Positions 1-64,000 of a DNA stretch of 64,000 nucleotides are shown here, in pieces. A program made the position numbers and the translations under genes. The notes under the pieces were generated by a model. The model saw nothing but the letters and a program-made list of their open reading frames with translations. It was not told where the DNA came from and did not search any database. Each line of letters starts with the position of its first letter. Position 1 is the first letter of the stretch. This DNA is from Dehalococcoidales bacterium (GTDB lineage: Bacteria > Chloroflexota > Dehalococcoidia > Dehalococcoidales > RBG-16-60-22), in assembly GCA_034409565.1 (NCBI GenBank), contig DAOUMS010000015.1, positions 23,227 through 87,226 of the forward strand. The letters are read 5' to 3'.

Positions 1-2
1 AA

Positions 3-1538
3 CTCATTGTGGCCAACCCCAGGGAAATCGAGCTGGTGCGCCACGCCGATATCTGGCTGCGGCACCACCCCGGCAGCGACGTTGCCCTGCTGATGGGCAT
101 GTGCCGTGTCATCGTCGATGAGGGCCTGCTGGACAAGGCCTTTATCAGCGAGCGCGGTGAGAACTTCGATGCTTTTCAGGCATCCCTGCGGAATTTTGAC
201 CTGAATATGGTGGCAAAAATCACCGGCGTACCCGGGGACAAAATAGTCCAGGCAGCCCGGATGTACGCCACCAACAGTCCCGCCGCACTTTTCTACGCCA
301 TGGGCATCACCCAGCATTCCCATGGCACGGATAACGTCATCGCCACGGCCAACCTGGCCATGCTCACCGGGAATATCGGCAAGCCGGGAAGCGGGGTCAA
401 TCCGCTGCGTGGCCAGAACAACGTCCAGGGTGCCTGCGATATGGGCGCGCTGCCCAACGTCTATCCCGGATACCAGGCCGTGACCAGCGAAGCGGTGAAG
501 GCAAAATTTGAGGCGGACTGGGGCGGCTCGTTGCCGCCGTCCAAACCGGGGCTTACCGTCACCGAGATGTTCGAGGCTGCACACAACGGCCAGGTCAAGG
601 CGATGTATGTCATGGGCGAGAACCCGGTGCTGACCGAGCCGGAAGCCAAACACGCCATCGAAGCACTGCAGCGACTGGAACTGCTCATCGTGCAGGACTT
701 CTTCCTCACCGAAACGGCACGGCTGGCGCATATTGTGCTGCCCTCGACCACTTTCGCCGAGAAAGAAGGCACCTTCAGTAACACCGAGCGCAGGGTACAG
801 CTACTGAGAAAGGCCATCGAACCGGTGGGTAACTCCAGACCGGACTGGTGGATTATCGGACAGGTCGGCCAGCGCCTGGGCGGCAAAGGCTTTAATTTCA
901 CCAGACCGTCCCAGATTATGGATGAGATTGCCCGCCTGACGCCGAGCTATGGAGGCATATCCTATCGTCGACTGGAAAAAGGCGGTTTGCAGTGGCCCTG
1001 CCCCACCAGAGAGCACCCGGGAACGCCTATCCTCCACACCGAGAAATTCACCCGCGGCAAGGGACAGTTCGTCCCTCTGGAGTACCGGCCGCCAGTGGAG
1101 TCGCCTGATGAAGACTACCCGCTGGTGCTGACCACCGGGCGCAGTCTGTTCCACTTCCACACCGGTACCATGAGCCGAAAGGTAAAAGGGCTGAACACGT
1201 TCCGCAACGAGGAACTGGTGGAAATAAACCCCCGGGACGCCGCCGCCTTCGGCATTGCTGACGGTGAAACCGTGCGGGTGGTCTCCCGCCGCGGCGAGGT
1301 CACCGCCCGGGCCAAAATCACCGAGGCTTCCCCGGCGGGCGTTGTCTTCATGACCTTCCATTTTGCCGAGAGTCCCACCAACCAGCTGACCATACCAGCA
1401 CTGGACCCCGTGGCCAAGATACCGGAGTTCAAGGTCTGCGCCGTCAGACTGGAGAGGGCCACCTCCCCCCAGAAAGCAAAAGACCCGCCGCTAAAACAGA
1501 TTCCCCGGCAGGAATTCCGTTCTCCTTTCGTGGTATGA
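3..1538 (+). CDS. fdhA: Formate dehydrogenase catalytic (Mo/W-bis-PGD) subunit, C-terminal part; 5' end lies outside the window
   Basis: Frame is open from base 3. Motifs YAMGITQH, PLRGQNNVQGACDMG, MYVMGENP, FAEKEGTFSNTERRVQ, plus a C-terminal molybdopterin dinucleotide-binding domain (TTGRSLFHFHTGTMS...PEFKVCAV). Confidence 0.9.
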   Translation, partial: LIVANPREIELVRHADIWLRHHPGSDVALLMGMCRVIVDEGLLDKAFISERGENFDAFQASLRNFDLNMVAKITGVPGDKIVQAARMYATNSPAALFYAMGITQHSHGTDNVIATANLAMLTGNIGKPGSGVNPLRGQNNVQGACDMGALPNVYPGYQAVTSEAVKAKFEADWGGSLPPSKPGLTVTEMFEAAHNGQVKAMYVMGENPVLTEPEAKHAIEALQRLELLIVQDFFLTETARLAHIVLPSTTFAEKEGTFSNTERRVQLLRKAIEPVGNSRPDWWIIGQVGQRLGGKGFNFTRPSQIMDEIARLTPSYGGISYRRLEKGGLQWPCPTREHPGTPILHTEKFTRGKGQFVPLEYRPPVESPDEDYPLVLTTGRSLFHFHTGTMSRKVKGLNTFRNEELVEINPRDAAAFGIADGETVRVVSRRGEVTARAKITEASPAGVVFMTFHFAESPTNQLTIPALDPVAKIPEFKVCAVRLERATSPQKAKDPPLKQIPRQEFRSPFVV

Positions 1539-1634
1539 TACATATACGATAACAACCTCACAGAACACGGCTTTTACCACAGAAAGGAAATCGCCATCAG
1601 AAAAAAACTCAGCCCGCGTACCATCTTTGGTGGA

Positions 1635-2789
1635 GTGCTGCCTCTTTTTGTACTGGCACATATGTCCCATCATCTGGTAACCGCTCTGCCGGTGCCACTC
1701 CTGCCCTATATCCGCGATGAATTTGCTCTTGATTACACCCGCGCCGGATTTATCATATCTGCGTTCAGCGTGATTTACGGCGTCAGCCAGCTGCCGGCGG
1801 GATGGCTGGCGGACCGTTATGGGTCCCGCATCCTGCTCACCATCGGCATCGCCGGAGTAGGAGTAACCGGACTATTGGTCGGCATATCACCCAACTATGT
1901 TGTACTGCTTGTCGGCCTGGCGCTGATGGGCATACTGGGTGGCGGCTACCACCCCGCCTCCGCTAACATGATATCGGACTCAGTGGCACCGAGGACCCGC
2001 GGCCGGGCACTCGGCTTTCACATGATTGGTGGCAGTATCAGCTACTTCCTGGCACCGCTCGTCGCCGCTGGCATTGCCGTCGCCTGGGGCTGGCGTGGCC
2101 CTTTCATCGTACTGGCCATTCCCAGCATCATAATCGGCATCATGCTCCACATCATACTGGAAAAACGCATGCTACAGCATAAAGCGGCGGCTCAGGACAC
2201 CAGCGCCACCACTGAAGCACCAGCTGCCCCCGGCTATCTGCGCCGCCTGATAACCGTGACCGCATTGAGCTCCTTCATCCAGGCACTGCTGATGTCCATC
2301 GTTTCCTTTGTCCCGCTTTTCCTGGTTGATACTTTTAACACGGGCAAAGAACTGGCGGCGGCTTCAATATCCCTAGTATATTTCATGGGGCTCTGGGCAG
2401 GGCCACTCGGCGGCTACCTCTCGGACCGCCTTGGCCGGATAGCGATGATTATAGCCCTGTGTGTAGTGGCCAGCGTCATGATTTACTGTCTTGACATCGT
2501 ACCCTACGGATTCGGTACCGCTGCCGTACTGGTTGTTATCGGTATTACCCTTTACTTCAACACCACCGGGGCACAGGCATACATCGTTGACCAAGCATCA
2601 GCCAAAAATCGCTCCACAGTGCTCGGCTTCTTCTTCTTTGGTAATATGGAAGGCACCGGCGTACTGACACCATTACTGGGTTACCTGATTGACCATTTTG
2701 GCTTCCATATGAGCTTCATGTACAGCAGTGCCGCCATTTTGACCGTACTTGTTATCTGTTCTGTAATCCTGCGGCTAGGCCGGAAATAG
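1635..2789 (+). CDS. MFS transporter
   Basis: About 12 hydrophobic segments, with MFS loop motifs GWLADRYGSR and GYLSDRLGR. The real start may be upstream (see findings). Confidence 0.88.
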   Translation: MLPLFVLAHMSHHLVTALPVPLLPYIRDEFALDYTRAGFIISAFSVIYGVSQLPAGWLADRYGSRILLTIGIAGVGVTGLLVGISPNYVVLLVGLALMGILGGGYHPASANMISDSVAPRTRGRALGFHMIGGSISYFLAPLVAAGIAVAWGWRGPFIVLAIPSIIIGIMLHIILEKRMLQHKAAAQDTSATTEAPAAPGYLRRLITVTALSSFIQALLMSIVSFVPLFLVDTFNTGKELAAASISLVYFMGLWAGPLGGYLSDRLGRIAMIIALCVVASVMIYCLDIVPYGFGTAAVLVVIGITLYFNTTGAQAYIVDQASAKNRSTVLGFFFFGNMEGTGVLTPLLGYLIDHFGFHMSFMYSSAAILTVLVICSVILRLGRK

Positions 2790-2851
2790 CCGGTCTGAGG
2801 CCTGGACTTAAGTACTCGCCCCAAAGGTACCAATTCACTATGTTTTCCCTG

Positions 2852-2880
2852 TTGATTTGTGGCCTTGAAATATGTATTAT
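2852..2880 (+). promoter_or_regulatory. Putative sigma70 promoter of the CARDB gene
   Basis: TTGATT-17 nt-TATTAT in an AT-rich intergenic region. Confidence 0.45.
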
Positions 2881-2995
2881 GTAAACAGATTGTAACAGTT
2901 GTAGTTTACAGCAGATATTATTAAGTGTGGGAGGATGGGTAGTCGTTAAGCATACAAGCCAGATTCACCCCGGTGGCACCCGCGACAAAGCAGCC

Positions 2996-5857
2996 ATGCC
3001 AAAAAAGATTCTAACTGTAATCATAATTCTCGTTACCGTAGCTGCCTTAGGTGGCCAGCTGTTCTGCTTGGTCGATTATGCCGGTAAAGTGGCACAGGCG
3101 GAATCCGGTCCTGACCTGACGGTGGCGGTGATAACCAGCTCACCGGAAACACCGACCTTCGAGGATGAGGTAACCTTCACCGTCACCATCAGCAACCAGA
3201 GCGCGGTCGCTTCAGGTCAGTGCTATGTTGCTTATTACATTGATGGTGACTATCTTGACCGCGACTATGTGCCACCGCTCGACCCCGGCGCCAGCACCAA
3301 AAACACCTTCACCTGGACCGCTGAAGCCGGCATACATGACATTACTGCGGTGGTCGATTATCTGGAAGAGGTGAATGAAAGCGTTGAGGGCAATAATCAA
3401 AAAACCTTCACCCTATCCACACTGGGCGCAGACCTGATAATCGATTCTATAACCTGGTCGCCGTCGAACCCGGCCGTTAGCGAGACAGTGTTTTTCGCGG
3501 TAACGGTTAAAAACCGGGGCGCCGTTGTTGCCATCTCAAGTCGCGTGTATTTTTACATCGGCGGCGCTTCCCGCGGTTACCAGGATGGCGGCAAAATATA
3601 CCCCGGGGAAACACTGACCCTGACCTTCCCCTGGTATACCAAGACAGGCCCGCATGAAGTCAAGGCCATCGTCGACCAGAGCGACATTGTGCCCGAAACC
3701 GATGAAGACAATAATGAAATGACGGCCGTCTTTTCTGTCCTGCTTCCCGACCTAATCATAGATGAAATCTCAAGGTCTCCCGAGGCACCATCAATAGGCG
3801 ATAATGTAAGCTTCATGGTATCTGTCACCAACCAGGGCAGTGCTGCGTCAGGCATGTCAGTGGTCGATTTTTACATGAATGACAAACTTTTAGATACAGT
3901 ATGGGTCGAGGCACTGGAGCCCGGTGCTTCCGGAAACGCGACTTTTTACTGGATTGCCAGGACAGGCACATACGATATAAAAGCCACCGTGACCACAGGC
4001 GGTTTTCTTGCCGAGAGTGACAAAACCAATAATGAAAAAACCTTCACCTTCTCACCAGGTCTGGCTGACTTTATTGTCCAGGATATCACCTGGTCACCAA
4101 CCGAGCTATCGATAGGCGACAGGATTACCTTTACCGTGACCGTGATGAACCAGGGGGCCGGCGACGCGGCTGATTCCCGCGTGGAGCTGTATATTGGTGG
4201 CGTCAAACTGAATCATAAGGAATTCGGGGATATTGATGCCGGTGATACAGTGGGAGTAACTTTTACCTGGAAAGCCACGGAAGGTTCACACCAGATAAAG
4301 GCCATTATCGATACCAGAGATGAAGTGCCCGAGAGCGATGAAACAAATAACGAAAAAACGGTCACCTTTTTAACACCAACCTCTGACCTTATCATTGAGC
4401 AGATAATCTGGATCCCATCAGAGCCAGTTATCGGTGACATGGTGACCTTTACCGTTACGGTTAAAAACCAGGGAGGGGCCGGCTCTGATTACACCCATGT
4501 TAACTATTACATTGATGACAATCAGGTTTCTTCCGACTACATAGAGCCAATATCAGCTAACACCACCGATAATCAGACCTTTACCTGGACGGCCATCGCT
4601 GGCGAACATGTTATTAAAGCTTTCGTTGACTTTATTAACACCGTTAGCGAAAGCGATGAGAACAATAATGAAAAGTCAATCACCCTGACTCCAATTGGTC
4701 CCGACCTCATCGTCGAAAGTATAGACTGGTCGCACAACGACCCGCCGGTGGGAGAAACGGTTACCTTTACCGTAATCGTACAGAATAATGGCGGTAGCCG
4801 GGCAGACGCTTCACTGGTCCACATCTACATTGATGACACCCCACGGGGTTATCAGGACATTCCAGAGGCGGACCCGGGCACAAAAATAATCAGAACCTTT
4901 GACTGGAAAGTGACAGCAGGCACGCACTCCATACGCGCTATCATTGATGAATCGAATCAGATAGCCGAGACTAATGAAGCCAATAATGAGACCCTGATTG
5001 GCTACCCCATGCCTGACCTTACTTTGGAAGCGGTGACGTGGAGCCCAGTAAACCCGGCACTGGGGGATAAAGTTACCCTGACCACATACGTCAAGAACGA
5101 GGGCAGCCACCAGGCGGGCGGTTTCCAGCTATGCTTCTACGTCGATGATAGTGCCGCGGATTACCGGGAAATTCCGCAGCTAGACGCCGGTGCGCGCGTG
5201 ACCAATACCTTTTCCTGGGAGGCCTCCATCGGCCCGCATACCCTTACCCTGGTCACTGATGACGCCAATGCCATTTCCGAGGGAGTTGAGAACAACAATG
5301 AAGAAACGGTCACCTTTGCCATTACCGCCCCTGACCTGACCATTGCGTCCATCACCGGGCCCGCTGAAGAACCTGCCGCCAGTGACAACGTGACCTTCAC
5401 GGTGACTATCAGAAATCAGGGTGATGCCAGGGCCAGATATTCATCGGTGAGCTACTACGTCGATGGCGAGCACATGGCCTCAGGACAAATCGAGCCCCTT
5501 GAGCCTGACGCTGAAATCAAGAAGACTTTCAGTACCTGGATGTCTCAGGGCGGACCGCATACGCTCAGGGTGGTCATTGATGAAGGCAACCAGCTTCCAG
5601 AGAGCAGCGAAGTGAACAATGAAGGGGCGTTTAATTTTACCAGCGCCAACGTCACCCCTTCGCCAGAGCCGGCGTCTGCCCCCAGCACAAAACCCAGGCC
5701 GAGGCCGACCCCCATTCCACTGACACCAACCGAAGAAGATGAGGGAGATGACAAGACAGCATTACTGTTTTTTGGCGTGGCGGTGCTGGTATTCGGTGCC
5801 ACCCTGATTTTCTCACTGCTACGGGAGATGCGAAAAAAGAGGGACCACCTGCCCTAG
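2996..5857 (+). CDS. Membrane-anchored surface protein with 8 tandem CARDB (Ig-like) domains
   Basis: Signal-like N-terminus MPKKILTVIIILVTVAAL (ATG 2996 preferred to GTG 2927). Eight repeats of the form xDLxI/V...TFTVTVxNxG...ExxExNN, then a Pro/Thr linker, a C-terminal TM helix and a basic tail (REMRKKR). Confidence 0.88.
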   Translation: MPKKILTVIIILVTVAALGGQLFCLVDYAGKVAQAESGPDLTVAVITSSPETPTFEDEVTFTVTISNQSAVASGQCYVAYYIDGDYLDRDYVPPLDPGASTKNTFTWTAEAGIHDITAVVDYLEEVNESVEGNNQKTFTLSTLGADLIIDSITWSPSNPAVSETVFFAVTVKNRGAVVAISSRVYFYIGGASRGYQDGGKIYPGETLTLTFPWYTKTGPHEVKAIVDQSDIVPETDEDNNEMTAVFSVLLPDLIIDEISRSPEAPSIGDNVSFMVSVTNQGSAASGMSVVDFYMNDKLLDTVWVEALEPGASGNATFYWIARTGTYDIKATVTTGGFLAESDKTNNEKTFTFSPGLADFIVQDITWSPTELSIGDRITFTVTVMNQGAGDAADSRVELYIGGVKLNHKEFGDIDAGDTVGVTFTWKATEGSHQIKAIIDTRDEVPESDETNNEKTVTFLTPTSDLIIEQIIWIPSEPVIGDMVTFTVTVKNQGGAGSDYTHVNYYIDDNQVSSDYIEPISANTTDNQTFTWTAIAGEHVIKAFVDFINTVSESDENNNEKSITLTPIGPDLIVESIDWSHNDPPVGETVTFTVIVQNNGGSRADASLVHIYIDDTPRGYQDIPEADPGTKIIRTFDWKVTAGTHSIRAIIDESNQIAETNEANNETLIGYPMPDLTLEAVTWSPVNPALGDKVTLTTYVKNEGSHQAGGFQLCFYVDDSAADYREIPQLDAGARVTNTFSWEASIGPHTLTLVTDDANAISEGVENNNEETVTFAITAPDLTIASITGPAEEPAASDNVTFTVTIRNQGDARARYSSVSYYVDGEHMASGQIEPLEPDAEIKKTFSTWMSQGGPHTLRVVIDEGNQLPESSEVNNEGAFNFTSANVTPSPEPASAPSTKPRPRPTPIPLTPTEEDEGDDKTALLFFGVAVLVFGATLIFSLLREMRKKRDHLP

Positions 5858-5868
5858 TGCCAGGGCAT

Positions 5869-6648
5869 TTAAGCGACTTTTCTGTCTTTAACGACCTTGC
5901 TCAGGGCTGACGACGCGGCACTCCGCAGCAGACCCTCGTCACTGCTTAAGGCGATAAACTGAAACCCCTGGGCAATGCGCTCGTTGACTGCTTCCGCACT
6001 GCCAACTTGAATGCCGCCCGGGACACCATGCCGCTTGCCCACCTCCAGGACCTTACTTACCGCCTCCACATGTCTGGGGTCAGTCTGGTCGAGACCTGGC
6101 TTCAACCCCAGCGATAGAGCGAGGTCGCTCGGCCCGATAAAGAAGGCGTCGATACCGTCCACGGAGATGATTTCGTCAGCGTGGTTCACGGCATCGATAT
6201 GTTCTATCTGCACGATGACGGCAATCTCTTCGTTGGCATGTTCAAAGTAGTCAACGCCGCCATAGAGGCGCGTTCTCGGTCCCCCGAAGCTCCGTATGCC
6301 GAGCGGCGGGTAACGGGTGGCCTGCACCGCCCGTATCGCTTCTTCGCGGCTGTTCACCATGGGGATGACCAGCCCGTAAGCACCGGCATCCAGAGCACGC
6401 TTGATTAGCGCCGGGTCATTCCAGGGCACCCTGACTATCGGTACCACATTGGTATAAAGGACAGCCTGTATGATGGACTGCGTGGTGCCGATGTCAATGG
6501 AGCCGTGCTCGGTGTCAATCACTACCCAGTCGTAGCCCATGTTGGCGATGATTTCGGCGGTGATGGGGCTGCCCAGCACCACCCAGGTGCCCACGGCTGC
6601 CTTACCTTCACGCCAGAGTTCCTTCACGCGGTTTTTCTTCAATGTCAT
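5869..6648 (-). CDS. HpcH/HpaI family class II pyruvate aldolase
   Basis: GYDWVVIDTEHGS, IVRVPWND, RALDAGAYG, QIEH, FFIGPSDL. Confidence 0.88.
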   Translation of the reverse strand: MTLKKNRVKELWREGKAAVGTWVVLGSPITAEIIANMGYDWVVIDTEHGSIDIGTTQSIIQAVLYTNVVPIVRVPWNDPALIKRALDAGAYGLVIPMVNSREEAIRAVQATRYPPLGIRSFGGPRTRLYGGVDYFEHANEEIAVIVQIEHIDAVNHADEIISVDGIDAFFIGPSDLALSLGLKPGLDQTDPRHVEAVSKVLEVGKRHGVPGGIQVGSAEAVNERIAQGFQFIALSSDEGLLRSAASSALSKVVKDRKVA

Positions 6649-6662
6649 CCCCCTTCCTTACT

Positions 6663-7712
6663 TTAGCCTTTAATCTGTTCCAGGAACCGCTTCAGCTTGG
6701 ACTGGAATTTCGGCTGGCCCCAGACCTCCCGGTTCACCACGCCGTCAGGCATTTCCCCTTTCATAAGCTGGCCAATCTGCTTGGCGATGATTTCCCACAC
6801 TCTGTTCAGGAACTGGTCGGTGAAACACATGGCATGGGCAGTAACGATGGCATTATCCAGCTTCAACAGCGGGTTATCCGGAGGGGTTGGCTCCTGGTCA
6901 AAGACATCCAGTGCCGCCCCCTCTATCCACCTCTCCCGCAGCGCCTTTATGAGCACCGCCTCGTCAATAATCGGCCCCCGGGCCGTATTGATTAAGAAAG
7001 CCGTCGGCTTCATCTTTTTCAATTCCTTCTCTCCGATGAGGTGACGGGTCTTCTCATTCAGCGGGCAGCTGATGCTGAGAAAGTCAGATTCAGAGAGCAC
7101 CGTGTCCATATCCACCAGTGTCGCGTCAACATCGCTCAAGTCTCCCGGTTTAAGGTAGGGGTCATAAGCGATGTGTCTCATGCCAAAGGGCTTGGCCAGC
7201 CGGAACATCTCATGGCCTATGTTCCCCACCCCCAGCGACCCCAGTGTCCGGCCAACCAGGCCATAGCCGTTGTGCTTGGCCACCTCACTCCACTGCCCCT
7301 CGCTGGTAAGCTGGTGCTTGAGGAAAAGACGCGTGCTCAGGGCTAAGAGAAAGGTGATGATGGCCACCGCTACCGGGCGGCGCACCGCATCCGGCGTGAT
7401 GCATAAAAGTACTCCGGCTTTTGTCAGCGCCGGAACATCAAGCCGGTCATAGCCAACGCCGTTGCGGTGCAGGGAAAGAAGCCGGTCATTGCCGACGAAA
7501 CTGCGCTCCGTCCACCTGGAGAAGGTGCGGGTAACCACGATATCATAATTCTCTAACTGACGCGGTGTGACTTCGGGCAGCTTCTCAGCGAAGGCCTCCC
7601 GCTCAATGCCCGGCATCTCCTCCAGAGACCTGAACCCCGGGCAATACAGAACAAAATTGCCGTCCTTATCATAGTAATCCTGGGTGAAGCCGACCCTGGC
7701 TTTACGTCCCAT
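6663..7712 (-). CDS. D-isomer-specific 2-hydroxyacid dehydrogenase family protein
   Basis: GVGYDRLD, GSLGVGNIG, LINTARGPIIDE, AALDVFDQEP, TAH. Start reassigned to ATG 7712, behind RBS AAGGAGG. Confidence 0.88.
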   Translation of the reverse strand: MGRKARVGFTQDYYDKDGNFVLYCPGFRSLEEMPGIEREAFAEKLPEVTPRQLENYDIVVTRTFSRWTERSFVGNDRLLSLHRNGVGYDRLDVPALTKAGVLLCITPDAVRRPVAVAIITFLLALSTRLFLKHQLTSEGQWSEVAKHNGYGLVGRTLGSLGVGNIGHEMFRLAKPFGMRHIAYDPYLKPGDLSDVDATLVDMDTVLSESDFLSISCPLNEKTRHLIGEKELKKMKPTAFLINTARGPIIDEAVLIKALRERWIEGAALDVFDQEPTPPDNPLLKLDNAIVTAHAMCFTDQFLNRVWEIIAKQIGQLMKGEMPDGVVNREVWGQPKFQSKLKRFLEQIKG

Positions 7713-8005
7713 GCCTGTTTCCTCCTTGTGATAAATTACGCTACGGTGAATTTCTGACCACAGTGAATTCGGCCAGGATGAAGGTGCACTAACCACATTT
7801 TTATCTTTAGCCATTACATTTGTCAAATATCCGTCTGTTATCAATCCCCCGAATTTTTGCCATCCGCCATGGGAATATTGTAATATTAATGGGAAAGATG
7901 ACCCATAATTTTGACACATCACAACCATCACCCTACCTTGGTGAGCCGGTCCTCACCATTTACCAAACAGGGCTAAAACAAGGAAAATAAGAAGGAGGTA
8001 TTTAC

Positions 8006-8428
8006 GTGTTCAAATCAGTCAATCTTCTCCGGCTGAATCACGGCCAGGAACTGCTAAGCGAGCTTACCAGATACTGTGAAAAGAAAGGCATAACCTCAGC
8101 CATAATCCTCGGTATCATTGGCTCTATAGAGAAGGTTAAATTCGGCACCGCCCCCAAAGACGGCACGTGGGGATGGGACTTTGACGAGTATGAGGGACAT
8201 CTGTCCATTCTCTCCGCTCAGGGTTCGCTTTCCGTACATGAGGGGGAGAAAATCTTCCACATCCACATGTGCGCCATTGACCCGCAGAAGCCGGGCCAGC
8301 TAATCGGTGGGCATGTCGAAGAAGCAATCGCCTGGGCGACGGTCGAGATTTACATCGGCGAGCTAAGCTATCAGCTCGAGCGTGACGTAGACCCCGAGTC
8401 TGGACTGACCGCGCTGCGGACCACCTAA
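8006..8428 (+). CDS. PPC (DUF296) domain protein
   Basis: GIIGSIEKV, ILSAQGSL, FHIHM, LIGGHV pattern. RBS AAGGAGG and GTG start. Confidence 0.8.
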   Translation: MFKSVNLLRLNHGQELLSELTRYCEKKGITSAIILGIIGSIEKVKFGTAPKDGTWGWDFDEYEGHLSILSAQGSLSVHEGEKIFHIHMCAIDPQKPGQLIGGHVEEAIAWATVEIYIGELSYQLERDVDPESGLTALRTT

Positions 8429-8710
8429 CATCTGGTTAGCGTGCGTCGACCTGAATAGCTGAAAGAGGTAGTGCCAGTCGCTAGCAAGCATTGAGTTAAT
8501 GCCACTATTCGAAAAACTTGATAAATCTAGTAGACTTCGATATTATGGCGTATGAAATGCGCACCTTCATCCTGAAAGCAATAGCCATGCTTATACGTTT
8601 CTCTGTTTCAGGGTAACTCGCCCAATTTGCATAAAAGGAGTGTTACCGGGTCAGATGATTGGCTAATAACCAGTATTATATAATTACTAAGATACAAGGA
8701 GGCAGGACCT

Positions 8711-9124
8711 ATGACGCATGAAGTCCATAAAGTAGTTAGAGAGTCTGGCGGACTGCGTATAGTCATCGCGGACTCAGCGACCTCGATTACCAAGGACAAC
8801 AAAAACGACATCGTCGTTGACGGCTCCCACTGTGGTGCCAATATCGCCCCCGACTATGTGCTCCCAAACGGTGCCCGTGGCATGATCGGCAATGATGCCG
8901 GTATCGGCCTGGAGAGTGCCGGGGTAGCCAGCCTTAAAATCCTGGAGGAGCGCGGCGTCCCGGCCGCAGCTGTAGCGGCCATGTCGGCCGAAATCGGCGT
9001 TGGTCAGTCCACGTACAATGAGGGTGTCATATCAACAGTCAATGAAGTAGCCAAGAAAATGGGCGTTACGGTTGGCATGTCAGCCAAAGAGGCGGCTGAT
9101 AAGATGCTGGAAGGCATCTCCTGA
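8711..9124 (+). CDS. Conserved hypothetical protein, paralog 1 of a tandem pair
   Basis: RBS AAGGAGG. Shares DGSHCG, GNDAG, PAAAV, MSAxIG and VNExAKK-GV-GMS with the next gene. Confidence 0.75.
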   Translation: MTHEVHKVVRESGGLRIVIADSATSITKDNKNDIVVDGSHCGANIAPDYVLPNGARGMIGNDAGIGLESAGVASLKILEERGVPAAAVAAMSAEIGVGQSTYNEGVISTVNEVAKKMGVTVGMSAKEAADKMLEGIS

Positions 9125-9161
9125 GCGACCAGGATAATGGCTAATAAAGGGGGAGGTAAAA

Positions 9162-9578
9162 TTGTCTGATAAAATAATCGTCAAAAAAGCTGGAGGCCGC
9201 AAGATTGTCCTTGCCGATTCGGCGGCGGCCATGGATGAAAGCACTAAGGGCGATGTCTTTGTTGACGGCTCCCACTGCGGGATAAACGTGGGGGAAATGA
9301 CGCTCAACACCGGCGCTGGTGCCATGATTGGCAACGATGCCGGAATGGGCAAGAACGATGCCGGCATTGCTGGCCTGAAGTTCCTCGATAAGCATGGTAT
9401 TCCGGCAGCGGCGGTATCCGCCATGTCAGCTAAAATCGGCAACGGCAAGAGCACTTATGGGCAGGGTAAAATTTCCGTAGTCAATGAGGCGGCCAAGAAA
9501 CTTGGCGTCTCGGCTGGCATGTCCTGCAAAGAAGCTGCCGATAGACTGCTGGAGAGCCTGGCCAAGAGCGGAAAATAG
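9162..9578 (+). CDS. Conserved hypothetical protein, paralog 2 of a tandem pair
   Basis: RBS GGAGG with TTG start. Colinear similarity to 8711..9124 over its whole length. Confidence 0.75.
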   Translation: MSDKIIVKKAGGRKIVLADSAAAMDESTKGDVFVDGSHCGINVGEMTLNTGAGAMIGNDAGMGKNDAGIAGLKFLDKHGIPAAAVSAMSAKIGNGKSTYGQGKISVVNEAAKKLGVSAGMSCKEAADRLLESLAKSGK

Positions 9579-9719
9579 TACGGCTGACGAACCAAGCTTT
9601 GGTAAGATGTGAAGGTATGGTGCAAAATGATACCTGCTGATATGGCTGGCTGGATATTTAGACACGTAATTCCCGGGTTTAGCCCAATCCAGCATATCAA
9701 AATACACGGTAAATTTAAT

Positions 9720-9770
9720 AAAAAATCCCCCTGTAATGAACTCACCCAAGGAATTTACAGGGGATTTTTT
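9720..9770. terminator. Long inverted repeat, probable intrinsic (possibly bidirectional) terminator
   Basis: AAAAAATCCCCCTGTAA ... TTACAGGGGATTTTTT (one bulge), with A/T tails on both ends. Confidence 0.6.
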
Positions 9771-9831
9771 ATGTGGAATACCGACCGGAATGCATGACGG
9801 TCAATTCTGACTTGGAAAGGGAAGGGACAAA

Positions 9832-10863
9832 ATGAAAGCACTGGTGAAAACAAGCGAAGCTATCGGATACGAGTACAAGGATGTTGATATGCCCAAAATC
9901 GGGCCTAAGGATGTCCTGGTCAAAATTAAGGGCACCACCATCTGTGGCAGTGATATCCACATCTATCATTCATCACCCAATATCATGAAAATGATGCAGT
10001 TACCCATGGTTACCGGCCATGAAACGTGTGGCGATGTGGTGGAAGTGGGCGAATGCGTGACCAGCCTCAAGAAAGGCGACGTGGTTTCTGCAGAGCCGCA
10101 CATTTTCTGCGGGGAATGCTACTACTGCCAGAACAGCGCGGCACTCAACTGTCTGAATATGGGCCTCCTCGGCCATACCATCGGCGGCGCCTTTGCCGAG
10201 TATATGGCCGTGCCGGCCCACGTCTGCTGGAAACACCCGCCAGGCACCTCTTACGAACTCGGCGCCATTCATGAGCCGCTTGGCGTGGGCGTACACGGCG
10301 TAATGGCCGGGGAAATCAACGGCAAAAGCATGGCTGTTTTTGGCTGCGGACCCATCGGCATGTTTGCCATCGGCGCCGGCAGGGTATTCGGGGCGACCAA
10401 ACTTTTTGGCGTTGAAGTGGCGCCGAAAAGGGTGGCTATGGCACGCCAGCTCTTCCCTGACGCCACCATCATTAACCCCAAAGAGCAGGACCCGGTCAAG
10501 ACCATCATGGACGCCACCGATGGCCTTGGCGTGGAAGTATCCATTGAGCTCAGCGGCAGTGCCGAAGCCACCAGGCTGGCCTTCCAGGCGCTGAGGCGCG
10601 AGGGCAGGGTAAGCCTAGTCGGTGTGCCCCCCAGAGCCATGGAATTTGACTTCCACCCCAATATCATACTCAAGGAAGCCAGAGTGCTGGGTGTGTTCGG
10701 CCGTGTCGTCTGGCAGACCTGGTGGCAGGTTCGAGCCCTGCTGGACACGGGCAAGTTCGACCCGCTGCCGATTATAACCCACCGCTTCCCGCTAGCAGAA
10801 TTTGAGAAAGCTTTCCAGCTGGCCCAGAGCGGTGAGGCAGGGAAGATACTGTTAATCCCCTGA
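9832..10863 (+). CDS. Zinc-dependent alcohol dehydrogenase, threonine dehydrogenase (Tdh)-like
   Basis: ICGSDIHIY, GHETCG, structural Zn site CGECYYC...C, GCGPIG. No kbl nearby, so the substrate is unassigned. Confidence 0.85.
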   Translation: MKALVKTSEAIGYEYKDVDMPKIGPKDVLVKIKGTTICGSDIHIYHSSPNIMKMMQLPMVTGHETCGDVVEVGECVTSLKKGDVVSAEPHIFCGECYYCQNSAALNCLNMGLLGHTIGGAFAEYMAVPAHVCWKHPPGTSYELGAIHEPLGVGVHGVMAGEINGKSMAVFGCGPIGMFAIGAGRVFGATKLFGVEVAPKRVAMARQLFPDATIINPKEQDPVKTIMDATDGLGVEVSIELSGSAEATRLAFQALRREGRVSLVGVPPRAMEFDFHPNIILKEARVLGVFGRVVWQTWWQVRALLDTGKFDPLPIITHRFPLAEFEKAFQLAQSGEAGKILLIP

Positions 10864-10930
10864 TAGAAGGGCACATACACCTTTGGTAGCAAGATAACCT
10901 TCCCTCACGCGGTCCGGAGGTAAGTGAGCT

Positions 10931-11749
10931 ATGGGAGAACGTCTGAAAGACAAAGTAGCCATCATCATCGGGGCTGGTGCCATCGGTCCAGGCATGGGCA
11001 ACGGCAAGGCAACCGCTATCGTCTTTGCCCGGGAAGGCGCCAAAATCATGGCCGTTGACATCAACCGTGAAGCCGCCGAGGAGACCAAGGGCATCATAGA
11101 ACAGGAAGGCGGCGAGTGCGTCACCTTCCAGGCCGATGTTGCCAAAGCCAGCGACTGCCAGAAGATAGTGGAGGCGTGCCTCCAGTCGTACGGTCGACTC
11201 GATATCCTTGATAACAACGTGGCTTTGGGGTCGCACGGCGGTCCAGTGGAAATTAGCGAGGAGACCTGGGACCGGGTGATGAACGTGAATCTGAAGAGTA
11301 TGTTTCTCACCTGCAAGCACGCCCTTCCCCATATGGAGAAGCAGGGCAGCGGCGCCATCATCAATATCGCCTCCATCGTCGCGATACGGGCGGAACCTTC
11401 GCCTATGCTAGCCTACGCCGTCTCCAAAGCAGGCGTGATTGCCCTGACCCGCGAGGTAGCTATTCAGTACGCCAGTAAAGGCATCCGTTGCAACGCCGTA
11501 CTGCCCGGGCTGATGAAAACGCCGCGGATTGAACGCTACTATGCCGGTGTCTTTGGCAGCGATATTGAGCAAACCTGGCGGCGGCGGGACGCCATGTCCC
11601 CCACCGGCAAGCAGGGAGAGCCCTGGGACATTGCCTACGCGGCACTGTTTCTGGCCTCCGATGATTCGAAGTACATCACCGGAACCACGCTGGTAGTGGA
11701 CGGCGGCATGGTCGGGACGATGAGGACCTGGTCACCGGAAGTGAAATAA
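10931..11749 (+). CDS. SDR family oxidoreductase (paralog 1 of 3)
   Basis: GAGAIGPGMGNGKA, VDIN, YAVSK catalytic motif, PGLMKTP. Confidence 0.88.
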   Translation: MGERLKDKVAIIIGAGAIGPGMGNGKATAIVFAREGAKIMAVDINREAAEETKGIIEQEGGECVTFQADVAKASDCQKIVEACLQSYGRLDILDNNVALGSHGGPVEISEETWDRVMNVNLKSMFLTCKHALPHMEKQGSGAIINIASIVAIRAEPSPMLAYAVSKAGVIALTREVAIQYASKGIRCNAVLPGLMKTPRIERYYAGVFGSDIEQTWRRRDAMSPTGKQGEPWDIAYAALFLASDDSKYITGTTLVVDGGMVGTMRTWSPEVK

Positions 11750-11780
11750 ATATTTATCTAAGATAGAAAAGGAGAGGAAG

Positions 11781-12602
11781 ATGGGAGAACGACTTAAAGA
11801 CAGGGTGGCCATCATTACTGGTGCCGGCTCAATCATGGCCGGGACGGGCAACGGCAAGGCAACCGCTATCATCTTTGCCCGGGAAGGCGCCAAAATCATG
11901 GCCGTTGACTATAAGCTTGAAGCCGCCGAGGAAACCAGACGCATCATCGAACAGGAAGGTGGCACTTGCCTTCCCTTCTACGCCGATGTTTCCAGAGCCA
12001 GCGACTGCCAGAAGATGGTCGAGACCTGCGTCGAGAAGTTCGGCCGGGTTGACATCCTGCACAATAACGTGGGGATGGGCGGCTATGCCGGCCCGGTAGA
12101 GCTGGCGGAGGAAATCTGGGACAAGACCATGGCCGTCAACCTGAAAAGCATGTTCCTTACCTGTAAATATGTTCTGCCCTATATGGAAAAACAGGGTAAA
12201 GGCGTCATTGTCAATATCGCCTCACTCAGCGGCATCAGGTGTCAGCCGGCACCGTCGCTGGCTTACTCAGTGAGCAAGGCCGGGGTAATTGCCCTCACCC
12301 GGGAAGTGGCCATTCAGTATGCCGCCAAGGGCATCCGCTGCAATGCCATTCTGCCCGGGCTGATGAAGACCCCGATGGTCGAGTACTACAACCCTGATGC
12401 CTACGGCGACGGTAGCGTGGAACTGATGTGGCAGCGGCGTGATGCCATGTGCCCCACCGGCAAGCAGGGCGAATCGTGGGATGTGGCTTACGCTGCCCTC
12501 TTCCTCGCTTCCGATGATTCAAAGTACACCACCGGGACGACCTTGCTGGTTGACGGGGGCCTTGCCCAGACCATGCGGTCGTGGTCGCCGGAAAAGAAAT
12601 AG
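11781..12602 (+). CDS. SDR family oxidoreductase (paralog 2 of 3)
   Basis: TGAGSIMAGTGNGKA, HNNVG, YSVSK. Confidence 0.88.
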   Translation: MGERLKDRVAIITGAGSIMAGTGNGKATAIIFAREGAKIMAVDYKLEAAEETRRIIEQEGGTCLPFYADVSRASDCQKMVETCVEKFGRVDILHNNVGMGGYAGPVELAEEIWDKTMAVNLKSMFLTCKYVLPYMEKQGKGVIVNIASLSGIRCQPAPSLAYSVSKAGVIALTREVAIQYAAKGIRCNAILPGLMKTPMVEYYNPDAYGDGSVELMWQRRDAMCPTGKQGESWDVAYAALFLASDDSKYTTGTTLLVDGGLAQTMRSWSPEKK

Positions 12603-12632
12603 TGAATGAGAAATGAGATAGGAGGACTAAAA

Positions 12633-13436
12633 ATGGGAGATAGACTGAAAGGCAAAGTGGCCATTGTTACCGGAGCCGGTTCTGTCCTTCCCGGCATGGG
12701 CAACGGCAAAGCAACGGCCATCGTCTTCGCCCGGGAAGGTGCCCGGGTCATGGCCGTTGACTATAACCTGGAGGCCGCCGAGGAAACCAAGAAAATGATT
12801 GACCAGGAAGGCGGCGAGTGCGTCACCTTCCAGGCCGATGTTTCCAGAGCCAGCGACTGCCAGAAGATGTTCGAGGCCTGCATCAAGAAGTTCGGCCGGA
12901 TTGATATCCTGCACAACAATGTGGGTATCGGGCAGTGGGGCGGTGTCCTCGATACCACAGAAGAGACCTGGGACAAGGTGATGACGGTGAACGTGAAGAG
13001 CATGTTCCTCACCTGCAAATACGTCATCCCCTATATGTTGAAGCAGGGAGGGGGTTCCATCACCAATATCGCCTCGGTGGGGGGCATACGTTTCACCCTG
13101 CCCAACTGCGCCTACGCAACGTCAAAGTCAGCCATTTTTGGCCTTGCCAGAGACATCGCGCTTGAGTTCGCCAACAAGGGCATCCGCTGCAACACCATAC
13201 TACCCGGGCTGATGAAGACACCGCAGGCCCAGTACTACAACAAGGACGCCTGGGCGGGGGGCGATGTGGAAGAAATGTGGCGCCGCCGTGACGCCATGTG
13301 CCCCATGGGCCGGCAGGGTGAAGGCTGGGACGTGGCCAACGCCGCCCTTTTCCTGAACTCTGACGAGGCGAAGTACGTCACCGGGACCACCGTGCTGGTT
13401 GACGGAGGTATCTCGCAGACCATCCGGTCATGGTAA
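12633..13436 (+). CDS. SDR family oxidoreductase (paralog 3 of 3)
   Basis: TGAGSVLPGMGNGKA, HNNVG, YATSK. Start placed at MGDRLK (ATG 12633, RBS AGGAGG) by analogy with the two paralogs. Confidence 0.88.
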   Translation: MGDRLKGKVAIVTGAGSVLPGMGNGKATAIVFAREGARVMAVDYNLEAAEETKKMIDQEGGECVTFQADVSRASDCQKMFEACIKKFGRIDILHNNVGIGQWGGVLDTTEETWDKVMTVNVKSMFLTCKYVIPYMLKQGGGSITNIASVGGIRFTLPNCAYATSKSAIFGLARDIALEFANKGIRCNTILPGLMKTPQAQYYNKDAWAGGDVEEMWRRRDAMCPMGRQGEGWDVANAALFLNSDEAKYVTGTTVLVDGGISQTIRSW

Positions 13437-13565
13437 CGAATTTCACTTTTTGGAAATGGGTATTATATAATAATAAGGGCTGATTAAAACGTGTTGATGC
13501 TCAAACCATCGCTTCATTTCGTGCTTCTCGGTGTTTAATCCCAGTTTCAGTGGAGGAGATAACTT

Positions 13566-14525
13566 ATGGCTATTGCAAAGGAAAAGTTAATCTGGATTTT
13601 TCGCACCATGACCCGCATCAGACGGTTCGAGGAACATGTTGCCCGGGAGTTTGCTGACGGCAATATCCCCGGCAGCGTTCACCTCTACATCGGCGAGGAG
13701 GCGGTGGCGACGGGGGCAATTGCCCACCTGAAGAAAGAGGACTACATCATGAGTACTCACCGCGGACACGGGCACCTTATCGCCAAGGGCGGCGAAACCA
13801 AGAAGATGATGGCGGAACTCTTTGCCAAGAAAACCGGCTACTGCCTGGGCAAAGGAGGCTCCATGCACATCGCCGACCTGGATATCGGCATGCTGGGCGC
13901 CGCCGGTATCGTCGGCTCGGGAATCCCCATTGCCTCCGGCGCCGGACTTTCCGCCAAACTGAGGGGCACTGACCAGGTCACCATCTGCTTCTTCGGCGAC
14001 GGCGCCTCCAACATCGGCCGCTTCCACGAGGGCGTAAACCTGGCCTCCGTCTGGTCGCTACCGGTGGTCTTCATCTGCGAGAATAACCTCTGGGCAGTTT
14101 CCGTGCCCACCAGCACTTCGCTGAATGTAGCTAACGTGGCCGACCGGGCTGCCGGCTATGGAATCCCAGGGGTGGTGGTTGACGGCATGGATGTTACGGC
14201 GGTCTATGAGGCGGCCGGGGAGGCGGTAACCAGGGCCAGAAACGGAAAGGGACCGACCCTGATTGAGGCCAAGACATACCGCTACCGCGGCCACTTTGAG
14301 GGTGATTCCGGTACCTACCGCCCCAAAGAAGAGATTGAACAGTGGCTGCAGAGAGACCCCATCAAAAACTACAGGGAAAAGCTTACTGAGATGAAGGTGC
14401 TGACCGAAAAGCAAGCTGAAGATATTGATAAAGAAGCGCTTGCCGAAATGGATGAGGCGATGAAGTTCGCCCAGGAAAGCCCCTTCCCTGAGCCAGAAGA
14501 GGCTCTGGAAAACGTTTATACGTAG
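13566..14525 (+). CDS. ThDP-dependent dehydrogenase E1 alpha subunit (acetoin/pyruvate dehydrogenase family)
   Basis: HLYIGEEA, STHRGHGH, GKGGSMH, GDGA...ENN ThDP motif, YRYRGHFEGD. Confidence 0.9.
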   Translation: MAIAKEKLIWIFRTMTRIRRFEEHVAREFADGNIPGSVHLYIGEEAVATGAIAHLKKEDYIMSTHRGHGHLIAKGGETKKMMAELFAKKTGYCLGKGGSMHIADLDIGMLGAAGIVGSGIPIASGAGLSAKLRGTDQVTICFFGDGASNIGRFHEGVNLASVWSLPVVFICENNLWAVSVPTSTSLNVANVADRAAGYGIPGVVVDGMDVTAVYEAAGEAVTRARNGKGPTLIEAKTYRYRGHFEGDSGTYRPKEEIEQWLQRDPIKNYREKLTEMKVLTEKQAEDIDKEALAEMDEAMKFAQESPFPEPEEALENVYT

Positions 14526-14534
14526 GAGACAGGA

Positions 14535-15515
14535 ATGAGAGAGATAAATTTCCGACAGGCGATTGGCGAAGCCCTGGACGAAGAAATGGCCAGAGACCCC
14601 TCTGTGTTCATCATCGGTGAAGACGTGGGGCCAATGGGCGGCCTTATGGGTGAAATCGGCGGCCTGTATCAGAAATACGGCATAGACCGGGTCCGGGATA
14701 CTCCCCTTTCCGAGGCGGCTATCCTCGGCGCTGCCATCGGTTCCGCCATCACCGGGATGAGGCCGATTGCCAGGATGAGGTTCGCTGACTTTCTGGGGGT
14801 GGCCTGGGATGAAATCATGAACCAGATGACCAAGATGAAGTACATGTTTGGCGGCAAAATCAAGATGCCCCTGACCATGGACGCCCTCTGCGGCGCCGGC
14901 CGACGTTCCGCCGCCCAGCACTCCCAGAGCATCGAAGGCATGATGATGACCATCCCGGGACTGAAGATTGTCCTGCCCTCCAATGCCTATGACGCCAAGG
15001 GGCTGCTCAAGACCGCCATCAGGGATGATAACCCAGTTATGTTCTTCGAGCACAAGTTCCTGATGTGGGCCGGACCCAAAAGCGAGGTGCCGGATGAGGA
15101 ATACCTCATCCCCTTCGGTCAGGCAGATATCAAGCGGGAAGGCAGCGATGTTACCGTGGTCGCCACGGCCGCCATGGTAACCAAAGCGCTGAATGCCGCG
15201 GAAACACTGCAGAAAGAAAAGGGCGTCAGCCTGGAATTAATCGACCCTCGCACCATCGTCCCCTTCGATAAAGAGACGGTGCTGAAATCGGTGCAGAAGA
15301 CGGGTCGTCTGGTTGTCTTTACCGAGGAGTGCCGGACGGGCAGTTTTGCCGGCTACATGGCGGCAATCGTGGCCGATGAAGGCTTCGATTATCTTGATGC
15401 CCCGATTAAACGGGTTAACGCGCCGGATACACCGGTGCCGTACGGGGTAATCATGGAAGACTTCTGGATTCCCAATGAAGAAAAACTGATCAAGGCCATA
15501 AACGAGATACTGTAA
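14535..15515 (+). CDS. ThDP-dependent dehydrogenase E1 beta subunit
   Basis: GEDVG, DTPLSEAA, AAQHSQS, PSNAYDAKGLL, FFEHK, DAPIKRV. Confidence 0.9.
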   Translation: MREINFRQAIGEALDEEMARDPSVFIIGEDVGPMGGLMGEIGGLYQKYGIDRVRDTPLSEAAILGAAIGSAITGMRPIARMRFADFLGVAWDEIMNQMTKMKYMFGGKIKMPLTMDALCGAGRRSAAQHSQSIEGMMMTIPGLKIVLPSNAYDAKGLLKTAIRDDNPVMFFEHKFLMWAGPKSEVPDEEYLIPFGQADIKREGSDVTVVATAAMVTKALNAAETLQKEKGVSLELIDPRTIVPFDKETVLKSVQKTGRLVVFTEECRTGSFAGYMAAIVADEGFDYLDAPIKRVNAPDTPVPYGVIMEDFWIPNEEKLIKAINEIL

Positions 15516-15581
15516 TTGCTATCCTGATTGCAGCGCGGTTCATATTCACAGTATCTTTTTACGGTTGAATTGAGCGCTATG

Positions 15582-15626
15582 AAAGGGGAAGGAATCAGCA
15601 AATAATTGTTGTCACCTTCCCTTTTT
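15582..15626 (+). terminator. Probable terminator after the E1 beta gene
   Basis: AAAGGGGAAGG ... CCTTCCCTTTTT, with inner pairing CAGCAA/TTGTTG. Confidence 0.5.
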
Positions 15627-15709
15627 GCTTTGAATGGGAAAAACGGTTTGCGCTAATGGCGCCATCCGTATAATATATTATCTAGCAAGCTACAGGAGGT
15701 ATTTAAGCT

Positions 15710-16555
15710 ATGGCCCACGATGCAAAGTTGATTCAGAAGCTGGCCGAAAAAGCCAGGATTATCCGCCGGGGCGCGGTGGAAATGATTAAAGCCGGCGATT
15801 CAGGGTGGATAGGTGGCTCATTTTCACAGGCGGATATCATCGCCGCGCTGATGTTCCACCACATGAAGCACGACCCCAAAAACCCGGACCTGAAGGACAG
15901 GGACCGGCTCATCGTCTCCAAGGCTCACTGCTGTGAGACGGTCTATGCCGCCCTCGGGGAATCGGGTTACTTCCCGAAGGAACTGTACCAGTCCTATGGC
16001 AAAATGGGGGCCACCCTGCAGGCGCATACGGAGCGGATTGTGCCGGGCATTGAATATTCTGGTGGCTCGCTGGGCGAGGGACTGTCCTTTGCCCTGGGTG
16101 AAGCGCTGGCGGCCCGCATTGATGCCCCCAAAGACTCGTCCGGTCGCCCTGCCCCCCGCTACCGTGTTTTCTGCATTATCGGCGATGGAGAGAGCAATGA
16201 AGGGCAGGTATGGGAAGCAGTCATGGCAGCGAAACACTACCAGGTGGACAACCTCGTGGCTATCCTTGACCATAACAAGTTCCAGTCCAGCGGCACGGTC
16301 GAAGAAAGGATGAACATGATGCCGTGGGTGAACAAATGGAAGGCCTTCGACTGGGATGCCACCGAGATTGATGGCCATGACTTCGAGGCTATCCTTACCG
16401 CCCTGGAAAATGCGGATAAGGTCGAGGGCAAGCCACACATCATCATCGCCCACACCACCAAGTGCAAGGGAGTGCCCTCTTTCGAGCACAAGAACCTGCA
16501 CTTCTGCAAACTGTCCGATGAAATGTACGCCGAGGCGATGGAGGCACTCAAATAG
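15710..16555 (+). CDS. Split transketolase-like protein, N-terminal (ThDP-binding) subunit
   Basis: DRDRLIVSKAH, GSLGEGLS, GDGESNEGQVWEA...DHN. Confidence 0.88.
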   Translation: MAHDAKLIQKLAEKARIIRRGAVEMIKAGDSGWIGGSFSQADIIAALMFHHMKHDPKNPDLKDRDRLIVSKAHCCETVYAALGESGYFPKELYQSYGKMGATLQAHTERIVPGIEYSGGSLGEGLSFALGEALAARIDAPKDSSGRPAPRYRVFCIIGDGESNEGQVWEAVMAAKHYQVDNLVAILDHNKFQSSGTVEERMNMMPWVNKWKAFDWDATEIDGHDFEAILTALENADKVEGKPHIIIAHTTKCKGVPSFEHKNLHFCKLSDEMYAEAMEALK

Positions 16556-16598
16556 TTAGCCTCGCGCCGATAATAAAAAGACCACAAGGGAGCGAAAG

Positions 16599-17564
16599 AT
16601 GAAACAGGATTATGTGCTGGAACCACTTGGTGAAATGAAGACCATGTACCAGGCCTACCATGAGGAAATGGTAGAGCTGTCCAAGAAAAACGGCAAGATA
16701 GTGCTCCTGTACGGCGACTTCCCCCGCGGTGCCGCTGGTGAACTGTTCCAGAAAGAGCACCCCGACCGTATCTATGACATGGGCATCGCCGAGGCAAACC
16801 TCATCACCACCGCCGCTGGCCTGGCGGGAGGCGGTTACCTGCCGTTCACTCACTGCCACAGCATCTTTGCCGTTGGCCGGGCGTATAACCAGATACGGCA
16901 GAACGTGGCCTTTGATAAATTAAATGTCAAGTTAGTCCTCTGCAACTCAGGTATGCTCTGGCCTTTTATGGGCGGTTCGCACCAGATTATTGAGGAAATC
17001 GCCGCCATGCGCGTTCTCCCCAATTTGGTGCTTGTTTCCCCCTCCGACCCCGTAGCAACGAAGAAAATGACCCGCGCCATCGCCGAGCATGTCGGCCCGG
17101 TAGCCCTGCGTATTTCCTTCCCACCCGTGCCCACCGTGTACCGTGATGACTTCCCGTTCACCCTGGGAAAGGCGGTGACACTGACCGATGGCAGCGACGC
17201 CACCATTATTTCCACCGGCATGATGCTCTCCGACGCCCTAGAAGCGGTTGACGCGCTGGCGAAAGAAGGCATCAAGGTACGCCTGCTGGATATGCACACG
17301 CTGAAGCCGCTTGATGCCGAGGCAATAATCAAGGCCGCCAGAGAGACTGGCGCCATCGTCACCGTGGAAGACAGCAGCATCCTTGGTGGCCTGGGCGGGG
17401 CGGTGACCGAGGTCGTGGCCGAGAATACGCCGGTCCCTGTGAAGCGGGTCGGCATCAAAGACCGCTTCGGCCAGTCAGGCACCGTACCGGAGCTGAAAGA
17501 AGAATATGAGATATCCGCCCGGCATATCGCCCAGGCGGTCAGGGAAGCGGTCAAGAAGAAATAG
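16599..17564 (+). CDS. Split transketolase-like protein, C-terminal subunit
   Basis: DMGIAEAN, RAYNQIR, SHQ, DMHTLKPLD, GGLGGAV, DRFGQSG. Confidence 0.88.
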   Translation: MKQDYVLEPLGEMKTMYQAYHEEMVELSKKNGKIVLLYGDFPRGAAGELFQKEHPDRIYDMGIAEANLITTAAGLAGGGYLPFTHCHSIFAVGRAYNQIRQNVAFDKLNVKLVLCNSGMLWPFMGGSHQIIEEIAAMRVLPNLVLVSPSDPVATKKMTRAIAEHVGPVALRISFPPVPTVYRDDFPFTLGKAVTLTDGSDATIISTGMMLSDALEAVDALAKEGIKVRLLDMHTLKPLDAEAIIKAARETGAIVTVEDSSILGGLGGAVTEVVAENTPVPVKRVGIKDRFGQSGTVPELKEEYEISARHIAQAVREAVKKK

Positions 17565-17602
17565 ACGGCAGTCCTGCCCCCTGCATCTTTTAAGGAGGAG
17601 GA

Positions 17603-18499
17603 ATGGAAAAACTCGGTTTTATCGGCCTGGGTCATATGGGTAAAGGCATGGCCTTGAACCTGGTCAAATCAGGTTATCCACTGACGGTCCACGACATCAG
17701 GCCCGAGCCTGTTCAGGAACTGGTGAAGGCCGGGGCCAAAGCGGCCGGTAACCCGCGCCAGGTGGCGGAGAATTCAGAGGTGGTCATCACCATGGTGACC
17801 TCATCACCGCACGTGGAGAAGATTATGTTCGGCCCTGATGGCGTTATCGCCGGGCTGAAAAAAGGCAACACCATCATTGACATGAGCACCATTGACCCGA
17901 TAGTGACCCGCAAGGTGGCGGCCGCCGCCGCCGAGAAGGGAATCGATATGCTGGATGCCCCGGTGAGCGGTGCTCCACCCAAAGCCGCCGATGGCACCCT
18001 CTCCATAATGGTGGGAGGGGAAAAAGAAGTCTTTGCCCGGTGCCGGCCAATCCTTGAGGTCATGGGGGAGAAAATAATTCACGCTGGCGATACCGGCATG
18101 GGAGAGGTGGTCAAGCTGGCCAACAACCTGGCCGCGGCTATCAACGGCGTCGGCGTTTTTGAGGCATTCCTGTTCGGCGTCAAGCTCGGTGCCGACCCCA
18201 AGGTCCTCTACGAGGTCATCAGCGCCAGTTCCGGAGCTAGCTGGGTACTGCACACCAGGGTACCCTACCCCAACGTTGTCCCCCAGAGCCCGGTAAACGA
18301 AGACTTTGCCCCCGGCTTTACCGCCGACCTGATGGCCAAAGACCTCGGCCTCATACTGTCTGCGGCCGAGGCAACCAAAACCCCACTGCTGACGGGCAGC
18401 CTGGTCAGGCAGCTGGTCGAGAGCGCCAGGGCCAGGGGACTGGGCAGCAAGGACTGGTCAGTAACTGCCAGAATAATACAGGAAATGGCCGGGGAATAA
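17603..18499 (+). CDS. NAD(P)-dependent oxidoreductase, 3-hydroxyisobutyrate dehydrogenase/tartronate semialdehyde reductase family
   Basis: GFIGLGHMG, IIDMST, DAPVSG, catalytic Lys in VKLANN, KDLGL. Confidence 0.88.
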   Translation: MEKLGFIGLGHMGKGMALNLVKSGYPLTVHDIRPEPVQELVKAGAKAAGNPRQVAENSEVVITMVTSSPHVEKIMFGPDGVIAGLKKGNTIIDMSTIDPIVTRKVAAAAAEKGIDMLDAPVSGAPPKAADGTLSIMVGGEKEVFARCRPILEVMGEKIIHAGDTGMGEVVKLANNLAAAINGVGVFEAFLFGVKLGADPKVLYEVISASSGASWVLHTRVPYPNVVPQSPVNEDFAPGFTADLMAKDLGLILSAAEATKTPLLTGSLVRQLVESARARGLGSKDWSVTARIIQEMAGE

Positions 18500-18629
18500 C
18501 TGGAAACCGCACACCCCGGTCAGTCAAGCCATCATAATTGAGAAGGTGAAAACCAGGCCGGATTTCTGGAGTGCTGGCGTCGATGACCGGCGTCAATGAC
18601 AACACAAGACACAGAGCCCCCGTTTCACC

Positions 18630-20075
18630 TTACCCCAGCGGGGGCCTTTTGCCCTGCCACGGTGCCGCCTGTTCATAGGCGGCGGCGGCTTTGAAGAGGG
18701 CGGCCTCGCCGTGGTGCCCGCCCACGATTTGCACGCCCACCGGCAGTCCCTTTTCCGTCTGGCCACAGGGCACGGAGAGCGCCGGATGGCCAGTCATGGT
18801 GATAGCGTAGGTCAGCATCGCCCAGTCAATGTAGTTGTCCATGGGCTTGCCGGCGATTTCGGTGGGGAACTTGGTCTCGGCGGTGAAGGGCGGGATTGGC
18901 GCCGTCGGTGTCAGCAACAGGTCATATTTGTCAAAGAATTTCTGCGCCCTGTTCCAGAGCTCCGAACGCTGCCGGTGCGCCCAGGCTATTTCCTCAACCG
19001 TCAGCTTTAGCCCCTGCTCGATATTGCCCGTCACCAGCGGATTCACCCGACGCCGGAACTCGGGGTCGTTGCGGTACTGCTCGCCGTACATGGCGACGAA
19101 GCGCACCCCGCGCAGGGTCAATGCCGTCTCTCTGGCACCGCTGAAATCAGGACAGTCCGCCACCACATCACCACCGAGGTCGCGGAAGACAGTAATCGCC
19201 TTGCGTGCTTCTTGCAATACCACCGGGTCCACCGGCATCAGGTTCAGATTATCGCTCCAAGCTATTTTGAGCTTTCTGGCCTCGGGATTTTGCGCCGATT
19301 GCAGAAATGGAACTTCTTCCCAGGGCAGGGCCACCGGGCTTCTCTCATCGGGCCCGGACATCGCGTCCAGCAACAGCGCGGTATCAGCTATGGTGCGGGC
19401 AATCGGCCCCTGCACCGCCAGGTCGTCCCAGTTGAGCAAGCTCGGGTAATCGGGCACTCTCCCGGGTGAAGGGCGCAACCCGACCACCCCGCAGAAAGTC
19501 GCTGGCAATCGCAGTGAGCCACCCAGGTCGCTGCCCGAGGCCAGCGGCCCGATGCCCGCGGCCACAGAAGCCGCCGCCCCGCCACTGGAACCACCGACGG
19601 TGTAAGCAGTGTTCCAGGGATTACGCGTTATGCCAAACACCTGATTGAAGGTGGAGGCACCGGCGGCAAATTCCGGCGTATTGGTCTTGCCCAGAATAAT
19701 TCCGCCCTCTTTTTTCACCCGCGCCACCAGCAGTTCATCTGTATCGGGCACGAAGTTCTCATACAGCTTTGAGCCGTAGGTGGTGCGGATGCCGGCGGTC
19801 ATGGTAACGTCTTTTATCGATACCGGGATTCCGGCCAGCAGCCCGACTTTACCACCTTTCATAATAGCCGACTCAACCTTCTTCGCTGCTGCCAGTGCCA
19901 TCTCCGGCACGAGCGTACCATAGGCGTTTATTACTGGATTAACCTTTTCTATTCTTTCCAGAAATGTCTGTATCAACTCCACCGGAGAGATGACTTTCTT
20001 GCGGAGCATCTCTCTCAACTCCACCACCGGGGTAAAGCACAGGTCCTCAGTACTCAGGTTGCCTTTCACGGTCAC
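18630..20075 (-). CDS. Amidase signature family protein
   Basis: PVSIKD, GKTNTPEF, GGSSGG, GSDLGGSLRLPA (Ser-cisSer-Lys triad). Confidence 0.9.
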   Translation of the reverse strand: MTVKGNLSTEDLCFTPVVELREMLRKKVISPVELIQTFLERIEKVNPVINAYGTLVPEMALAAAKKVESAIMKGGKVGLLAGIPVSIKDVTMTAGIRTTYGSKLYENFVPDTDELLVARVKKEGGIILGKTNTPEFAAGASTFNQVFGITRNPWNTAYTVGGSSGGAAASVAAGIGPLASGSDLGGSLRLPATFCGVVGLRPSPGRVPDYPSLLNWDDLAVQGPIARTIADTALLLDAMSGPDERSPVALPWEEVPFLQSAQNPEARKLKIAWSDNLNLMPVDPVVLQEARKAITVFRDLGGDVVADCPDFSGARETALTLRGVRFVAMYGEQYRNDPEFRRRVNPLVTGNIEQGLKLTVEEIAWAHRQRSELWNRAQKFFDKYDLLLTPTAPIPPFTAETKFPTEIAGKPMDNYIDWAMLTYAITMTGHPALSVPCGQTEKGLPVGVQIVGGHHGEAALFKAAAAYEQAAPWQGKRPPLG

Positions 20076-20110
20076 GATTCATTTCTCCCTTCTATTCACA
20101 CGGTGAATAT

Positions 20111-20884
20111 TTAGAGCATGGCGACGGAAAAGCCACCATCCACGGGCAGCGCCGCACCGGTGACAAAATCAGAGGCCCGGCTGGCCAGGAAAACGGCGGT
20201 CCCGGCGAGGTCATCTGGCTCACCCCACCGCCCCGCCGGCGTGCGCAGGTTAACCCGCTCTTCCAGCTCTGGCATGTCCTTTCTTGCCTGCCGGGTCAGG
20301 TCAGTATTGATGAACCCGGGCAGGATGGCATTTACCTGGATATTATCCTTTGCCCAGGCATTGGCCAGGCTGCGCATGAGCTGCACAATGCCACCCTTGC
20401 TGCTGGAGTAAAGTGTCAATTTGGGCGCACTGAAGATGGAGGTCATGGAGCCGGTGTTGATAATCTTGCCGCCGCCGGCCGCTTTCATTGCCGGGTAGAC
20501 TGCCTTCGAACAGAGAAAGGCGCTTCTCAGGTTGATATCCAGTACTTCATCCCACTCTTCCACTGTATAATCCTGCGGGAGCTTGCGGATATTGGTGCCG
20601 GCATTATTGAACAGGATATCTATTTTCCCAAAAGTATCCAGCACCTTTTGCACCATGTCCTTTATCTGCTTCTCTTCCCTGACGTCCACCTTCACTCCAA
20701 TCGCCCTCACGCCGAATTCGTTCTGGAGCCCTTTCACCGCCCCGGCCGTCTTGGTCTCATTGCGGGCGGCGATAGCCAGATTGGCCCCCGCTGAGGCCAG
20801 CCCGCGCGCTATCCCCAGACCGATGCCTCCATTGCCGCCGGTGACAATCGCCACCTTGCCTTTTAGATTGAATAGGTCTTTCAT
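20111..20884 (-). CDS. SDR oxidoreductase, KduD/gluconate 5-dehydrogenase-like
   Basis: TGGNGGIG, NNAGTNIR, YSSSKGG, NAILPG, RTPAGRWG. Confidence 0.85.
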   Translation of the reverse strand: MKDLFNLKGKVAIVTGGNGGIGLGIARGLASAGANLAIAARNETKTAGAVKGLQNEFGVRAIGVKVDVREEKQIKDMVQKVLDTFGKIDILFNNAGTNIRKLPQDYTVEEWDEVLDINLRSAFLCSKAVYPAMKAAGGGKIINTGSMTSIFSAPKLTLYSSSKGGIVQLMRSLANAWAKDNIQVNAILPGFINTDLTRQARKDMPELEERVNLRTPAGRWGEPDDLAGTAVFLASRASDFVTGAALPVDGGFSVAML

Positions 20885-20921
20885 TTCTCCCCTCCTCTAA
20901 TCAAAATTACTTTTATCTTAG

Positions 20922-21974
20922 TTATTTCTGGGGTTCGATGATAACCTTGATGGAATCACCGGCTTCAGCAACCAGACGGAAGCCCAGACCGGCCTCGGCT
21001 AAAGGCAAACGGTGCGTAATCATCCGGCGCACCGGTACTATGCCAGTTCGAATTATCTCCAGGGCCGTCTGGTAATCATAAGGGCTGGCACCATAGCTGG
21101 TGGTTACCGTGACATCAGTACGCCAGAAGACCTCATTTAATGAAACCGGAGTGGAGACGCCGGGGTCGGTGGGGGCAAAGAGCAGGACAGTTCCCCCGCG
21201 CTCTACCGACTGAAACGCCTGGAGAGCTGCCGCAGCAGCGCCGGCGCAGACTATCACCAGGTCGGCCAGATAGCCATCGTTGACCTCACGCAGGCGGGCC
21301 GGCAGGTCTTCCCTGGCATGCAGGGCAACATCGGCCCCGAAACGTTTGGCTGCTTCCAGCCGGAACTGGTTGATGTCGGTGGCCACTATCCGACCTGCCC
21401 CCAGAGCACGGGCCAGTTGCAGATGGAGCAGTCCGGCGATACCGCTGCCAATGACCAGCACGCTGCTGCCCGGCGGCATATTGGCCACCCTCTGCCCGCG
21501 AAGTACACAGGCCAACGGTTCAATAAAGGTGGCTTCTTCATAGGACATCTCATCGGACAGGCGGAAGATACCGCGGTCAACGTTGATGGCCGGCACACGC
21601 ACGTATTCGGCAAAGCCGCCGGGGTCAAAATTGGTCTGGCGCAGGGTGTCGCACATGGTGTGATGGCCTCGCAGGCAGTAATAGCAGGTATTGCAGGGCA
21701 CGTGGTGCGCCGCCGAGACACGGTCGCCTTCTTTGAAACCCTTTACGCCTTTCCCCACCTCCACCACCTGACCGCCAATCTCATGACCCAGGACCAGAGG
21801 CGCACGGTCAAGGCGATACCACTCCATGACATCGCTGCCGCAGATACCGCTAGCTTCTATGCGTAGCAATAGCTCACCGGCACCAATTTCCGGGACGGGC
21901 ATCTCCTCGATGCGGACATCCCGGTTGTTATACCACATAGCCACGCGCATCTTCTTCTTAACCGTGTCGGTCAT
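20922..21974 (-). CDS. Zinc-dependent alcohol dehydrogenase (sorbitol/polyol dehydrogenase-like)
   Basis: ICGSD, LGHE, CNTCYYC...C, EPLAC, GSGIAG. Confidence 0.85.
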   Translation of the reverse strand: MTDTVKKKMRVAMWYNNRDVRIEEMPVPEIGAGELLLRIEASGICGSDVMEWYRLDRAPLVLGHEIGGQVVEVGKGVKGFKEGDRVSAAHHVPCNTCYYCLRGHHTMCDTLRQTNFDPGGFAEYVRVPAINVDRGIFRLSDEMSYEEATFIEPLACVLRGQRVANMPPGSSVLVIGSGIAGLLHLQLARALGAGRIVATDINQFRLEAAKRFGADVALHAREDLPARLREVNDGYLADLVIVCAGAAAAALQAFQSVERGGTVLLFAPTDPGVSTPVSLNEVFWRTDVTVTTSYGASPYDYQTALEIIRTGIVPVRRMITHRLPLAEAGLGFRLVAEAGDSIKVIIEPQK

Positions 21975-22774
21975 TACTTCTTCGCCTTGCTCCCCTTCTC
22001 ACCATCGTATATTTTTTGGGCTTCTTCCGGGGTCGCGTTTTGATGCACGATGGCACGTATCGCTTTTATCATGGCGACGGGAAAATCGTTCTGCCATATG
22101 TTTCTGCCCAAGTTAACCCCGATGGAACCTTTCTGCATGCCGTCATGCACAAACTCGAAAACCTCAAGCTCGGTGTTAACCTGGGGCCCACCAGCCATCA
22201 CCACCGGAACGGGACAGCCTCCGGTCACCTTCTCAAAGCCTTCACACCAGTACGTCTTGACCACCCTCGCCCCCAGCTCGGCAGCGATGCGGCAGGCCAG
22301 GGCCAGGTAGCGGGCATCTCTTTTTTCCAGCTCTTTCCCCACCGCGGTAACCGCCATGACCGGAACGCCGTATCTTTCACCGTCGTCAACCAGTCTGGCC
22401 AGGTTCAGCAACGACTCTTTCTCATAATCAGAGCCCACGAATACCGAAATGCCGACCGCCGAAGCATTCAGGCGAATAGCCTCTTCCATTGAGGTGGTAA
22501 TCCCCTCGTTGGCCAGGTCCTTGCCCACCACGCTGGTACCGCCCGATACCCTGAGAATAAAGGGTTTACTGTTACCGGGGGGCACCGACGAGCGTAAAAC
22601 GCCTCTGGTAACGAAAAGAGCATCGGCATAAGGTAGGAGAGGCTTGATGGTCTTTCCCGGCGCCTCCAGTTTTCGCGTTGGGCCCTGAAAATACCCGTGG
22701 TCGATGGGTAGAAACAGAGCATGGCCATCGGGCTGGATTAGCTGTGCCAGACGGTTTGCCATTCCCCACTCCAT
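21974..22774 (-). CDS. lsrF: LsrF-family thiolase/class I aldolase
   Basis: MEWGMANRL, DHGYFQGP, LRVSGG, ELGARVVKTY, MAGGP, GRNIWQ. Confidence 0.8.
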   Translation of the reverse strand: MEWGMANRLAQLIQPDGHALFLPIDHGYFQGPTRKLEAPGKTIKPLLPYADALFVTRGVLRSSVPPGNSKPFILRVSGGTSVVGKDLANEGITTSMEEAIRLNASAVGISVFVGSDYEKESLLNLARLVDDGERYGVPVMAVTAVGKELEKRDARYLALACRIAAELGARVVKTYWCEGFEKVTGGCPVPVVMAGGPQVNTELEVFEFVHDGMQKGSIGVNLGRNIWQNDFPVAMIKAIRAIVHQNATPEEAQKIYDGEKGSKAKK

Positions 22775-22950
22775 TTCACGCCCTCCTTTCTGCTTGAACA
22801 GTCCAATCTCTTTAATTTAAGTAACAGGTAATTATTTGTCAACCGAGCAGTACCTGACGGGCGGTAACGAATGTGGACAGGCAGGAATTCTGGTGATACT
22901 ATAGTGCTGGTCGGATATCATAACTGAACCGAAAGCAAAGTGATGCCACG

Positions 22951-24105
22951 ATGGATAGCTATCAGATTATGCTGCCCAGAAAAATCCGCTTTGGTGTCGG
23001 CTGCCTTGACACCATTGCCGATGAAGCCCGCGAACTGGGTGCCCGGCGGGCGCTTATTGTCACCGACCCCGGTGTCTACCGGGCGGGGCTGACCGAAGCG
23101 GTGAAAGAGCCGCTGGTCAGTGCCGGCATTGAGGTGGACATCTTCTCTGAGGCCGAGCCGGAGCCGACCCTACCCCGGCTTGATGCCACCGCCGACAAAA
23201 TGCGCCGACAGAAATACGACCTTATCGTTGGCGTTGGCGGCGGCTCGAGCATGGATTTCGCCAAAGGACTATCCGCGCTGCTGAGCCATGGCGGCCGCGG
23301 GCAGGACTACCTTGGCGTTGACAAAGTGCCCGGGCCGGGAATTCCCGTCTTTGCCCTGCCCACCATCGCCGGAACCGGCAGTGAGGCGACCAACATCGCC
23401 GTTTTCGGCGACCCGGCGCGAGATTTAAAGACGGGCATGGTCAGCCCTCACCTCTTTGTGCACCTAGCACTGGTCGACCCCACCCTGACTTATGGCTGCC
23501 CACCCAAAGTCACCGCCGCCAGCGGCATGGACGCGCTGGTACACGCCATAGAGTGCTATACCAGCCGCAAGGCCACCACTTTCAGCGATACGCTGGCCCT
23601 GGAAGCAATGCGACTGATAGCCGGCAATCTGAGGACAGCGGTTAGAGACGGCGCCAATAAAGAGTCGCGCCACGCCATGTCAGAAGGAGCGCTGTTTGCC
23701 GGCATGGCCTTCGTCAACGCCGGCTGCGGTGCCGCCCACGCCATGGCCTATCCACTGGGTTCACGCTTCCACGTGACGCACGGCGTCGCCAACGGCCTTC
23801 TTCTCTCCTACGTTATGGAAGGCAACCTCGCCTCCAATCTGACCAGATACGCCACCGTGGCCCGTATGCTGGGAGTTGAAACGGAGGGGCATTCACCGCA
23901 GGAAGCGGCAGAGCAGGGGGTTCTCGCCGCCAGAGCGCTGGCCACCGATATTGGCCTCCCCACCCGGTTGCGTGACCTCGGGGTGCCGAGGGAAGCCCTG
24001 GAAGATATGGCCGTGGCCACCATGGACGTTACCCGCATCCTGGAATCCAACCCGAAGTCGCTCACGCTGGATGATGTCCGCCAGATATGGCAGAACGCCT
24101 GGTAG
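22951..24105 (+). CDS. Iron-containing alcohol dehydrogenase
   Basis: GGGSSMD, PTIAGTGSEAT, GMDALVHAIE, HAMAY, HGVAN. Confidence 0.9.
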   Translation: MDSYQIMLPRKIRFGVGCLDTIADEARELGARRALIVTDPGVYRAGLTEAVKEPLVSAGIEVDIFSEAEPEPTLPRLDATADKMRRQKYDLIVGVGGGSSMDFAKGLSALLSHGGRGQDYLGVDKVPGPGIPVFALPTIAGTGSEATNIAVFGDPARDLKTGMVSPHLFVHLALVDPTLTYGCPPKVTAASGMDALVHAIECYTSRKATTFSDTLALEAMRLIAGNLRTAVRDGANKESRHAMSEGALFAGMAFVNAGCGAAHAMAYPLGSRFHVTHGVANGLLLSYVMEGNLASNLTRYATVARMLGVETEGHSPQEAAEQGVLAARALATDIGLPTRLRDLGVPREALEDMAVATMDVTRILESNPKSLTLDDVRQIWQNAW

Positions 24106-24236
24106 TATCGTCTTTTCTATCTGGATGGTGCGCCGACTGGTTTGACAACTACGAGCCAAATAATTACCATTACTTCTGGCACTTTGAAAAATACCCGTAG
24201 CCAAGCCGCGTTTAAAAAGTTGAAAGGAGCAGCAAT

Positions 24237-25073
24237 ATGAGCACAATAGCACTGATGGGGGCGGGCGGCAAGATGGGCCTGCGCATTGCCCGGAATTTAA
24301 AAGATAACGCCGACCATAAAACGCTGTACGTTGAGATAAGCGATGCCGGCAAAGCCAGCCTGAAAGAGCTTGGCCTCTCGGCGACACCGCAGGACGAGGC
24401 CCTCCAGCAGGCCGATGTCGTTATCCTTGCCCTGCCGGACAGGCTCATCGGCAAAATCTGCCAGGATATCGTCCCCGGGCTCAAGAGCGGCACTATGGTC
24501 ATGGGGCTGGACCCAGCGGCGGGTTATGCCGGTGTCCTGCCGGAGCGAGAAGATATCAGCTACTTCATCAGCCACCCCTGCCACCCACCGCTGTTTGGTG
24601 AAGAGACCGACCTCGAAGCCCAGCGCGACTGGTTCGGCGGGGTGAAAGCGAAACAGAACATTGTCTGTTCCCTGCACCATGGCCCGGAAAAAGACTACGC
24701 CAAGGGAGAGGCCATCGCCCGGACCATCTTTGCCCCGGTGCTGAGAGCGCACCGCGTCACCACCGAGCAGATGGCAGTTCTGGAGCCAGCGCTGGTGGAG
24801 ACCCTAGTTCTGACCTGCCTCATGGTTGTCCGTGAAGCCATGGAAGAGGTCGTCAAGATGGGCATCCCGCGGCAGGCGGTGCTCGACTTTCTGCTCGGCC
24901 ACATCCGCACCACGGTGGCCATCGTCTGGGACTTTGCCGGCGCCCCCGTTTCCGACGGCGCCAAATTAGCCGTCGCCCAAGCCAGGGGGCAGCTCTTTCA
25001 GCCCGACTGGAAGAAGATACTGAAAATCGAAAACGTGAAGCAGAGCGTAAAAGATATTACCTCAGCGATATAG
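24237..25073 (+). CDS. apnO: D-apionate oxidoisomerase (ApnO)-like NAD-dependent enzyme (PGDH_C domain)
   Basis: GAGGKMG, HPCHPPLF, DWFGG, LEPALVET, DFLLGH, all characteristic of the ApnO family. The actual substrate is not established. Confidence 0.65.
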   Translation: MSTIALMGAGGKMGLRIARNLKDNADHKTLYVEISDAGKASLKELGLSATPQDEALQQADVVILALPDRLIGKICQDIVPGLKSGTMVMGLDPAAGYAGVLPEREDISYFISHPCHPPLFGEETDLEAQRDWFGGVKAKQNIVCSLHHGPEKDYAKGEAIARTIFAPVLRAHRVTTEQMAVLEPALVETLVLTCLMVVREAMEEVVKMGIPRQAVLDFLLGHIRTTVAIVWDFAGAPVSDGAKLAVAQARGQLFQPDWKKILKIENVKQSVKDITSAI

Positions 25074-25084
25074 CTAAAAAGGCT

Positions 25085-26545
25085 TCATCGCTGGCGGTGC
25101 CGGTAGCTTTTAGGCAGCCTCCTGAAGTAGGTCAGTGCCCCTTTAAACGTGCGCCTCACTTCTCTCGGCCCGAGAATTAACTGTTTTAGCTTCAGCAATA
25201 TGTATCCGGGCCGGAGATAGTACTCACGGTTGGCCCGCAGGCAGAACGCCTCGACTTTTTCGGCGGGGAGGCCGGGGATATTGAGCACGCTGCGGTACAT
25301 GCCCCCCTCGTCTGCCCAGTCGGAGAATTTATCGGAAGTAAGGTAGCCGTTTTCCTTTGCCCACCGGTAGGCTTCCGTTCCCGGGTAGACGAGCAGCGGG
25401 AAAAACTGCATGGTGTCGCAGTTCAGTTCTTCAGCCATTTCCAAGCTTTTCGCCATCGTCTCCGCGGTCTCACCGGGGTTGCCGATAATGAAGCAGCCGT
25501 GCACCAGCAGTCCCGCTTTTCTGGTATCCTGTACAAACTGCCGGATCTGCTCAACCGTTATTCCCTTCTGCATCCGGTTCAGCGATGTCTGGTCGGCACT
25601 CTCAAAGCCGACGGTTACCAGCCGGCAGCCGGCCTTTTTCATCCAGCGCATCGCCTCCAGCTCCAGGTTGACCCGTACGTTGCAGTACCACTTTATCTTT
25701 ACCCCCCGCTCCAGCATCAGCCGACATATTTCCTTCACTCTCTCCTGGTCAACGGTGAAGGTATCATCTTCAATACCGACTTCCTTTACTTCCGGGAGGT
25801 TTTCCACAATCCACTGGAACTCAGCGACCACGTTGGCGGCGCTGCGCGGTCGGTATTTCCGACTGTGAAAGGTCTGCGGATAGACGCAGAAAAAACACCT
25901 GTACGGGCAGCCCCGGCCGGTGATGAGCATGACCATGGGGTAGTTGGCCGCGGCGAAATAATAGTCTCGGACATCCAGGTGTTTCTTGTAGACCTGGCTG
26001 ACAAAAGGCAGCTCATCGACGTTTTCAATGAGGACACGGGGCTTATTTTTCAGTATCTGACCGTCTTTCCTGAAGACAAGGCCATCCACCGTCTTCAAGT
26101 CCTCCCCTCTCTGCAGACAGAGGGCAAGGTCGCGTAGGGTATAGTCATACTCACCAACGGTGACGGCGTCCACCCTTTCACTCAGTGCCAAAGTTTCCTC
26201 GGGCAGTGCCGAGGGGTGCGTACCCACCAGGGTCACGAATGAGGCGGGGAAACTTTCCTTGAGCTTTTCCGCCACCTGCACATCGCTGTAAATGCTCGGT
26301 GTGCTGGTATCGACCACAATCAGCTGCGGTGGTTTATCTTTCGCCCGCGCCATAACGTCATCGACGGAGAGGCCCTGAGCCGGAGCGTCAATAAGTCTGA
26401 CTTCAAAGCCATTTTGCTCAAGGACACCGGCAGCATAGGCGAGCCAGAAGGGATAATATATCGTCCCGCCCAGGGTAACCGCCGGGCTCCGCGACGTTCT
26501 AGAAAACCTACCCTTAAATGGAGGGTTCAGCACCAGGACGTTCAT
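25085..26545 (-). CDS. B12-binding radical SAM enzyme, HpnJ-like
   Basis: N-terminal LNPP...SRSPA...YYPFWLAY, cobalamin-binding domain, GRGCPYRCFFC (CxxxCxxC), DDTF, GFES, PGT. Confidence 0.85.
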   Translation of the reverse strand: MNVLVLNPPFKGRFSRTSRSPAVTLGGTIYYPFWLAYAAGVLEQNGFEVRLIDAPAQGLSVDDVMARAKDKPPQLIVVDTSTPSIYSDVQVAEKLKESFPASFVTLVGTHPSALPEETLALSERVDAVTVGEYDYTLRDLALCLQRGEDLKTVDGLVFRKDGQILKNKPRVLIENVDELPFVSQVYKKHLDVRDYYFAAANYPMVMLITGRGCPYRCFFCVYPQTFHSRKYRPRSAANVVAEFQWIVENLPEVKEVGIEDDTFTVDQERVKEICRLMLERGVKIKWYCNVRVNLELEAMRWMKKAGCRLVTVGFESADQTSLNRMQKGITVEQIRQFVQDTRKAGLLVHGCFIIGNPGETAETMAKSLEMAEELNCDTMQFFPLLVYPGTEAYRWAKENGYLTSDKFSDWADEGGMYRSVLNIPGLPAEKVEAFCLRANREYYLRPGYILLKLKQLILGPREVRRTFKGALTYFRRLPKSYRHRQR

Positions 26546-27510
26546 TTCGCCTTTTCCCCAGCCGCCCCGGCCATTTTACGCGGCCGAAATATCTCCTTCC
26601 AGAAACCGACGGTGTAGCAGAGATGTTCCAGGATAAGGACCACCGGGATGGTAACCAGATATCTGACATCTTTATCCTTGATGGCAAAGTACAACCCGTA
26701 AAGCTCGGTTATCGCCAGGTATAATCCGATAAGAGCCACCAGAATCCAGTGGCTGGCAAGCAGCGTCAGCAGGAGCAGGGGTGCCAGCAGTGGCGGCAGC
26801 ACCGGCCAGTCCCACACACCACACTCCTTCCGCCAGCCACCGTAGCGGTACATATTCTTGGCAAACTCCTTCAGCCCCCGACTGTGGTCGTGAAGAACGG
26901 TAGCCTCCCTGAGATAACGCAACCGGCCCGACTTCAGCAGCCTCGCATTCAGTTCCGTCTCATCAGCGCCGGACAGATTGGGGTCAAAGCCGCCCACCTG
27001 CAAAAGGTCGCTCTTGCGGTATATGCTGTTGCAGCCGCTGATGCTTTTCACGAAGCGGTCGGCAAACAAGGCCCCGCCCTGCACGGAACGGCCGCTGCCC
27101 AGAAAAGTGGCAAAGGCCAGGTTAATCGATTTCGTCCATATTCCCCGGCCGATATTCTGTATGCCGCCGCCAACGCCGACAATACCTTCGCCGAAAGCGC
27201 CAATGAGATTTTTCAACCAGTCTTTGCCGGGAATGCAGTCACCATCGGTGAAAGCGAGGTATTCCCCTTCCGCATGCTCCACACCAATCTGACGGGCCGC
27301 CCCGGCAGCCCCGTAGTCCTGCTCGAAGACCTTCACCGGGAACTTTTGCGCCCGTGCCACGGTGTCATCCGTAGAGCGCCCGTCAACCACAATTACCTCA
27401 TGCGGAGACAGCGACTGGGCAAAGACCTCCTTGAGGCATTGCTCTATCTTCCCGGCCATGTTCTTTACCGGGATGATAACCGATATCTTCGGTGCTTTTG
27501 GCATAGTCAA
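26542..27510 (-). CDS. Glycosyltransferase family 2 with C-terminal membrane helices
   Basis: SVIIPVKN, VVDGRSTD, FTDGDC, GGFD...DETE. Overlaps the radical SAM start (ATGA). Confidence 0.88.
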   Translation of the reverse strand: MTMPKAPKISVIIPVKNMAGKIEQCLKEVFAQSLSPHEVIVVDGRSTDDTVARAQKFPVKVFEQDYGAAGAARQIGVEHAEGEYLAFTDGDCIPGKDWLKNLIGAFGEGIVGVGGGIQNIGRGIWTKSINLAFATFLGSGRSVQGGALFADRFVKSISGCNSIYRKSDLLQVGGFDPNLSGADETELNARLLKSGRLRYLREATVLHDHSRGLKEFAKNMYRYGGWRKECGVWDWPVLPPLLAPLLLLTLLASHWILVALIGLYLAITELYGLYFAIKDKDVRYLVTIPVVLILEHLCYTVGFWKEIFRPRKMAGAAGEKAK

Positions 27511-27663
27511 TGGAGTCGTCCTTTTTTATTTACCATGATGGTTGGTACTGGACCAGCGCGTCACCTGGCCACCAATTATGTTACCATTATAACCCAGACA
27601 TAACAGTAAAATCATGAACAACCTTAACTGGCCCTAAATTTTACCCAAATAATGCCAAAAGTC

Positions 27664-27692
27664 TTGACATTACATATATTAATATTTACAAT
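27664..27692 (+). promoter_or_regulatory. Sigma70 promoter
   Basis: TTGACA-17 nt-TACAAT. Confidence 0.75.
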
Positions 27693-27739
27693 AGAAAAAC
27701 GAACTACAGGAGGAGAAATAATATCGAGGTGCATTTACA

Positions 27740-28825
27740 ATGAAAAGTACCAATGCTAAAAAATGGGCAAAACTGGCGGTAATCGTGGCTATCTTTGCCA
27801 CCCTGCTACTGCTACCACAACCGATTCAGTACCATATTGCCTCTGGTCAGGGTTATGGTTATGGCGGAGGTGGAGGGGGGCCATCAACCACCGGCGGCGG
27901 AGTCAGTAGCATAACCACTTCGGGCGGTGAATTCACCGAGGATGCCACCTTCGAGTCGGCAGATGGAGACCTCGCCATCTCAATTCCAGAAGGCACTACC
28001 GGTAAGACCAAGACTGGTGCTCCCCTGCCAGAAATAAAGATAACCAAAGACTTGACCCCTCCTCCGCCACCAGAGGACGCGGATTTCGTCGGCTTTCCCT
28101 ATGACCTGGAACCGGATGGGGCCACTTTCGAGCCAGCCATCACCCTCACTTTCACCTATGACCCGAACAAGCTACCGAGCGGGGTGGGGCCGCAAAGCCT
28201 TACCATAGGTTACTACGACATAGATACCAAAAAGTGGGTGCCTCTTGAGGCCAAGGATTTGACCATTGATCCAGAGACCAATACTATCACGGCCAAGATA
28301 AGCCACTTCACCAATTTCAGCGTCCTGGCAAGCACGGCACCGGCGGAAATCACCGTCAGCGGTCTGGTAGTTCCGGCGACCGATATTGGCATAGCCGAAA
28401 AAGCAACTGTCAGCGCGATGGTCAGCAATAGCGGCGATGTCGCTGGCACCACCACGGTAACGTTCAAGATAAACGGTGTGGCTGTGGCCAGCAAGGATGT
28501 CAAGCTGGCCGGTCATGAGTCCAAGTCTGTGTCCTTTGCCACCGTTCAAGGTAAGGCGGGCAGCTACAAGGTGGATGTCAATGGGCTGACCGGAACGTTC
28601 ACCGTGAAATCGGCACCGGTTAAGCCGGTAGTGGTAACAGCAACGGTGCCATCAATAACAGCGCCATCGGTGACACCTGCAGCACCCGCGGCACCGGCGG
28701 TGCCAGCCGCGCCCACACCAACCCCCGAACCAACGCCCTGGCTGGCAATTATTATCTCTCTAGTCGCAACCATCATTGTTGCCGTTATAATCGTCTGGTA
28801 CTATGGCTTCCGCACTCAATTCTAA
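27740..28825 (+). CDS. Membrane-anchored surface protein (Gly-rich linker, ZU5/GPS-like beta domain, CARDB-like Ig domain, Pro/Ala linker, C-terminal TM)
   Basis: Signal-like N-terminus, GGGGGG, YDLEPDGATF...ITAKISHFTNFSVL, VSNSGDVAG...DVNGL, TM helix WLAIIISLVATIIVAVIIVW. Confidence 0.75.
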   Translation: MKSTNAKKWAKLAVIVAIFATLLLLPQPIQYHIASGQGYGYGGGGGGPSTTGGGVSSITTSGGEFTEDATFESADGDLAISIPEGTTGKTKTGAPLPEIKITKDLTPPPPPEDADFVGFPYDLEPDGATFEPAITLTFTYDPNKLPSGVGPQSLTIGYYDIDTKKWVPLEAKDLTIDPETNTITAKISHFTNFSVLASTAPAEITVSGLVVPATDIGIAEKATVSAMVSNSGDVAGTTTVTFKINGVAVASKDVKLAGHESKSVSFATVQGKAGSYKVDVNGLTGTFTVKSAPVKPVVVTATVPSITAPSVTPAAPAAPAVPAAPTPTPEPTPWLAIIISLVATIIVAVIIVWYYGFRTQF

Positions 28826-28852
28826 TATGAAGTCGGTAGTCGGTTGAAATTG

Positions 28853-28887
28853 ACTATTCCCGGGATAAACACCCGGGAATAGTTTTT
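28853..28887 (+). terminator. Intrinsic terminator
   Basis: Perfect 12-bp stem ACTATTCCCGGG/CCCGGGAATAGT, followed by TTTT. Confidence 0.8.
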
Positions 28888-29019
28888 ATATACAGGCTTA
28901 TAGCATATAATGAAATGTAGAAAGCGAAACCAAATATTACCCGGAGAGTGATACCGCTATGTACTTAGAAGTTAAAAAGTTCGGCCAGCGTTCCGTGGTA
29001 AGACAGGGAGGTCCAAGCA

Positions 29020-29409
29020 ATGTACAAAAGGTTACTGGTCTGGAATATTATATTAACCGTGGTGCTGATAGGTGGACTGCTGGCCGGCTATTTTTACATC
29101 AAGGACTATAACACCACTACCGAGGAAGAAATACTGATGCTGCGCCAGCATGTCAATGAACTAACGGCGGTAATGACCCAGCAGTCAGCGGTGCTTAATG
29201 AGCACGCACAGATAATCAACGGACGCATGGAAAGCATGAATGAAGAGGTCATGGCAGCTATCGAGGAAAACGACCAGCTGATTCAGGAAATGAACGGGCT
29301 GGTGAAAGAATACCAGCAGGTAATTAATACCAGCGCAAACTATTTTGAGGAAATTCTGGATAACCTGGAAAGCCTTTCGATTACGGAACCCGAAGAGCCA
29401 AGTTCTTAA
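29020..29409 (+). CDS. Hypothetical membrane-anchored coiled-coil protein
   Basis: RBS GGGAGG, N-terminal TM helix, and heptad-like acidic helical remainder. Confidence 0.6.
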   Translation: MYKRLLVWNIILTVVLIGGLLAGYFYIKDYNTTTEEEILMLRQHVNELTAVMTQQSAVLNEHAQIINGRMESMNEEVMAAIEENDQLIQEMNGLVKEYQQVINTSANYFEEILDNLESLSITEPEEPSS

Positions 29410-29502
29410 GCAGGTTTTTTCGACCAGGCATGCCACCAAGCGCCGCCATATAGCAATATAGAAACTTGCGCTCACTCATTTAATTAATTCCCAATCATCC
29501 CC

Positions 29503-30543
29503 TCAGACAATCAGCATGGCGTCGCCAAAGCTGTAAAACCTATAGCCAGAACTGATGGCTTCCTGATAAGCCCGATTTACCAGTTCTTTGCCGGCAAAGG
29601 CGGTCACCAGCATGAGCAATGTTGAGCGGGGCAGATGAAAATTGGTGAGCAGCGCATCGACCATACGGAAGCGGTGACCGGGCAGGATGTACAGGCCCAC
29701 CCAGTCGGCAAACGGTGGCAACTTTTCCGGCGGATAACGCTGTGCCACCTGCTCCAGAAGCCGTACCGTGGTGGTACCCACGCCGATTACCCTTCTGCCC
29801 TGCTGCTTTGCCCCGGACAGTTCCCCGGCCACCTCCCCATCGACCACGCCGTACTCGCGGTGGATATGGTGCTCTCCGGGGTCCTCTTCCCTCACCGGGC
29901 TGAAGGTATCCAGACCGATATGCAGACAGACAAAGAGAAGACGTACCCCCTTCTTTTCCAGTTTATCGAGCAGCTGCGGCGTGAAGTGCAGGCCGGCGGT
30001 GGGTGCCGCCACGCTGCCGGCCACCCGAGCATATACCGTCTGATAGCGGTCGGACCGGGAAAGGGGGGTATTGATATACGGGGGCAGCGGTACTTTACCC
30101 AGTTCGGAAAGCAGCGTTTCATCGGAGAACCTGATTACCTTGATGCCACCCTCGCCCTGACCGGTTACCTCGGCCATAATACGCGGCAAAGAGTCCCCCT
30201 CCGCTTCATCCGTTATCGCTACCTGGCTGCCGATGCGAAGTCGCTTACCCCTCCTGACCAGGGCCTCCCAGACGCCTTCCTCTCGCCGGCGCAGCAGCAG
30301 TATCTCCACCCGGCCACCGCTGTCCATTTTCCGACCATAAAGACGTGCCGGGATGACCAGGCTCTCATTGCAAACGAGCACATCACCCGCCTGGAGATAA
30401 TCAGTGATATCGTAAAAGCGGCGGTGTTCTATCGAGCCGCCAGCGCGGTCGACCATCATCAGGCGGGAGTTATCCCTGGGCTCAACCGGCGTCTGCGCGA
30501 TGAGTTCCTGAGGGAGCACATAGTCAAAATCGCTCGTTTTCAT
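29503..30543 (-). CDS. queA: S-adenosylmethionine:tRNA ribosyltransferase-isomerase
   Basis: MKTSDFDY, PLPPYI, YQTVYA, AAPTAGLHFT, TNFHLPRSTL, YRFYSFGDAM. Confidence 0.96.
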   Translation of the reverse strand: MKTSDFDYVLPQELIAQTPVEPRDNSRLMMVDRAGGSIEHRRFYDITDYLQAGDVLVCNESLVIPARLYGRKMDSGGRVEILLLRRREEGVWEALVRRGKRLRIGSQVAITDEAEGDSLPRIMAEVTGQGEGGIKVIRFSDETLLSELGKVPLPPYINTPLSRSDRYQTVYARVAGSVAAPTAGLHFTPQLLDKLEKKGVRLLFVCLHIGLDTFSPVREEDPGEHHIHREYGVVDGEVAGELSGAKQQGRRVIGVGTTTVRLLEQVAQRYPPEKLPPFADWVGLYILPGHRFRMVDALLTNFHLPRSTLLMLVTAFAGKELVNRAYQEAISSGYRFYSFGDAMLIV

Positions 30544-30641
30544 AGAAAAACCACTAATGAAGATGTTCTGATTACATCGTAGCGCAGTTGCCAGAAAAAG
30601 GCGAGACAGGAAAATACGCTTACAGGCAGCAATTAAATGAC

Positions 30642-31559
30642 TTATACCACTGGTCTCGGCATCAGGCCCGACTTCTGCACGACCTCCGGAACGATATCCT
30701 CCCAGCCCACCGCCATGATGTGTATGCCGTGCACGCCGGGCATATCCTTCAGTTGCTCAATAATTTCCAGGATGATTTTCACGCCCTCTTCTTTGGGAGA
30801 ATCAGTTTTTTCCATCCGGGCCACGACTTCATCGGGAACGGCCACGCCGGGAACGTAGTCCCGCATGTAACGGGCCATACCGGCGGAACGGATGGGAATG
30901 ACGCCGGCCAAAATGTGCACCTTTTTGTCCAAGCCACGCTCCGTCAGCATCTCCATCCACTTGGCGAACCTGGGTACATCATAGACGGCCTGTGTCTGAA
31001 TGAAATCGGCGCCGGCCTTCACCTTCTTGCCCAGCCGGCTCACCCGGTATTCAAACGGGTCGGCAAAGGGATTGGCCGCCGCCCCGATGAACACGGGCAC
31101 TTCCCCGGAGATGTCTTCTCCGGAAATGAATTTATGCTCATCACGCATTATTTTCAGCGCTTGCAGCAGCTGAATGGAGTCGATATCAAAAACGCCCTTG
31201 GCCCCGGGATGGTTGCCGAACTTCTGGTGGTCGCCGGAAAGACAGAGGATATTGCCGATGCCGAGGGCAACCGCACCTAGCACATCGCCCTGCAGTGCCA
31301 GCCGGTTGCGGTCGCGGACGACCATCTGCATCACCGGCTCAATGCCCTGCTGCTTCAGGAGCAGGCAGCCAGCGATGCTGGACATGCGCACGATGGCCGT
31401 CTGGTTATCGGTGACGTTCACCGCATCGCAGCAGTGGCGGAGCAGTTCACCTTTCTTGCGTATGGCCTCGGCGCTGGTACCTTTGGGCGGTCCCGCCTCG
31501 GCAGTCACGGCAAATTTACCGCTGGCCAGTATTCGTTCCAGTTTGGTTCCGGCTTTCAT
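30642..31559 (-). CDS. metF: Methylenetetrahydrofolate reductase, MetF (MetVF type)
   Basis: TAEAGPPKG, VNVTDNQ, RDRNR, LSGDH, KVKAGADFIQTQ. Confidence 0.9.
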   Translation of the reverse strand: MKAGTKLERILASGKFAVTAEAGPPKGTSAEAIRKKGELLRHCCDAVNVTDNQTAIVRMSSIAGCLLLKQQGIEPVMQMVVRDRNRLALQGDVLGAVALGIGNILCLSGDHQKFGNHPGAKGVFDIDSIQLLQALKIMRDEHKFISGEDISGEVPVFIGAAANPFADPFEYRVSRLGKKVKAGADFIQTQAVYDVPRFAKWMEMLTERGLDKKVHILAGVIPIRSAGMARYMRDYVPGVAVPDEVVARMEKTDSPKEEGVKIILEIIEQLKDMPGVHGIHIMAVGWEDIVPEVVQKSGLMPRPVV

Positions 31560-31568
31560 CTTTACCTC

Positions 31569-32246
31569 CTATGAGGTAGTGGTACACTCCGCCTCTACAT
31601 CTATTTTCCGGGGCCCACCGGTAACACTCATACTCCAGTCTTTGACCGGCTCAATTGCCTCCATTTCATCGAGCCGCCCCATCTCCGAGAGGCGGTCGTA
31701 GATGAGCTGCCAGGCGCAGGGAATATCTTCCGATACCTCGCACTTGCCCCCCGACGAGCCGCCACAGGGCCCGTTGAGCAGGCCCTTGGAGCACCGCACC
31801 AGCGGGCAGATGGCGGCCGTCCGGCCGAGCACGCAGCTGCCACACTGCAGGCAGACCTCGCTAAAGTGTCCCGGGCTGTCCTCAATGCCGATAAACAGGG
31901 TGTTCAACGCCGGATACACCGGCTTTTTGTCCTTCATATGCAGGGCTATGGTCTGCACGCCAATGGCACAGGTCATCGCCAGCACGCAATCGGCCTGGCC
32001 GATTCTCCCCGCCTCTTCCTCCAGCGCATACTTGGTCAGCTCATCGCAGGCGGTGGGAATTATCATCCAGCCGGTGACCTTCTTGCCGCTGCCCTCGAGC
32101 TTTGCCTTCATGTCCAGGACTTCGGACTTGCCGCCGGTATGGCACATGGTGGCACAGGTACCACAGCCGATGATATACACCTTCTGGCACTTCTCAAGGT
32201 AACCCATCACCTCTTCAATCGGTTTCTGATTGGTAATCGTCTTCAT
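31569..32246 (-). CDS. metV: MetV, small Fe-S/Zn subunit of MTHFR
   Basis: GCGTCATMC and CLQCGSC...CPLVRCSKGLLNGPCGG...CEV...CAW. Directly upstream of metF. Confidence 0.85.
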   Translation of the reverse strand: MKTITNQKPIEEVMGYLEKCQKVYIIGCGTCATMCHTGGKSEVLDMKAKLEGSGKKVTGWMIIPTACDELTKYALEEEAGRIGQADCVLAMTCAIGVQTIALHMKDKKPVYPALNTLFIGIEDSPGHFSEVCLQCGSCVLGRTAAICPLVRCSKGLLNGPCGGSSGGKCEVSEDIPCAWQLIYDRLSEMGRLDEMEAIEPVKDWSMSVTGGPRKIDVEAECTTTS

Positions 32247-32258
32247 CTCCTCACCTCC

Positions 32259-33455
32259 TTACCTGGCGACTCGCCTCTCATACTCATCACGGAAATACTG
32301 CAGGCTGTCCAGCACCGCATTGGGCGCCGCCTGCCCCAGACCGCACAACGACGAGAGCATCATGGCGCTGGACAGGTCTTCCAGATTCTGCATCTCTTTC
32401 CGTGAGCCTTCACCCTGGTGAAACTTTCCCAGTACCTCTACCATCACCTCGGTTCCCTGGCGGCAGGGAGTGCACTTGCCGCAGGACTCCTCGGCTAAGA
32501 ACTCCATAGTGCGGTGAATAATATCGATTACATCGCGACTCTGGTCGTAGACGGTAACGGCACCCGCCCCCAGCACCGACTCAAAAGCGAGGGGGGTGTC
32601 CAGTTTCTCGGCAGGCAGTATGCGGCCGGTGGCGCCACCAATCTGCACCAGTTTTATATTTTCTGCCATCGCCAGCTCTTCGACCAGCTCCCGTAACGGG
32701 CTGCCTAGCACCATTTCATACACGCCGGGTTGCGCAACGTCGCCACTGACGGAAAAGACCTTGGTGCCTTTACTCCTCTCCGTGCCCATCCGGCTGAACC
32801 AGTCGGCCCCGTTTAAAATAATCGGCGGGATATTCATCAGCGTTTCCACGTTATTGATAATGGTCGGCTTGCCCCAGAGTCCGGAGGTGGTGGGGAAGGG
32901 AGGCCGGTAGCGCGCCTCTCCCCTTTTCCCCTCGATGGAGTCCATCAGCGCCGACTCCTCGCCGCAGATGTAGGCACCGGCGCCTTCACGTATCTCCAGG
33001 TTAAAGCCATTTAAATACCCTTTTTGCTTCACCTGCTCGACGGCGTTCTGCAAATGGTCAAGGAGATAGTGATATTCGGCACGAAGATAGATATAGCCCT
33101 GCCCGGCCCCAATGGCTTGGCCGGCAATGAGTATCCCTTCGATGAGGGTGAAGGGGTCTTTCTCCAGAATGTAGCGGTCTTTGAACGTGCCCACCTCGCC
33201 CTCATCGGCGTTGCAGATAACGTACTTATCTTCGCCGGATGCGGTGCGGGCGCCTTCCCACTTGATGCCGCAGGGAAAGCCAGCCCCACCCCGACCCCTC
33301 AGCCCGGAAGCTTTTATTTCACCGGTAATCTGCTCCGGGGTCATCTCCTGACGCGCTTTGGCCAGAGCTTTAAAACCATCTTTTTCCAGATAGCTGTCAA
33401 TTCGCTCCGGGTCGATTACCTCACAGTTTTTCAGTACCACCCGCTGCTGCGGCAC
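32259..33455 (-). CDS. NuoF/HoxF-like FMN- and NADH-binding subunit
   Basis: SGLRGRGGAGF, NADEGEVGTFKDR, GAGAYICGEE, ESCGKCTPC...CGLG [4Fe-4S]. Confidence 0.9.
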   Translation of the reverse strand: MPQQRVVLKNCEVIDPERIDSYLEKDGFKALAKARQEMTPEQITGEIKASGLRGRGGAGFPCGIKWEGARTASGEDKYVICNADEGEVGTFKDRYILEKDPFTLIEGILIAGQAIGAGQGYIYLRAEYHYLLDHLQNAVEQVKQKGYLNGFNLEIREGAGAYICGEESALMDSIEGKRGEARYRPPFPTTSGLWGKPTIINNVETLMNIPPIILNGADWFSRMGTERSKGTKVFSVSGDVAQPGVYEMVLGSPLRELVEELAMAENIKLVQIGGATGRILPAEKLDTPLAFESVLGAGAVTVYDQSRDVIDIIHRTMEFLAEESCGKCTPCRQGTEVMVEVLGKFHQGEGSRKEMQNLEDLSSAMMLSSLCGLGQAAPNAVLDSLQYFRDEYERRVAR

Positions 33456-33471
33456 GAGCTCGCCTCCAAAA

Positions 33472-33912
33472 TTATTTATATGATTTTAGAATCTGCTTTA
33501 TCTTCCCTGGAGTCAGGTCAACGTGTGCGTCCTGGTTTATCAGCATGGCCGGGGCATGGTCGCAGAGGCCGATGCAATTGACCAGCTCGAAGGTAAACCT
33601 GCCATCGGGCGTCGTCTCCCCGGGGCCAATCCCAAGCTCTTTTCCTACCGCCTCCATTATCATTTCCGCATTCTTAAGGTAGCAGGGCAGGCTTTTGCAG
33701 ACCCGGATAACGTTCCTGCCCAGCGGTCTTACAGCCAGAAATGAATAGAAGCTGGCGACGCCGTAGACCTCATGAACCGGGACATTAAGGGATGCCGCCA
33801 GCGCGGCCATAACCTCTTCGGGCACGTGGCCGTACCGCTGCTGCACCTCTTTCAGGCGCACCACCAGGTCAGACCGCTCTGCTGGCATTGCTATAATCCC
33901 TTTATCAGCCAT
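33472..33912 (-). CDS. NuoE-like [2Fe-2S] subunit
   Basis: GVASFYS, VCKSLPC, VNCIGLCDHAP. Confidence 0.88.
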   Translation of the reverse strand: MADKGIIAMPAERSDLVVRLKEVQQRYGHVPEEVMAALAASLNVPVHEVYGVASFYSFLAVRPLGRNVIRVCKSLPCYLKNAEMIMEAVGKELGIGPGETTPDGRFTFELVNCIGLCDHAPAMLINQDAHVDLTPGKIKQILKSYK

Positions 33913-33930
33913 ATTACCATCTCCGTTGGC

Positions 33931-34611
33931 TCAGCCCTTGATAATAAGCGCTTTAGCCGCCTTCTCTTCCCCGGGTTTTCTTGCTTTCCTCAGCGCTCCC
34001 GATGGGCAGAGCTCGATACAGGCATCACAGCTTTCGCAGGCCTCGCTGCCCAGAGGCTGGTCGCAGCCGTAAACCACCTTGCTGTCAAAACCACGATATG
34101 CCTTGCTGAAAAGCGGCCCGCTGCCTTTATCCTTGCAGGCGATAACGCACCGCCAGCACTGCACGCACTTGGACATATCGCGGACCATTTTTGCGTTTTC
34201 GTCCTCGACCGGATAATAGTGCTTCCGTACCCGGAAACGGGGCAGGCCTACTTCCAAATCGGCGGCAATGCGGCGCAGCTCGCAGATATTGGCCTTGTCA
34301 CAGACCAGACAGACATCAGGGTGGCTGGCCAGCATCAGCTCGACCAGCACCCGGCGCGTGGCAATAACTTTGGGCGAGTGGGTCTGTATGACCATGCCCT
34401 CGGCAACCGGCGTATGGCAGGAGCCGACCAGTGTCCGTAAGCCCTCCACCTCGACGACGCAGAGTCGGCAGGCACCGATGGGCGGCAGGTCCGGAATATG
34501 GCAGAGGGTGGGGATATCAATGCCGTTTTCCCTGGCCACCTCCAGGATGGTCATACCGGGACGGCTACTTACCTTTTTACCGTTTATGGTCAGGTTTATC
34601 TTTTTCTCCAC
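33931..34611 (-). CDS. NuoG-N/HoxU-like poly-Fe-S subunit with no catalytic domain
   Basis: IPTLC...GACRLC...SC [2Fe-2S]; HPDVCLVC...C His-ligated [4Fe-4S]; CVQCWRCVIAC and CESCDACIELCP ferredoxin motifs. Confidence 0.85.
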   Translation of the reverse strand: MEKKINLTINGKKVSSRPGMTILEVARENGIDIPTLCHIPDLPPIGACRLCVVEVEGLRTLVGSCHTPVAEGMVIQTHSPKVIATRRVLVELMLASHPDVCLVCDKANICELRRIAADLEVGLPRFRVRKHYYPVEDENAKMVRDMSKCVQCWRCVIACKDKGSGPLFSKAYRGFDSKVVYGCDQPLGSEACESCDACIELCPSGALRKARKPGEEKAAKALIIKG

Positions 34612-34809
34612 TGTAGCCAGACGCCGTACTTAAACGTTTTCGATTACAGTATTAAACAGCAAGGGGTGCACACACCCCAGCACCCCCGTAGTAATAACTA
34701 CTATGCTACCACAGAGCTTTTTCGACCACAAGTCCCCGCGGAAATACGCCATTATTCTTGGCTGTTTGCCGTTCAATTTCCGGCTGTGATAAACTCTTAA
34801 TGACTTCCA

Positions 34810-35595
34810 ATGAAGATTCTGGTAACCAATGACGATGGCATTTCCGCTGACGGCCTGTGGCTCCTGGTACGGGAGCTAACCAGCATCGCCGAGGTGGTGG
34901 TGGTGGCTCCGGACAGGGAACAGAGCGCCGCTGGCACCGCGGTGACACTGTGGCAGCCGCTGCGGATAAGAAAGGTCCGTCCGGTAGTCCCCGGCGTGGA
35001 AACGTTTGCGGTGGAGGGAACGCCCTCAGACAGCGTCCTGCTGGCCCTGGGCAGCCTGGTGAAAAGCAAAATTGACCTCGTCATTTCCGGGATAAACTGG
35101 GGACTGAACCTGGGGGATGATATTTACATCTCGGGAACGGTAAGTGCCGCCCTTCAGGGTTATCTGCACAGCCATCCCGCACTGGCCGTCTCCACGGAAC
35201 AGGACAGCGAGCCAGGCTTTCAGACAGCGGCCAGGCTGGCCGCCATGCTGGCAAAACGAATCAGCGCCAGCCCGCCGCCGCATAATTTATTTCTCAACAT
35301 CAACGTGCCCAACTTGCCGCCAGCCAGAATCGACCGCATTCAGGTCACCAGGCTGGCCAACGAGAGCCATATCAACACCGTCACCGAGGGAAACGACGGC
35401 AAGCGGAATTACTACTGGCTGGTGCGGCAGAGGCAGGGCGGTAGCCAAAGCCGTAAAACAGATGTCTGGGCGGTGGACCACGGCAATATATCAATAACCC
35501 CCCTTTTCACCAGCCTGCCGGCCAAGACGCTTTCTGGCCTGCTGCACAACCTCTGTTCCGGCCTGCTTGAGGAATTGACAGCGTCAACGGTATAG
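34810..35595 (+). CDS. surE: 5'/3'-nucleotidase SurE
   Basis: ILVTNDDG, VAPDREQSA, GTPSD, SGINWGLNLG, SGTV. Confidence 0.93.
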   Translation: MKILVTNDDGISADGLWLLVRELTSIAEVVVVAPDREQSAAGTAVTLWQPLRIRKVRPVVPGVETFAVEGTPSDSVLLALGSLVKSKIDLVISGINWGLNLGDDIYISGTVSAALQGYLHSHPALAVSTEQDSEPGFQTAARLAAMLAKRISASPPPHNLFLNINVPNLPPARIDRIQVTRLANESHINTVTEGNDGKRNYYWLVRQRQGGSQSRKTDVWAVDHGNISITPLFTSLPAKTLSGLLHNLCSGLLEELTASTV

Positions 35596-35602
35596 GACTA
35601 TC

Positions 35603-35998
35603 ATGGCGCATTACATTGGTGTCGACATCATCGAAATAGCCCGTATTAAAGAGGCGGTAAATAACTGGGGAGAGAAGTTCCTCAGACGGGTCTACACCGA
35701 CGCCGAGCTGGCCGCATACCGCCACCAGCCATCGTCGCTGGCGGCGCGTTTTGCCGGCAAGGAAGCGGTCATGAAGCTCCTGGGGACGGGCAGCATGGGC
35801 GTTAAATGGCGAGAGGTAGAGACGCTGTCCCATCCCGGTGGCCGGCCGCTGATAAACCTGTACGGGAAAGCACAGAGCAAAGCCGATGAGCTGGGCATCA
35901 AGGAGATTGCCGTCAGCCTCTCCCACTCCAGGGAATACGCTATCGCCTGCGTAAGCGCGGTCTCGGCAGCAAACCAGTCGAAAAAGTCGGGCAGTTAA
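35603..35998 (+). CDS. acpS: Holo-[acyl-carrier-protein] synthase
   Basis: IGVDIIE, AARFAGKEA, VSLSHS. Confidence 0.93.
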   Translation: MAHYIGVDIIEIARIKEAVNNWGEKFLRRVYTDAELAAYRHQPSSLAARFAGKEAVMKLLGTGSMGVKWREVETLSHPGGRPLINLYGKAQSKADELGIKEIAVSLSHSREYAIACVSAVSAANQSKKSGS

Positions 35999-36016
35999 TC
36001 AGGAAAAATCAAACTC

Positions 36017-37291
36017 GTGAGCGATTCAGAAAAAACGCCGACCGTCAGGAAAGCCAAAATATTTTACGGCAACTGGATGATTGCCACCGCCGTGCTTTGT
36101 CTGGCCATTTTCTCCGGATGCGGCGTGGGCGCCTTCAGTTTGTTCGTCAATTCCTTGCAGTCTGAATTCGGCTGGGGCCGCGGCGAGATAATGCTGGCCT
36201 TTACCATTTATTTCCTGTTTACCGGCGTGGCGGCGCCACTGGTCGGCAGCATCGTTGACCGCTACGGGGTACGGGGGGTTATTGCCGTTGGCGCCCTGAC
36301 TACCGGTCTTGGCTTCGCTTCACTGTACTTTTTGCACAGTCTCTGGCACTACTACGTAGCCTACTTTTTTATCGGCGCGGGCATGTCGGCACATGGTCAG
36401 GTACCGGCGAGTGCCATGGTGGCCAACTGGTTCGTTAAAAAGCGCGGCACGGCTATCGGTATTATGTCTACCGGCATCGGCCTGGGCATCTTCGCCATCG
36501 CGCCACTGGTCGGCAGTTTCCTCATTCCAACTTTTGGCTGGCGAGTAGCTTACCTCGCACTAGGATTAATCGCCTGGATTTTAATTCCACTGGCAATTTT
36601 CGCGGTCAGAACCAGACCCGCCGATAAGGGGCTCTATCCAGATGGTGTCACCAGCCCGGAAGAAGTGGCCGAAATAAATGCCGCCAGCCTGACGACGAAA
36701 GGCTTGAGCCCGAAAGCAGCGCTGGGCACCATGGCTTTCTGGCTAGTATCAGTCGCCTTTTTCATCAATGGATTCAGCTCACTGGGAGTGAACCAGAGCC
36801 TTGTCCCCTACCTGCAGGACGCTGGCTTTCCGGCAGCACTGGCGGCCGGCGCTATGACCTTTCTGGGCCTGGGCAGCGCCATCGGTAAATTTTCCTTTGG
36901 CTGGCTCTGCGACAAAATCAAAGCGAAACAGGCCTGTGCCCTCAGCTTTGTCCTGCTGGCAACCAGTACGTTCCTGCTGATGTTGATAGGCTCAACTTCG
37001 CCTCTGGCAGTTGCCTGGCTTGACGCATTCATCCTTGGGCTTGGCGCGGGAGGCTGGTTGCCCACCATGTCCATGCTAGTCAGCCGTAACTTCGGCCTGG
37101 CTTCCTATGGGGCCATCTTCGGCATGGTATCACTGTTGCAGGCGGTTGGCGGTGCCGCCGGCCCTCTCTTCAGTGGCCTTATGTTCGACACCATGAATAC
37201 ATATCAGGGGGCATTCATCGTATTCTTATCTCTGTATGCCATAGCCATCCCCGCCGTCTTGGCAGTGCGGCGGCCAAAATCATTTGTCTGA
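36017..37291 (+). CDS. MFS transporter (OFA/MCT-like)
   Basis: About 12 TM helices; GSIVDRYG, NWFVKKRGTAIG, GWLCDKI. Confidence 0.88.
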   Translation: MSDSEKTPTVRKAKIFYGNWMIATAVLCLAIFSGCGVGAFSLFVNSLQSEFGWGRGEIMLAFTIYFLFTGVAAPLVGSIVDRYGVRGVIAVGALTTGLGFASLYFLHSLWHYYVAYFFIGAGMSAHGQVPASAMVANWFVKKRGTAIGIMSTGIGLGIFAIAPLVGSFLIPTFGWRVAYLALGLIAWILIPLAIFAVRTRPADKGLYPDGVTSPEEVAEINAASLTTKGLSPKAALGTMAFWLVSVAFFINGFSSLGVNQSLVPYLQDAGFPAALAAGAMTFLGLGSAIGKFSFGWLCDKIKAKQACALSFVLLATSTFLLMLIGSTSPLAVAWLDAFILGLGAGGWLPTMSMLVSRNFGLASYGAIFGMVSLLQAVGGAAGPLFSGLMFDTMNTYQGAFIVFLSLYAIAIPAVLAVRRPKSFV

Positions 37292-37397
37292 ATGCCCCGT
37301 GTGTGGCTTTGGCAATAGACATTTTAATAATGGGGCAGACCCGGGCAAGAGCTTCATAAAGCCCCTTTTCCAAATAAGGAAACACGAGCGCTGATAA

Positions 37398-37703
37398 TCA
37401 GGCCCTAGCTTTCAGCCACTCCAGCCGGTCTTTTACACGGCGGGCGGCAGTAACACGGGCTTTAGCTTTTTTTAACTGGCAGGCCAGAGTCACATCGCCA
37501 ACAACATCATGAACCCAGTTGCTGAAATCGTTTTTCTCACCAGTGGCGTGGCGCATATAGATTTCCTCTGTCATTTCCTCAAGGGCTGAGGCGAGCTCCC
37601 TTAAATTTTTAATAACCTTACCGTCACCGCACCAGAAGACCTTGTCCCCCGAAACATCTTCCAGCCGCGTTCTGATTACATCCTGCTTTACCGCTAACAT
37701 CAT
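37398..37703 (-). CDS. Small hypothetical protein, DUF5752-like
   Basis: FWCGDGKVIKNLRELA...H...KNDFSNWVHDVVGD pattern. Confidence 0.6.
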   Translation of the reverse strand: MMLAVKQDVIRTRLEDVSGDKVFWCGDGKVIKNLRELASALEEMTEEIYMRHATGEKNDFSNWVHDVVGDVTLACQLKKAKARVTAARRVKDRLEWLKARA

Positions 37704-37771
37704 TTCTTCCTTTTTTAGCCTTTTTTTAATCTTATCTGGACAGCAGCCGCACTAAATCATCTATTACGGAA

Positions 37772-37803
37772 ATGAATGGGAGGAGCAATTTCCTCCCATT
37801 CAT
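37772..37803. terminator. Hairpin, probable terminator of the minus-strand small ORF
   Basis: Perfect 13-bp stem ATGAATGGGAGGA/TCCTCCCATTCAT with a 6-nt loop. Confidence 0.65.
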
Positions 37804-37828
37804 AATACATTCCAGCCTGATTATTTAT

Positions 37829-37894
37829 TTACTTTTTGGTGCCAAAGGGCGGTTTGCTGGTGCCACCACCCGGCTTGCCTGGTTTCTTAGCCAT
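37829..37894 (-). CDS. 21-aa Lys/Gly/Pro-rich small protein MAKKPGKPGGGTSKPPFGTKK (not in the ORF track)
   Basis: RBS AGGAGGTGA 7 nt before the ATG, clean ORF ending in TAA, hairpin downstream. Confidence 0.6.
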   Translation of the reverse strand: MAKKPGKPGGGTSKPPFGTKK

Positions 37895-37940
37895 GGAGTT
37901 ATCACCTCCTTCCGTTCTAAGCTAATTGTTTGACCGATAA

Positions 37941-38678
37941 TCAATACCCGGCGGCCTTAAAATGGCGTTCCTTAACCCACCGGGCTATATCTTTTGGCTT
38001 GTCAGAGTCAAACATTTTGAACCCTTTGCTGGTCAGTTCTGTCCCCTCTACGGATACTGCCGACAGGCTGTACTTTTTCTGTCCTTTTGCCGGGTATTTG
38101 GGGTTGAGTTCAACGACGGCGGCGCCTCTCTCCAGCGGACCACCCGATGCCGGGCTGGCTGCCAGATAGAAATGGATTTTGCTCCCCGGTTTAGTCATTG
38201 CCTCTATCTGCTGCTGTATCTCTTTCTCGGTGTAAATGGTTATTTTGGGCATGACCCTCTTTTCTTCAAGTTCGACCTTCTTTTTGTCTTTATCAAACCA
38301 GCCCTCAAAAATTACCAGCTCCGGGTGCTCATCAAGCGACATGTAGTTTTTGACCTTAACCCTTTTAGCCTCTGCCTCGTGGCTGGCGAAAATCCTGATG
38401 TCCTGACCCTTTTCCCCACCTTCTCTTGGGCGCATCACCGCGGATAATCTCCAGACCCAGCCTGTCTCTTTACTCATTTCTTTAATAAGGTGGTTACCGA
38501 CTAATTCAGGAATCATTTTGGGCCCGGGCAGTTTTTCCACTTTTCCCGCATCAGCTTTTACTCCCGCTGGTGTCGCCCCCGCGGAAGTAACCGGTGCCAT
38601 GCCTATATCAGCCGCACCAGTGTTCGCCGGGCTTACTTCAACAGCAACCTCCACCTGCTTCTTTTTTCTCCAGAACAT
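37941..38678 (-). CDS. Hypothetical protein
   Basis: 245-aa ORF with RBS GGAGG and its own promoter. No family recognised. Confidence 0.7.
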   Translation of the reverse strand: MFWRKKKQVEVAVEVSPANTGAADIGMAPVTSAGATPAGVKADAGKVEKLPGPKMIPELVGNHLIKEMSKETGWVWRLSAVMRPREGGEKGQDIRIFASHEAEAKRVKVKNYMSLDEHPELVIFEGWFDKDKKKVELEEKRVMPKITIYTEKEIQQQIEAMTKPGSKIHFYLAASPASGGPLERGAAVVELNPKYPAKGQKKYSLSAVSVEGTELTSKGFKMFDSDKPKDIARWVKERHFKAAGY

Positions 38679-38781
38679 TAACCAAGCCTCCTTATTTATT
38701 TTGCTGGCATTCCCCTTGACTTCTATACCATTATCATGTAATATTAATTATGTTTTATAAATGATGTTTTTATTTTCATGT

Positions 38782-38810
38782 ATTTTAAATCGTTAATCGC
38801 ATTTTGTCAA
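38782..38810 (-). promoter_or_regulatory. Sigma70 promoter for 37941..38678
   Basis: TTGACA-17 nt-TAAAAT on the minus strand. Confidence 0.6.
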
Positions 38811-38923
38811 GAGGTTTTGGTGTTATTTAGTGAAAATTCTTTGCTGGTTTCGTCAGTTACCTGGCTGGCGCATTGATTTAGCTATTATCTGAAAAACTAC
38901 ATTTGAAAGCCTGGTAAAAAGGG

Positions 38924-38953
38924 TTGCATTGCCATGGTTACCTGTGCTATAAA
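38924..38953 (+). promoter_or_regulatory. Putative promoter with extended -10
   Basis: TTGCAT-18 nt-TATAAA, preceded by TG. Confidence 0.4.
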
Positions 38954-39017
38954 GGTAGACAATATATCCGGCATGATTTAATAATGATGATTTATGGTTC
39001 CTTTCTTTTAACTGGAT

Positions 39018-39317
39018 ATGTCTGAGTGGAAATTTTTAACCAACCATGCCATCGTTCTCAGCTATATTTCAATCCATCCCCGGATAACCGCCCGGGAGCT
39101 AGCCAACGCCATTGGCATCACGGAGAGGGCGACACGTAAAATAATTGCCGACCTGCTTCAGGCTGGATACATAAGCAAGGAACTGGAGGGAAGGCGCAAT
39201 CGCTACCACATTAACCCCAACCTGCCACTGCGACATCAGGGACTGGAGGAGACAGCCGTTGGTTATCTCCTCGAAATACTGGGGTGGAAGAAGCGGGGAC
39301 GTCCGAGAAAAACATAA
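39018..39317 (+). CDS. Winged helix-turn-helix transcriptional regulator (MarR/AsnC-like)
   Basis: WKFLTNHA...ELANAIGITERA...GYI...GRRNRY...LRH. Confidence 0.8.
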   Translation: MSEWKFLTNHAIVLSYISIHPRITARELANAIGITERATRKIIADLLQAGYISKELEGRRNRYHINPNLPLRHQGLEETAVGYLLEILGWKKRGRPRKT

Positions 39318-39319
39318 TT

Positions 39320-39790
39320 ATGTCTTTCCGCTGGAGATATATAGTTCTTCCTTTGCTCTTCCTGCTCCTGTCTCTCGGCCTCACCATTTATTTTTACCCT
39401 AGACTTCCGGACGAGGTTGCCTATCATTTCAAAAATGGCCTGCCCGACCGGTGGACAAGCCGCGGCGCTGCCACTGCCTGGCTGCTGGTGCCGCAGTGCC
39501 TGCTGGCCGGACTCGGTGCCGCCGTTGTCATGGGCATAATCAGGCTTGGAGACCGTTCCCAGACGACCACCAGCAAACGTGCGGAAACAATGCTCCTGCT
39601 CATGGGCAACATGGTCGCCCTGCCGCAGCTCGTCCTCGCCTTTGCAATGCTGGCCATTTTCAGCTACAATTCGTACGGGGTATACCTCATGCCTATATGG
39701 GTATTCGCCCTGGTTGTCATGGGCCTGGGAGGTATCATCCTGGGAGCACTCTTCTTCCTCGCCATAAAGCAGGCCCTGGTGAGGAAATAA
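39320..39790 (+). CDS. DUF1648-like membrane protein
   Basis: YPRLPDEVAYHFKNGLPDRW followed by several TM helices. Start placed at ATG 39320, just after the regulator stop. Confidence 0.7.
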   Translation: MSFRWRYIVLPLLFLLLSLGLTIYFYPRLPDEVAYHFKNGLPDRWTSRGAATAWLLVPQCLLAGLGAAVVMGIIRLGDRSQTTTSKRAETMLLLMGNMVALPQLVLAFAMLAIFSYNSYGVYLMPIWVFALVVMGLGGIILGALFFLAIKQALVRK

Positions 39791-39827
39791 CAATTACCGT
39801 GTGACATACATTAGGGAGTAATTTTTA

Positions 39828-41198
39828 ATGGCAGATAAAACACCAGGCAGCGTTACCATGGAGAAGATGGTCTCGCTCAGCCAGCGCCGAGGCTTCATTT
39901 TCCCGAGCAGTGAAATCTACGGCGGACTTTCCAGCTGCTGGGACTACGGGCCGCTGGGGGTGGAATTAAAGAGAAACGTGAAGCAGGCCTGGTGGCGCGC
40001 TGTGGTTCAGGAGCGCGATGACATGGTGGGGCTGGACACCAGCATCCTGATGCATCCCCAGACGTGGGCGGCCAGCGGCCACCTCGAGCAGTTCACCGAC
40101 CCGCTGGTGGAATGCAAGCAGTGCCATCTGAGGTGGCGCAGCGATGAGGTTGCCGACAACCACTGTCCCTCCTGCGGCGGGGAACTGACCGAACCACAGC
40201 TGTTCAATCTGATGTTCAAGACCTTCATGGGGCCGGTGGAGGAGGACGCCAGCGTGGTCTACCTGCGACCGGAGACGGCGCAGGGTATCTTTGTCAACTT
40301 TCAAAACGTGCTCAACACGACGCGGAAGCGGCTGCCCTTCGGTATCGCTCAGACAGGTAAGGCTTTCCGCAATGAGATAACCACCGGCAACTTTATCTTC
40401 CGCAGTCGCGAGTTCGAGCAGATGGAAATCGAGTATTTCGTCCGACCGGAGACAGCGGACGAATGGTTTGATTACTGGCTTGAGGAAAGGCGAAAGTGGT
40501 ACCTGAGCCTCGGCATCAGAGAGGAGAACCTCCGCCTGCGCCCCCACCGCGCTGAAGAACTGGCCCACTACGCCAAAAAGTGCTTTGACATTGACTACAA
40601 TTTCCCCATGGGCTGGGCGGAGCTGGAAGGCGTGGCCAACCGCGGCGATTATGACCTGGCACAGCACGCTAAATACAGCGGTAAAGAGATGACCTACTTT
40701 GACGAGGGGACCAACGAGCACATCCTGCCCTATATTATTGAACCATCGGCGGGCGTGGACCGCTCCGTGCTGGCTGTCCTCTGCGATGCCTATGACGAAG
40801 ATATCGCCCAGGGCGAGCTGCGGGTGGTGCTCCGTTTTAAGCCCGCCATAGCCCCGTACAAGGTGGCCCTGCTGCCATTGAGCAAGAAGGAGAACCTGGT
40901 CAAATTCGCCAGGGAAGTGTACGATGGCCTGCGGTCCTGCTGGATGGTCAATTACGACGATACCCAGAGCATCGGGCGGCGCTACCGCCGCCAGGACGAG
41001 ATAGGTACCCCGTTCTGCGTCACCATTGATTTCCAGTCGCTGGAGGACAGGCAGGTTACCATCCGAGAGCGCGACAGCATGAACCAGATACGGGTGCCCA
41101 TTGCTACCCTCAAAGAAACGCTGGCTGCCAAGCTGGCCGGTGAGGACATCCTTACACTGCCGGAGGGCGGCCAAGTCTGGAAGGTGGAAGGAAAATAG
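39828..41198 (+). CDS. glyQS: Glycine--tRNA ligase, alpha2 (class IIa) type
   Basis: RRGFIFPSSEIYGG, DYGPLG, YLRPETAQGIF, FRNEIT, REFEQMEIE, IEPSAGVDR, YRRQDEIGTP. Confidence 0.96.
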   Translation: MADKTPGSVTMEKMVSLSQRRGFIFPSSEIYGGLSSCWDYGPLGVELKRNVKQAWWRAVVQERDDMVGLDTSILMHPQTWAASGHLEQFTDPLVECKQCHLRWRSDEVADNHCPSCGGELTEPQLFNLMFKTFMGPVEEDASVVYLRPETAQGIFVNFQNVLNTTRKRLPFGIAQTGKAFRNEITTGNFIFRSREFEQMEIEYFVRPETADEWFDYWLEERRKWYLSLGIREENLRLRPHRAEELAHYAKKCFDIDYNFPMGWAELEGVANRGDYDLAQHAKYSGKEMTYFDEGTNEHILPYIIEPSAGVDRSVLAVLCDAYDEDIAQGELRVVLRFKPAIAPYKVALLPLSKKENLVKFAREVYDGLRSCWMVNYDDTQSIGRRYRRQDEIGTPFCVTIDFQSLEDRQVTIRERDSMNQIRVPIATLKETLAAKLAGEDILTLPEGGQVWKVEGK

Positions 41199-41223
41199 GT
41201 GTTTAAGAGGGGCTTAAAAGACA

Positions 41224-42453
41224 ATGAAAATCCTCCACTTCGCCGACCTGCACCTTGGTGTTGAGACCTACGGTCGTGCCGACCCGGCCACGGGACTTTC
41301 CACGCGCCTGCTTGATTTCCTCGACTCGCTAGACAGGGTCGTTGATTTCGCCATAGAGAACAAAGTGGACCTGGTCATCTTCTGCGGGGACGCCTACAAG
41401 ACCCGCGAGCCTACCCAGACCCAGCAGCGCGAGTTCGCCAGGCGCATCAACCGCCTTTCCGCCAATGACATCCCCATCTTTCTCCTGGTGGGCAACCACG
41501 ACCTGCCCAACGCCATCGGGCGGGCCACCAGCACTGAAATCTTTGATACTCTGTCGGTGAAGAACGTCTATGTTTCCAATCGCCCTGAAATCTATAAAAT
41601 CCCCACCCGCGACGGCACCGTGCAGGTGGCATCGCTGCCGTGGCTCAGGCGCAGCGTCCTGCTGAGTCGTGAGGAGACGAAAAACCTCGACTTCGAGCAG
41701 ATGAAGGAAAGGCTGCAGCAGGCACTGACCGGCGCCATCGAGCTTCACATCTCCAAGCTCGACCCCGAGTTACCCGCCGTCCTCGCCGCCCATGTATGGG
41801 TCGCCGGCGCCCAGCTCGGCACGGAGAAGCAGATGACCATCGGACAGGAGCACGTCCTGCTGCTGAGCAACGTGGCCAACCCCGCCTTCGACTACATCGC
41901 GCTGGGGCACATCCACCGCCACCAGGTCCTGTCCGAGAGCCCACCCGTCGTCTATGCCGGCAGCCTGTCGCGACTCGACTTCGGCGACGAGAACGATGAA
42001 AAGGGCTTTTACTTGGTGGAGATTGGGCCGGACAAGGCCAGCGGGCAGCGGCCAGTATCTTTTGAGTTCCACCCAGTGAAGGGGCGCCGCTTTCTGACCA
42101 TCGAGGCCGCGCTGGAGGCAGAGGACACAGACCCCACCGCCACCGTGCTTGGCACCATCGCCAGGCAGGAGAAAAAGCTCAAAGAGGCCATCGTGCGGCT
42201 GAACATCACCCTGCCAGCGTCACTTGAAGGACAGCTCCGCGACGCTGATATCAGGGAGGCGCTGCAAGACGCCCATTTTTTCACCGTAGCGCGGGAGATA
42301 CAGCGTGAGGCACGGCTGCGACTGGGGCAGTTCACCGCCGAGGAAATCACCCCCCTTGATGCCCTGAAAAAATACCTGGAGACAAAAAAGACTCCCCCCG
42401 AAAGAACTAAAGTCTTAATGGAGTACGGGGAGAGGATGATAAGGGGGGAGTAA
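41224..42453 (+). CDS. sbcD: SbcD/Mre11-family nuclease
   Basis: HFADLHLG, FCGDAY, VGNHD, AH, DYIALGHIH, YAGSL. Confidence 0.9.
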   Translation: MKILHFADLHLGVETYGRADPATGLSTRLLDFLDSLDRVVDFAIENKVDLVIFCGDAYKTREPTQTQQREFARRINRLSANDIPIFLLVGNHDLPNAIGRATSTEIFDTLSVKNVYVSNRPEIYKIPTRDGTVQVASLPWLRRSVLLSREETKNLDFEQMKERLQQALTGAIELHISKLDPELPAVLAAHVWVAGAQLGTEKQMTIGQEHVLLLSNVANPAFDYIALGHIHRHQVLSESPPVVYAGSLSRLDFGDENDEKGFYLVEIGPDKASGQRPVSFEFHPVKGRRFLTIEAALEAEDTDPTATVLGTIARQEKKLKEAIVRLNITLPASLEGQLRDADIREALQDAHFFTVAREIQREARLRLGQFTAEEITPLDALKKYLETKKTPPERTKVLMEYGERMIRGE

Positions 42454-42462
42454 GGGGAGTTA

Positions 42463-42491
42463 AGAGGGGGGCTTTCGCCCCCTCTCTTTTT
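42463..42491 (+). terminator. Intrinsic terminator after sbcD
   Basis: AGAGGGGGGC-TTTC-GCCCCCTCT, followed by CTTTTT. Confidence 0.7.
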
Positions 42492-42495
42492 CTAT

Positions 42496-43158
42496 CTACT
42501 CATACCACTTCGTAAACTCTTCCGCCTTCTGCTTTACGCTGCGGTAGGTGTTCAGCTTCGCTCCCTCATCGGGGTAGCCCATTGATATGCCGATGACCAG
42601 CTTCTTGCTCTCCGCCACCCCCAGAAATTTCTTAATCTCCGGCGCGTAGTTGGTCACCGAGGCCTGCAGGACGCTCTCCACGCCCAGCGAGTGCGCCGCC
42701 AGTAGCAGGCTCTGGGTGAACAGCCCCATGTCAAAAATCGACCACTCCCCCAGGGAACCGTCCATGAAGAGAAATATGGCACAGGGCGCACCGTAAAACT
42801 CAAAATTCATCAGACGCAGCCTTTCTCTCCCTTCCTCATCTCCCCTGTCTACACCCAGCGCCGCCAGCCGCCGCGCGCCGTGCTCATGAACGCGCTCATC
42901 ATGCTCTGCGGGCCAGCCCTTGGGTATGGGGAGGTCGGGATGAGTCGGCGCCTTAGCCTTGGCCAGCTCGAAGATAACTTTGCTCAACTCATCTTTCTTT
43001 TTCCCGCTTACCACGACCACCTCCCAGGGCTGGGTATTGGTGTAGGAGAAGGTGTTGCTCACCGCCTGCAATATTTTATGCATCACGTCTTTGGGGATGG
43101 GGGTGGGCTTGAAACCGCGAATACTGCGCCTTGTCTTGATACCTTCCAGAGTTTCCAT
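42496..43158 (-). CDS. Nitroreductase family protein
   Basis: RRSIRGF, SYTNTQPW, FYGAP, D-G...LLLAAHSLG. Start placed at ATG 43158, behind RBS GGAGG. Confidence 0.88.
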   Translation of the reverse strand: METLEGIKTRRSIRGFKPTPIPKDVMHKILQAVSNTFSYTNTQPWEVVVVSGKKKDELSKVIFELAKAKAPTHPDLPIPKGWPAEHDERVHEHGARRLAALGVDRGDEEGRERLRLMNFEFYGAPCAIFLFMDGSLGEWSIFDMGLFTQSLLLAAHSLGVESVLQASVTNYAPEIKKFLGVAESKKLVIGISMGYPDEGAKLNTYRSVKQKAEEFTKWYE

Positions 43159-43181
43159 CAATAATGCCTCCAATCAAATAA

Positions 43182-43520
43182 TTAAAATGTCAGCGATGCC
43201 CAGCCTTCTTTCAGAAGGTCGGATATTACCGACCCGACATAGACCACCTTGATGCCGACGGCTTCCAGCTTTTCGGTGATGCCCATACGGTCGGCGCACC
43301 ACTTGCACGCCAGAATCTCAACACCCTGCTCAAGTGTCTCCTTTATCCGGGCCTGCACCTCGGCATCGTTGGCCACGATTTTCTCCGACGGGCCGAAGAT
43401 AATCACCTTGACCTCGTTCATCCAGCCCTTTTTCGCCGCATTAAGCGGATAGACCAGCCCCACCTCCAGCGCCACCTCCCTGTCCCCACTGCTCAGGACA
43501 ACAAAAACTTTGGCCGCCAT
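43182..43520 (-). CDS. DsrE-family protein
   Basis: VIIFGPSE and ACKWCAD. Confidence 0.75.
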   Translation of the reverse strand: MAAKVFVVLSSGDREVALEVGLVYPLNAAKKGWMNEVKVIIFGPSEKIVANDAEVQARIKETLEQGVEILACKWCADRMGITEKLEAVGIKVVYVGSVISDLLKEGWASLTF

Positions 43521-43645
43521 TCTTTCATCTCCTTTCCAGCGTGTATATGGCCGTTAAAAGATACTTTACCCAAGCTGTTTTCCCCTGTCAATCTCAATAT
43601 TACTCCATTTTTACCTAAATTGACCAATTATTGCGGCTCCAGGTA

Positions 43646-43673
43646 TTGACATTTTCGGCAATAATACTATAAT
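43646..43673 (+). promoter_or_regulatory. Sigma70 promoter of the vWA gene
   Basis: TTGACA-16 nt-TATAAT. Confidence 0.75.
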
Positions 43674-43692
43674 AAGCTCATTCTTTTTGAGA

Positions 43693-43787
43693 CGCCTCCA
43701 AAATTAAGTTCAGGATTAGGTATGGGCAGCGATATTTTGAGGCGCTGGTAACCGTGAAAAACAATGCGGTTGCTGGCGCTCTTTTTT
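43693..43787 (+). promoter_or_regulatory. Structured 5' leader with an intrinsic terminator (candidate attenuator/riboswitch)
   Basis: Stem 43693-43704/43734-43744 overlaps a 13-bp terminator stem (43742-43754/43767-43779) that is followed by CTTTTTT. Confidence 0.5.
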
Positions 43788-43867
43788 AATCTGGCACAAA
43801 GGGGGGGTGGTTAATAAGGAAAGCAGGTAAAAAAATGCCGCCAATAAATCATGAAAGGAGAAAAAAA

Positions 43868-45361
43868 GTGAAAAACATTAAAATCCTGGTAAGCATGCTG
43901 GTGACGGTACTGCTGGTGCTGGGAATGGCGCTGCCGGTGGCCGCACAGGTAGAGCCAGAAGTGGTCGAGGAGGCTCTGGACCCGGGAGAGTCAATCACCG
44001 TCGAGAAGACAATAACCACGACGGAAATCCCACCCATGCCCGATATCTATTTCATGTCGGACACGACGGGAAGCATGGGGTCGGTGATTGCCGCCGTGGC
44101 CGGTAATGCCACGGACATTATGGCCGCCATCGCGGCCGTGCAACCGGACGCCCAGTTCGGCGCCGGCAATTACAGAGACTACCCCGGCACTGACCCGCCA
44201 TATACGAACCAGCAGGGCATCACCAACGATACCAGCGCCGTGAACACTGCCATAGGTGCCTGGTCGGCCGGTATGGGTGGAGATGGCCCGGAAGGGCAGT
44301 TCTATGCCCTTAACCAAATGGCTGACCCGTCTGACCCTGACGGCGTCGGGTGGCGGGATGGCTCGACCAAGATAGTGGTCTGGTTCGGGGATGCCCCGGC
44401 CCACGACCCCGTGCCGACTGGAGCTACCGGCTATACCGATAACATCACCGAGGCGACCGTGACCGCCGACCTAGTAGACGCCGGCATTCGTATCGTCGCC
44501 ATCGGCACCGTAACCAGTTGGCCCCCCTCTCCACCCTTCTATCCCAGTGCCCTGGACGATGACCCAACAAGTGGTGGCGGTGACTACGCATACTATTACG
44601 GCATTGTGGAGGACGGCACCTCGGGCCAGGCAAGCCGTATTGCTAACGACACCGGTGGCGTGTACCTGACAGCGCTCACTCCTGAGGAAGCCGTGGAAGC
44701 CGTCCTGGAAGGCCTTGAGGCGCTGGCCACCGATGTCTGGGGTGTGGTCGAGGCTGACGAGGGACTCATAGTGACCCTTGAGCCTGCGGTGCGTGAGGAT
44801 GTTCCCAGCGGCACCAGTGTTACCTTCACGGAAACCATCACTCTTGCCGAGGACGCCCCGCAGTGCAACACGCTCGGGGCCACGGTCACCTTCTACGCCA
44901 ACAGCTACCCCGAAGAGGGGGCGGTGATTGGCGTGCAGACCATCAGCATCAAGGTGAACGATGTTGATGGGCCTACGGTGGAGTGTGTTGAGAGCGTGAA
45001 CCCGCACGGGGACACCGTTCCCGGCGGGAAGGCTTCGGGCAAAGGTAAAGGTAACAACCCCGATGGGTTTTACCAGCTTTTGGTTACGGACAACTGTGAT
45101 GAGCCAGAGGACATAGAGATATATATCGGCACCGAGGGAGACCCCATGATGTTTGGGCCGTTCGCCAATGAGGTCGTGGTCAAGTTCACCGAGGATTCAG
45201 AGGCTGCACCAGAATGCAAGGAGATAGGCAGCGATAAGGGGCAGGCAGGAGCCGTGAGTTGGCACATTATTCTACCTACCGACCCTGTGGTCACCGCCGT
45301 TGATTCCAGCGGCAACACAGCCACATGCACTGGTTGCCTCGTGCCACCACCTCTAAAGTAA
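43868..45361 (+). CDS. Secreted vWA-domain protein with a C-terminal Cys-containing HYR-like domain
   Basis: GTG start after RBS AAAGGAG, signal peptide, MIDAS-like DIYFMSDTTGS, GGDGPE, VVWFGDAP, C-terminal TDNCD...AVDSSGNTATC. Confidence 0.8.
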   Translation: MKNIKILVSMLVTVLLVLGMALPVAAQVEPEVVEEALDPGESITVEKTITTTEIPPMPDIYFMSDTTGSMGSVIAAVAGNATDIMAAIAAVQPDAQFGAGNYRDYPGTDPPYTNQQGITNDTSAVNTAIGAWSAGMGGDGPEGQFYALNQMADPSDPDGVGWRDGSTKIVVWFGDAPAHDPVPTGATGYTDNITEATVTADLVDAGIRIVAIGTVTSWPPSPPFYPSALDDDPTSGGGDYAYYYGIVEDGTSGQASRIANDTGGVYLTALTPEEAVEAVLEGLEALATDVWGVVEADEGLIVTLEPAVREDVPSGTSVTFTETITLAEDAPQCNTLGATVTFYANSYPEEGAVIGVQTISIKVNDVDGPTVECVESVNPHGDTVPGGKASGKGKGNNPDGFYQLLVTDNCDEPEDIEIYIGTEGDPMMFGPFANEVVVKFTEDSEAAPECKEIGSDKGQAGAVSWHIILPTDPVVTAVDSSGNTATCTGCLVPPPLK

Positions 45362-45397
45362 AAAGGTGAGGCCAAGTAGCCGCCTAGATTAAAGCTG

Positions 45398-45432
45398 TAT
45401 CGGGGGACGTCTGAACAGACGTCCCCCTGATA
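45398..45432. terminator. Hairpin after the vWA gene
   Basis: GGGGGACGTCTG-AA-CAGACGTCCCCC. Confidence 0.6.
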
Positions 45433-45575
45433 TATCACGGGCAGTTTTTAAGTGTAAGCTATAATGCTCCCAGATTCTGCCGCTAGAGATATTCTTTTTT
45501 AAATATAAATTATGAAATGATATAATTTATCTAGCTAGACTAAAGCAACTAAAAACAACCGAGGCTGAGGAGGTA

Positions 45576-46082
45576 ATGATGAGCAACACTCAGGAAAATC
45601 TGCAGGCGGCTTTCGCCGGTGAAAGCCAGGCCAACCGACGTTATTTATTCTTCGCCGAGAAGGCGGAGAAGGACGGCCAACCGCAAATCGCCCGGCTGTT
45701 CCGGGCTATTGCTGAAGCCGAGACGGTACACGCCCGCAACCATTTGAGCACTTCAGGTAATATTAAATCCACCAAGGAGAACCTGGAAGAAGCTATCAGC
45801 GGTGAGCATTATGAATTCACCAAGATGTACCCGGAATTTATCGCGCAGGCCAGAGCAGAGGGCGTGAAGAGGGCCGAGGTGACCTTCGACTACGCCAACA
45901 AGGTGGAGAAAATCCACCACTCCCTGTATGAGAAGGCGCTGAAATCGCTTGAAGGCGGTAAGCAACCTGAAGCCAAACCATTTTTCGTCTGCCAGGTCTG
46001 CGGCTACACGGTTGAGGGCGCGGCTCCCGACAAGTGCCCGATATGCGGGGCACCGCAGAGCCGTTTCAAGCAGGTAGATTAA
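45576..46082 (+). CDS. rbr: Rubrerythrin
   Basis: AFAGESQA, EAETVHA, GEHYE, VEKIH, and C-terminal rubredoxin CQVCGY...CPICG. Confidence 0.93.
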   Translation: MMSNTQENLQAAFAGESQANRRYLFFAEKAEKDGQPQIARLFRAIAEAETVHARNHLSTSGNIKSTKENLEEAISGEHYEFTKMYPEFIAQARAEGVKRAEVTFDYANKVEKIHHSLYEKALKSLEGGKQPEAKPFFVCQVCGYTVEGAAPDKCPICGAPQSRFKQVD

Positions 46083-46111
46083 GCATTTAAAGAAACGATA
46101 TTGAAGCAAAA

Positions 46112-46149
46112 AGAAGGGAGGGGAAAAGCCCTTCCCTTCTTCTATTTTT
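46112..46149. terminator. Terminator between the convergent rbr and DUF4870 genes
   Basis: AGAAGGGAGGG ... CCCTTCCCTTCT, with A/T-rich flanks. Confidence 0.6.
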
Positions 46150-46165
46150 CAGACCAGCCGGTGGC

Positions 46166-46504
46166 TTAACCTCCCTTTTTCTGCACCCACTTCTCCGCCA
46201 GGTCGCCCGCCCAGAGCACCTTGGGCTTCTGTCCCTGGTAAGCCCGTATCATGAGGAATATCCACAGGGCAAGGCCAACCAGCCAGATAATGACGGAAAT
46301 CACCGTGCCGATAACGGGTATCCAGCCGAGAACGAGGGCCACCACAGTAATGGTGCCGAAAATGTAAATCGACTGCATGGCGTGGTAACGGACAAACTTG
46401 CTTTCTTGCTCAATGAGGATGAAGACCAGACCGCTTATCCATCCCAGCACATAGCACAGTAACCCGGCGACGTTCTCATCAAGTCCAGTAGATGATTTCT
46501 CCAT
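46166..46504 (-). CDS. DUF4870-family membrane protein
   Basis: GLDENVAGLLCY...FVRYHAMQS, three TM helices. Confidence 0.8.
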   Translation of the reverse strand: MEKSSTGLDENVAGLLCYVLGWISGLVFILIEQESKFVRYHAMQSIYIFGTITVVALVLGWIPVIGTVISVIIWLVGLALWIFLMIRAYQGQKPKVLWAGDLAEKWVQKKGG

Positions 46505-46601
46505 GACTATCCCCTTTCCTGTTTATGAACATAAGGGTATACCAAGATAACGGTGCTGTCAATAGCCGGCATTCCATGAGTATAAATAAAAATATCGTCC
46601 G

Positions 46602-46814
46602 TCAATTTTCGGTGCGGTCGGTATCTCCAAAGATGAACAGTTCCTCAATCGTGGCCTGCAGCGCCCGGGCCACGTTGTGCGCCAGTCGCAGCGACGGATT
46701 ATATCTGCCCTGCTCCAGAAAGATGATGGTTTCCCGTCGCACACCGACCATTTCCGCCAGCTTCTCCTGGGTCAGGTTACGCTTGGCCCGGTATTCCCTG
46801 ATTCTGGTTTTCAT
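46602..46814 (-). CDS. XRE/Cro helix-turn-helix regulator
   Basis: [17 protein letters not shown]...GRYNPSL-LA..IEELF. Confidence 0.9.
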
Positions 46815-46871
46815 TGCTTCACGCTCACTGACATATACCGGTATTGAACCGTAAAGTGAACCCGCGCGCCT

Positions 46872-47495
46872 TCAAGGAACTTTACGGAACAGGCCTCTAA
46901 AATAAATCACCAGGCTGCCGATGATGCCCACGGCAAAACCCAGCGGGCATATAATGGTGGCAATGATAAAGAAGACAGGCTCCTCGAAATCGGCATCCCA
47001 GAAGTGCATAATCAGTGCATAGATGGCGTTGTGCAGGAAAATGCTGATGATGGCAGCGCCCAGTGATATCCCGGCTATCAAGATGAAGGTCTTGAACAAT
47101 TTCAAACCTCTCTCATCAAGTCGGGGTTCTACCCGTTCATAGTAAAGATAGGAGAACAAATAAACGACGCCGGCGGCGATAAAAAGAGCGCCCAGGACCT
47201 GCACCGTGTCCGGCCCCTCCACCAGCCTGACACTGAAGGGCAGCATGAGACAGGCTATGGCCACCACAAAAAAGATGAAACCATTACGCACCGATTTGCC
47301 GGTGCTTTCCCTCACCCTCTCGTCAATGGGCGGCATTTTGCGCCGCCTGACCAGCGACCACAGTTCGCGGTGGCCCATGAGCAGCAGCCCCACCAGAAAA
47401 GCCACCACCACGTAGTACGCTTCCACTGAGATGAGAATGATGGCCACAACCAGCGCCGCTATGGCCACTGCCCAGAATACTTTCTTTGTTCTCAT
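46872..47495 (-). CDS. DUF2178-like membrane protein
   Basis: DER motif (PIDERVRE) between TM helices; upstream of an XRE regulator, a usual pairing for this family. Confidence 0.7.
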   Translation of the reverse strand: MRTKKVFWAVAIAALVVAIILISVEAYYVVVAFLVGLLLMGHRELWSLVRRRKMPPIDERVRESTGKSVRNGFIFFVVAIACLMLPFSVRLVEGPDTVQVLGALFIAAGVVYLFSYLYYERVEPRLDERGLKLFKTFILIAGISLGAAIISIFLHNAIYALIMHFWDADFEEPVFFIIATIICPLGFAVGIIGSLVIYFRGLFRKVP

Positions 47496-47509
47496 CCTGG
47501 CACTCCCTA

Positions 47510-47541
47510 GTTAAATATTTCTAACGTTATATATTTCTAAC
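47510..47541. promoter_or_regulatory. Tandem 16-bp palindromic operator candidates
   Basis: GTTAAATATTTCTAAC immediately followed by GTTATATATTTCTAAC; they overlap the -10 of a minus-strand TTGACA promoter (-35 at 47557-47562). Confidence 0.55.
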
Positions 47542-47743
47542 ATATTTTACCGCCTTTGTCAAGAGCTTTTGCCTGATTTTCCGGTCTTTTATTGATTTTT
47601 GGTGGGCTGCCCGGAGCGTTGTTGCAAAAATATTACAAATTGACACGATAGTGCCAGGACGTAGCTATATGCCAAAAGTCTGGAGCAGTCGCTAGTTTAC
47701 ATCTAAATATAATATGGTATAATCTGTGGAAAAGAGGTTTCGC

Positions 47744-48679
47744 ATGCCAAGATGTCCTAATTGTGGTCGGGAGACACACAGAACAGCGGACTGGGCCTGC
47801 CAGTGGTGCGGGCATCCGCTGCTTTCAGGCTCTTTTAAGAAAATACCCCAGACCTACCGGGAGTTACAGGAGGAGAGGTCGCTCATGCCGAGGGCAGTTC
47901 CAGAAGACGAACCGGAGCCAGCTATTGAAGCTGAAGTGGCGCTGGCACCACCGCCAGCACCAGTGGCGGAGCCGGAACCAGAGCCGGAACCTGAGGTATC
48001 ACCCCCGCCTGAGCCGGTGGTCGAAGCTAAAGCCGAGGTGGAGGTTGAGAAAGAGCCCGCGCCACCACCGGAGCCGGAAGCCGAGACCGTCGCCGACATT
48101 GAACCGGTAGAAGCACCAGAGCCAGCAACTATAGAGGAACCAGAGGTAGTAGCAGAAGCCGAGCCTGAAGCATCAGCCGAGGAGGAACCAGAGGTAGTAG
48201 CAGAAGCCGAGCCAATAACTATGGAGGAGCCAGAAACAGAACCAGTAACCGTAGAGGCACCAGAGGCAGAGCCGGTAACAGAAGTCGACCCTGAAATAGC
48301 CAGCAGGCCAGCGCCGCCACCGACGGCTGTCCCTTCCCTGGAACCTGACCCGGCCACAGGCGCCATTAGCGCCACCGCCGAGGAACTGAATGCCGCCTTC
48401 AATGCGGACAAGGCGGGCACGAATAACAGATTGATGAACAAGTTGCTCAAAGTAACCGGGACCGCGGATAAAATATTTGCCAAAGACCACCTGGATATTT
48501 TCTACATTCTCCTGGCCGGTGCCAGAAAGCCAGCTAACTGGCAGGTCCGTTGCACCTTCAGCCGCGAGCAAGGTATGTATTTATCGCGCCTGACCGAGGG
48601 GCAATCGGCAACAGTCCAGGGCACATATGCTGGCTATGAGAGGAACCTCATTCTGAAAGATTGCACTCTGCTGCAGTAA
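47744..48679 (+). CDS. Zn-ribbon / acidic Pro-Glu linker / tRNA_anti-like OB-fold protein
   Basis: CPNC...CQWC at the N-terminus, long EPE-rich linker, C-terminal TAEEL...LKVTG...VQGTY...ILKDC. ATG 47744 preferred. Confidence 0.7.
   Translation: MPRCPNCGRETHRTADWACQWCGHPLLSGSFKKIPQTYRELQEERSLMPRAVPEDEPEPAIEAEVALAPPPAPVAEPEPEPEPEVSPPPEPVVEAKAEVEVEKEPAPPPEPEAETVADIEPVEAPEPATIEEPEVVAEAEPEASAEEEPEVVAEAEPITMEEPETEPVTVEAPEAEPVTEVDPEIASRPAPPPTAVPSLEPDPATGAISATAEELNAAFNADKAGTNNRLMNKLLKVTGTADKIFAKDHLDIFYILLAGARKPANWQVRCTFSREQGMYLSRLTEGQSATVQGTYAGYERNLILKDCTLLQ
48134..48213 (+). repeat. Intragenic direct repeat (2 x 32 nt, 48-nt period)
   Basis: GAGGAACCAGAGGTAGTAGCAGAAGCCGAGCC at 48134 and 48182, encoding EEPEVVAEAEP twice. 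Confidence 0.85.
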
Positions 48680-48722
48680 TATGGTCAGATTTTTTATTGT
48701 TGGTTGAAAGGAGGCGCCGTTA

Positions 48723-48803
48723 ATGTCAATGCTGACGTGGGTTGGAATTGCTGTCGTCGTTGTTCTGATTATCCTGTTCTTCGTCGTCAGGGGCAGACGC
48801 TAG
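48723..48803 (+). CDS. 26-aa single-TM small protein MSMLTWVGIAVVVVLIILFFVVRGRR (not in the ORF track)
   Basis: RBS AAAGGAGG 8 nt before the ATG; one hydrophobic helix with a basic C-terminal tail. Confidence 0.65.
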   Translation: MSMLTWVGIAVVVVLIILFFVVRGRR

Positions 48804-48975
48804 AGTCGGCATGGCTCGACCCCTGTTTCATTAGCAACAGGCAGCTACAGGTCCTCCAGTAATAAACACGTGATATTGGGAATAGTGCCGTCAGTATTTG
48901 CTGACTGGCGTTCAAATTTGAAACTGAATTATGCCATATGGCGAATAAGCGCCTAACCGACCGGCACATTTGCGG

Positions 48976-49004
48976 TGGACAGGTAAACAGGTTAGGTTTA
49001 TAAT
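48976..49004 (+). promoter_or_regulatory. Putative promoter of hpt-ade
   Basis: TGGACA-17 nt-TATAAT, ending 11 nt before the hpt ATG (very short leader). Confidence 0.5.
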
Positions 49005-49015
49005 CTCAACTAGAG

Positions 49016-49549
49016 ATGGATTCCAAAGCAGAGCGCCATGTCCTCTTTGACCGCCACGAGATTGAGGTTACTGTCAGGCGCCTCGCCTCCGAAATCAGCC
49101 AAGATTACCGCAACCAGAGTCCTCTTCTGCTGGGTGTTCTCAGAGGTTCCTTCATTTTTCTGGCCGACCTTATCCGCCACCTCGATTTCCCGCTTGAGGT
49201 GGATTTTATCGGACTATCCAGCTACGGCGGCAGCACGCAGACCTCAGGTAAAATCAGGGTGGTGAAGGAGCTGGAGACGCCGGTAAGGGGCCGGAATGTG
49301 CTGGTCGTGGAGGACATTGTGGATACCGGCCTCACCACAGCCTTCCTCCTTAAATACCTCAAAAAGCGTAAACCAGCTTCGGTGAAGCTCTGTGCCCTCA
49401 CTGACAAGCCCGCACGGCGGAATGTCCCCGTGAACATTGACTATCTCGGTTTTACCGTGCCCAACAAATTCCTCATCGGTTACGGACTAGACGCGAACCA
49501 GAAATTCCGCAATCTGCCTGATATCTGCTATCTGGAGGACGAAGCATAA
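49016..49549 (+). CDS. hpt: Hypoxanthine phosphoribosyltransferase
   Basis: LRGSFIFLADL, SSYGG, VLVVEDIVDTGLT, IGYGLD. Confidence 0.93.
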   Translation: MDSKAERHVLFDRHEIEVTVRRLASEISQDYRNQSPLLLGVLRGSFIFLADLIRHLDFPLEVDFIGLSSYGGSTQTSGKIRVVKELETPVRGRNVLVVEDIVDTGLTTAFLLKYLKKRKPASVKLCALTDKPARRNVPVNIDYLGFTVPNKFLIGYGLDANQKFRNLPDICYLEDEA

Positions 49550-51255
49550 TGACCGCCCGGCAGGCCAGGCTAATTGCTGTAGCCAGAGGCGACCAGCCGG
49601 CCGACCTCATACTGGCCAACGCCAGGGTGGTGAATACCTTCACCGGTGAAGTCGTATTGGGAAACGTCGCCCTGTGCGGCGACCGCATTGCCGGGGTGGG
49701 GGACTACCACGCGGCAAAGCAAACTGTGGACATCGCCGGCAGATACCTTGCCCCGGGCTTCATCAATGGCCACGTCCACCTGGAAAGCTCGCTGCTTGAC
49801 GTCGGGCAGTACGCGCAGGCGGTGGTGCCACGGGGTACCTCAGCCATCGTCACCGACCTGCATGAAATCGCCAATGTCTGCGGCCTCGAAGGGATGCGTT
49901 ACGTGCTCGGCTGCGCCCGCAAGCTGCCCCTTGACCTGTTCCTGATGGCACCTTCCTGCGTGCCGGCGACCCATCTCGAGACATCAGGCGCCAGCATCAG
50001 CCCCGATGACGTCAGGCAGATTTTACGCTGGCGGGAGACCATCGGGCTGGGGGAGGTGATGAATTTTCCCGGCGTCATTCATGGCGATAACACGGTGCTG
50101 CACAAGCTCGCCCTGAGCCAGGGTAAAATCGTTGATGGACACGCCCCCGGCGTCAGGGGAAAAGACCTTAACGCCTACATTGCCGCCGGCATAGGCTCTG
50201 ACCATGAATCAGTGACCCTGGAAGAGGCCAAGGAAAAGCTGGCCAAGGGCATGTTCATCATGATACGGGAGGGCTCTTCAGAAAAGAACCTGGAGGCCCT
50301 GCTGCCGCTGGTCACCGATAAGACCTATAACAGATGCCTCTTCGTCGTTGACGACCGCAGCGCTTACGACCTGCTCCACGACGGCGATATTGATGCCGTG
50401 GTGCGCAAGGCAATCCGCCTCGGCCTTGAGCCGGTGCGCGCCATCCAGATGGCCACCATCAATGCCGCCGGGTACTTCCGCCTTGAAGGTCTGGGGGCAA
50501 TCGCCCCCGGCTACTTCGCCAATATGCTGGTGCTTGACGACCTGCATAACCTGTCGGTGAACATGGTCTTTTACCGCGGCCGCCTGGTGGCCAGGGAAGG
50601 CAGAGCATTATTCTCACCGGCGAGGGCGGATAACCGTGCCGTAACCGGGACGGTCCACATCAAACCGGTTACGCCGGAAAAACTACAATTAGCGGCGCCC
50701 ACAGGAGAAATGCCCGTTATTGAATTGGTGCCGGGACAGATAGTGACCAAAAAACGTCATCTGAAGGCCAGGACGATCGGTGGCCAGGTTATCCCGGACA
50801 CAGAAAAAGACATTCTGAAAATGGTGGTGGTGGAAAGGCACCGGGCGACGGGCAACCTCGGGCTGGGTATGGTCACCGGCTTTGGACTGAAGAAGGGCGC
50901 GCTTGCTTCCTCCGTAGCCCATGATTCGCACAACATCGTCGCCGTCGGAACCAGCGACGAAGATATACTGGCAGCGATTAGAGAAATCGAGCGACGGCAG
51001 GGTGGCCTCGTTGTAGCGGCAGACGGCCGTGTACTGGCCAGCCTGGGACTGCCCATCGCCGGGCTGCTCTCCGATGAACCGCTGGAAAGCGTGGTCGCCC
51101 AGCTGGAAAAGCTGGACCAGAAAGCCAGGAAGCTGGGCAGCCAGCTCCCCTCCCCTTTTACCACCCTCTCCTTCCTGGCCCTGCCCGTTATCCCTGAACT
51201 GAAACTCACCGACCTGGGGCTGGTGGATGTCACCGAATTCAAACTAATCAACTGA
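49549..51255 (+). CDS. ade: Adenine deaminase
   Basis: NGHVHLESS, HEIANV, EVMNFPGV, DGHAP, DHE, REGS, AHDSHN. Coupled to hpt (TAATG). Confidence 0.93.
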   Translation: MTARQARLIAVARGDQPADLILANARVVNTFTGEVVLGNVALCGDRIAGVGDYHAAKQTVDIAGRYLAPGFINGHVHLESSLLDVGQYAQAVVPRGTSAIVTDLHEIANVCGLEGMRYVLGCARKLPLDLFLMAPSCVPATHLETSGASISPDDVRQILRWRETIGLGEVMNFPGVIHGDNTVLHKLALSQGKIVDGHAPGVRGKDLNAYIAAGIGSDHESVTLEEAKEKLAKGMFIMIREGSSEKNLEALLPLVTDKTYNRCLFVVDDRSAYDLLHDGDIDAVVRKAIRLGLEPVRAIQMATINAAGYFRLEGLGAIAPGYFANMLVLDDLHNLSVNMVFYRGRLVAREGRALFSPARADNRAVTGTVHIKPVTPEKLQLAAPTGEMPVIELVPGQIVTKKRHLKARTIGGQVIPDTEKDILKMVVVERHRATGNLGLGMVTGFGLKKGALASSVAHDSHNIVAVGTSDEDILAAIREIERRQGGLVVAADGRVLASLGLPIAGLLSDEPLESVVAQLEKLDQKARKLGSQLPSPFTTLSFLALPVIPELKLTDLGLVDVTEFKLIN

Positions 51256-51273
51256 AAGGCAAGAGTAAGAATC

Positions 51274-51975
51274 ATGTGCGCGCATATTAGCCGAGCCGAA
51301 CCAGTTTTTGAGAACCGCTATGATGCCGGGCGGCAGCTGGCCACCTGGCTGGCAGAGTACCGTAACCGGTCAGTCGTGGTACTGGCCATACCCAATGGCG
51401 GGGTGCTGGTCGGGCTGGGGGTGGCGCTGGCCCTCAATGCCGAATTCAATATCATCATCTCGCGCAAAATCCCTCTGCCACTCAGCCCCGAGGGCGGTTT
51501 TGGCGCCGTGACCGATGATGGCACCACCATACTCAATGAGGAAATGGTAAAGCGCTTTAACCTGAGCCAGCAGCAGATAAACTACCAGGTGAGCCGGGTA
51601 AGGGCCGACATCCGCCAGCGCAGCCTGCTCTATCACGGTAAAAAGCCCCCCTCGCTGGTCAAGGGTAAAACGGTCATCATCGTTGACGACGGCCTCGCTT
51701 CCGGCTATACCATGATGGCCGCCGTGGAATCGATACGCTACCGCCAGCCCCAGGAAATAATCGTTGCCGTGCCGGTGGCCTCAGCCACGGCCCTGCCCAA
51801 GGTGCAGAAGGTAGCCAACAGAGTGATTGCCTGCATTTCCGGGTTCGGACCGGAGTTCTATGTCTCCGATTTCTACCGCTACTGGCACGAGCCCAGCGAC
51901 GAGGAAGTGCTGCAGTGTTTTAAAGAGTGGGGCCTCCGCCGCCGGCCGGATTTAAACAAGCTGGGCAAAAAATAA
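51274..51975 (+). CDS. Phosphoribosyltransferase family protein
   Basis: FENRYDAGRQLA, LAIPNGG, PRPP motif IVDDGLASGYT, AVPV. Confidence 0.85.
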   Translation: MCAHISRAEPVFENRYDAGRQLATWLAEYRNRSVVVLAIPNGGVLVGLGVALALNAEFNIIISRKIPLPLSPEGGFGAVTDDGTTILNEEMVKRFNLSQQQINYQVSRVRADIRQRSLLYHGKKPPSLVKGKTVIIVDDGLASGYTMMAAVESIRYRQPQEIIVAVPVASATALPKVQKVANRVIACISGFGPEFYVSDFYRYWHEPSDEEVLQCFKEWGLRRRPDLNKLGKK

Positions 51976-52011
51976 GAAGTTAGTCCGAAGCTTGGATAAC
52001 CTTTGTTATCT

Positions 52012-52749
52012 CTACAGTCCCCCCAGACCCCCATCCACACCCAGCACCTGCCCGGTGATGTACCTGGCTTCCTCCGAGGCCAGGAAGGCCACTGCCTCGG
52101 CAACGTCACGCGGCGTGCCCAGAAAACCGAGCGGTATCCGCTTCAGCATCTCGCCCTTCTGTTCCTCACTCAACTGGTCGGTCATTTTGGAGACAATGAA
52201 ACCGGGGGCGATGGCGTTGGCGGTAATGCCGCGCGAGCCGACCTCGCGGGCGAGAGTCTTGGTAAAGCCGATGATGCCCGCCTTGGACGAGGCATAGTTC
52301 GCCTGCCCGGGATTGCCCACGATGCCCACGATGCTGGATATGCTGATGATGCGACCCCACCGCTGCCTGAGCATATGCCTTAACACGGCGCGGCTGCACA
52401 GGAAAACGCTCTTCAAATTCACATTGAGCACCGCCTCCCAGTCCTCGTCCGACATACGCAGTAGCAGCTGGTCGCGGGCGATGCCGGCATTGTTCACCAG
52501 AATATCAATCCGTTCGAATTTCTCCACCACCTTTTCCACCAGACTGGCAACGTCAGACGCCGAAGTTACATCGGCGGTGACCGCCAGGCTCTGCCGTCCC
52601 GTTTTCCTTATTTCCTCGGCCACCGGCTCCGCATCGGCAACATCGCTGACCACCACATCCGCACCAGCCTCAGCCAGCCTGAGCGCAATCTCCCGGCCAA
52701 TGCCGCGGGCGCTGCCGGTCACCATAGCTACTTTGCCAGATAAGTCCAT
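52012..52749 (-). CDS. fabG: 3-oxoacyl-ACP reductase
   Basis: TGSARGIG, NNAGIARD, GNPGQANYASSK; downstream of fabD. Confidence 0.93.
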   Translation of the reverse strand: MDLSGKVAMVTGSARGIGREIALRLAEAGADVVVSDVADAEPVAEEIRKTGRQSLAVTADVTSASDVASLVEKVVEKFERIDILVNNAGIARDQLLLRMSDEDWEAVLNVNLKSVFLCSRAVLRHMLRQRWGRIISISSIVGIVGNPGQANYASSKAGIIGFTKTLAREVGSRGITANAIAPGFIVSKMTDQLSEEQKGEMLKRIPLGFLGTPRDVAEAVAFLASEEARYITGQVLGVDGGLGGL

Positions 52750-52764
52750 ATCTACCTCCTTGGG

Positions 52765-53694
52765 TTATGCCGGACGGCGGCTCACCGCCGCTGCATCCCC
52801 GATATTCAGGGTCTGTACCTCGCGGTTTATCCGCTTTATCAGGCCAGTGAGCACCTTGCCCGGGCCTAGTTCCACGAATGTGGTTATCCCTTCACCAATC
52901 ATGTATTCCACGGAGCGCTGCCACTGGACACAGTGGCACAGTTGCTGGACAAGCTCTTCCTTTACTGCCCTTGCCGTGGTCAGGGGACGAGCGGTGACAT
53001 TGGCAATAATAGGGATAGCCGGGTCGGCAAAGGTGAGACGGGACAGGATTTCAGTCATGCCTTCGACGGCGGGCTGCATCAGCGGGGTATGGAAGGCACC
53101 GCTTACCGACAGCGGTATGACACGGGCCGCCCCCCTGTCTTTGGCTATTTCCATGGCTTTGGCCACACCATATCTGTCGCCACTTATGACCATCTGGCCC
53201 GGCGAGTTAATGTTCACAATGTAAGTTCCCGTCTTCTGGCATACCTCACGCAGCGGTGTTTCCTCAAGACCAATGACCGCCGCCATGCCCCCGGGACGGA
53301 TGGTGCCGGCCTCATGCATCAGGCGTCCGCGCTCCCTCGCCAGATAGACCGCGTTCTTAAAATCAAGCATACCGGCTGCGGCCAATGCGGTGTACTCACC
53401 GAGGCTGTGACCGGCCAGAAAACGGGCCGAGGGCAAACCGGAACTTACCTCGCGGGCAGCTTCCAGGCAGGCAAAACTGACGGTAAGGATGGCGGGCTGG
53501 GCATTTATGGTCTGGCGCAGTTCCTCATCAGGCCCTTCAAAGCAAAGTTTGGAAAGGGGGAACCCCAGCACTTCATCAGCCTGACGGAAGACGGCCTTCG
53601 CGGCAGCGAAACTATCATACAGGTCACGCCCCATACCCGCCCACTGTGCGCCCTGACCGGGAAAGACGTAAGCTACATTAGTTGCTTCAACCAT
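52765..53694 (-). CDS. fabD: Malonyl-CoA:ACP transacylase
   Basis: FPGQGAQ, QPA, GHSLGEY, VSGAFH, GPGKVL. Confidence 0.95.
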   Translation of the reverse strand: MVEATNVAYVFPGQGAQWAGMGRDLYDSFAAAKAVFRQADEVLGFPLSKLCFEGPDEELRQTINAQPAILTVSFACLEAAREVSSGLPSARFLAGHSLGEYTALAAAGMLDFKNAVYLARERGRLMHEAGTIRPGGMAAVIGLEETPLREVCQKTGTYIVNINSPGQMVISGDRYGVAKAMEIAKDRGAARVIPLSVSGAFHTPLMQPAVEGMTEILSRLTFADPAIPIIANVTARPLTTARAVKEELVQQLCHCVQWQRSVEYMIGEGITTFVELGPGKVLTGLIKRINREVQTLNIGDAAAVSRRPA

Positions 53695-53730
53695 AGCTTT
53701 TCGCCAGCAATTAAATCGGTGAAAAGGGCC

Positions 53731-53931
53731 TTATTCTGACCTTGCGGGTGGGCTGGATATCTTAATGACCTCCCTGCCGGCATAGGTGCCACAGGTCGGG
53801 CAGGCATGATGCGGCAGTTTAGGGCTATGGCACTGGGGACAGTAATCAAACTGCGGGGTCTTCAGTGCCAGATGACTTCGCCTCTTACCACGGCGCGCTT
53901 TGGATATTTTTCTCTTTGGTAACGCTCCCAT
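53731..53931 (-). CDS. rpmF: 50S ribosomal protein L32 (Zn-binding form)
   Basis: ALPKRKISKAR...RRSH, CPQC...HHACPTCG. Confidence 0.95.
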   Translation of the reverse strand: MGALPKRKISKARRGKRRSHLALKTPQFDYCPQCHSPKLPHHACPTCGTYAGREVIKISSPPARSE

Positions 53932-53963
53932 AATCCACGTTTCCTCTTGCTTTATTTACTTAA

Positions 53964-54482
53964 TTACTGAAGGTTCATTAACTTCGACCAGCGCGGGTCA
54001 ACTGTCTGCACCAGACAGCCGCATGGCCCCTGGTTCAGATTACGCCCGCATTCCTGGCATATGCCGGCACAGTCCGCACGACACAACGGTTTCATCGGTA
54101 TCACCAGCAGTGTATACTGGCGTATGGCTTCGCTTAAATCAATGACGTGATGCTCATCAATGGTAAATGAACCGGGCTCCCCGGAAGGCTCGAGCGGCAG
54201 CCCGCTATTGACGTCAACGGTCTGAATATATTCCTCCTCAAAGCTGATATTCAATGGAGAACGGAACGCACTCAGGCAGCGGCTGCAGGTGAGTTCGAGC
54301 TCGGTGCACAGTCCGCCCCTGACCAGAATGCCGCGCTGCGTCCTGAGCAAGCTGACATCACCGCTTACCGCGCTGCCATGTTCGTCTCCGGCAATATCAA
54401 TCGCTTCGTCTATTTTATATTTACGGGATGACCCGATGGACTCTTTGAGCAACTGGGAAACATTGATTTGCATGACAGCCAC
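53964..54482 (-). CDS. YceD/DUF177 protein
   Basis: CSRCL, IDLSE, PLCRADCAGICQECG, DPRW; upstream of rpmF. Confidence 0.9.
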   Translation of the reverse strand: MAVMQINVSQLLKESIGSSRKYKIDEAIDIAGDEHGSAVSGDVSLLRTQRGILVRGGLCTELELTCSRCLSAFRSPLNISFEEEYIQTVDVNSGLPLEPSGEPGSFTIDEHHVIDLSEAIRQYTLLVIPMKPLCRADCAGICQECGRNLNQGPCGCLVQTVDPRWSKLMNLQ

Positions 54483-54553
54483 CTCCTCGCCAGCCAGTCC
54501 CTTTTATTATAGTCCAAGCTACGGCTCTGTCGCAAGTTCAGTGCCGAAGGATG

Positions 54554-55162
54554 TTACATGTTCCTCGACTTGATTATGGTCATAAGACCACCGTTAAGAT
54601 AACTTCTTTTAGCCTCGGTAAGATGGTTCCTGGCTAATAGCACATCCAAGCCACCCTGCGCAATATAATCCTTGAAGTACCGGTGGTGCTTTCTGCCAGC
54701 GAAAAACTCAATAACTCTGACCAAATAGGGAAACAGATTCCTGGGCAGTGGAACCTGAAAATCGAGAAAAAGCAAAGTACCACCTTTCCTGACCACTCTC
54801 TTCATCTCCGAAATTATTCTATCTCTGGTGGCTCTCTCTTTTTCGTGCAGGGCGAAAGAGATGGAGGCAGCATCAAAACAGTTATCTTTAAATGGTAAGT
54901 TTCGCGCATCGGCAATATGAAATGACGCATGGCTCGAAGCCTTTCTCCTTTTATCTTTCCTGGCCAGTCTGAGCATATTCGGATCCAAGTCTATACCGAT
55001 AGCCGTAATACCCGCTTGAGCATAGTAAAATACCTGGTCACCCGTCCCGCAACAGACATCAAGGACTCTTTCGCCAGCCTTCATCCCGGAAAAATCTATG
55101 GTATAAAGTCTGATATCTCGCAGGAGGGGGTCGATTATAGTCGAGTAGTTAAAAAATAACAT
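54554..55162 (-). CDS. Class I SAM-dependent methyltransferase (UbiE-like)
   Basis: VLDVCCGTG, DARNLPF, SFALHE. Confidence 0.82.
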   Translation of the reverse strand: MLFFNYSTIIDPLLRDIRLYTIDFSGMKAGERVLDVCCGTGDQVFYYAQAGITAIGIDLDPNMLRLARKDKRRKASSHASFHIADARNLPFKDNCFDAASISFALHEKERATRDRIISEMKRVVRKGGTLLFLDFQVPLPRNLFPYLVRVIEFFAGRKHHRYFKDYIAQGGLDVLLARNHLTEAKRSYLNGGLMTIIKSRNM

Positions 55163-55197
55163 AGCATCAGTCCGAAAAAAAGAGGAAAAGGCATCGC

Positions 55198-56193
55198 TTA
55201 CCGCTTCTTAAGCTTCTCGGTAAGCAGCGGCACCACCTGGAACAGGTCGCCCACGATGCCATAGGTAGCCACCTCAAAGATGGGGGCGCGAGAGTCATCA
55301 TTTATGGCGACAATGCACTCCGAGGTCTGCATGCCCACCACGTGCTGCAGTGCCCCGGAAAGACCCACTGCAATGTAAAGTCTGGGGCAGACCGTTTTCC
55401 CGGTCTGGCCTATCTGGTGCGAGTAGCCAATCCACCCCTCATCCACCACGGCACGCGTGGCGCCCACCGCCGCGCCCATGACCTGCGCCAGCTCCCGGAG
55501 CATCTCAAAATTCTCCCCTTTCCCCAGACCGCGCCCCCCGGCCACGATGACATCCGCCTCCTCGATCTTCACCGTCTCCACAATCTCAGCAACAAAGTCG
55601 AGCAGCTTCGTCCGCGAGGTAATGCGCTCCCGGTCAAAATTCACTTTTATTATTTCGCCTTTGCGGCGGTTGTCCGGCTCACGCCGGGAAAAGACGTGAG
55701 GACGCACCGTCGCCATCTGCGGTCGCGCTTCGGGACAGGTAATGACCGCCATGATATTGCCACCGAACGTGGGTTTCGTTTGTAGCAAAAGCCTTTTCTC
55801 GACATCAACATCAAGCTCAATACAGTCGGCGGAAAGCCCGGTGGGCAGCGCCGCCGCCACACGGGGATTGAAAGCTCGCCCCAGTGCGGTGGCCCCGGCC
55901 AGGACAATCTCCGGTCGGTGCTGCTGGATAAGCTCGGTGAGTTGCTGCGTTAATAGGTCTTCCTGGTTGCTGGCCAGGTCGGGACTATCCACAAGATAAA
56001 CTTTATCGGCGCCGTGGGCAATCAACCGCTCAACCTCTTTAACGCCATGACCACAACAGACGGCGCTTAATTCCACCGACAGTGCATCGGCCAGTTCCCG
56101 GCCTCTGGCTAAAAGCTCGTAGGCGACGCTCTTGATTTCGCCGTTTCGCTGCTCGGCGAATACCCAGACTCCCTGATAAGCCCTGTCTCCCAT
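55198..56193 (-). CDS. etfA: Electron transfer flavoprotein alpha subunit
   Basis: TGLSADC, VAGGRG, VGATRAVVD, QIGQTG, GLSGALQH. Confidence 0.93.
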   Translation of the reverse strand: MGDRAYQGVWVFAEQRNGEIKSVAYELLARGRELADALSVELSAVCCGHGVKEVERLIAHGADKVYLVDSPDLASNQEDLLTQQLTELIQQHRPEIVLAGATALGRAFNPRVAAALPTGLSADCIELDVDVEKRLLLQTKPTFGGNIMAVITCPEARPQMATVRPHVFSRREPDNRRKGEIIKVNFDRERITSRTKLLDFVAEIVETVKIEEADVIVAGGRGLGKGENFEMLRELAQVMGAAVGATRAVVDEGWIGYSHQIGQTGKTVCPRLYIAVGLSGALQHVVGMQTSECIVAINDDSRAPIFEVATYGIVGDLFQVVPLLTEKLKKR

Positions 56194-56205
56194 ACCTCTC
56201 TGCCT

Positions 56206-56991
56206 TTATACCAGTCCGTTATCCTTCAGCCGGCCAATAAGGCAAGCCACCTGGTCGGCCACGTCCCCCTGAAATATCTCACCGTGGCAGACCCGCTCTG
56301 GGGAAAATATCCTTATGACCCGGGTAAAAGAGCCGGACAGGCCAACCTTATCCGGTTCTAAGTTTAACTCTTTGCTGCCCCAGGCAGGGATGGCGGCGCT
56401 TTTCGACCGGGCGATGCCGCGCAGCGAGGGCAGGCGCGGCGTATTTATTTCCTTGACCACGGTGATTACTGCTGGCAAGGGGCTGGCTATGATTTCATAC
56501 CCGCCCTCCACCATGCGCCGGACGCGCATGACGCCATCGGCCACTTCTTCTATCTGGCTAACGTAAGCGAGAAACGGGACTGCCAGCATCTCGGCGAGCT
56601 GCGGGCCGACCTGTCCGGTATCACCGTCTAGCGTCTGCCGACCGCACACGATAAGGTCGTACTGCCCCAGCTTGCGCAGCGCCACCGAAAGCGTATAAGA
56701 GGTTGCCCAAGTATCAGCACCGGCAAAAGCCGGGTCGCTTAACAGAATCCCCTCATCGGCACCAAGTGAAACGGCTTCTCGCAGGGCAGCTTCCGCCTGC
56801 GGGGGGCCCATGCTGATGGCGGTTACCTTGCCGCCAAACCGCTCCCTCAGCCGGACGCCTTCCTCAATGGCATAGGTATCAAAGGGATTGATGATGTTTT
56901 CGATTCCCTGGCGGATAAGGGTATTGGTGGCGTGGTCAATTTTCACCTGCGTGGTGCCCGGCACCTGCTTCAGGCAGACGACGACATTCAT
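56206..56991 (-). CDS. etfB: Electron transfer flavoprotein beta subunit
   Basis: CLKQVP, NPFD, SMGP, FAGADTWAT, GRQTLDGDTGQVGP. Confidence 0.93.
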   Translation of the reverse strand: MNVVVCLKQVPGTTQVKIDHATNTLIRQGIENIINPFDTYAIEEGVRLRERFGGKVTAISMGPPQAEAALREAVSLGADEGILLSDPAFAGADTWATSYTLSVALRKLGQYDLIVCGRQTLDGDTGQVGPQLAEMLAVPFLAYVSQIEEVADGVMRVRRMVEGGYEIIASPLPAVITVVKEINTPRLPSLRGIARSKSAAIPAWGSKELNLEPDKVGLSGSFTRVIRIFSPERVCHGEIFQGDVADQVACLIGRLKDNGLV

Positions 56992-58148
56992 TCCGTCCGT
57001 GCCTTTCGTTTTCTCAGTTCCGCGGCAATGGCGCCGCGCAGGACCTGATTGGCGCCTTCATATATCTGGGTGATTTTGGCGTCCCGCATCATCTTCTCCA
57101 CCGGGTAGTCCTTCATATAGCCAGTGCCGCCGCAGACCTGCACCGCGTCCGTGGTCACTCTCATGGCCACATCGGAGGCGAAGACCTTGGCCATGGACGA
57201 CTCTTCCGTAATCCTCTTGTTAGTGCTGCTGTCCACCGTCCTGGCCGCCGCATAGACCAGCGCCCGGGCGGCTTCCACCTGTATCGCCATCTCCGCCAGC
57301 ATATCCTGCACCACCGGCAGGGTGATAATCGGCTGGCCGAACTGGATACGCTGCTGGGCATAGTCCACCGCCGCTTCCAGTGCCCCCTGCGCAATGCCCA
57401 CCGCCTGTGCGCCGATTCCCGGCCGCGAGCGGTCGAAGAGCCGCATCGCCTGGATAAATCCCAGGCCCGGCCTGCCGACGAGGTTCTCCTCGGGAACGAG
57501 GCAGTTGCGGAAGATGAGCTCCCCGGTGGCTGATGCCCGGATGCCCATCTTCTTTTCCTTCTTACCAAAGGTGAAGCCCGGCGTCCCCTTCTCCACGAGA
57601 ATGGCACTGGCACCACGGGCACCCTTGGTCTTATCGGTCAGAGCAATCACCGTGTAGAGCTCGGCTTCACCGGCATTGGTGATAAACTGCTTGGTGCCGT
57701 TGAGCACATAGCCCCCTTCAACCTTATCCGCGGTCATCTTTACGGCACCGGCATCGCTGCCCGCCGTTGGCTCACTGAGGGCGAAAGCGGTCAACTTTTT
57801 GCCGGCGGCAATATCCGGGAGGTACTTCCTTTTCTGCTCCTCGGTACCATACTCTATCACCGTATAGGCACCGAGGGCATTTACGGCATAAGTGGTCGCC
57901 ACGCCGCCACACACCCGGCTCAACTCCTCCACCACCAGACACAGTTCCAAGCAGCCACCGCCCAGCCCTTCATAATCTGCGGGGACGAAAACGCGCAACA
58001 TATCGGCCTCAGACAGGTCTTTGATGATTGCCCAGGGGAACTCTCCCTTTTCGTCGAGTTCGGCGCGGACGGGCAGGATTCTCTCCTCAGCAATCTTCCG
58101 GGCCAGGCTTTTGATTGTCCGCTGTTCTTCGGTTAAGAAATAATCCAA
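56988..58148 (-). CDS. Acyl-CoA dehydrogenase (short-chain/butyryl-CoA type)
   Basis: FALSEPTAGSD, GTKQFITN, KMGIR, QRIQFG, RDAKITQIYEGAN. Confidence 0.92.
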   Translation of the reverse strand: MDYFLTEEQRTIKSLARKIAEERILPVRAELDEKGEFPWAIIKDLSEADMLRVFVPADYEGLGGGCLELCLVVEELSRVCGGVATTYAVNALGAYTVIEYGTEEQKRKYLPDIAAGKKLTAFALSEPTAGSDAGAVKMTADKVEGGYVLNGTKQFITNAGEAELYTVIALTDKTKGARGASAILVEKGTPGFTFGKKEKKMGIRASATGELIFRNCLVPEENLVGRPGLGFIQAMRLFDRSRPGIGAQAVGIAQGALEAAVDYAQQRIQFGQPIITLPVVQDMLAEMAIQVEAARALVYAAARTVDSSTNKRITEESSMAKVFASDVAMRVTTDAVQVCGGTGYMKDYPVEKMMRDAKITQIYEGANQVLRGAIAAELRKRKARTE

Positions 58149-58299
58149 GGGTATGCTCCTTTCCTATCCGCTGCTTTCCATCGCTGGCGATTAACAGGGG
58201 GAAGGCATGGAAAAATATTTTAAAACCCTGTCGTAGAAATCAAGTAGAATTATAGGTAAATTACCTTGCTAGCGTCAAGGTAGCAACATCAAATCCACC

Positions 58300-58328
58300 T
58301 TGACAGAGTCTTTTACGACGGCTATACT
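58300..58328 (+). promoter_or_regulatory. Sigma70 promoter of the Lrp/AsnC gene
   Basis: TTGACA-17 nt-TATACT. Confidence 0.65.
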
Positions 58329-58384
58329 ACCGATTGCCAGGTACAGGTGACGGGGGTCAGTCTGGCGAAAAGGGGGTGCAGCCG

Positions 58385-58615
58385 ATGGCAGCCAAAGCAT
58401 TTGTTTTAATTGAGACGGAAGTGGGTAAAACCAGAGCCGTTGTTACCGCTTTGCAAAAATTAAAAGGAATTTCGTCAGTCGATACGGTAACCGGTCCATA
58501 TGATATCATTGCTATTTTGCAGGGCGAGAGCCTGAACGATATTGGCGACCTGGTTACCGGGAAGATTCATCCTATTCCCGGCATATCACGGACGGTGACC
58601 TGCCTGGCAATTTAG
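58385..58615 (+). CDS. Stand-alone Lrp/AsnC ligand-binding-domain protein
   Basis: AFVLIETEVG...VTGPYDIIA...I..IPGISRTVT. Start placed at ATG 58385. Confidence 0.8.
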   Translation: MAAKAFVLIETEVGKTRAVVTALQKLKGISSVDTVTGPYDIIAILQGESLNDIGDLVTGKIHPIPGISRTVTCLAI

Positions 58616-58616
58616 G

Positions 58617-59480
58617 TTACGCCTGCAACGCCTTCAATACTTCATTGACTGTCTGCTCATCGGTGGAAGCGCCAGCCGTTATGCCGATGGGGCGTTTGCT
58701 TTTCAGCCATGAAGGCTGAATGTCGGCGGCGGTTTCAATCAGATGGGTTTTTGTTATCTGAGCACACAATTCTGCCAGGCGATTGGTGTTGGCACTGTGA
58801 TGCCCGCCTACCACCAGCATCAGGTCCACCTGCCCGGCCAGTGCGATGGCGGCGGCCTGGCGTTCCCTGATATCGTGGCAGATGGTGTCAATAATCCGCA
58901 TCTCGGAGTCCCGGATAAAGGCGGCATCAATCAGCTTCCTGACGAAATCAATAAAGTGGGTCGGCACCTGCGTGGTCTGGGATAAAATGCCGATGCGGCG
59001 CGGTATCTGGTCCAGTCCGGCAACGAATTTTTCATCAAGTGCGGCCATACCTTTTCCCTTGGTCCAGCCGAGAATACCCTTGACCTCCGGATGTTCGGCA
59101 TCACCGTAGATAACCACCAGAAAACCGGCTTCCGCCAGTCGGCGGGCGGCCGCCTGTGCCCGCAGTACAAACGGACAGGTGGTGCTGATAATCTCAATAT
59201 TCCTGGCCTTTATTTCCTCCTCAAGCTGTGGGCTTATGCCGTGAGAGCTGGTCACCACCACGCTGCCCTGGATGTCGGCCACGTCTTTGGCCACCCTTAC
59301 GCCAATCTCAGCCAGCTTCTGCAGCACCTGCCGGTTATGCACCACCGCCCCCAGCGTTTCCACACCGCCACGTTCACGGGCAACTTTCTCCAGTATGTCA
59401 AGGGCCCGCTTCACACCGAAGCAGAAACCCACCTTGTCCGCTTTCTCGATTTTCACCTGACTAACTTTTTTCGCCACCAT
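58617..59480 (-). CDS. ispH: 4-hydroxy-3-methylbut-2-enyl diphosphate reductase
   Basis: GFCFGVKRA, HNR, SHG, TCPFV, HPEV, SQTT, DTIC, GITAGAST. Start is ATG 59480 or GTG 59456. Confidence 0.92.
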   Translation of the reverse strand: MVAKKVSQVKIEKADKVGFCFGVKRALDILEKVARERGGVETLGAVVHNRQVLQKLAEIGVRVAKDVADIQGSVVVTSSHGISPQLEEEIKARNIEIISTTCPFVLRAQAAARRLAEAGFLVVIYGDAEHPEVKGILGWTKGKGMAALDEKFVAGLDQIPRRIGILSQTTQVPTHFIDFVRKLIDAAFIRDSEMRIIDTICHDIRERQAAAIALAGQVDLMLVVGGHHSANTNRLAELCAQITKTHLIETAADIQPSWLKSKRPIGITAGASTDEQTVNEVLKALQA

Positions 59481-60102
59481 ATTGCCCCCGGTATTCCCCG
59501 GGCAACAGCCCGGCAATCTGCCCCATTATGGAGTGGGTGAACTCCGCAAGCTGTTTTCTGGTCACCTTGCCATTTACTGACGGCAGGGTAAATGGGCGCC
59601 CGATATTCACCGTGATTTCCGGACGGCGTAACCACCAGTTAAAGCCCGTTATTTTTTCGGTGCCACAAATTCCCACCGGCAGGATGGGAACACCGTTACG
59701 CACCGCAATGAGTGCCGGCCCGGAAAAAGCATTGGCCAGTTGCGCTTCCAGGCTGCGCCGGCCCTCCGGAAAGGCGATTAGCGCACCTCCCCGGCCAAAC
59801 AATTTTTCGGCAAAGCGCAGGGCGTCCCGGTTCATGCCCCCGCGCCGTATGGGAAAGGCGCCACATCTATGGAAGATATAACGCGGTATCCGACCGCGGA
59901 ATAGCTCCTCCTTGGCCAGAAACATCGCTTCCCGTTTGATGCCGATACCCACCAGCGGCGGGTCCGCCATGCTGAGATGGTTCGATACCACCAGCAGCGG
60001 CCCTTCAACCGGAACATGCTCTCTGCCGAACACCCTGAACCTGGTTAAGAGAAACGCAAGCACCTGCGTCAAAGTACGGCCAACATAGTAAATCCAGTGC
60101 AT
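59461..60102 (-). CDS. plsC: 1-acyl-sn-glycerol-3-phosphate acyltransferase
   Basis: NHLSMAD, FLAKEEL, FPIRR, FPEGRRS. Confidence 0.9.
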   Translation of the reverse strand: MHWIYYVGRTLTQVLAFLLTRFRVFGREHVPVEGPLLVVSNHLSMADPPLVGIGIKREAMFLAKEELFRGRIPRYIFHRCGAFPIRRGGMNRDALRFAEKLFGRGGALIAFPEGRRSLEAQLANAFSGPALIAVRNGVPILPVGICGTEKITGFNWWLRRPEITVNIGRPFTLPSVNGKVTRKQLAEFTHSIMGQIAGLLPGEYRGQYGGEKS

Positions 60103-60135
60103 TTCTTCCTACAGGAAGATATGGTATTTCTCTCA

Positions 60136-60164
60136 ATTATAGCGGTGGGGCGAGTCAAAGGCAA
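60136..60164 (-). promoter_or_regulatory. Putative promoter of plsC-ispH
   Basis: TTGCCT-17 nt-TATAAT on the minus strand. Confidence 0.5.
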
Positions 60165-60178
60165 TTTAGGTTGATGCA

Positions 60179-60922
60179 CTAAGGAATAGGGAATACGTTA
60201 CCATTACTGTGGAAATCCCTCAGGACTTTCCCATAAACTCCGTTTACAAGGTCGTTTAACTTTTTAACTATGCTATTACAATAGTTTATTGCAACCCGAC
60301 GCCGTGTAAATGTGAAGGGCCTAGTTTGAGGATTGTCAGGCAATTTAATATCCTCTGTCAATTTATACTTGTTTTCAACCTGGTCATAGCTAAATTTTAT
60401 ATTATCATACCTAATTAAACTTTCATGTGTTGTGCAATGCCTAAAGGGTTCGAATTCGATAAACCATCGCTGGCGAATTTGCATATCTAGAAATCGGCTA
60501 GTTTCCGACGCGTTATGACTAACTGATAACATTTGATTAGCGGTGGATATGTATATATTACGAGGCACTCGGGGAACTGTAAATAAAGTATACAATTCGT
60601 GTCCAAGCGTATCCATCACACTCATAGCATTCATAAAAAAACCATCTAGAAAAAGATTCATATACAGACAATATCCATGTGTATCAAGCAGAGGTTCTTG
60701 TGCTGTTGTGACTGCAGATTGTGTAGATTGTGTGGCCGTAGAGGAAGGGAATACCTTAAATTGATTTATATCAAGGTCTTGAATTGACTTACGATAATAC
60801 TCTACTGACCACAGCTTTTGACTCACAGAGCTATGAAAAAGATTGAAATCAAACAATAAGCGACTATCAGTTACTGCCCTATTATAGAATTCACGTATTT
60901 GTTGATGATCTGGTTGTGACAT
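60179..60922 (-). CDS. Putative HEPN-superfamily RNase (Cthe_2314-like)
   Basis: Helical protein with FLDGFFMNAMSVMDTLGHEL and the Rx4H motif RHCTTH (60425-60442). AT-rich. ATG 60922 preferred to TTG 60934. Confidence 0.65.
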   Translation of the reverse strand: MSQPDHQQIREFYNRAVTDSRLLFDFNLFHSSVSQKLWSVEYYRKSIQDLDINQFKVFPSSTATQSTQSAVTTAQEPLLDTHGYCLYMNLFLDGFFMNAMSVMDTLGHELYTLFTVPRVPRNIYISTANQMLSVSHNASETSRFLDMQIRQRWFIEFEPFRHCTTHESLIRYDNIKFSYDQVENKYKLTEDIKLPDNPQTRPFTFTRRRVAINYCNSIVKKLNDLVNGVYGKVLRDFHSNGNVFPIP

Positions 60923-60956
60923 ATATTTACACAACCTTATAACATACTAATCGAAG

Positions 60957-61697
60957 TCATTCCCCATGATATTCTTTTCTCTGTATCCAGTTAGGTTTTT
61001 CGGAAGGAGCAAACAACAGGACATCGATGGGACCGCCAACATTCTTTGGTCGTGCCTGAAAACGCATCGTATCTATAGTAGTTCGAATAGCAAACACCGC
61101 AAAATCTATAGCATCTTGTAGAGTCATAGCATCCCATATTATTGGAGCCGGGGCACGAATGACTTTTTCCTGTCCTTTCTCGTCTGCTATTACCACGGGA
61201 TTTATTATGGAAGTAAGTATGTCAGTCTGCCCGGACCAGCTGGCACCATACGCAACTGTCTTGTTCGGTCTTACATTTCGTCTTTCAACTTTATTATTTC
61301 CTACATGGCAGCGAAAAACGTAAGGAATGCTGAGTTTTTGTTCTTTTTTATATCCCGCAACGTGGAACCCGGCATCTGCTTTAGGTGCAAAACTACGAAA
61401 ATAGTCTATTAATTTCTGAGGGATTGTTGTAACATCGTCTGCTGCTACTAATGTTTCTTCAATGAAACCTCTTAAGTATCGGGCCATAGGCACGCCGTTA
61501 ATCATATCCTGACCATAGTTTGATATACCGACCTGTTGCTCCTCTAGTAAAAAGGTCTTAGTAACAGCATCTGAATTCACTGTCTCGACCTTCACATCTC
61601 TTCCGTCTGGAGCTTTTCCTTCAACGGTCACAGATTGCCTGCTATCAGAAGCCATAACAATACCTTCTGGAACGTAAACAACAATAATTAATGACAT
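60957..61697 (-). CDS. Ntn-hydrolase, proteasome beta-like, with N-terminal Ser
   Basis: (M)SLIIVVYVPEGIVMASDSR...K, FHVAGY, DAIDFAVFAI...VGGPIDV. RBS GGAGG. Confidence 0.7.
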   Translation of the reverse strand: MSLIIVVYVPEGIVMASDSRQSVTVEGKAPDGRDVKVETVNSDAVTKTFLLEEQQVGISNYGQDMINGVPMARYLRGFIEETLVAADDVTTIPQKLIDYFRSFAPKADAGFHVAGYKKEQKLSIPYVFRCHVGNNKVERRNVRPNKTVAYGASWSGQTDILTSIINPVVIADEKGQEKVIRAPAPIIWDAMTLQDAIDFAVFAIRTTIDTMRFQARPKNVGGPIDVLLFAPSEKPNWIQRKEYHGE

Positions 61698-61744
61698 TCC
61701 GAACCTCCAATACTCTTACATGGCTGTAATTAAAAAGCAACAGA

Positions 61745-61772
61745 ATTATAATCCTAATATAGAAAATGTCAA
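61745..61772 (-). promoter_or_regulatory. Consensus sigma70 promoter of the Ntn-HEPN cassette
   Basis: TTGACA-16 nt-TATAAT on the minus strand. Confidence 0.75.
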
Positions 61773-61823
61773 TACCTAGATTAACTAGCTACATTAAAAA
61801 ATTGACGAAGTGTTACTTTTGAA

Positions 61824-63599
61824 CTACAGAATCAAGTTCAGCAGGCCGCCCACGGAAAGGGAAACTATAACCATGACGGCGGCGGCCTTGAGCATCCCGG
61901 TGGTGCCCAGCTCCCGCAGCAGGACGACAAAGGTGGCGATGCAGGGGAAGAACATGGCCAGCACCACGCTGCCCACGACCAGCTGTCCTGAGGTTAGCGC
62001 CAGAGGCGCCAGCATACCCACGGCCACGTCCTTGCGCAGGAAGCCGATGGCCAGCGCCACCACCGCTTCCTTGGGCAACCCCAGCAGGCCGGTTACCACC
62101 GGCGCCGTGAAATCGGCGATGGCATTGAAGACACCCAGGGCATACAGTATGTTCATCACCAGAACCGCGCCCAGAATAATCGGGATGGCTTCACGCAGGA
62201 AACCATGAACCCTGAGCCACAGCTTCTGCAACACGGTACGCCACGGCGGTATACGATAGGGTGGAATCTCGATTAATAGCTCGGGGCTGAAGCCCTTTAT
62301 CAGGCGATTGAGAATAAAGCCGAGTATGACCCAGACCAAGAACAGGGTCCCGTAGACGATGGCGACATACTGAATCCCGCGCTGTCCCACCAGGCCAAAG
62401 ACCATGGCCTGCAGCGCCGCGCAGGGCACGGCAATGGAAATAAGCGTGGCCGCGATGAACCTCTCCCGTTTGCTTTCCAGTATCCTGGTCGCCAGAATTG
62501 CCGGCACGTTGCAGCCAAGCCCCAGCAAGGTGGGGATAATGGCGTAACCGTGAAGGCCCAGGCGGTGCATGATGGTATCCATGAGAACGGCCAGACGCGG
62601 CAGATAGCCGATGTCCTCCAGCAGCCCGAGCAAGAGGTAGAAAGAGACGATGTATGGCAGCACCATGGCAAAAGGCACATAGAGCCCGGTGGTCAGTAAA
62701 CCGAACGACTCGACGTAATTGACCTCACCGGCCGCGATATTGCCGAGCAGTGCTGCATGGAAGATGCCGGAGCCGCCCATCAGGTTGCTCAGCCACAATA
62801 TCACCGGCGTCCAGAGGTGCTCGAACAGGGGGTCCAGGACGTAGGTTATCAGGCTTTCCCCGACGAAGCGGATACCAAAGAATGTGCCGGCAAGGACGAC
62901 CGCCGCGATGACTATGCCGGTTATTGGTCGGACGCTGGCATCTTCCAGGCGCTCCAGCCAGGTATGATGACGGTGGGTCACCTGCTGCACCTGTTCCACA
63001 ATGCTGCCAATGGCCGCCCACCGCTCATTGTGGCTGGCCTGGGGCAGTCTAAGCGCTCTGGCGGCGGGAAGGCTTTCCACCAGCTCTTTTATGCCCTGCC
63101 CGGCCACCGCCACCGTGGGAATAACGGGAACGCCGAGCAAATCCTCAAGCTTCTTTAAATCAATGTGGATGCCGCGGTGACCGACGTCGTCCCACATGTT
63201 CAGGGCTATGACCATCGGGATGCCCTTTTCCAGCAACTGGAGCGTCAGGTTTAGGTTTCTCTCCAGATTGGTGGCATCAACCACATTGATGACCACATCG
63301 CCGGTGGCAAGCATTTTCAGGGCGATTTCCTCTGCCTCCGAGGACGGCTCCAGCCCGTAAGTGCCGGGCACATCAACCACCTCCGCCACCTCCTCCCCAA
63401 TTTTCGTCAGTCCCTGCGTATAACCAACCGTAGTTCCCGGATAGTTGGAGGCGATAACCCGCACGCCTGTCAGTCGTGAAAAAACGACGCTCTTGCCGAC
63501 ATTGGGGTTGCCCATGAGGAGAATTTTCCTCAGGCCGCTTTTTTTACCTCTACCCTTTTTAACGCGGGGGATCGCCCCGTGACACGCCATTCCCCTCAC
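61824..63599 (-). CDS. feoB: Ferrous iron transporter B
   Basis: GNPNVGKS, NYPGTTV, DVPG, NLERNL, NMWD, then a membrane domain with GYLPRLA, GLGCNVPA and FFPC. Confidence 0.93.
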   Translation of the reverse strand: MRGMACHGAIPRVKKGRGKKSGLRKILLMGNPNVGKSVVFSRLTGVRVIASNYPGTTVGYTQGLTKIGEEVAEVVDVPGTYGLEPSSEAEEIALKMLATGDVVINVVDATNLERNLNLTLQLLEKGIPMVIALNMWDDVGHRGIHIDLKKLEDLLGVPVIPTVAVAGQGIKELVESLPAARALRLPQASHNERWAAIGSIVEQVQQVTHRHHTWLERLEDASVRPITGIVIAAVVLAGTFFGIRFVGESLITYVLDPLFEHLWTPVILWLSNLMGGSGIFHAALLGNIAAGEVNYVESFGLLTTGLYVPFAMVLPYIVSFYLLLGLLEDIGYLPRLAVLMDTIMHRLGLHGYAIIPTLLGLGCNVPAILATRILESKRERFIAATLISIAVPCAALQAMVFGLVGQRGIQYVAIVYGTLFLVWVILGFILNRLIKGFSPELLIEIPPYRIPPWRTVLQKLWLRVHGFLREAIPIILGAVLVMNILYALGVFNAIADFTAPVVTGLLGLPKEAVVALAIGFLRKDVAVGMLAPLALTSGQLVVGSVVLAMFFPCIATFVVLLRELGTTGMLKAAAVMVIVSLSVGGLLNLIL

Positions 63600-63602
63600 C
63601 TA

Positions 63603-63848
63603 TCACGACTCAAGCTCAACCAGGATTCTGCTTGCCATGCCGAAGCCAATAGCCAGGCGGGTATTGCCCACCTGAACGGTAACCGGGCCGCGCATCAGCA
63701 TGGAACTGACCTTGGTAATTTTTTTACCCGGTCTGATGCCCATAGCGCTGAGGCGACTTATCAGTCCCATCCCTCCATCAACTCTCAACACCGTGCCCCT
63801 CTGCCCGGCATACATCTGACTTAGACTAACCCACTTTGTCATCGTCAT
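63603..63848 (-). CDS. feoA: FeoA domain protein
   Basis: RLSAMGIRPG...GPVTVQVGNTRLAIG. Confidence 0.9.
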   Translation of the reverse strand: MTMTKWVSLSQMYAGQRGTVLRVDGGMGLISRLSAMGIRPGKKITKVSSMLMRGPVTVQVGNTRLAIGFGMASRILVELES

Positions 63849-63880
63849 ATATCACCTTTTTCTCCGGAGCAATGCCGCCA

Positions 63881-64000
63881 TTATCGCCGAGCCCGGCGAC
63901 ACCGCTCGCAGTAACCAGTAATGCGTATCTCCACTTCCGTAATATCACAGCCTTTCATTTCCGGCACTTCTTTCTTTAGATAGCGAGACAATGGATAGCT
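63881..64000 (-). CDS. fur: C-terminal end of a Fur-family regulator (partial; not in the ORF track)
   Basis: Minus-strand frame reads ...EMKGCDITEVEIRITGYCERCRRARR*, matching the Fur C-terminal GxCxxC. Directly upstream of feoAB. Confidence 0.65.
   Translation of the reverse strand, partial: SYPLSRYLKKEVPEMKGCDITEVEIRITGYCERCRRARR

Follow-up and report, generated by a model that had tools for sequence, protein, structure and literature searches.

Transketolases are workhorse carboligases in biocatalysis. In Escherichia coli TktA, R358, S385, H461 and R520 bind the substrate phosphate, and D469, salt-bridged to R91, binds the 2-hydroxyl and selects 2-hydroxy aldehydes. H26, one of two carbonyl-binding histidines, contacts the carbonyl/C3-OH and has an acid/base role. 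In the two-carbon intermediate, the C1 hydroxyl is bound by H100 and H473. Two-subunit transketolase paralogues, AptAB (apulose-4-phosphate) and SqwGH (sulfo-transketolase pathway), take part in non-pentose-phosphate catabolism; their substrates retain a phosphate or sulfonate group, and kinases or isomerases that act on these sugars are encoded in their gene clusters. The split transketolase of Carboxydothermus hydrogenoformans (ChyTK, 6YAK/6YAJ) is encoded by two adjacent genes, with the PP domain on the N subunit and the Pyr and TKC domains on the C subunit, and functions as a normal transketolase (PMC7661550). E. coli transketolase changed at R358, S385, D469, R520 and L382 shows activity towards aliphatic and aromatic aldehydes, and in a docked engineered variant the aldehydes hydrogen-bond H26 and H261 above a hydrophobic floor of I189, L382 and F434 (PMC7661550; PMC5073344).

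Here we describe a pair of genes in a window of 64,000 nucleotides, the whole stretch of DNA analysed, from a Dehalococcoidales bacterium (Table 1). The pair represents a small, strongly conserved, uncharacterised family common to Dehalococcoidia and Bathyarchaeia, of which literature searches found no published description. Pentose-phosphate chemistry is almost certainly not what the encoded enzyme carries out.

Table 1. Features of the gene pair and its surroundings, in window positions.
Feature	Position	Strand	Remark
PCC/DUF296 protein	8006..8428	+	7 kb upstream of the pair
E1 alpha and E1 beta (acetoin/pyruvate-dehydrogenase type)	13566..15515	+	Neighbouring unit, context only
Hairpin, then U-rich tract	15576..15634	+	3' of the E1-beta gene
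Ribosome-binding site AGGAGG	15694..15699	+	10 nt 5' of the N-subunit start codon; read from sequence
N-subunit gene	15710..16555	+	281-aa ThDP diphosphate-binding (PP) subunit
GWIGGSFS codons	15803..15826	+	N-subunit residues 32-39; W33 takes the place of TktA H26
C-subunit gene	16599..17564	+	321 aa, pyrimidine-binding and TKC domains
Y17 codon	16647..16649	+	Phosphate-binding R358 position; ungapped against 6YAJ and three paralogues
T84-H85-C86-H87 codons	16848..16859	+	New His-Cys-His where T-S-T-F434 stood; kept in bacteria and archaea
CNSGMLWPFMGGSHQ codons	16941..16985	+	C-subunit residues 115-129
F174 codon	17118..17120	+	Phosphate-binding R520 position; Asn in most family members
3-Hydroxyisobutyrate-dehydrogenase (HIBADH)-family reductase	17603..18499	+	38 nt downstream of the C-subunit gene

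Gene pair and domain organisation

Both open reading frames are present in the window, as are the motifs that the original prediction had read from them (GWIGGSFS, GDGE...N, GIAE, the histidines and CNSGMLWPFMGGSHQ). The two genes are separated by 43 nt, with a GGGAG site read from the sequence ahead of the second, and are adjacent in all ~60 loci of the family; a search with no restriction on length returned no fused form among 150 representatives. A simple scan for terminators upstream of the N-subunit gene returned nothing, missing, because of its long loop, a hairpin that was detected by folding instead (-23.7 kcal/mol, z -3.85 against shuffles). This hairpin looks like a terminator and would split the E1 genes from the transketolase unit.

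The N subunit matches Transketolase_N (PF00456, E 3e-40, 138.6 bits) and the C subunit Transket_pyr (PF02779, 101.7 bits) and Transketolase_C (PF02780, 116.3 bits), all above their cut-offs, so that the superfamily domain set is complete. The nearest solved structure is ChyTK, matched by HMMER over the full length in ungapped alignments (N subunit against 6YAK chain A, E 7e-61; C subunit against 6YAJ, E 2e-77). These comparisons confirm the pair, at the level of sequence, as a split transketolase-type ThDP enzyme, and homology to 6YAK suggests that it probably forms an alpha2-beta2 tetramer. Heterotetrameric (alpha2-beta2) E1 enzymes (AcoAB/PdhAB type, such as the pair encoded upstream) also use ThDP, divide their domains between the chains in the same way and act on small unphosphorylated carbonyls, but the sequence clearly falls in the transketolase branch (138 bits for the N subunit against PF00456, only 33 against E1_dh) and no lipoyl-E2 partner is associated with it. 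The upstream E1 genes have no adjacent E2 gene, the E2 genes lying elsewhere in the genome.

The NCBIfam transketolase equivalogs stay below their cut-offs: for the best of them, NF004559 (cut-off 488), the N subunit scores 253.8 bits and the C subunit 230.1 bits, and for TIGR00232 (cut-off 682) the scores are 150.9 and 48.6 bits. With the NCBIfam dxs models the C subunit reaches 185 bits, under the cut-off, and no NCBIfam equivalog for AptAB or SqwGH matches the pair. An ESM Atlas look-up returned generic transketolase clusters and nothing more specific. AlphaFold models of the single subunits have pLDDT values of 75.7 (N) and 65.2 (C), falling below 50 in the active-site stretch of the C subunit (residues 87-140); they are weak in the active site, so that the pocket geometry discussed below is taken from alignment of the sequences with known structures.

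Retained cofactor site and replaced substrate pocket

Residues were mapped by aligning the proteins with E. coli TktA (taken from NC_000913) in MAFFT and with 6YAK/6YAJ in HMMER, and their conservation was assessed in ~120 homologues of each subunit (118 or 119 in the residue counts). In E. coli numbering, H66, H100, D155, N185, H261, D381, E411, F437 and H473 are kept. The N subunit carries GDGESNEG...N189 and His at 73, 106 and 264, and the C subunit carries GIAE at residues 62-65. The GDG...N motif for metal and diphosphate and the cofactor-activating Glu are thus present, with D159, N189 and E65 invariant in 119 family members; D40 and F90 of the C subunit are invariant as well. The same holds for the donor/intermediate histidines H66, H100 and H261 (H73, H106 and H264 of the N subunit) and H473 (H128 of the C subunit). 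ChyTK shares the cofactor ligands, namely the Lys/His for the diphosphate, the Asp/Asn for the metal, the Glu at N1' and the stacking Phe.

The positions that would hold the rest of a sugar phosphate are replaced: H26W, R91G, R358Y, S385G, H461N, L466W, D469M, R520F/N, L382F, F434H and I189S. The original prediction had named H26, H461 and D469, which indeed align with W33, N116 and M124, but it had under-counted, as R358, S385, R520, R91, L466, L382, F434 and I189 have changed too. In the HMMER alignments GWIGGSFS pairs with GHPGGSLS of 6YAK, and CNSGMLWPFMGGSHQ of the C subunit pairs with THAGLTVGEDGASHQ of 6YAJ, placing N116 at H461, W121 at L466, F123 at E468 and M124 at D469. The remaining exchanges put G44 at S385, G97 at R91, F41 at L382, H87 at F434 and S193 at I189. 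As aligned, all binders of the phosphate (now Y17, G44, N116 and F174) and of the 2-hydroxyl, together with H26, are exchanged for conserved aromatic or aliphatic residues. Cofactor and ketol positions are kept in 12 of 12 cases and substrate-tail positions in 0 of 9 (post-hoc Fisher p = 3e-6).

These replacements are almost invariant across the family. W33 stands in place of the H26 feature of EC 2.2.1.1 in 118/118 members, and the D469/R91 pair that selects 2-hydroxy aldehydes has become M124 and G97 in 119/119 each. Y17 occurs in 119/119 members, F123 in 118/119 and N116 in 107/119 (Thr in the rest), and H85, C86 and H87 are each found in at least 117/119. A metal or Fe-S site built from C74, C75, C86, C115, C266, H85 and H87 was considered and rejected as a family feature, because archaeal members do not conserve C266, three members have Leu at C115, and two of the Cys are direct neighbours.

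ChyTK keeps H26, R91, R358, S385, H461, D469 and R520, where the pair described here has W, G, Y, G, N, M and F; the pair further differs in a Ser for the thiazolium-contacting Ile and a Phe for L382. With TktA and its engineered variants (e.g. S385Y/D469T/R520Q; PMC5073344) it shares fold and ThDP chemistry, and its natural substitutions coincide with positions engineered to make TktA accept aliphatic and aromatic aldehydes in place of sugar phosphates. It exceeds those variants in that H26, H461, R358, R91, L466 and F434 are altered too, in its new His-Cys-His and Cys-Cys-Glu, and in its split polypeptide. All three residues of the hydrophobic floor, I189, L382 and F434, are altered. DXS, also a transketolase-like ThDP enzyme, is a single chain that retains the equivalents of H26, D469 and R520, whereas the split pair lacks all three; at H100 the pair keeps His where DXS has Phe (PMC13663882). 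Alignment with the DXS of the same genome (642 aa, Phe at H100) places the pair outside DXS.

A rare family in two domains of life

Members from Dehalococcoidia and Bathyarchaeia are 55-63% identical and carry the same replacement residues, which argues for selection on a new pocket as opposed to decay. The family forms a clade with 99% support on a long stem, and identity to the closest relatives outside the clade does not exceed 46%. Of the nearest split-transketolase relatives, about 40% likewise deviate at H461 or D469, so that the family appears as an extreme case within a broader, little-explored diversity. Carriers are rare in both groups: true orthologues were found in 0/300 sampled genomes of the class, 3/200 genomes of the order and 9-10/201 Bathyarchaeia, counts on which a housekeeping role was rejected. 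The archaeal carriers form one clade.

No neighbouring gene is conserved across the whole family. Genes for handling aldehydes and hydroxyacids recur beside the pair: a HIBADH-like reductase adjoins it in 15 bacterial loci, in both orientations, an aldehyde:ferredoxin oxidoreductase in 4-5 loci, and an HpcH aldolase in 6. In part, these arrangements reflect synteny that related genomes have inherited. The reductase in the window (TIGR01692, 312 bits, above the cut-off of 291.6; relatives found in the PDB) is probably co-transcribed with the pair, which makes it a candidate for processing a product of aldehyde or semialdehyde type. No conserved cluster of sugar kinases or isomerases, of the kind described for AptAB and SqwGH, surrounds the pair.

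Putative function and alternative readings

That the pair is not a pentose-phosphate transketolase, as originally predicted, is strongly supported by the lost binders, the scores below the equivalog cut-offs and a canonical full-length transketolase (695 aa) in the same genome, which retains all of these binders and already covers the pentose-phosphate job. The further proposal of non-phosphorylated or hydrophobic substrates follows naturally and fits the engineering of E. coli transketolase (PMC7661550 section 12; PMC5073344).

We consider it fairly probable, and the best explanation of the residue pattern, that the pair is a ketol-transfer or carboligase/lyase enzyme for small uncharged, non-phosphorylated aldehydes or hydroxyketones. 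The two proteins would be the alpha and beta chains of a ThDP- and Mg-dependent enzyme of transketolase fold, predicted to be catalytically competent, that retains the cofactor-activating Glu as well as the four histidines holding the C1-hydroxyl and C2-oxygen of the ThDP-bound two-carbon (glycolaldehyde) unit. The sugar-phosphate channel would be refilled by Trp, Phe, Tyr and Met side chains and the new His-Cys-His, and the putative reaction would be ketol transfer or an acyloin-type C-C cleavage or ligation. As its partner it would take a small uncharged aldehyde lacking both phosphate and 2-hydroxyl, or else the corresponding hydroxyketone in unphosphorylated form; this aldehyde may be reduced by the downstream HIBADH-family reductase and, in other genomes, oxidised by the adjoining aldehyde:ferredoxin oxidoreductase. 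Years of transketolase engineering have aimed at H26, R358, S385, H461, D469, R520, L382 and F434, the same positions that nature has rewritten here, and a strongly conserved natural enzyme whose pocket is hydrophobic could offer biocatalysis a ready-made tool for aldehydes that carry no phosphate. The family also marks an uncharacterised reaction in Dehalococcoidia and Bathyarchaeia, which are among the most abundant uncultured subsurface lineages.

The hydrophobic pocket would also suit decarboxylation, an option that the original prediction had raised: an enzyme of transketolase fold would release an aldehyde non-oxidatively from 2-oxoisovalerate, arylpyruvates, glyoxylate or similar 2-oxoacids, for the HIBADH-like enzyme to reduce or the aldehyde:ferredoxin oxidoreductase to oxidise. 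We regard this as possible but rather unlikely. It would accommodate the oxidoreductase beside the pair in L012, L013, L076 and L033, the genes of indolepyruvate:ferredoxin oxidoreductase type, aminotransferase and DAHP synthase near it in L015, L031 and L036, and the archaeal adjacency to PanB, whose substrate is 2-oxoisovalerate; some split transketolases, moreover, take pyruvate (PMC13663882). However, both C1-hydroxyl binders, H100 and H473, are kept, and His at H100, where pyruvate-using DXS has Phe, argues for a hydroxylated C2 donor over pyruvate. No new basic residue that could bind a carboxylate is obviously conserved (archaeal members have Gln at R43), and transketolase-fold enzymes normally hold the carbanion instead of protonating it.

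In Bathyarchaeia, the pair always lies in a PCC–TK–TK–PanB operon inside an H4MPT C1 gene cluster, with the order Ftr, Mtd, PCC, N subunit, C subunit, PanB, FwdDBAC in 10/10 loci with enough flank. PanB is directly downstream in all 10 carriers of the 201-genome sample and is the sole PanB in the five carrier genomes checked. This operon PanB has a one-residue insertion in its catalytic GDS motif and a GWGSG, both absent from 18 PanBs of Bathyarchaeia without the pair. The operon points to 2-oxoacid/C1 chemistry, which the ketol-transfer reading does not explain. The pair might supply the ThDP step of an undescribed pathway with PanB and PCC/DUF296, acting on a C1-derived or pantoate-related 2-oxoacid, with the bacterial copies recruited elsewhere, but we hold this to be improbable: no bacterial locus has PanB beside the pair, the three PanB copies of the window genome have canonical motifs and are located elsewhere, and the synteny may be simple inheritance within the single archaeal clade. 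PCC occurs near the pair in only 2 bacterial loci, a weak link. Both PanB and PCC/DUF296 were accordingly rejected as universal partners, PanB being absent from every bacterial locus and PCC/DUF296 restricted to archaea and those two. One speculative scheme, to which we give little credence, is that a PanB-type hydroxymethyltransferase (altered in Bathyarchaeia) loads C1 from methylene-H4MPT or methylene-THF onto a 2-oxoacid, that the small hydroxy-oxo compound so formed undergoes cleavage, decarboxylation or ligation by the pair, and that the pair was exchanged between Bathyarchaeia and Dehalococcoidia. If true, such a route would link the methyl branch of the Wood-Ljungdahl pathway to aldehyde and hydroxyacid metabolism.

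The loss of H26, one of two general acid/base histidines, could lower or alter catalysis and might suggest a dead, purely regulatory or structural relative, yet this is very improbable given that the catalytic Glu, the four histidines and the ThDP/Mg ligands do not vary, that bacteria and archaea share the same invariant residues in the new pocket, and that the two-gene unit is always intact. An ordinary pentose-phosphate transketolase, divergent in looks only, is close to refuted: Pfam and automatic annotations do label the pair transketolase, and 4/5 of the carrier Bathyarchaeia checked lack any further gene of transketolase type, but the loss of all four phosphate binders, D469 and H26 is conserved, and the family is rare and stands beside a canonical enzyme in the window genome. 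The annotation of these genes as 'transketolase' overstates pentose-phosphate capacity.

Gene pair and active-site residues

TK*, the split transketolase-like family under study, is encoded in the window by two adjacent genes, TK*-N and TK*-C, on a contig (C15) from a genome 1.9 Mb in size and 88% complete, with close protein relatives labelled Dehalococcoidia or Dehalococcoidales. Pfam assigns Transketolase_N to TK*-N and Transket_pyr plus Transketolase_C to TK*-C, and their best solved relatives are the Carboxydothermus split transketolase chains 6YAK and 6YAJ (E 7e-61 and 2e-77, full length). A stable hairpin with a U-tract separates the pair from the upstream E1-beta gene, and the transcription unit is therefore likely to consist of TK*-N, TK*-C and the downstream reductase gene. 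The genome's two E2 genes are on other contigs (C1, C8).

Coordinates and properties of features in the window, its genome and compared loci
Feature	Position	Properties
TK*-N (+)	15710-16555	281 aa; AGGAGG site, start 10 nt after
TK*-C (+)	16599-17564	321 aa; begins 43 nt past TK*-N
Reductase gene	17603-18499	38 nt downstream of TK*-C
Hairpin + U-tract	15576-15634	-23.7 kcal/mol, z -3.85; end of the 9832-15515 unit
Upstream unit	9832-15515	Zn-ADH, three tandem paralogous SDRs, E1 alpha/beta pair; no E2 or E3 adjoining
CARDB protein	2927-5857	976 aa, built from roughly eight CARDB repeats; likely to be at the cell surface
PCC/DUF296 paralogue	8006-8428	
Low-G+C segment	60001-62000	G+C 0.41 vs about 0.55-0.59 elsewhere; may be foreign DNA
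Further split loci, same genome	C7:51833-53609, C2:92940-94812, C2:30211-32842	
PanB paralogues, same genome	C18:268-1125, C3:83507-84367, C8:129373-130230	
Bathyarchaeia operon, example	L040:6602-9920	
Intermediate TK* form	L049:3913-4842, L050:8001-8930	Methylomirabilota bin and unclassified bacterium

In the transketolases of E. coli and yeast, the ThDP intermediate with its hydroxylated two-carbon unit is gripped by H66, H100 and H473, and the acceptor carbonyl receives hydrogen bonds from H26 and H261. D469 senses the 2-hydroxyl, R358, S385, H461 and R520 grip the phosphate, and I189, L382 and F434 form the pocket floor. These roles are partly restated in studies in which mutations of R358, S385, D469, R520 and L382 shift E. 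coli transketolase towards aliphatic and aromatic aldehydes (PMC5073344, PMC7661550).

TK* was aligned with E. coli TktA (from NC_000913), the full-length transketolase of its own genome and the other split paralogues of that genome. All motifs quoted in the original prediction were found in the ORFs, and its reading of H26, H461 and D469 as W, N and M was confirmed. Cofactor and intermediate positions are kept (TktA numbering, with TK* residues in brackets), namely H66 (H73), H100 (H106), L116 (L121), D155 (D159), N185 (N189) and H261 (H264) in TK*-N, and D381 (D40), E411 (E65), F437 (F90) and H473 (H128) in TK*-C. Positions facing the rest of the substrate are replaced: H26 (W33), R91 (G97), R358 (Y17), S385 (G44), H461 (N116), L466 (W121), E468 (F123), D469 (M124) and R520 (F174). 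The hydrophobic floor is altered as well (I189 to S193, L382 to F41, F434 to H87). By a post-hoc tally, 12/12 cofactor or ketol positions and 0/9 substrate-tail positions are kept. The R358 to Y17 pair was taken from a local alignment that is free of gaps against 6YAJ and the paralogues; in a larger MAFFT run the gap moved, so that it fell at a conserved Lys lying three residues further upstream. Pocket geometry was read from sequence alignment at 43-45% identity to the solved structure, and single-subunit AlphaFold models are weak at the active-site region.

TK* retains the H66/H100/H473 set and H261; at the other positions, large hydrophobic side chains and a new pair of His have taken over. 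In the simplest reading, it would be a ThDP enzyme whose chemistry still produces or consumes a carbanion of the glycolaldehyde type, and its predicted reaction partner would carry neither charge nor 2-hydroxyl and be either small or hydrophobic. As far as sequence reaches, this supports the altered substrate class proposed originally. That TK* is not a pentose-phosphate transketolase is backed by the replaced tail residues and by a canonical transketolase (695 aa) in the same genome, in which all the textbook residues are present; the pentose-phosphate job is therefore already covered. This genome also encodes a separate DXS. DXS departs from transketolase in the opposite way to TK*: as aligned with the DXS of this genome, it has Phe at H100, where TK* has H106, and retains equivalents of H26, D469 and R520 (PMC13663882, PMC7661550). 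E1-type enzymes are a poor match, as Pfam E1 models score TK* far below transketolase models.

Conservation and distribution of the family

Among about 120 homologue clusters per subunit (63-100% identical), cofactor residues are invariant, and so are W33 (118/118), Y17 (119/119) and M124 (119/119). F123 is present in 118/119 clusters, H85-C86-H87 in at least 117/119 and N116 in 107/119, the remainder having Thr. Such shared pocket replacements are, judged from this pattern, neither chance nor decay. Searched without length limit, 1.8 billion 50%-cluster representatives yielded next relatives at ≤46% identity and no fused TK*-N/TK*-C member.

With one genome per GTDB species, carriers comprise about 35 Dehalococcoidia, about 14 Bathyarchaeia (55-63% identical) and single Nitrososphaeria, Spirochaetales and Desulfobacteraceae bins, while one Methylomirabilota bin has a slightly different form. 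The pocket signature is identical between bacteria and archaea. In a maximum-likelihood tree the family forms one clade (99) and its archaeal members one sub-clade (99). True orthologues were found in 0/300 sampled genomes of the class, 3/200 of the order (all from the window's own family) and 9-10/201 of Bathyarchaeia. Strong conservation combined with this patchy, cross-domain spread points to a putative accessory enzyme that was exchanged laterally and is strongly selected.

A sister clade in Chloroflexota, at 41-49% identity, retains His26 and lacks H461, D469 and R520. Its members (L057-L073, Dehalococcoidales) keep the HCCE motif and neighbour a glyoxalase-like gene, Zn-ADH, a cupin-like protein and NAD epimerase, with RpiB or LarA homologues at some loci. 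The intermediate form has THCH, CN and W121, with Ile/Gly-Leu, not Phe-Met, at the D469 site.

Across the 148 nearest split-transketolase representatives, the canonical residue is present in 62% (H461), 61% (D469), 80% (R520) and 100% (E411), and the window's genome has four more split paralogues with partial pocket changes; pocket divergence is thus widespread among these little-studied enzymes. TK* has, on these alignments, the most complete pocket rewrite in the comparison, kept across two domains. We found no description of the family in the literature searched, and it is a new, uncharacterised transketolase variant, of interest both to enzymology and to the study of metabolism in subsurface Dehalococcoidia and Bathyarchaeia. 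Of the additional split loci in this genome, one has C before N and one has two N and one C; several lack H461 or R520, and H26, R358 and mostly D469 are kept.

Gene contexts and the archaeal operon

Loci of the window's sub-clade run Zn-ADH, three SDRs, E1 alpha/beta, TK* and a 3-hydroxyisobutyrate-dehydrogenase-family reductase, with an amidase on the opposite strand and, in relatives, TRAP transporter genes upstream. More distant members have the E1/SDR block divergent from TK* or several kb off. Other bacterial loci have an HD-domain gene upstream and aldehyde:ferredoxin oxidoreductase, Ldh_2 dehydrogenase and HpcH aldolase close by, or indolepyruvate:ferredoxin oxidoreductase-type genes and an aminotransferase. 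No universal partner gene was found among the bacterial loci compared; their common theme is chemistry of unphosphorylated aldehydes, hydroxyacids and 2-oxoacids.

The Bathyarchaeia order is fixed in 10/10 loci (Ftr, Mtd, PCC/DUF296, TK*-N, TK*-C, PanB, FwdDBAC), with PanB directly 3' of TK* in all ten carriers of the sample. This PanB is the sole one in 5/5 carrier genomes examined. One residue is inserted into its catalytic GDS motif (GD-G-S), and GWGSG stands in place of GIGAG, changes found in 0/18 PanBs of Bathyarchaeia without TK*. Another transketolase-type N domain is missing in 4/5 carriers examined. The fixed operon and its sole, altered PanB support a rival, less likely reading in which TK* would be tied to PanB and C1 chemistry; however, all archaeal carriers belong to one clade, and the TK*-PanB link is missing in bacteria. 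Operon loci are L014, L039-L047, L052 and L055.

The window's small genome has five PCC/DUF296 and three PanB paralogues. One PanB adjoins a corrinoid activator (RACo) and a methyltransferase of the pterin-binding type, and a second has two PrpD/MmgE proteins on one side and aconitase X on the other.

Follow-up and report, generated by a model that had tools for sequence, protein, structure and literature searches.

Organization of the locus

The window analyzed here, i.e. the whole stretch of 64,000 nt from a Dehalococcoidales bacterium (GCA_034409565.1 DAOUMS010000015.1:23227-87226), contains at positions 30642-34611 of its minus strand five co-oriented ORFs preceded by a leader, listed below with their Pfam domains:

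34612-34809, minus strand: leader/promoter region (198 nt) between the divergent surE and the first gene of the operon
33931-34611, minus strand: HoxU-like (HydA-N-terminal-like) poly-Fe-S subunit, 226 aa; Fer2_4, NADH-G_4Fe-4S_3 and Fer4_Nqo3
33472-33912, minus strand: NuoE, 146 aa; 2Fe-2S_thioredx, PF01257
32259-33455, minus strand: short NuoF, 398 aa; Complex1_51K, SLBB and NADH_4Fe-4S
31569-32246, minus strand: MetV, 225 aa; PF12225
30642-31559, minus strand: MetF, 305 aa; PF02219 (MTHFR)

An earlier note on this DNA had described, at exactly these coordinates, a tight, co-oriented group of genes for a poly-Fe-S protein, NuoE, NuoF, MetV and MetF, and both the ORFs and their Pfam domains bear this out. 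The intergenic gaps are, in order, 18, 16, 12 and 9 nt, the last one separating metV from metF, and the domains of the five ORFs reveal no further catalytic gene in the operon. The immediate neighbors are the housekeeping genes queA, surE and acpS. The scan of the leader (34612-34809) for promoters and terminators stayed at chance level and identified no element, and no Rfam family matched this region; a candidate GC hairpin can be read from the sequence at 34663-34678.

The ORF scan, which covered ~35 of the ~50 larger ORFs of the window, found no gene for CODH/ACS, Fhs or FolD and no membrane nuo gene. The relevance to Wood-Ljungdahl/C1 flux suggested in the earlier note is thus not supported from the window. 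A fragment of an fdhA gene is present at positions 9-1538, ~29 kb from the operon and on the opposite strand.

Predicted cofactors and classification of the subunits

The HoxU-like subunit exhibits ligands for four predicted clusters: one [2Fe-2S] (C37, C48, C51, C65), one His-ligated [4Fe-4S] (H97, C101, C104, C110) and two ferredoxin-type [4Fe-4S] (C149/152/155/159 and C192/195/198/202). Each of the 15 Cys ligands is kept in 54 to 56 of the 56 orthologues, H97 in every one. The best NCBIfam match is to the N-terminus of the model "NADH-dependent [FeFe] hydrogenase, group A6" (210 bits), followed by HoxU (192 bits, cut-off 333); both are limited to the N-terminal ~210 residues of the models, and the nearest PDB chains likewise correspond to residues 1-208 of HydA1 (8a6t_A, 7q4v_A). 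Pfam reported neither a hydrogenase H-cluster domain nor a molybdopterin domain nor any other catalytic domain in the 226 residues. We propose that this subunit may serve as an electron wire between NuoF and MetV. NuoE (PF01257, 160.8 bits; NF005722, 155.4 bits, above the cut-off of 141) is predicted to bind one thioredoxin-like [2Fe-2S] cluster via C72, C77, C113 and C117, which are kept in 51/51 orthologues.

NuoF possesses the predicted NADH/FMN site motifs GLRGRGGAGFP, NADEGEVGTFKDR and GAGAYICGEES and the ligands of a single predicted [4Fe-4S] cluster (C325, C328, C331, C371). These motifs recur in 90% or more of the 55 orthologues, and the Fe-S ligands are conserved as they are in the other subunits. 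Its PDB alignments cover only the core (residues 115-525) of the ~600-aa HydB-type chains 7t2r_B and 7q4v_B; hence it lacks both the N-terminal [2Fe-2S] domain and the C-terminal 2x[4Fe-4S] domain of HydB/BfuB, as the earlier note had stated of the extra ferredoxin domains. In distinguishing bifurcating from non-bifurcating NuoF proteins we followed Losey 2020 and Schut 2022. BfuB carries the additional Fe-S clusters B2-B5 in the N-terminal [2Fe-2S] and C-terminal 2x[4Fe-4S] domains (PMC9304861), and the bifurcating markers comprise A/E and M in the G-x-F-x-DR motif (A202/M204 in A. mobile BfuB, 232/234 in T. maritima), a Phe near the FMN (367 in T. maritima) and GGPSG in the SLBB domain. Whereas the Bfu chains in the PDB and four long-form relatives display GAFMDR (found in both 7t2r_B and 7q4v_B), GAGAFVCGEE and GGPSG, the window NuoF has GTFKDR (T/K for A/M), GAGAYICGEE (Y for F) and GGATG. 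It therefore scores as non-bifurcating on every published sequence criterion against Bfu/HydB; the reading of GTFKDR as the non-bifurcating kind, made earlier from this motif, is a published discriminator with which the Tyr, GGATG and the missing Fe-S domains agree. On the other hand, overall similarity of the core is higher to the bifurcating 7t2r_B (451 bits) than to Thermus Nqo1 (372 bits), so NuoF could be a domain-loss derivative whose behavior the published markers may not fully predict.

MetV matches PF12225 with 121.8 bits, contains the NGPCGG motif (LNGPCGG) and has 12 Cys residues that are invariant in 80/80 sequences; it is predicted to be the Fe-S/zinc electron-transfer subunit of a MetFV-type methylene-THF reductase. 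The AF2 model is confident only in the N-terminal α/β domain, and the PDB search returned no MetV homologue at E<=0.01, for which reason a contact between the HoxU-like subunit and MetV is something we infer. MetF (PF02219, 129.5 bits) has as its best NCBIfam match the MTHFR half of NF006396, remains far below the cut-offs of the E. coli-type models (TIGR00676, 68 vs 293.7 bits; NF009432, 20.9 vs 382) and retrieves MTHFR structures from the PDB only at E~1e-11. The published MetV criteria are PF12225, NGPCGG, Cys ligands for two [4Fe-4S] clusters and a gene directly upstream of metF (PMC8515935). In the window, an NGPCGG-bearing MetV immediately precedes a PF02219 MetF that is, judged from these scores, of the MetFV type rather than the NAD(P)H type of E. 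coli; this MetF is predicted to be the flavin-binding catalytic subunit converting methylene-THF to methyl-THF. MetF proteins of this type that have been studied do not oxidize NAD(P)H by themselves; those that draw on NADH rely on another subunit to bind it.

Comparison with known NADH-linked modules rejected three assignments. The complex I N-module (NuoEFG) was dismissed, as NuoF stays below equivalog level with 441 bits on TIGR01959 (cut-off 558.65), the "NuoG" is not full-length and reaches only 138 (cut-off 470), and the scanned window ORFs include no membrane nuo gene; NuoE alone passes its model. The HoxEFU diaphorase was rejected because of low scores (HoxU, see above; HoxE, 107 vs 224) and because the operon encodes no hydrogenase subunits. 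The Bfu family (HydABC, NiFe-HydABCSL, NfnABC/StnABC; Schut et al. 2022, who list no MTHFR-linked member) shares the modular layout and supplies the top-scoring solved structures for both the NuoF core and the HoxU-like subunit; however, all BfuB-specific clusters and marker residues are missing from the window NuoF, and membership was rejected on these grounds. A further parallel is an H-cluster system of 2020, which has the same input design, namely a NuoE-like subunit, a short NuoF-like subunit (T/S-K, Y, no GGPSG) and a HydA-type N-terminal Fe-S chain, but in which catalysis resides in an H-cluster domain where the window has MetV-MetF.

Conservation in Dehalococcoidia

A genome-collection scan with clade-specific MetV peptide patterns, the results of which therefore apply to this MetV clade, returned matches from the Dehalococcoidia clade only. 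From these we counted 54 loci of GTDB species representatives in which the DNA upstream of MetV extends over 3.4 kb or more. A short NuoF lies immediately upstream of MetV in 48/54, and 47 of these 48 also contain the HoxU-like subunit and NuoE. The gene order is kept down to 60% MetV identity, including loci where the flanks differ: at MetV identity <75%, surE is found upstream in 3/24 short-type loci and queA in 0/24 loci with at least 4.5 kb downstream. Since it recurs in 48/54 related genomes, the five-gene arrangement is not a chance juxtaposition. The earlier note had set the absence of this linkage from relatives beforehand as refuting its proposal; the synteny survey found the linkage conserved. 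Pairwise identities correlate with r=0.81 for NuoF-MetV and r=0.73 for MetV-MetF, which suggests that NuoF and MetV have been co-inherited as strongly as MetV and MetF. Two relatives, L042 and L079, encode a NuoF with eroded FMN/NADH motifs beside an intact MetV (L042 also lacks NuoE), and another, L047, has no NuoF match upstream of MetV. In relatives, a histidine kinase and two response regulators are found inside the operon.

A putative NADH-dependent methylene-THF reductase and its alternatives

Taken together, the subunit predictions and the conserved linkage make it probable, though by no means certain, that the products of the five genes form a single soluble methylene-THF reductase of five subunits, which would depend on NADH and not bifurcate electrons. 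The short NuoF would accept a hydride from NADH at its FMN. Single electrons would then cross the NuoF [4Fe-4S] cluster (with the NuoE [2Fe-2S] next to the flavin, its position in complex I), follow the chain of four clusters in the HoxU-like subunit, enter the Fe-S clusters of MetV and finally reduce the flavin of MetF, which would convert 5,10-methylene-THF to 5-methyl-THF. MetVF would thereby occupy the slot held in related NADH-linked enzymes by an H-cluster, Mo-pterin or NiFe module. With redox values of -320 mV for NAD+/NADH and ~-200 mV for methylene-/methyl-THF, this electron transfer is exergonic by ~23 kJ/mol. We predict no coupling to ferredoxin reduction; the earlier suggestion of a perhaps ferredoxin-linked enzyme is not backed by the sequence of the window enzyme. 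The physiological role may lie in C1 catabolism or in methionine/methyl supply.

The MetVF partners named earlier, RnfC2 in Acetobacterium and HdrABC-MvhD in Moorella, agree with the literature. The A. woodii RnfC2-MetFV (3S / type III) is NADH-dependent and non-bifurcating, with the NADH site on RnfC2, in which RnfC is preceded by a fused MetV-like N-terminal domain. It shares with the window the MetFV core and a separate FMN/NADH-binding Fe-S input, and we propose the window enzyme as its functional counterpart, in which NuoF, NuoE and the HoxU-like subunit, with six predicted Fe-S clusters, would stand in place of the single RnfC2. Identity with type III was rejected, as the operon contains no RnfC-type gene and NuoF matches the rnfC/RsxC models only weakly (46-48 bits, cut-offs 246-345). 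The Moorella thermoacetica HdrABC-MvhD-MetFV (6S / type IV) also combines a MetFV core with NADH as electron source via an accessory module, there HdrABC-MvhD with a presumed bifurcating HdrA flavin; this identity was likewise rejected, since hdrA, hdrB, hdrC and mvhD, and Hdr/MvhD domains altogether, are absent from the five genes and their immediate neighbors.

The arrangement itself had been presented as uncharacterized. We found no biochemical study of it in the literature searched, but NuoEFG-metFV was already recorded as an uncharacterized "X type" in Dethiosulfatarculus sandiegensis, Desulfobacterales and Chloroflexi, with a guess at bifurcation (Yi et al. 2021, Microbiol Spectr 9:e00958-21; PMC8515935). 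In the window, and likewise in 47-48 of the 54 relatives, NuoE, NuoF and NuoG homologues lie directly upstream of metV-metF, and the likeness to the "X type", which Yi et al. place with D. sandiegensis in phylogenetic group III, is one of arrangement. Whereas that type is known from a note on gene arrangement, the "NuoG" is here a 226-aa HoxU-like protein and NuoF is short with a non-bifurcating signature.

The likeliest alternative, in itself improbable, is that two enzymes share the operon: a stand-alone ferredoxin-dependent MetVF, such as the heterodimeric MetFV known from Clostridium ljungdahlii and Thermoanaerobacter kivui, and, beside it, a diaphorase of its own or the NADH module for some other enzyme, e.g. 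a hydrogenase or the formate dehydrogenase whose alpha subunit lies at the start of the window. Orphan NuoEF operons have been reported from Chloroflexi, the FdhA fragment might belong to an enzyme served by NuoEF, and the three loci with eroded or missing NuoF would also fit. However, adjacency and order persist in 48/54 genomes despite the turnover of the flanks, the operon offers no other catalytic subunit, the HoxU-like protein stops where a catalytic domain normally follows, and the fdhA fragment is distant and on the other strand; moreover, given the established redox values, an uncoupled NADH-to-ferredoxin diaphorase would work uphill. Less likely again is an electron-bifurcating/confurcating enzyme, in which NADH-driven methylene-THF reduction would be coupled to the reduction of ferredoxin by a second NADH. 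Yi et al. based their guess on analogy with the NuoEFG-like modules of bifurcating hydrogenases (PMC8515935), and the NuoF core and HoxU-like subunit are overall most similar to subunits of bifurcating HydABC enzymes. In addition, at exactly the position of NuoF upstream of MetV, L030 and L061 carry a genuine Bfu-type HydBC-like module, while in L040 and L056 the BfuB core is joined to an NADPH domain resembling GltD/NfnB, so the MetVF/HoxU-like scaffold is compatible with such a module. Nonetheless, the window NuoF shows none of the defining Bfu features (cluster domains, A/M, F, GGPSG), its short form is the common one in the survey, and the operon includes neither a ferredoxin-binding domain nor a second flavin subunit (HdrA, EtfAB).

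Least likely in our view is that the same complex runs in reverse, oxidizing methyl-THF to methylene-THF with NAD+ as part of the oxidation of acetate or methyl groups, while a partner organism or some other sink would keep the NADH level low. An oxidative role of MetFV has been proposed in syntrophic acetate oxidizers, and the regulatory genes within the operon of relatives suggest condition-dependent use; yet the reaction is endergonic under standard conditions by the established redox values, the window ORFs scanned give no sign of methyl-donor metabolism, and the architecture is that of the NADH-dependent reductase, only the direction being different.

What is new here is the prediction of a non-bifurcating NADH-dependent reductase in the window and the finding of rare relatives with a true Bfu-type module in the same slot. 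We tentatively speculate that MetVF and the HoxU-like subunit may form a fixed catalytic cassette whose input module has been swapped in evolution, the plain NADH module being common and the Bfu type rare. Should the Bfu-type variants prove active, methylene-THF would for the first time be the high-potential acceptor of a Bfu-family enzyme. Such an enzyme would be an MTHFR that saves energy by reducing ferredoxin, as has long been postulated for acetogens, and the window enzyme would then be its natural non-bifurcating control.

Gene content and predicted cofactor sites

The operon at window positions 30642-34611 (minus strand) comprises five open reading frames separated by gaps of 18, 16, 12 and 9 nt. 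The description of these genes in the earlier note, including the GTFKDR motif of NuoF, proved accurate in every particular that could be checked.

Proteins encoded by the operon, with domain or family matches and predicted metal sites (fractions in brackets give the conservation)
HoxU-like Fe-S subunit, 226 aa, minus strand: [2Fe-2S] Fer2_4, His-ligated NADH-G_4Fe-4S_3 and Nqo3-type ferredoxin domains; predicted [2Fe-2S] at C37/48/51/65 (56/56 orthologues), predicted His-ligated [4Fe-4S] at H97/C101/104/110 (56/56), two predicted ferredoxin-type [4Fe-4S] at C149/152/155/159 and C192/195/198/202 (54-56/56)
NuoE, 146 aa, minus strand: PF01257, NF005722 passed (155 bits, cut-off 141); predicted [2Fe-2S] at C72/77/113/117 (51/51)
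NuoF, 398 aa, minus strand: Complex1_51K, SLBB and NADH_4Fe-4S domains, TIGR01959 at 441 bits (under the cut-off of 559); predicted [4Fe-4S] at C325/328/331/371 (51-55/55)
MetV, 225 aa, minus strand: PF12225; predicted Fe-S/Zn sites, twelve Cys (80/80)
MetF, 305 aa, minus strand: PF02219, far under the cut-offs of the E. coli-type MetF models

Since its predicted ligand sets are conserved, the HoxU-like protein is predicted to share its arrangement of four clusters with the N-terminal region of the [FeFe]-hydrogenase subunit HydA. Among solved structures it best matches HydA1 of Thermoanaerobacter kivui and of Acetobacterium woodii, over residues 1-208, and domain and family scans of the 226-aa protein revealed no catalytic domain, whether H-cluster, molybdopterin or other. 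Conservation of the NuoF FMN/NADH motifs across the orthologues is at least 90%. For MetV, a PDB sequence search returned no match; the AlphaFold2 model (mean pLDDT 60.9) is confident in the N-terminal alpha/beta domain only, with values of ~30 in the Cys-rich C-terminal domain, and a Foldseek search with this model reported only generic Rossmann-like or periplasmic-binding folds (E>1e-3).

Analysis of the genomic neighborhood placed queA downstream of the operon and a divergent surE upstream, beyond which lie acpS and an MFS transporter gene. No riboswitch or other RNA family was found by an Rfam scan of the operon region at E<=1 (the 198-nt leader was checked for SAM and THF riboswitches), nor was any RNA family found in the whole window at the gathering score; a promoter and terminator consensus scan gave counts at or under the shuffle expectation. 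Identification of the input genes as a complex I N-module or as a HoxEFU diaphorase was rejected, with model scores under the cut-offs and no partner genes among the ORFs scanned in either case. The window opens inside the gene of a formate dehydrogenase alpha subunit and retains its C-terminal two-thirds (9-1538, plus strand; TIGR01591, 602 bits, profile positions 190-671); next comes an MFS transporter gene (1635-2789), and the partner subunits of the dehydrogenase lie outside the window. This fdhA fragment was rejected as a partner of the operon, from which it is separated by ~29 kb and by its opposite strand.

Conservation and variation of the linkage in relatives

Homologues of MetV with 73-95% identity are very numerous in metagenomes, where thousands of proteins match the MetV clade, and the few that are named carry a Dehalococcoidales or Chloroflexota label. 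One genome per GTDB species was scanned with an alignment of MetV sequences, which identified at least 136 species-level genomes carrying the clade; the scan patterns are clade-specific (MKTITxQKP, GWM[VI]IPTA), and the survey thus measures conservation within the clade rather than the frequency of the arrangement among all MetV genes. The best 80 of the 136 were analysed with their flanks (MetV identity 60-93%), and a single one of the 80, from a record titled Calditrichales bacterium (L053), lacks a Dehalococcoidia, Dehalococcoidales or Chloroflexota label. The operon of L053 and its surE flank resemble those usual in Dehalococcoidia; the label is probably due to a binning error rather than to gene transfer.

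The linkage proposed in the earlier note recurs in relatives. When the five window proteins were mapped onto the loci, 54 of the best 80 had at least 3.4 kb upstream of MetV, and in 48 of these 54 a NuoF of 396-428 aa (the short form) is encoded directly upstream of MetV, preceded by NuoE and the HoxU-like gene in unchanged order in 47 of the 48. The remaining six loci have a long NuoF (four), no NuoF at this position (one) or masked sequence (one); in shorter contigs, NuoF fragments abut MetV wherever sequence exists. Where MetV identity falls below 75%, only 3/24 short-type loci retain surE upstream, and queA is present in none of the 24 loci below this identity with at least 4.5 kb downstream. 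The core is kept in all of the short-type loci. Because the core persists where the surE and queA flanks are lost, conservation of the operon is more than an inherited neighborhood. Pairwise identities across genomes correlate as tightly between NuoF and MetV (r=0.81) as between MetV and MetF (r=0.73); the NuoEF-MetVF module has thus travelled as one unit.

The following variants occur in relatives (L numbers denote loci around MetV homologues) and none of them in the window.

L030:4840-9647 and L061:1060-7211: between the HoxU-like gene and MetV, a pair of the HydABC-type electron-bifurcating (Bfu) family, namely a 161-aa HydC-like NuoE and a 639/653-aa HydB-like protein, the latter directly upstream of MetV
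L040:895-4020 and L056:1610-4735: a 1041-aa fusion of a BfuB/HydB-like core and a GltD/NfnB-like FAD/NAD(P) domain, immediately upstream of MetV
L042:6718-8004 and L079:69-1613: NuoF upstream of MetV with eroded FMN/NADH motifs (e.g. GLQERGGDGS, AYADGREVGTSKDK)
L024:8751-10208 and L050:8667-9815: a histidine kinase gene between MetV and MetF
L036:7004-7849 and L050:10764-11673: two single-domain response regulators after MetF

The HydB-like proteins of the first pair of loci carry an N-terminal [2Fe-2S] domain, a C-terminal 2x[4Fe-4S] domain and the GAFMDR, F and GGPSG signatures, and the orthologous HoxU-like protein is 61% identical to that of the window; they represent a candidate MetVF-linked Bfu enzyme, absent from the survey of the Bfu family. 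Residues 568-1038 of the 1041-aa fusion match NfnA (9n5u_A) and StnC (8oh5_C), which suggests that a transhydrogenase module of the Nfn/Stn kind is connected to MetVF. The loci with eroded motifs, one of which (L042) also lacks NuoE, may reflect decay of the input module or errors in the metagenome-assembled genomes. Taken across relatives, these variants show that MetVF and the HoxU-like adaptor are the constant part of the system and the input module its variable part.

An insert of more than 800 nt separates MetV from MetF in 40 loci, about half of the relatives (best 80 of 136), and the two genes are adjacent in 36, the window among these. In both loci examined the insert encodes a histidine kinase (HisKA and HATPase_c, sometimes PAS); the window operon has neither histidine kinase nor response regulators. 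A 527-aa database protein, P0121, fuses MetV to a histidine kinase, a hint that redox sensing may be among the functions of MetV-like Fe-S domains.

Additionally, L036 (8031-12068) carries, past the downstream end of its NuoEF-MetVF operon, genes for the small and large subunits of a NiFe(Se)-hydrogenase and, right after them, a second, divergent MetV-MetF pair (42-43% identity); this may be a hydrogenase-linked methylene-THF reductase (MTHFR). In L030 (2979-4763) a 594-aa protein combines a HoxU/HydA-N-terminal-like Fe-S domain with an HdrA-like C-terminal part (NF040770, 478 bits); its gene follows a second HydBC-like pair, whose HydB-like member shares 58% identity with the one next to MetV, and lies just upstream of the MetVF operon.

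The NuoF signature and the proposed electron path

The reading that the enzyme is bifurcating draws on the total score, which places the NuoF core nearer to BfuB/HydB of bifurcating enzymes (7t2r_B, 451 bits; 7q4v_B, 430 bits) than to Thermus Nqo1 (372 bits), in an alignment that spans the core only (residues 115-525 of ~600). According to Schut et al. 2022, every true Bfu enzyme has clusters B2-B5 on BfuB together with A202/M204, whereas non-bifurcating homologues retain B1 alone. Losey et al. 2020 separate bifurcating from non-bifurcating proteins by A/E...M versus T/S...K/S/A at the NADH site; further discriminators are the residue beside the FMN (F or Y, respectively) and the SLBB domain, where bifurcating proteins have GGPSG and the others do not. 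The window NuoF has no extra cluster domains and reads GTFKDR, GAGAYICGEE and GGATG, versus GAFMDR, GAGAFVCGEE and GGPSG in the aligned Bfu structures; among 56 short NuoF forms, the T/K pair is found in 53, Y in at least 51 and a GGA-type SLBB motif in at least 41 (simple patterns missed the rest). Because it lacks the extra cluster domains and carries T/K, Y and GGATG, the window NuoF is predicted to be a non-bifurcating NADH module on every published sequence criterion, and we regard a bifurcating enzyme as distinctly improbable. The inference drawn from GTFKDR in the earlier note was thus correct, and the Y, the GGATG and the missing domains extend it.

The gene content, the conservation of both linkage and ligands, and the non-bifurcating signature are direct observations. 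The most economical reading is that all five proteins would form a single enzyme, probably an NADH-dependent, non-bifurcating five-subunit methylene-THF reductase, for which we infer the assembly into a complex, the specificity for the donor, the direction of electron flow and the role in physiology. Electrons would pass from NADH to the FMN of NuoF and its [4Fe-4S] cluster, then through the four clusters of the HoxU-like protein to those of MetV, and finally via the MetF flavin to methylene-THF, with the [2Fe-2S] cluster of NuoE off the path. This path parallels that of other NADH-linked modular enzymes, in which the same input module supplies an H-cluster, Mo-pterin or NiFe site; the A. woodii enzyme likewise attaches an external input to MetFV, there an RnfC-type FMN protein. 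Neither A. woodii nor M. thermoacetica has its NADH site on MetF; in both, an accessory subunit carries it (PMC8515935).

Two independent enzymes might instead share one operon, which we consider unlikely, as the core outlasts its flanks. Among 150 diverse MetV representatives there was no Rosetta-stone fusion of MetV with NuoF or with the HoxU-like protein (the fusions found were MetV-MetF, MetV-histidine kinase, MetV-Rieske and ferredoxin-MetV). That the same complex works oxidatively appears very unlikely to us. No CODH/ACS, fhs or folD gene was found in the ~35 of ~50 larger ORFs scanned in the 64-kb window.

Published precedents, significance and other features of the window

Yi et al. 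2021 (PMC8515935) distinguish the E. coli type, 2S MetFV, 3S RnfC2-MetFV and 6S HdrABC-MvhD-MetFV classes of MTHFR and report that metFV of Dethiosulfatarculus sandiegensis is preceded by NuoEFG-homologue genes, an 'X type' that they also note in Desulfobacterales and Chloroflexi and speculate to be bifurcating. Hug et al. 2013 had described orphan NuoEF operons in Chloroflexi genomes, their function unclear, and Sewell et al. 2017 a second, A. woodii-like MetVF copy and regulator genes flanking metF in marine Chloroflexi; the Bfu-family survey makes no mention of MTHFR. Our literature search found no published purification or assay of a NuoEF-MetFV enzyme. Since NuoEFG-metFV has already been noted, the window operon is a member of a flagged kind and not a new architecture: the earlier note was largely right on the architecture and its non-bifurcating character and overstated the novelty, and its suggested Wood-Ljungdahl role is tentative. 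The present analysis contributes a quantitative survey of synteny across Dehalococcoidia, predicts that the common form, against the published guess, does not bifurcate, and finds true Bfu-type and Bfu-GltD modules at the corresponding position of a few relatives.

Uncultured Dehalococcoidia, abundant in sediments and in the subsurface, widely carry the NuoEF-linked form. Methylene-THF reduction is the most exergonic methyl-branch step of the Wood-Ljungdahl pathway; whether and how its energy is conserved varies by organism and is still debated, and to our knowledge purified MetFV enzymes represent only three architectures. The prediction of an NADH-dependent, non-bifurcating enzyme would alter ATP-yield estimates in metabolic models of Dehalococcoidia and correct the sole published guess on the NuoEF-linked type. 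NuoEF-MetVF is an abundant, already noticed enzyme type, whose relatives, with non-bifurcating and Bfu-type input modules on one MetVF scaffold, offer an attractive comparative system for what makes a NuoF-type flavin bifurcate.

Several other features of the window were observed:

55198-56193 (-): electron-transfer flavoprotein (Etf) alpha subunit
56206-56991 (-): ORF that may encode EtfB
56988-58148 (-): acyl-CoA dehydrogenase
2927-5857 (+): large secreted-type protein of 976 aa with eight CARDB repeats
27740-28825 (+): second CARDB-containing ORF

The region 55198-58148 (-) could encode a bifurcating Etf/acyl-CoA dehydrogenase system, and both CARDB proteins are probably located at the cell surface. 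Between positions 60001 and 62000 the GC content falls to 0.41, versus 0.50-0.60 in the rest of the window.

Follow-up and report, generated by a model that had tools for sequence, protein, structure and literature searches.

A transferable two-gene operon pairing a proteasome-beta-like hydrolase with a predicted HEPN ribonuclease in a Dehalococcoidales bacterium

The window, a 64,000-nucleotide stretch of a Dehalococcoidales contig, carries between feoB and plsC-ispH a pair of genes, here called A and B, that lie on the minus strand, are separated by 34 nt, and form a low-GC islet (GC 0.392, ~39%, versus 0.574 and 0.563 in the flanks). According to the Pfam annotation of L156/L157, an identical locus, the neighbors are FeoA/FeoB on one side and, on the other, a PlsC-like acyltransferase, LytB/IspH and an AsnC-type regulator. 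Gene A (60957..61697, minus strand) encodes a predicted 246-aa proteasome-beta-like N-terminal serine nucleophile hydrolase that starts with MSLIIVVYVPEGIVMASDSR and includes the sequence VGGPIDV; its catalytic codons lie, on the same strand, at 61692-61694 (Ser2), 61644-61646 (Asp18) and 61557-61559 (Lys47). Gene B (60179..60922 from its ATG, minus strand, with a TTG at 60934 as a second possible start) encodes a predicted 247-aa Cthe_2314-like HEPN protein, and the codons of its predicted HEPN RNase motif, R161-H-C-T-T-H166, occupy 60425..60442 (minus strand). The intervening spacer (60923..60956, minus strand) holds an AAGG ribosome-binding site, as read from the sequence. A sigma-70-type promoter, TTGACA-16-TATAAT (61745..61772, minus strand), matches the consensus at 12 of 12 positions and is the sole such match within 59900-62100. 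The original prediction had described two co-oriented low-GC genes 34 nt apart at this site, their own promoter, the beta-subunit-like N-terminus and VGGPIDV of the first gene, and the RHCTTH of the second (residues 161-166), all of which are present in the sequence.

Promoter, gene A, spacer, gene B and a 16-nt 3' tail together make up a mobile cassette (60163..61814, minus strand). The 1.65-kb cassette, promoter included, shares 88.6% identity over 1654 aligned nt with loci L158-L161, whose flanks are unrelated to those of the window, with an abhydrolase on one side and a coiled-coil protein on the other, and the homology ends sharply on both sides. A and B thus constitute a self-promoted operon that transfers between genomes as a unit. 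The promoter is kept in the L158 copy, with the same -10 hexamer and one base change in the spacer. Abutting the -35 hexamer is a palindrome (61776..61788, minus strand), which reads CTAGTTAATCTAG in the window and CTGGATAATCCAG in L158; the G..C to A..T change affects both arms, and the symmetry is kept. This weak observation, from two sequences, marks the palindrome as a possible operator and is the sole hint of autoregulation. A search of Rfam gave no RNA match in or around the cassette. The low GC content recurs elsewhere, the pair being below its flanks in 14 of the 14 loci with enough flanking sequence, with a mean difference of 6.9 points and one of 18 points at the present locus. At the cassette ends we found no terminal direct or inverted repeats, target-site duplication or attC-like element. 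Carriage by known mobile elements is not supported: neither A nor B matched cultured phages by tblastn, A likewise had no match in plasmids, and IMG/VR contained three relatives of A, two of them distant, and none of B.

Among 190 distinct homologs of gene A, the residue right after Met1 is serine in 168 and threonine in 22, with no other residue observed, and D18, K47, G57 and G62 are conserved in 100%, supplying equivalents of Asp/Glu17, Lys33 and the Gly47 oxyanion hole of proteasome-like Ntn hydrolases. Alignment of the superfamily (alignment A6) to the verified T. acidophilum beta subunit using hhalign gave a probability of 93.9% and an E value of 1.6e-7 over 172 columns, pairing D18 and K47 of gene A with E17 and K33. 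When A6 was used in hmmsearch against the PDB, all 50 of 50 matches were proteasome, connectase or Anbu chains (best E 1.4e-4), and the matches to proteasome beta chains were in register, with Ser2 at the position of Thr1. Only this diverse alignment reached the proteasome in the PDB and hhalign comparisons; neither the single proteins A and B nor the narrow alignments, A1 and A2, retrieved anything relevant in PDB sequence searches, the window protein A alone matched no Pfam model, and divergent relatives scored 20.9 bits against Pfam PF00227, whose threshold is 22.4. The AlphaFold2 (AF2) model of gene A is poor (pLDDT 64), the underlying alignment being shallow with members ~70% identical to the window protein, and this accounts for the low TM scores of its Foldseek matches; 94 PDB matches were obtained at E <= 1e-3, and those listed are all 20S proteasome or Anbu (E 4e-6). 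In the model, two additional strands separate helix 156-165 from helix 193-214. A dN/dS of 0.087 indicates purifying selection. Gene A is a member of the proteasome-beta family of Ntn hydrolases, with its Ser/Thr nucleophile directly after Met1. Removal of Met1 would expose the catalytic serine, so that no propeptide would be required.

The gene A family is large, strongly conserved (~70% identity across phyla) and mostly solitary, and is distributed over anaerobic bacteria and archaea. It is common among uncultured anaerobes, for instance Dehalococcoidia, Patescibacteria and methanogens. Many solitary members reside in a slot conserved in Dehalococcoidia, with dapF upstream (21 loci) and an aminotransferase gene downstream (18 loci), which points to an independent housekeeping role for A. 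Genes encoding proteins of ~230 aa (L037/L062/L042) and those in L033/L053 were considered as alternative nuclease partners downstream of solo A, as they appear PIN-like by eye, and were rejected for want of Pfam, PADLOC or PDB profile support.

[quoted passage not shown] In gene B, R161 and H166 are invariant across 97 sequences, and the motif, of the form R[H/N]xxxH with the required polar residue after the arginine, reads RHCTTHES in 55 and RNCTTHES in 4 of 63 distinct locus-derived proteins. The AF2 model (pLDDT 91.7) consists of four long helices plus inserts. Helices 20-49, 81-113 and 211-239 are long, helix 152-161 ends in R161, short inserted helices occupy 125-149, a long disordered loop (residues ~56-80) separates helices 1 and 2, and a beta-hairpin follows the motif. 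The predicted structure thereby fits the HEPN architecture: the motif is at the end of helix 3, inserted helices separate that helix from helix 2, and helix 2 contains acidic residues, D93 and D104, that are invariant in the 97 sequences. Similarity to the Pfam model HEPN_Cthe2314 is weak, with the window protein scoring 16.4 bits (E 0.0097; gathering score 27.1) and 63 of the 97 members matching at E <= 0.1, below threshold (best E 3.4e-5). Gene B is under purifying selection as well (dN/dS 0.138). Judged from this model and the motif, the gene B product has a HEPN fold and carries an intact, predicted metal-independent RNase motif, and the folds originally proposed for the two genes are upheld, that of A by the profile, structure and catalytic-residue evidence and that of B by the invariant R161/H166, the modeled architecture and the weak HEPN_Cthe2314 similarity. 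In a fusion protein, P0384, the N-terminal 300 aa do not resemble B (hhalign probability 0.7%). That segment carries an RNKVSH motif and matches PADLOC CARF_HEPN at E 0.016, and would at best represent a different HEPN family.

The best PDB matches of the B model raise another possibility, namely that B caps a ring of A subunits in the manner of a helical 11S (PA26/PA28) activator, its Rx4H motif being structural and non-catalytic. These top Foldseek matches are PA26/PA28 activators (E 0.11-0.3, probability ~0.4), and the conserved extreme C-terminus of B (consensus NGNxLPIP, P245 conserved in at least 90%) recalls docking tails. However, no PDB match fell below E 0.1, the activators align with TM scores of only 0.27-0.34 and share with B a simple helical bundle, and the same list contains HEPN toxins at E 1.0-1.7 with better target-normalized TM scores (7bxo_G 0.49, 7ae6_A 0.42). 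The invariant arginine and histidine and the polar residue after the arginine are also hard to account for without catalysis. Given these non-significant matches, the invariant motif and the HEPN Pfam matches of 63 of 97 members, we rejected the cap as the main explanation and regard it as very improbable.

Gene A is located directly upstream of B, on the same strand, in 58 of 65 B loci; five of the others have no room upstream and two lack A, so that the order holds in 58 of 60 informative loci. The two exceptions are L122, where B is intact, and L155, where it is a fragment. The A-B order recurs in more than 60 independent contigs from many genomic contexts and several phyla, with a gap of typically 3-35 nt (mode 23), and pairwise identities of A and B are correlated (r = 0.81; mean 69% for A and 47% for B). 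That two functionally unrelated genes became neighbors by chance is effectively refuted by this recurrence of order, strand and short spacing, by the co-evolution of the two proteins, and by their joint transfer as one cassette. Conversely, B is present beside only ~9% of A genes, ~90% of which are solitary, and no B pseudogene remnants were found downstream of truly solo A genes. The linkage is therefore real but one-sided, with B depending on A and not A on B, and the co-occurrence on which the original prediction was to be judged holds when counted from B and extends to a minority only when counted from A. B is an add-on, essentially confined to the position just downstream of its cognate A. 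The toxin-antitoxin hallmark of a compact bicistronic operon whose toxin is not seen without its partner is found here.

Neither A nor B matched PADLOC-DB v2 at E <= 1, as had been anticipated, and neither window protein matched NCBIfam. In contrast, the proposed enrichment in defense islands was not borne out. A scan of 150 ORFs around 42 non-redundant A+B loci, given as raw counts and with many contigs short, returned mostly housekeeping genes, of which those for DapF, PNPOx, an HflX-like GTPase, MiaA, an aminotransferase and TIM were the commonest, while Type I restriction-modification/methyltransferase genes, integrases and transposases were seen near few of the 42 loci. The A-B pairing itself appears to be undescribed in the literature searched. 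The novelty claimed for the system thus appears to hold for the pairing, given that neither database recognized the proteins and that the literature searched records no partner for either family, but probably not for the A family, which resembles catalogued proteasome homologs.

These surroundings bear on a reading without any conflict or toxin logic, in which A would work as a cellular peptidase in its own right, perhaps as an oligomer in the way of other proteasome homologs, and B would be an optional regulator, adaptor or substrate recruiter that might, for example, connect peptide degradation with RNA cleavage during quality control. Such an accessory role agrees with the mostly solitary occurrence, cross-phylum conservation and housekeeping setting of A, with the presence of the pair itself in the dapF-aminotransferase slot at L007, L015, L022 and L078, and with the predominantly housekeeping neighborhoods and missing PADLOC matches of the pair. 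It is harder to reconcile with the patchy distribution and faster evolution of B relative to A, and with a compositionally foreign cassette that moves between unrelated sites. At least one metagenome-assembled genome (MAG) contains a solo A in addition to a separate A+B cassette, the two A proteins being 72% identical, which also argues against B as a housekeeping accessory, and most prokaryotic HEPN proteins that stand alone and keep the motif intact are RNases of conflict systems (PMC3710099). On balance we consider this alternative rather unlikely.

We favor, tentatively and with a probability of about 0.42, the reading that the hydrolase controls the RNase and that the two form a toxin-antitoxin-like or abortive-infection-like module. 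Retention of Rx4-6H marks a prokaryotic HEPN protein as a predicted RNase, and many such proteins belong to toxin-antitoxin, abortive-infection or defense systems (PMC3710099). A comes first and the spacer is short, as is usual for antitoxin and toxin genes, and B is hardly ever without A while A commonly lacks B, an asymmetry to be expected of a B that does harm or has no use by itself. In such a module the RNase effector would be B; A, being the first to be translated from the shared mRNA, would keep B under post-translational control, most simply by cleaving or degrading it, and B would become active only once A is inhibited, saturated or lost. The toxicity of B, the action of A on B and the direction of control are what we infer from gene content and arrangement, and the same goes for the originally proposed gating of the RNase by a sensing or cleaving protease. 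That the Ntn hydrolase is specifically a dedicated proteolytic controller of the HEPN RNase, either as a degrading antitoxin or as an activating, licensing protease, is a more doubtful proposition. A would be unlike a classical antitoxin because it is a conserved 246-aa enzyme, because ~90% of its family lacks B, and because many copies occupy the syntenic dapF-A-aminotransferase slot. We also counted against the module the housekeeping neighborhoods, the missing PADLOC match and the intact A-less B of L122, together with the sub-gathering HEPN score, the absence of a significant PDB match for B and the poor model of A.

Protease effectors gated by nucleic-acid-sensing partners occur in defense systems elsewhere, and the polarity could accordingly be reversed, with A as a protease effector acting on cellular or phage proteins and B as its gating sensor or regulator, for example an RNA-binding or RNA-activated one. 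The catalytic triad of A is invariant in every B-linked copy. Nevertheless, A is mostly solitary and tolerated without B, and so is unlikely to be an ungated toxin, while B keeps a full catalytic RNase motif rather than a mere binding surface, and we hold this arrangement to be improbable.

Whatever its function, the pairing provides a first conserved partner for an orphan proteasome-homolog family and a genomic association for a Cthe_2314-like HEPN protein, in a conserved, co-evolving and jointly mobile cassette, short enough at 1.65 kb to be cloned and assayed in one piece. If the RNase is indeed under proteolytic control, the pair would represent a mechanistically new kind of toxin-antitoxin or abortive-infection system, bring a new neutralization or activation chemistry to toxin-antitoxin and defense biology, and give an orphan proteasome homolog family of bacteria and archaea its first assigned partner and function, along with an experimental handle. 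If B is instead a physiological adaptor, the pair would join RNA cleavage to a prokaryotic proteasome-like peptidase, likewise a novelty.

Several known systems share features with the pair. A 2021 catalogue described dozens of prokaryotic proteasome-homolog families and found a genomic context or co-occurrence pattern for none of them (Fuchs, Alva & Lupas; PMC8665760). The A family probably resembles the PMI-type homologs of that catalogue, to which we liken it on its taxonomic spread and on an insertion between helices H3 and H4, reported for PMI-2 to PMI-6 (PMC8665760) and represented in A by the two extra strands of the AF2 model. Like PMI-type homologs, Anbu, BPH, HslV and connectase, A has a proteasome-beta fold, the Thr1/Ser1-Asp17-Lys33-Gly47 pattern and no propeptide, and like the PMI-type homologs it is spread over bacteria and Euryarchaeota and shaped by horizontal transfer. 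Unlike these homologs, for which the catalogue found no context, a subset of A has an obligately linked HEPN partner. A similar contrast holds for B, whose subfamily is tied to a proteasome homolog, whereas the 2013 HEPN survey listed the genomic associations of Cthe_2314 as 'None detected' (Anantharaman et al.; PMC3710099). B shares with Cthe_2314-like HEPN proteins (PF18730) the four-helix architecture, an Rx4H motif with a polar residue after the arginine, and a profile similarity that is weak but recurs consistently (63 of 97 members), and differs from them in its sub-threshold scores, its post-motif beta-hairpin and the long loop between helices 1 and 2.

In type VII toxin-antitoxin systems such as HepT/MntA, a HEPN toxin is neutralized by AMPylation. 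A+B has in common with HepT/MntA a two-gene operon with the HEPN RNase (predicted here) downstream and, upstream, a partner enzyme instead of a small labile binder, and in both cases the loci are small, low in GC, mobile and dispersed among housekeeping genes. In HepT/MntA, however, the partner is a nucleotidyltransferase; with a proteasome-family hydrolase in its place, any neutralization would be proteolytic. The A family, moreover, consists mainly of solitary genes and shows housekeeping-like conservation. Lastly, a protease is genetically coupled to an effector in the protease-gated defense systems CalpL/CalpT/CalpS, Craspase and gasdermin-protease pairs, which A+B resembles in this concept only, as its cassette has no CRISPR, cyclic-nucleotide or sensor component and no PADLOC match, and as the proteases of those systems belong to the Lon, caspase or trypsin clans, whereas the hydrolase described here is of the Ntn/proteasome type.

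The two genes lie on the reverse strand of the window, in a segment of 39.2% GC between flanks of 57.4% and 56.3% GC (2-3 kb either side). Gene A, the proteasome-beta-like Ntn hydrolase gene, occupies positions 60957..61697 (246 residues; N-terminus MSLIIVVYVPEGIVMASDSR, with an internal KNVGGPIDVLL segment), and gene B, the Cthe_2314-like HEPN gene, occupies 60179..60922 counted from its ATG (247 residues, FRHCTTHES motif at residues 160-168; alternative TTG start at 60934). The 34-nt spacer between them contains an AAGG ribosome-binding site, and a perfect TTGACA-16-TATAAT promoter, the sole 12/12 match in the region, stands at 61772..61745 on the same strand. According to the precomputed Pfam annotation of an identical locus (L156/L157), the pair is preceded by Fur-FeoA-FeoB and followed by a PlsC-like acyltransferase, LytB/IspH and an AsnC-type regulator. 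All sequence elements named in the original prediction of an undescribed defence or toxin system (two ORFs, motifs, 34-nt gap, low GC, promoter and flanks) are present in the window. A 13-nt palindrome at 61776-61788 (-) abuts the -35 element and reads CTAGTTAATCTAG in the window and CTGGATAATCCAG in the related locus L158 (about 445-457), a compensatory change on both arms between cassettes that are 88.6% identical; it could be an operator, a candidate drawn from two sequences, which are too few to conclude. Neither A nor B shows an evident DNA-binding domain.

Taken alone, the window A protein has no match in Pfam, NCBIfam, PADLOC or PDB sequences. Clustered at 90% identity, its family comprises at least 2180 clusters, and an exhaustive HMMER search returned 1358 clusters of relatives at the 50% clustering level (E <= 1e-3). 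A diverse superfamily alignment of 117 of these relatives (A6; 28-54% identity to window A) matched the Thermoplasma acidophilum proteasome beta subunit, a sequence checked beforehand to be identical to PDB 3c91_H, with 93.9% probability and E 1.6e-7 over 172 columns in hhalign. Searched against PDB sequences with hmmsearch, A6 gave 50 matches, all to proteasome beta/alpha, connectase or Anbu (best E 1.4e-4), in alignments whose register places Ser2 of A on Thr1 of the proteasome. The AlphaFold model of A, built on a shallow alignment, is of poor quality (pLDDT 63.9), and its Foldseek PDB matches listed at E <= 1e-3 are without exception Anbu or subunits of the 20S proteasome (best E 3.7e-6); divergent relatives score slightly below the threshold of Pfam Proteasome PF00227 (20.9 vs 22.4 bits). 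The agreement of hhalign, hmmsearch and Foldseek bears out the predicted assignment of A to the proteasome-beta-like Ntn hydrolases. Among 190 distinct homologs, residue 2 is Ser in 168 and Thr in 22, with no other residue found, and D18, R20, K47, G57, G62, G221 and G222 are invariant; copies linked to B keep Ser/Thr at residue 2 and the same invariant residues. Judged from sequence, gene A is thus a homolog of proteasome beta whose active site is intact, and since residue 2 is always Ser or Thr, removal of Met1 would expose the nucleophile directly, in a propeptide-free manner. The predicted secondary structure of A has extra strands between helices 3 and 4.

Gene B belongs to a small family (199 clusters at E <= 0.01, profile query included), and its AlphaFold model is confident (pLDDT 91.7, pTM 0.87). 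The model comprises long helices at 20-49, 81-113 and 211-239, short inserted helices at 125-149, and a helix at 152-161 that terminates at R161 and is followed by H-C-T-T-H166 and a beta-hairpin (177-188). By definition, a HEPN fold is an up-down bundle of four helices, often with insertions separating helices 2 and 3, that has an Rx4-6H motif closing helix 3, in which N, D or H follows the Arg, and a conserved acidic residue in helix 2 (Anantharaman et al., PMC3710099). In predicted structure and alignment B has all four features: R161 and H166 never vary, H at residue 162 gives way to N in a few sequences, and the second long helix holds two further invariant residues, D93 and D104. Pfam HEPN_Cthe2314 matches 63 of 97 B members at E <= 0.1 (best 3.4e-5), consistently and below threshold, the window protein scoring 16.4 bits against a gathering score of 27.1. 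The HEPN assignment made in the original prediction stands, with Pfam matches below the gathering score, and B fits the definition of a HEPN protein and putative RNase. Foldseek found no significant PDB match for the B model; two HEPN toxins, 7bxo_G and 7ae6_A, are listed at E 1.0-1.7, and the top, likewise non-significant, matches are the PA26/PA28 proteasome activators (E 0.11-0.3). The latter would suit B as an 11S-like cap, but we treat the resemblance as generic helical-bundle similarity and consider a cap highly improbable.

A separate relative from a representative library, P0384 (535 residues), has its A-like domain in an internal position (…PV/SLIISVYVPTGIVVSGDSR…), fused behind an N-terminal domain of about 300 residues. 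In this leading domain there is an RNKVSH motif, and PADLOC CARF_HEPN matches the domain weakly (E 0.016); the domain was considered as a B relative and rejected as unrelated to B. P0384 may be an independent HEPN-Ntn fusion needing autoprocessing, or a gene-calling artefact.

Across 65 metagenomic loci centred on B, A lies directly upstream on the same strand in 58, with gaps of -59 to +28 nt and a modal gap of 23 nt over all loci. Five of the remainder have no upstream sequence and two have no A: an intact solitary B with RHCTTH between HAD hydrolase and mfd (L122, 648-1400) and an isolated 64-residue B fragment (L155, 867-1058). Conversely, B was found in only 7 of 80 A-centred genome loci (L015, L022, L028, L044, L049, L050 and L078), in agreement with the family sizes (B:A roughly 1:10), and no B remnants were found downstream of solo A genes. 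The predicted co-occurrence thus holds from the side of B and fails from that of A: the linkage is real, strong and one-sided, in that B needs A and A does not need B. We give chance adjacency of the two genes next to no weight. Pairwise identities of A and B correlate (r = 0.81), A being the more conserved (mean 69% vs 47%). In a neighbour-joining tree of A, the B-linked copies form several blocks within a high-identity crown group, mixed with solo copies, and deep clades such as Methanoregula are without B. One Dehalococcoidales MAG, subject to the usual binning caveat, holds both a solo A (L017) and a cassette (L028) whose A proteins are only 72% identical. At L139 (497-1425) a 5'-truncated A (residues 184-246 only) precedes B; together with L122 and L155 this locus makes up the exceptions to the pairing and its decay products. 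A frameshift at L078 (8001-8743) splits A into two ORFs ahead of an intact B; a sequencing indel and a real pseudogene are equally likely here, the MAG being apparently a long-read assembly.

Solo A in Dehalococcoidia often occupies a conserved slot between dapF (upstream in 21 loci, gap usually about 22 nt) and a class I/II aminotransferase (downstream in 18), for example at about 6001-6741 or 8001-8741 in L003, L004, L014, L016, L026 and others. The surroundings in many of these MAGs form the gene string PGK-PGM-TIM-miaA-PNPOx-dapF ... hflX, and B is present or absent at the identical position, with dapF-A-B-aminotransferase found in L007, L015, L022 and L078. Other solo copies neighbour recO, groEL, rmuC or radical-SAM genes. 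These syntenic housekeeping contexts, together with the conservation of A, favour the main rival explanation, under which A would serve as a housekeeping peptidase, with B as an optional physiological adaptor (accessory subunit); we regard it as unlikely, and as a credible non-conflict alternative beside the defence/toxin reading. One solo A, in a Methanocellales MAG (L001, JAQUAS010000007.1, 1-12738), lies in an apparent integrated element that includes plasmid-like genes, with HTH regulators, an Eco57I-type restriction-modification fusion plus specificity subunit and an OLD-family nuclease on one side, and phage Rep-O-like, Hjc-like and TraG-like genes on the other. In candidate-phyla-radiation bacteria and one gammaproteobacterium, some solo A genes are followed immediately, or overlapped, by small ORFs in the same orientation (L037 8770-9462, L062 8767-9468 and L042 8752-8991 in Patescibacteria/Saccharibacteria; also L033 8732-9307 and L053 8844-9335). 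One such set, of about 230 residues, recurs in conserved form in two separate A clades; Pfam, PADLOC and PDB gave no match for any of these ORFs, and they could be alternative partners of A.

The closest relatives of the window pair (A 92%, B 87% identical) occur in L158-L161, where the neighbours are genes for an alpha/beta-hydrolase and a coiled-coil protein in place of feoB and plsC. DNA identity (88.6%) is confined to exactly 60163..61814 (-), from 117 nt upstream of the A ATG, promoter included, to 16 nt beyond the B stop, and homology stops sharply at both ends, the upstream boundary lying 9 nt past the feoB stop codon. No terminal repeats were found at these ends. By this sequence comparison the pair is a cassette that moves as a unit. 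Comparison of the two copies gives a dS of about 0.41-0.46 and dN/dS ratios of 0.087 (A) and 0.138 (B), low values indicating that both genes are maintained by selection. The pair is lower in GC than its flanks in 14 of 14 loci flanked by 1.5 kb or more on each side (mean 6.9 points), as against only 2.8 points for solo A, and it was not found on known phages, plasmids or viral contigs. At the 3' junction a promoter-like TTGCCT-17-TATAAT (60136-60164, -) straddles the cassette end just upstream of plsC, and a short hairpin (60104-60119) overlaps the plsC ribosome-binding region; cassette insertion may thus have left or created a plsC promoter.

As the original prediction anticipated, PADLOC models matched neither protein. 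Among 150 ORFs pooled from 42 non-redundant paired loci, the commonest Pfam families were DAP epimerase, PNPOx, HflX-type GTPase, MiaA, aminotransferase and TIM, and restriction-modification components, integrases and transposases occurred in only a few loci. Because the neighbours are mostly housekeeping families, the expected enrichment in defence islands did not materialise (raw counts, many contigs short). L005 (1-12741), where the pair has a complete Type I restriction-modification system (HsdR/S/M) on one side and IS21 (IstA/IstB) on the other, is the only clearly defence- or mobile-element-flanked case among the longer loci seen. The observations behind the prediction hold, and its interpretation is partly supported; there is no defence-island signal.

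The architecture does match, by analogy, small chromosomal toxin-antitoxin-like modules: a self-promoted, low-GC bicistron at scattered insertion sites, with a fast-evolving HEPN protein of intact active site and a downstream gene that moves only with the upstream one. We tentatively favour toxin-antitoxin-like control of B by A (probability roughly 0.4). B would be an RNase effector, and A, translated first off the same transcript, would control it post-translationally, most simply by cleavage or degradation, candidate handles being the disordered, length-variable loop at about 56-80 and the conserved C-terminal tail of B; RNase activity would appear only once A is inhibited, saturated or lost. 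Such control predicts the asymmetry whereby B needs A and A does not need B. The same asymmetry is equally compatible with A being required for B activation. Reversed polarity is, in our estimate, improbable, and a remainder of the probability is assigned to no reading.

The extra strands of A resemble those described for the PMI-2 to PMI-6 proteasome homologs (Fuchs, Alva & Lupas, PMC8665760), a likeness between a predicted model and a published description. PMI-type proteins, Anbu and BPH, the nearest known counterparts of A, are catalogued, uncharacterised proteasome homologs, for none of which that 2021 survey found a genomic context or co-occurrence; A differs in having a linked partner. 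Similarly, B comes closest to the Cthe_2314 HEPN family, whose genomic associations are listed as 'None detected' (PMC3710099), and differs in its tie to a proteasome homolog. The individual folds are known; what is apparently new is their pairing, together with how strictly directional and how mobile it is. The pairing is clean and testable, and provides a first partner for an orphan protease family. Full-text literature searches for HEPN with proteasome homologs or Ntn hydrolases retrieved no description of it, and we therefore rate it as a two-gene HEPN module whose partner, from the proteasome family, has no precedent. In type VII toxin-antitoxin systems, e.g., HepT/MntA, a HEPN toxin is neutralised by an enzyme; the pair described here is likewise a HEPN two-gene module, with a partner drawn instead from the proteasome family.
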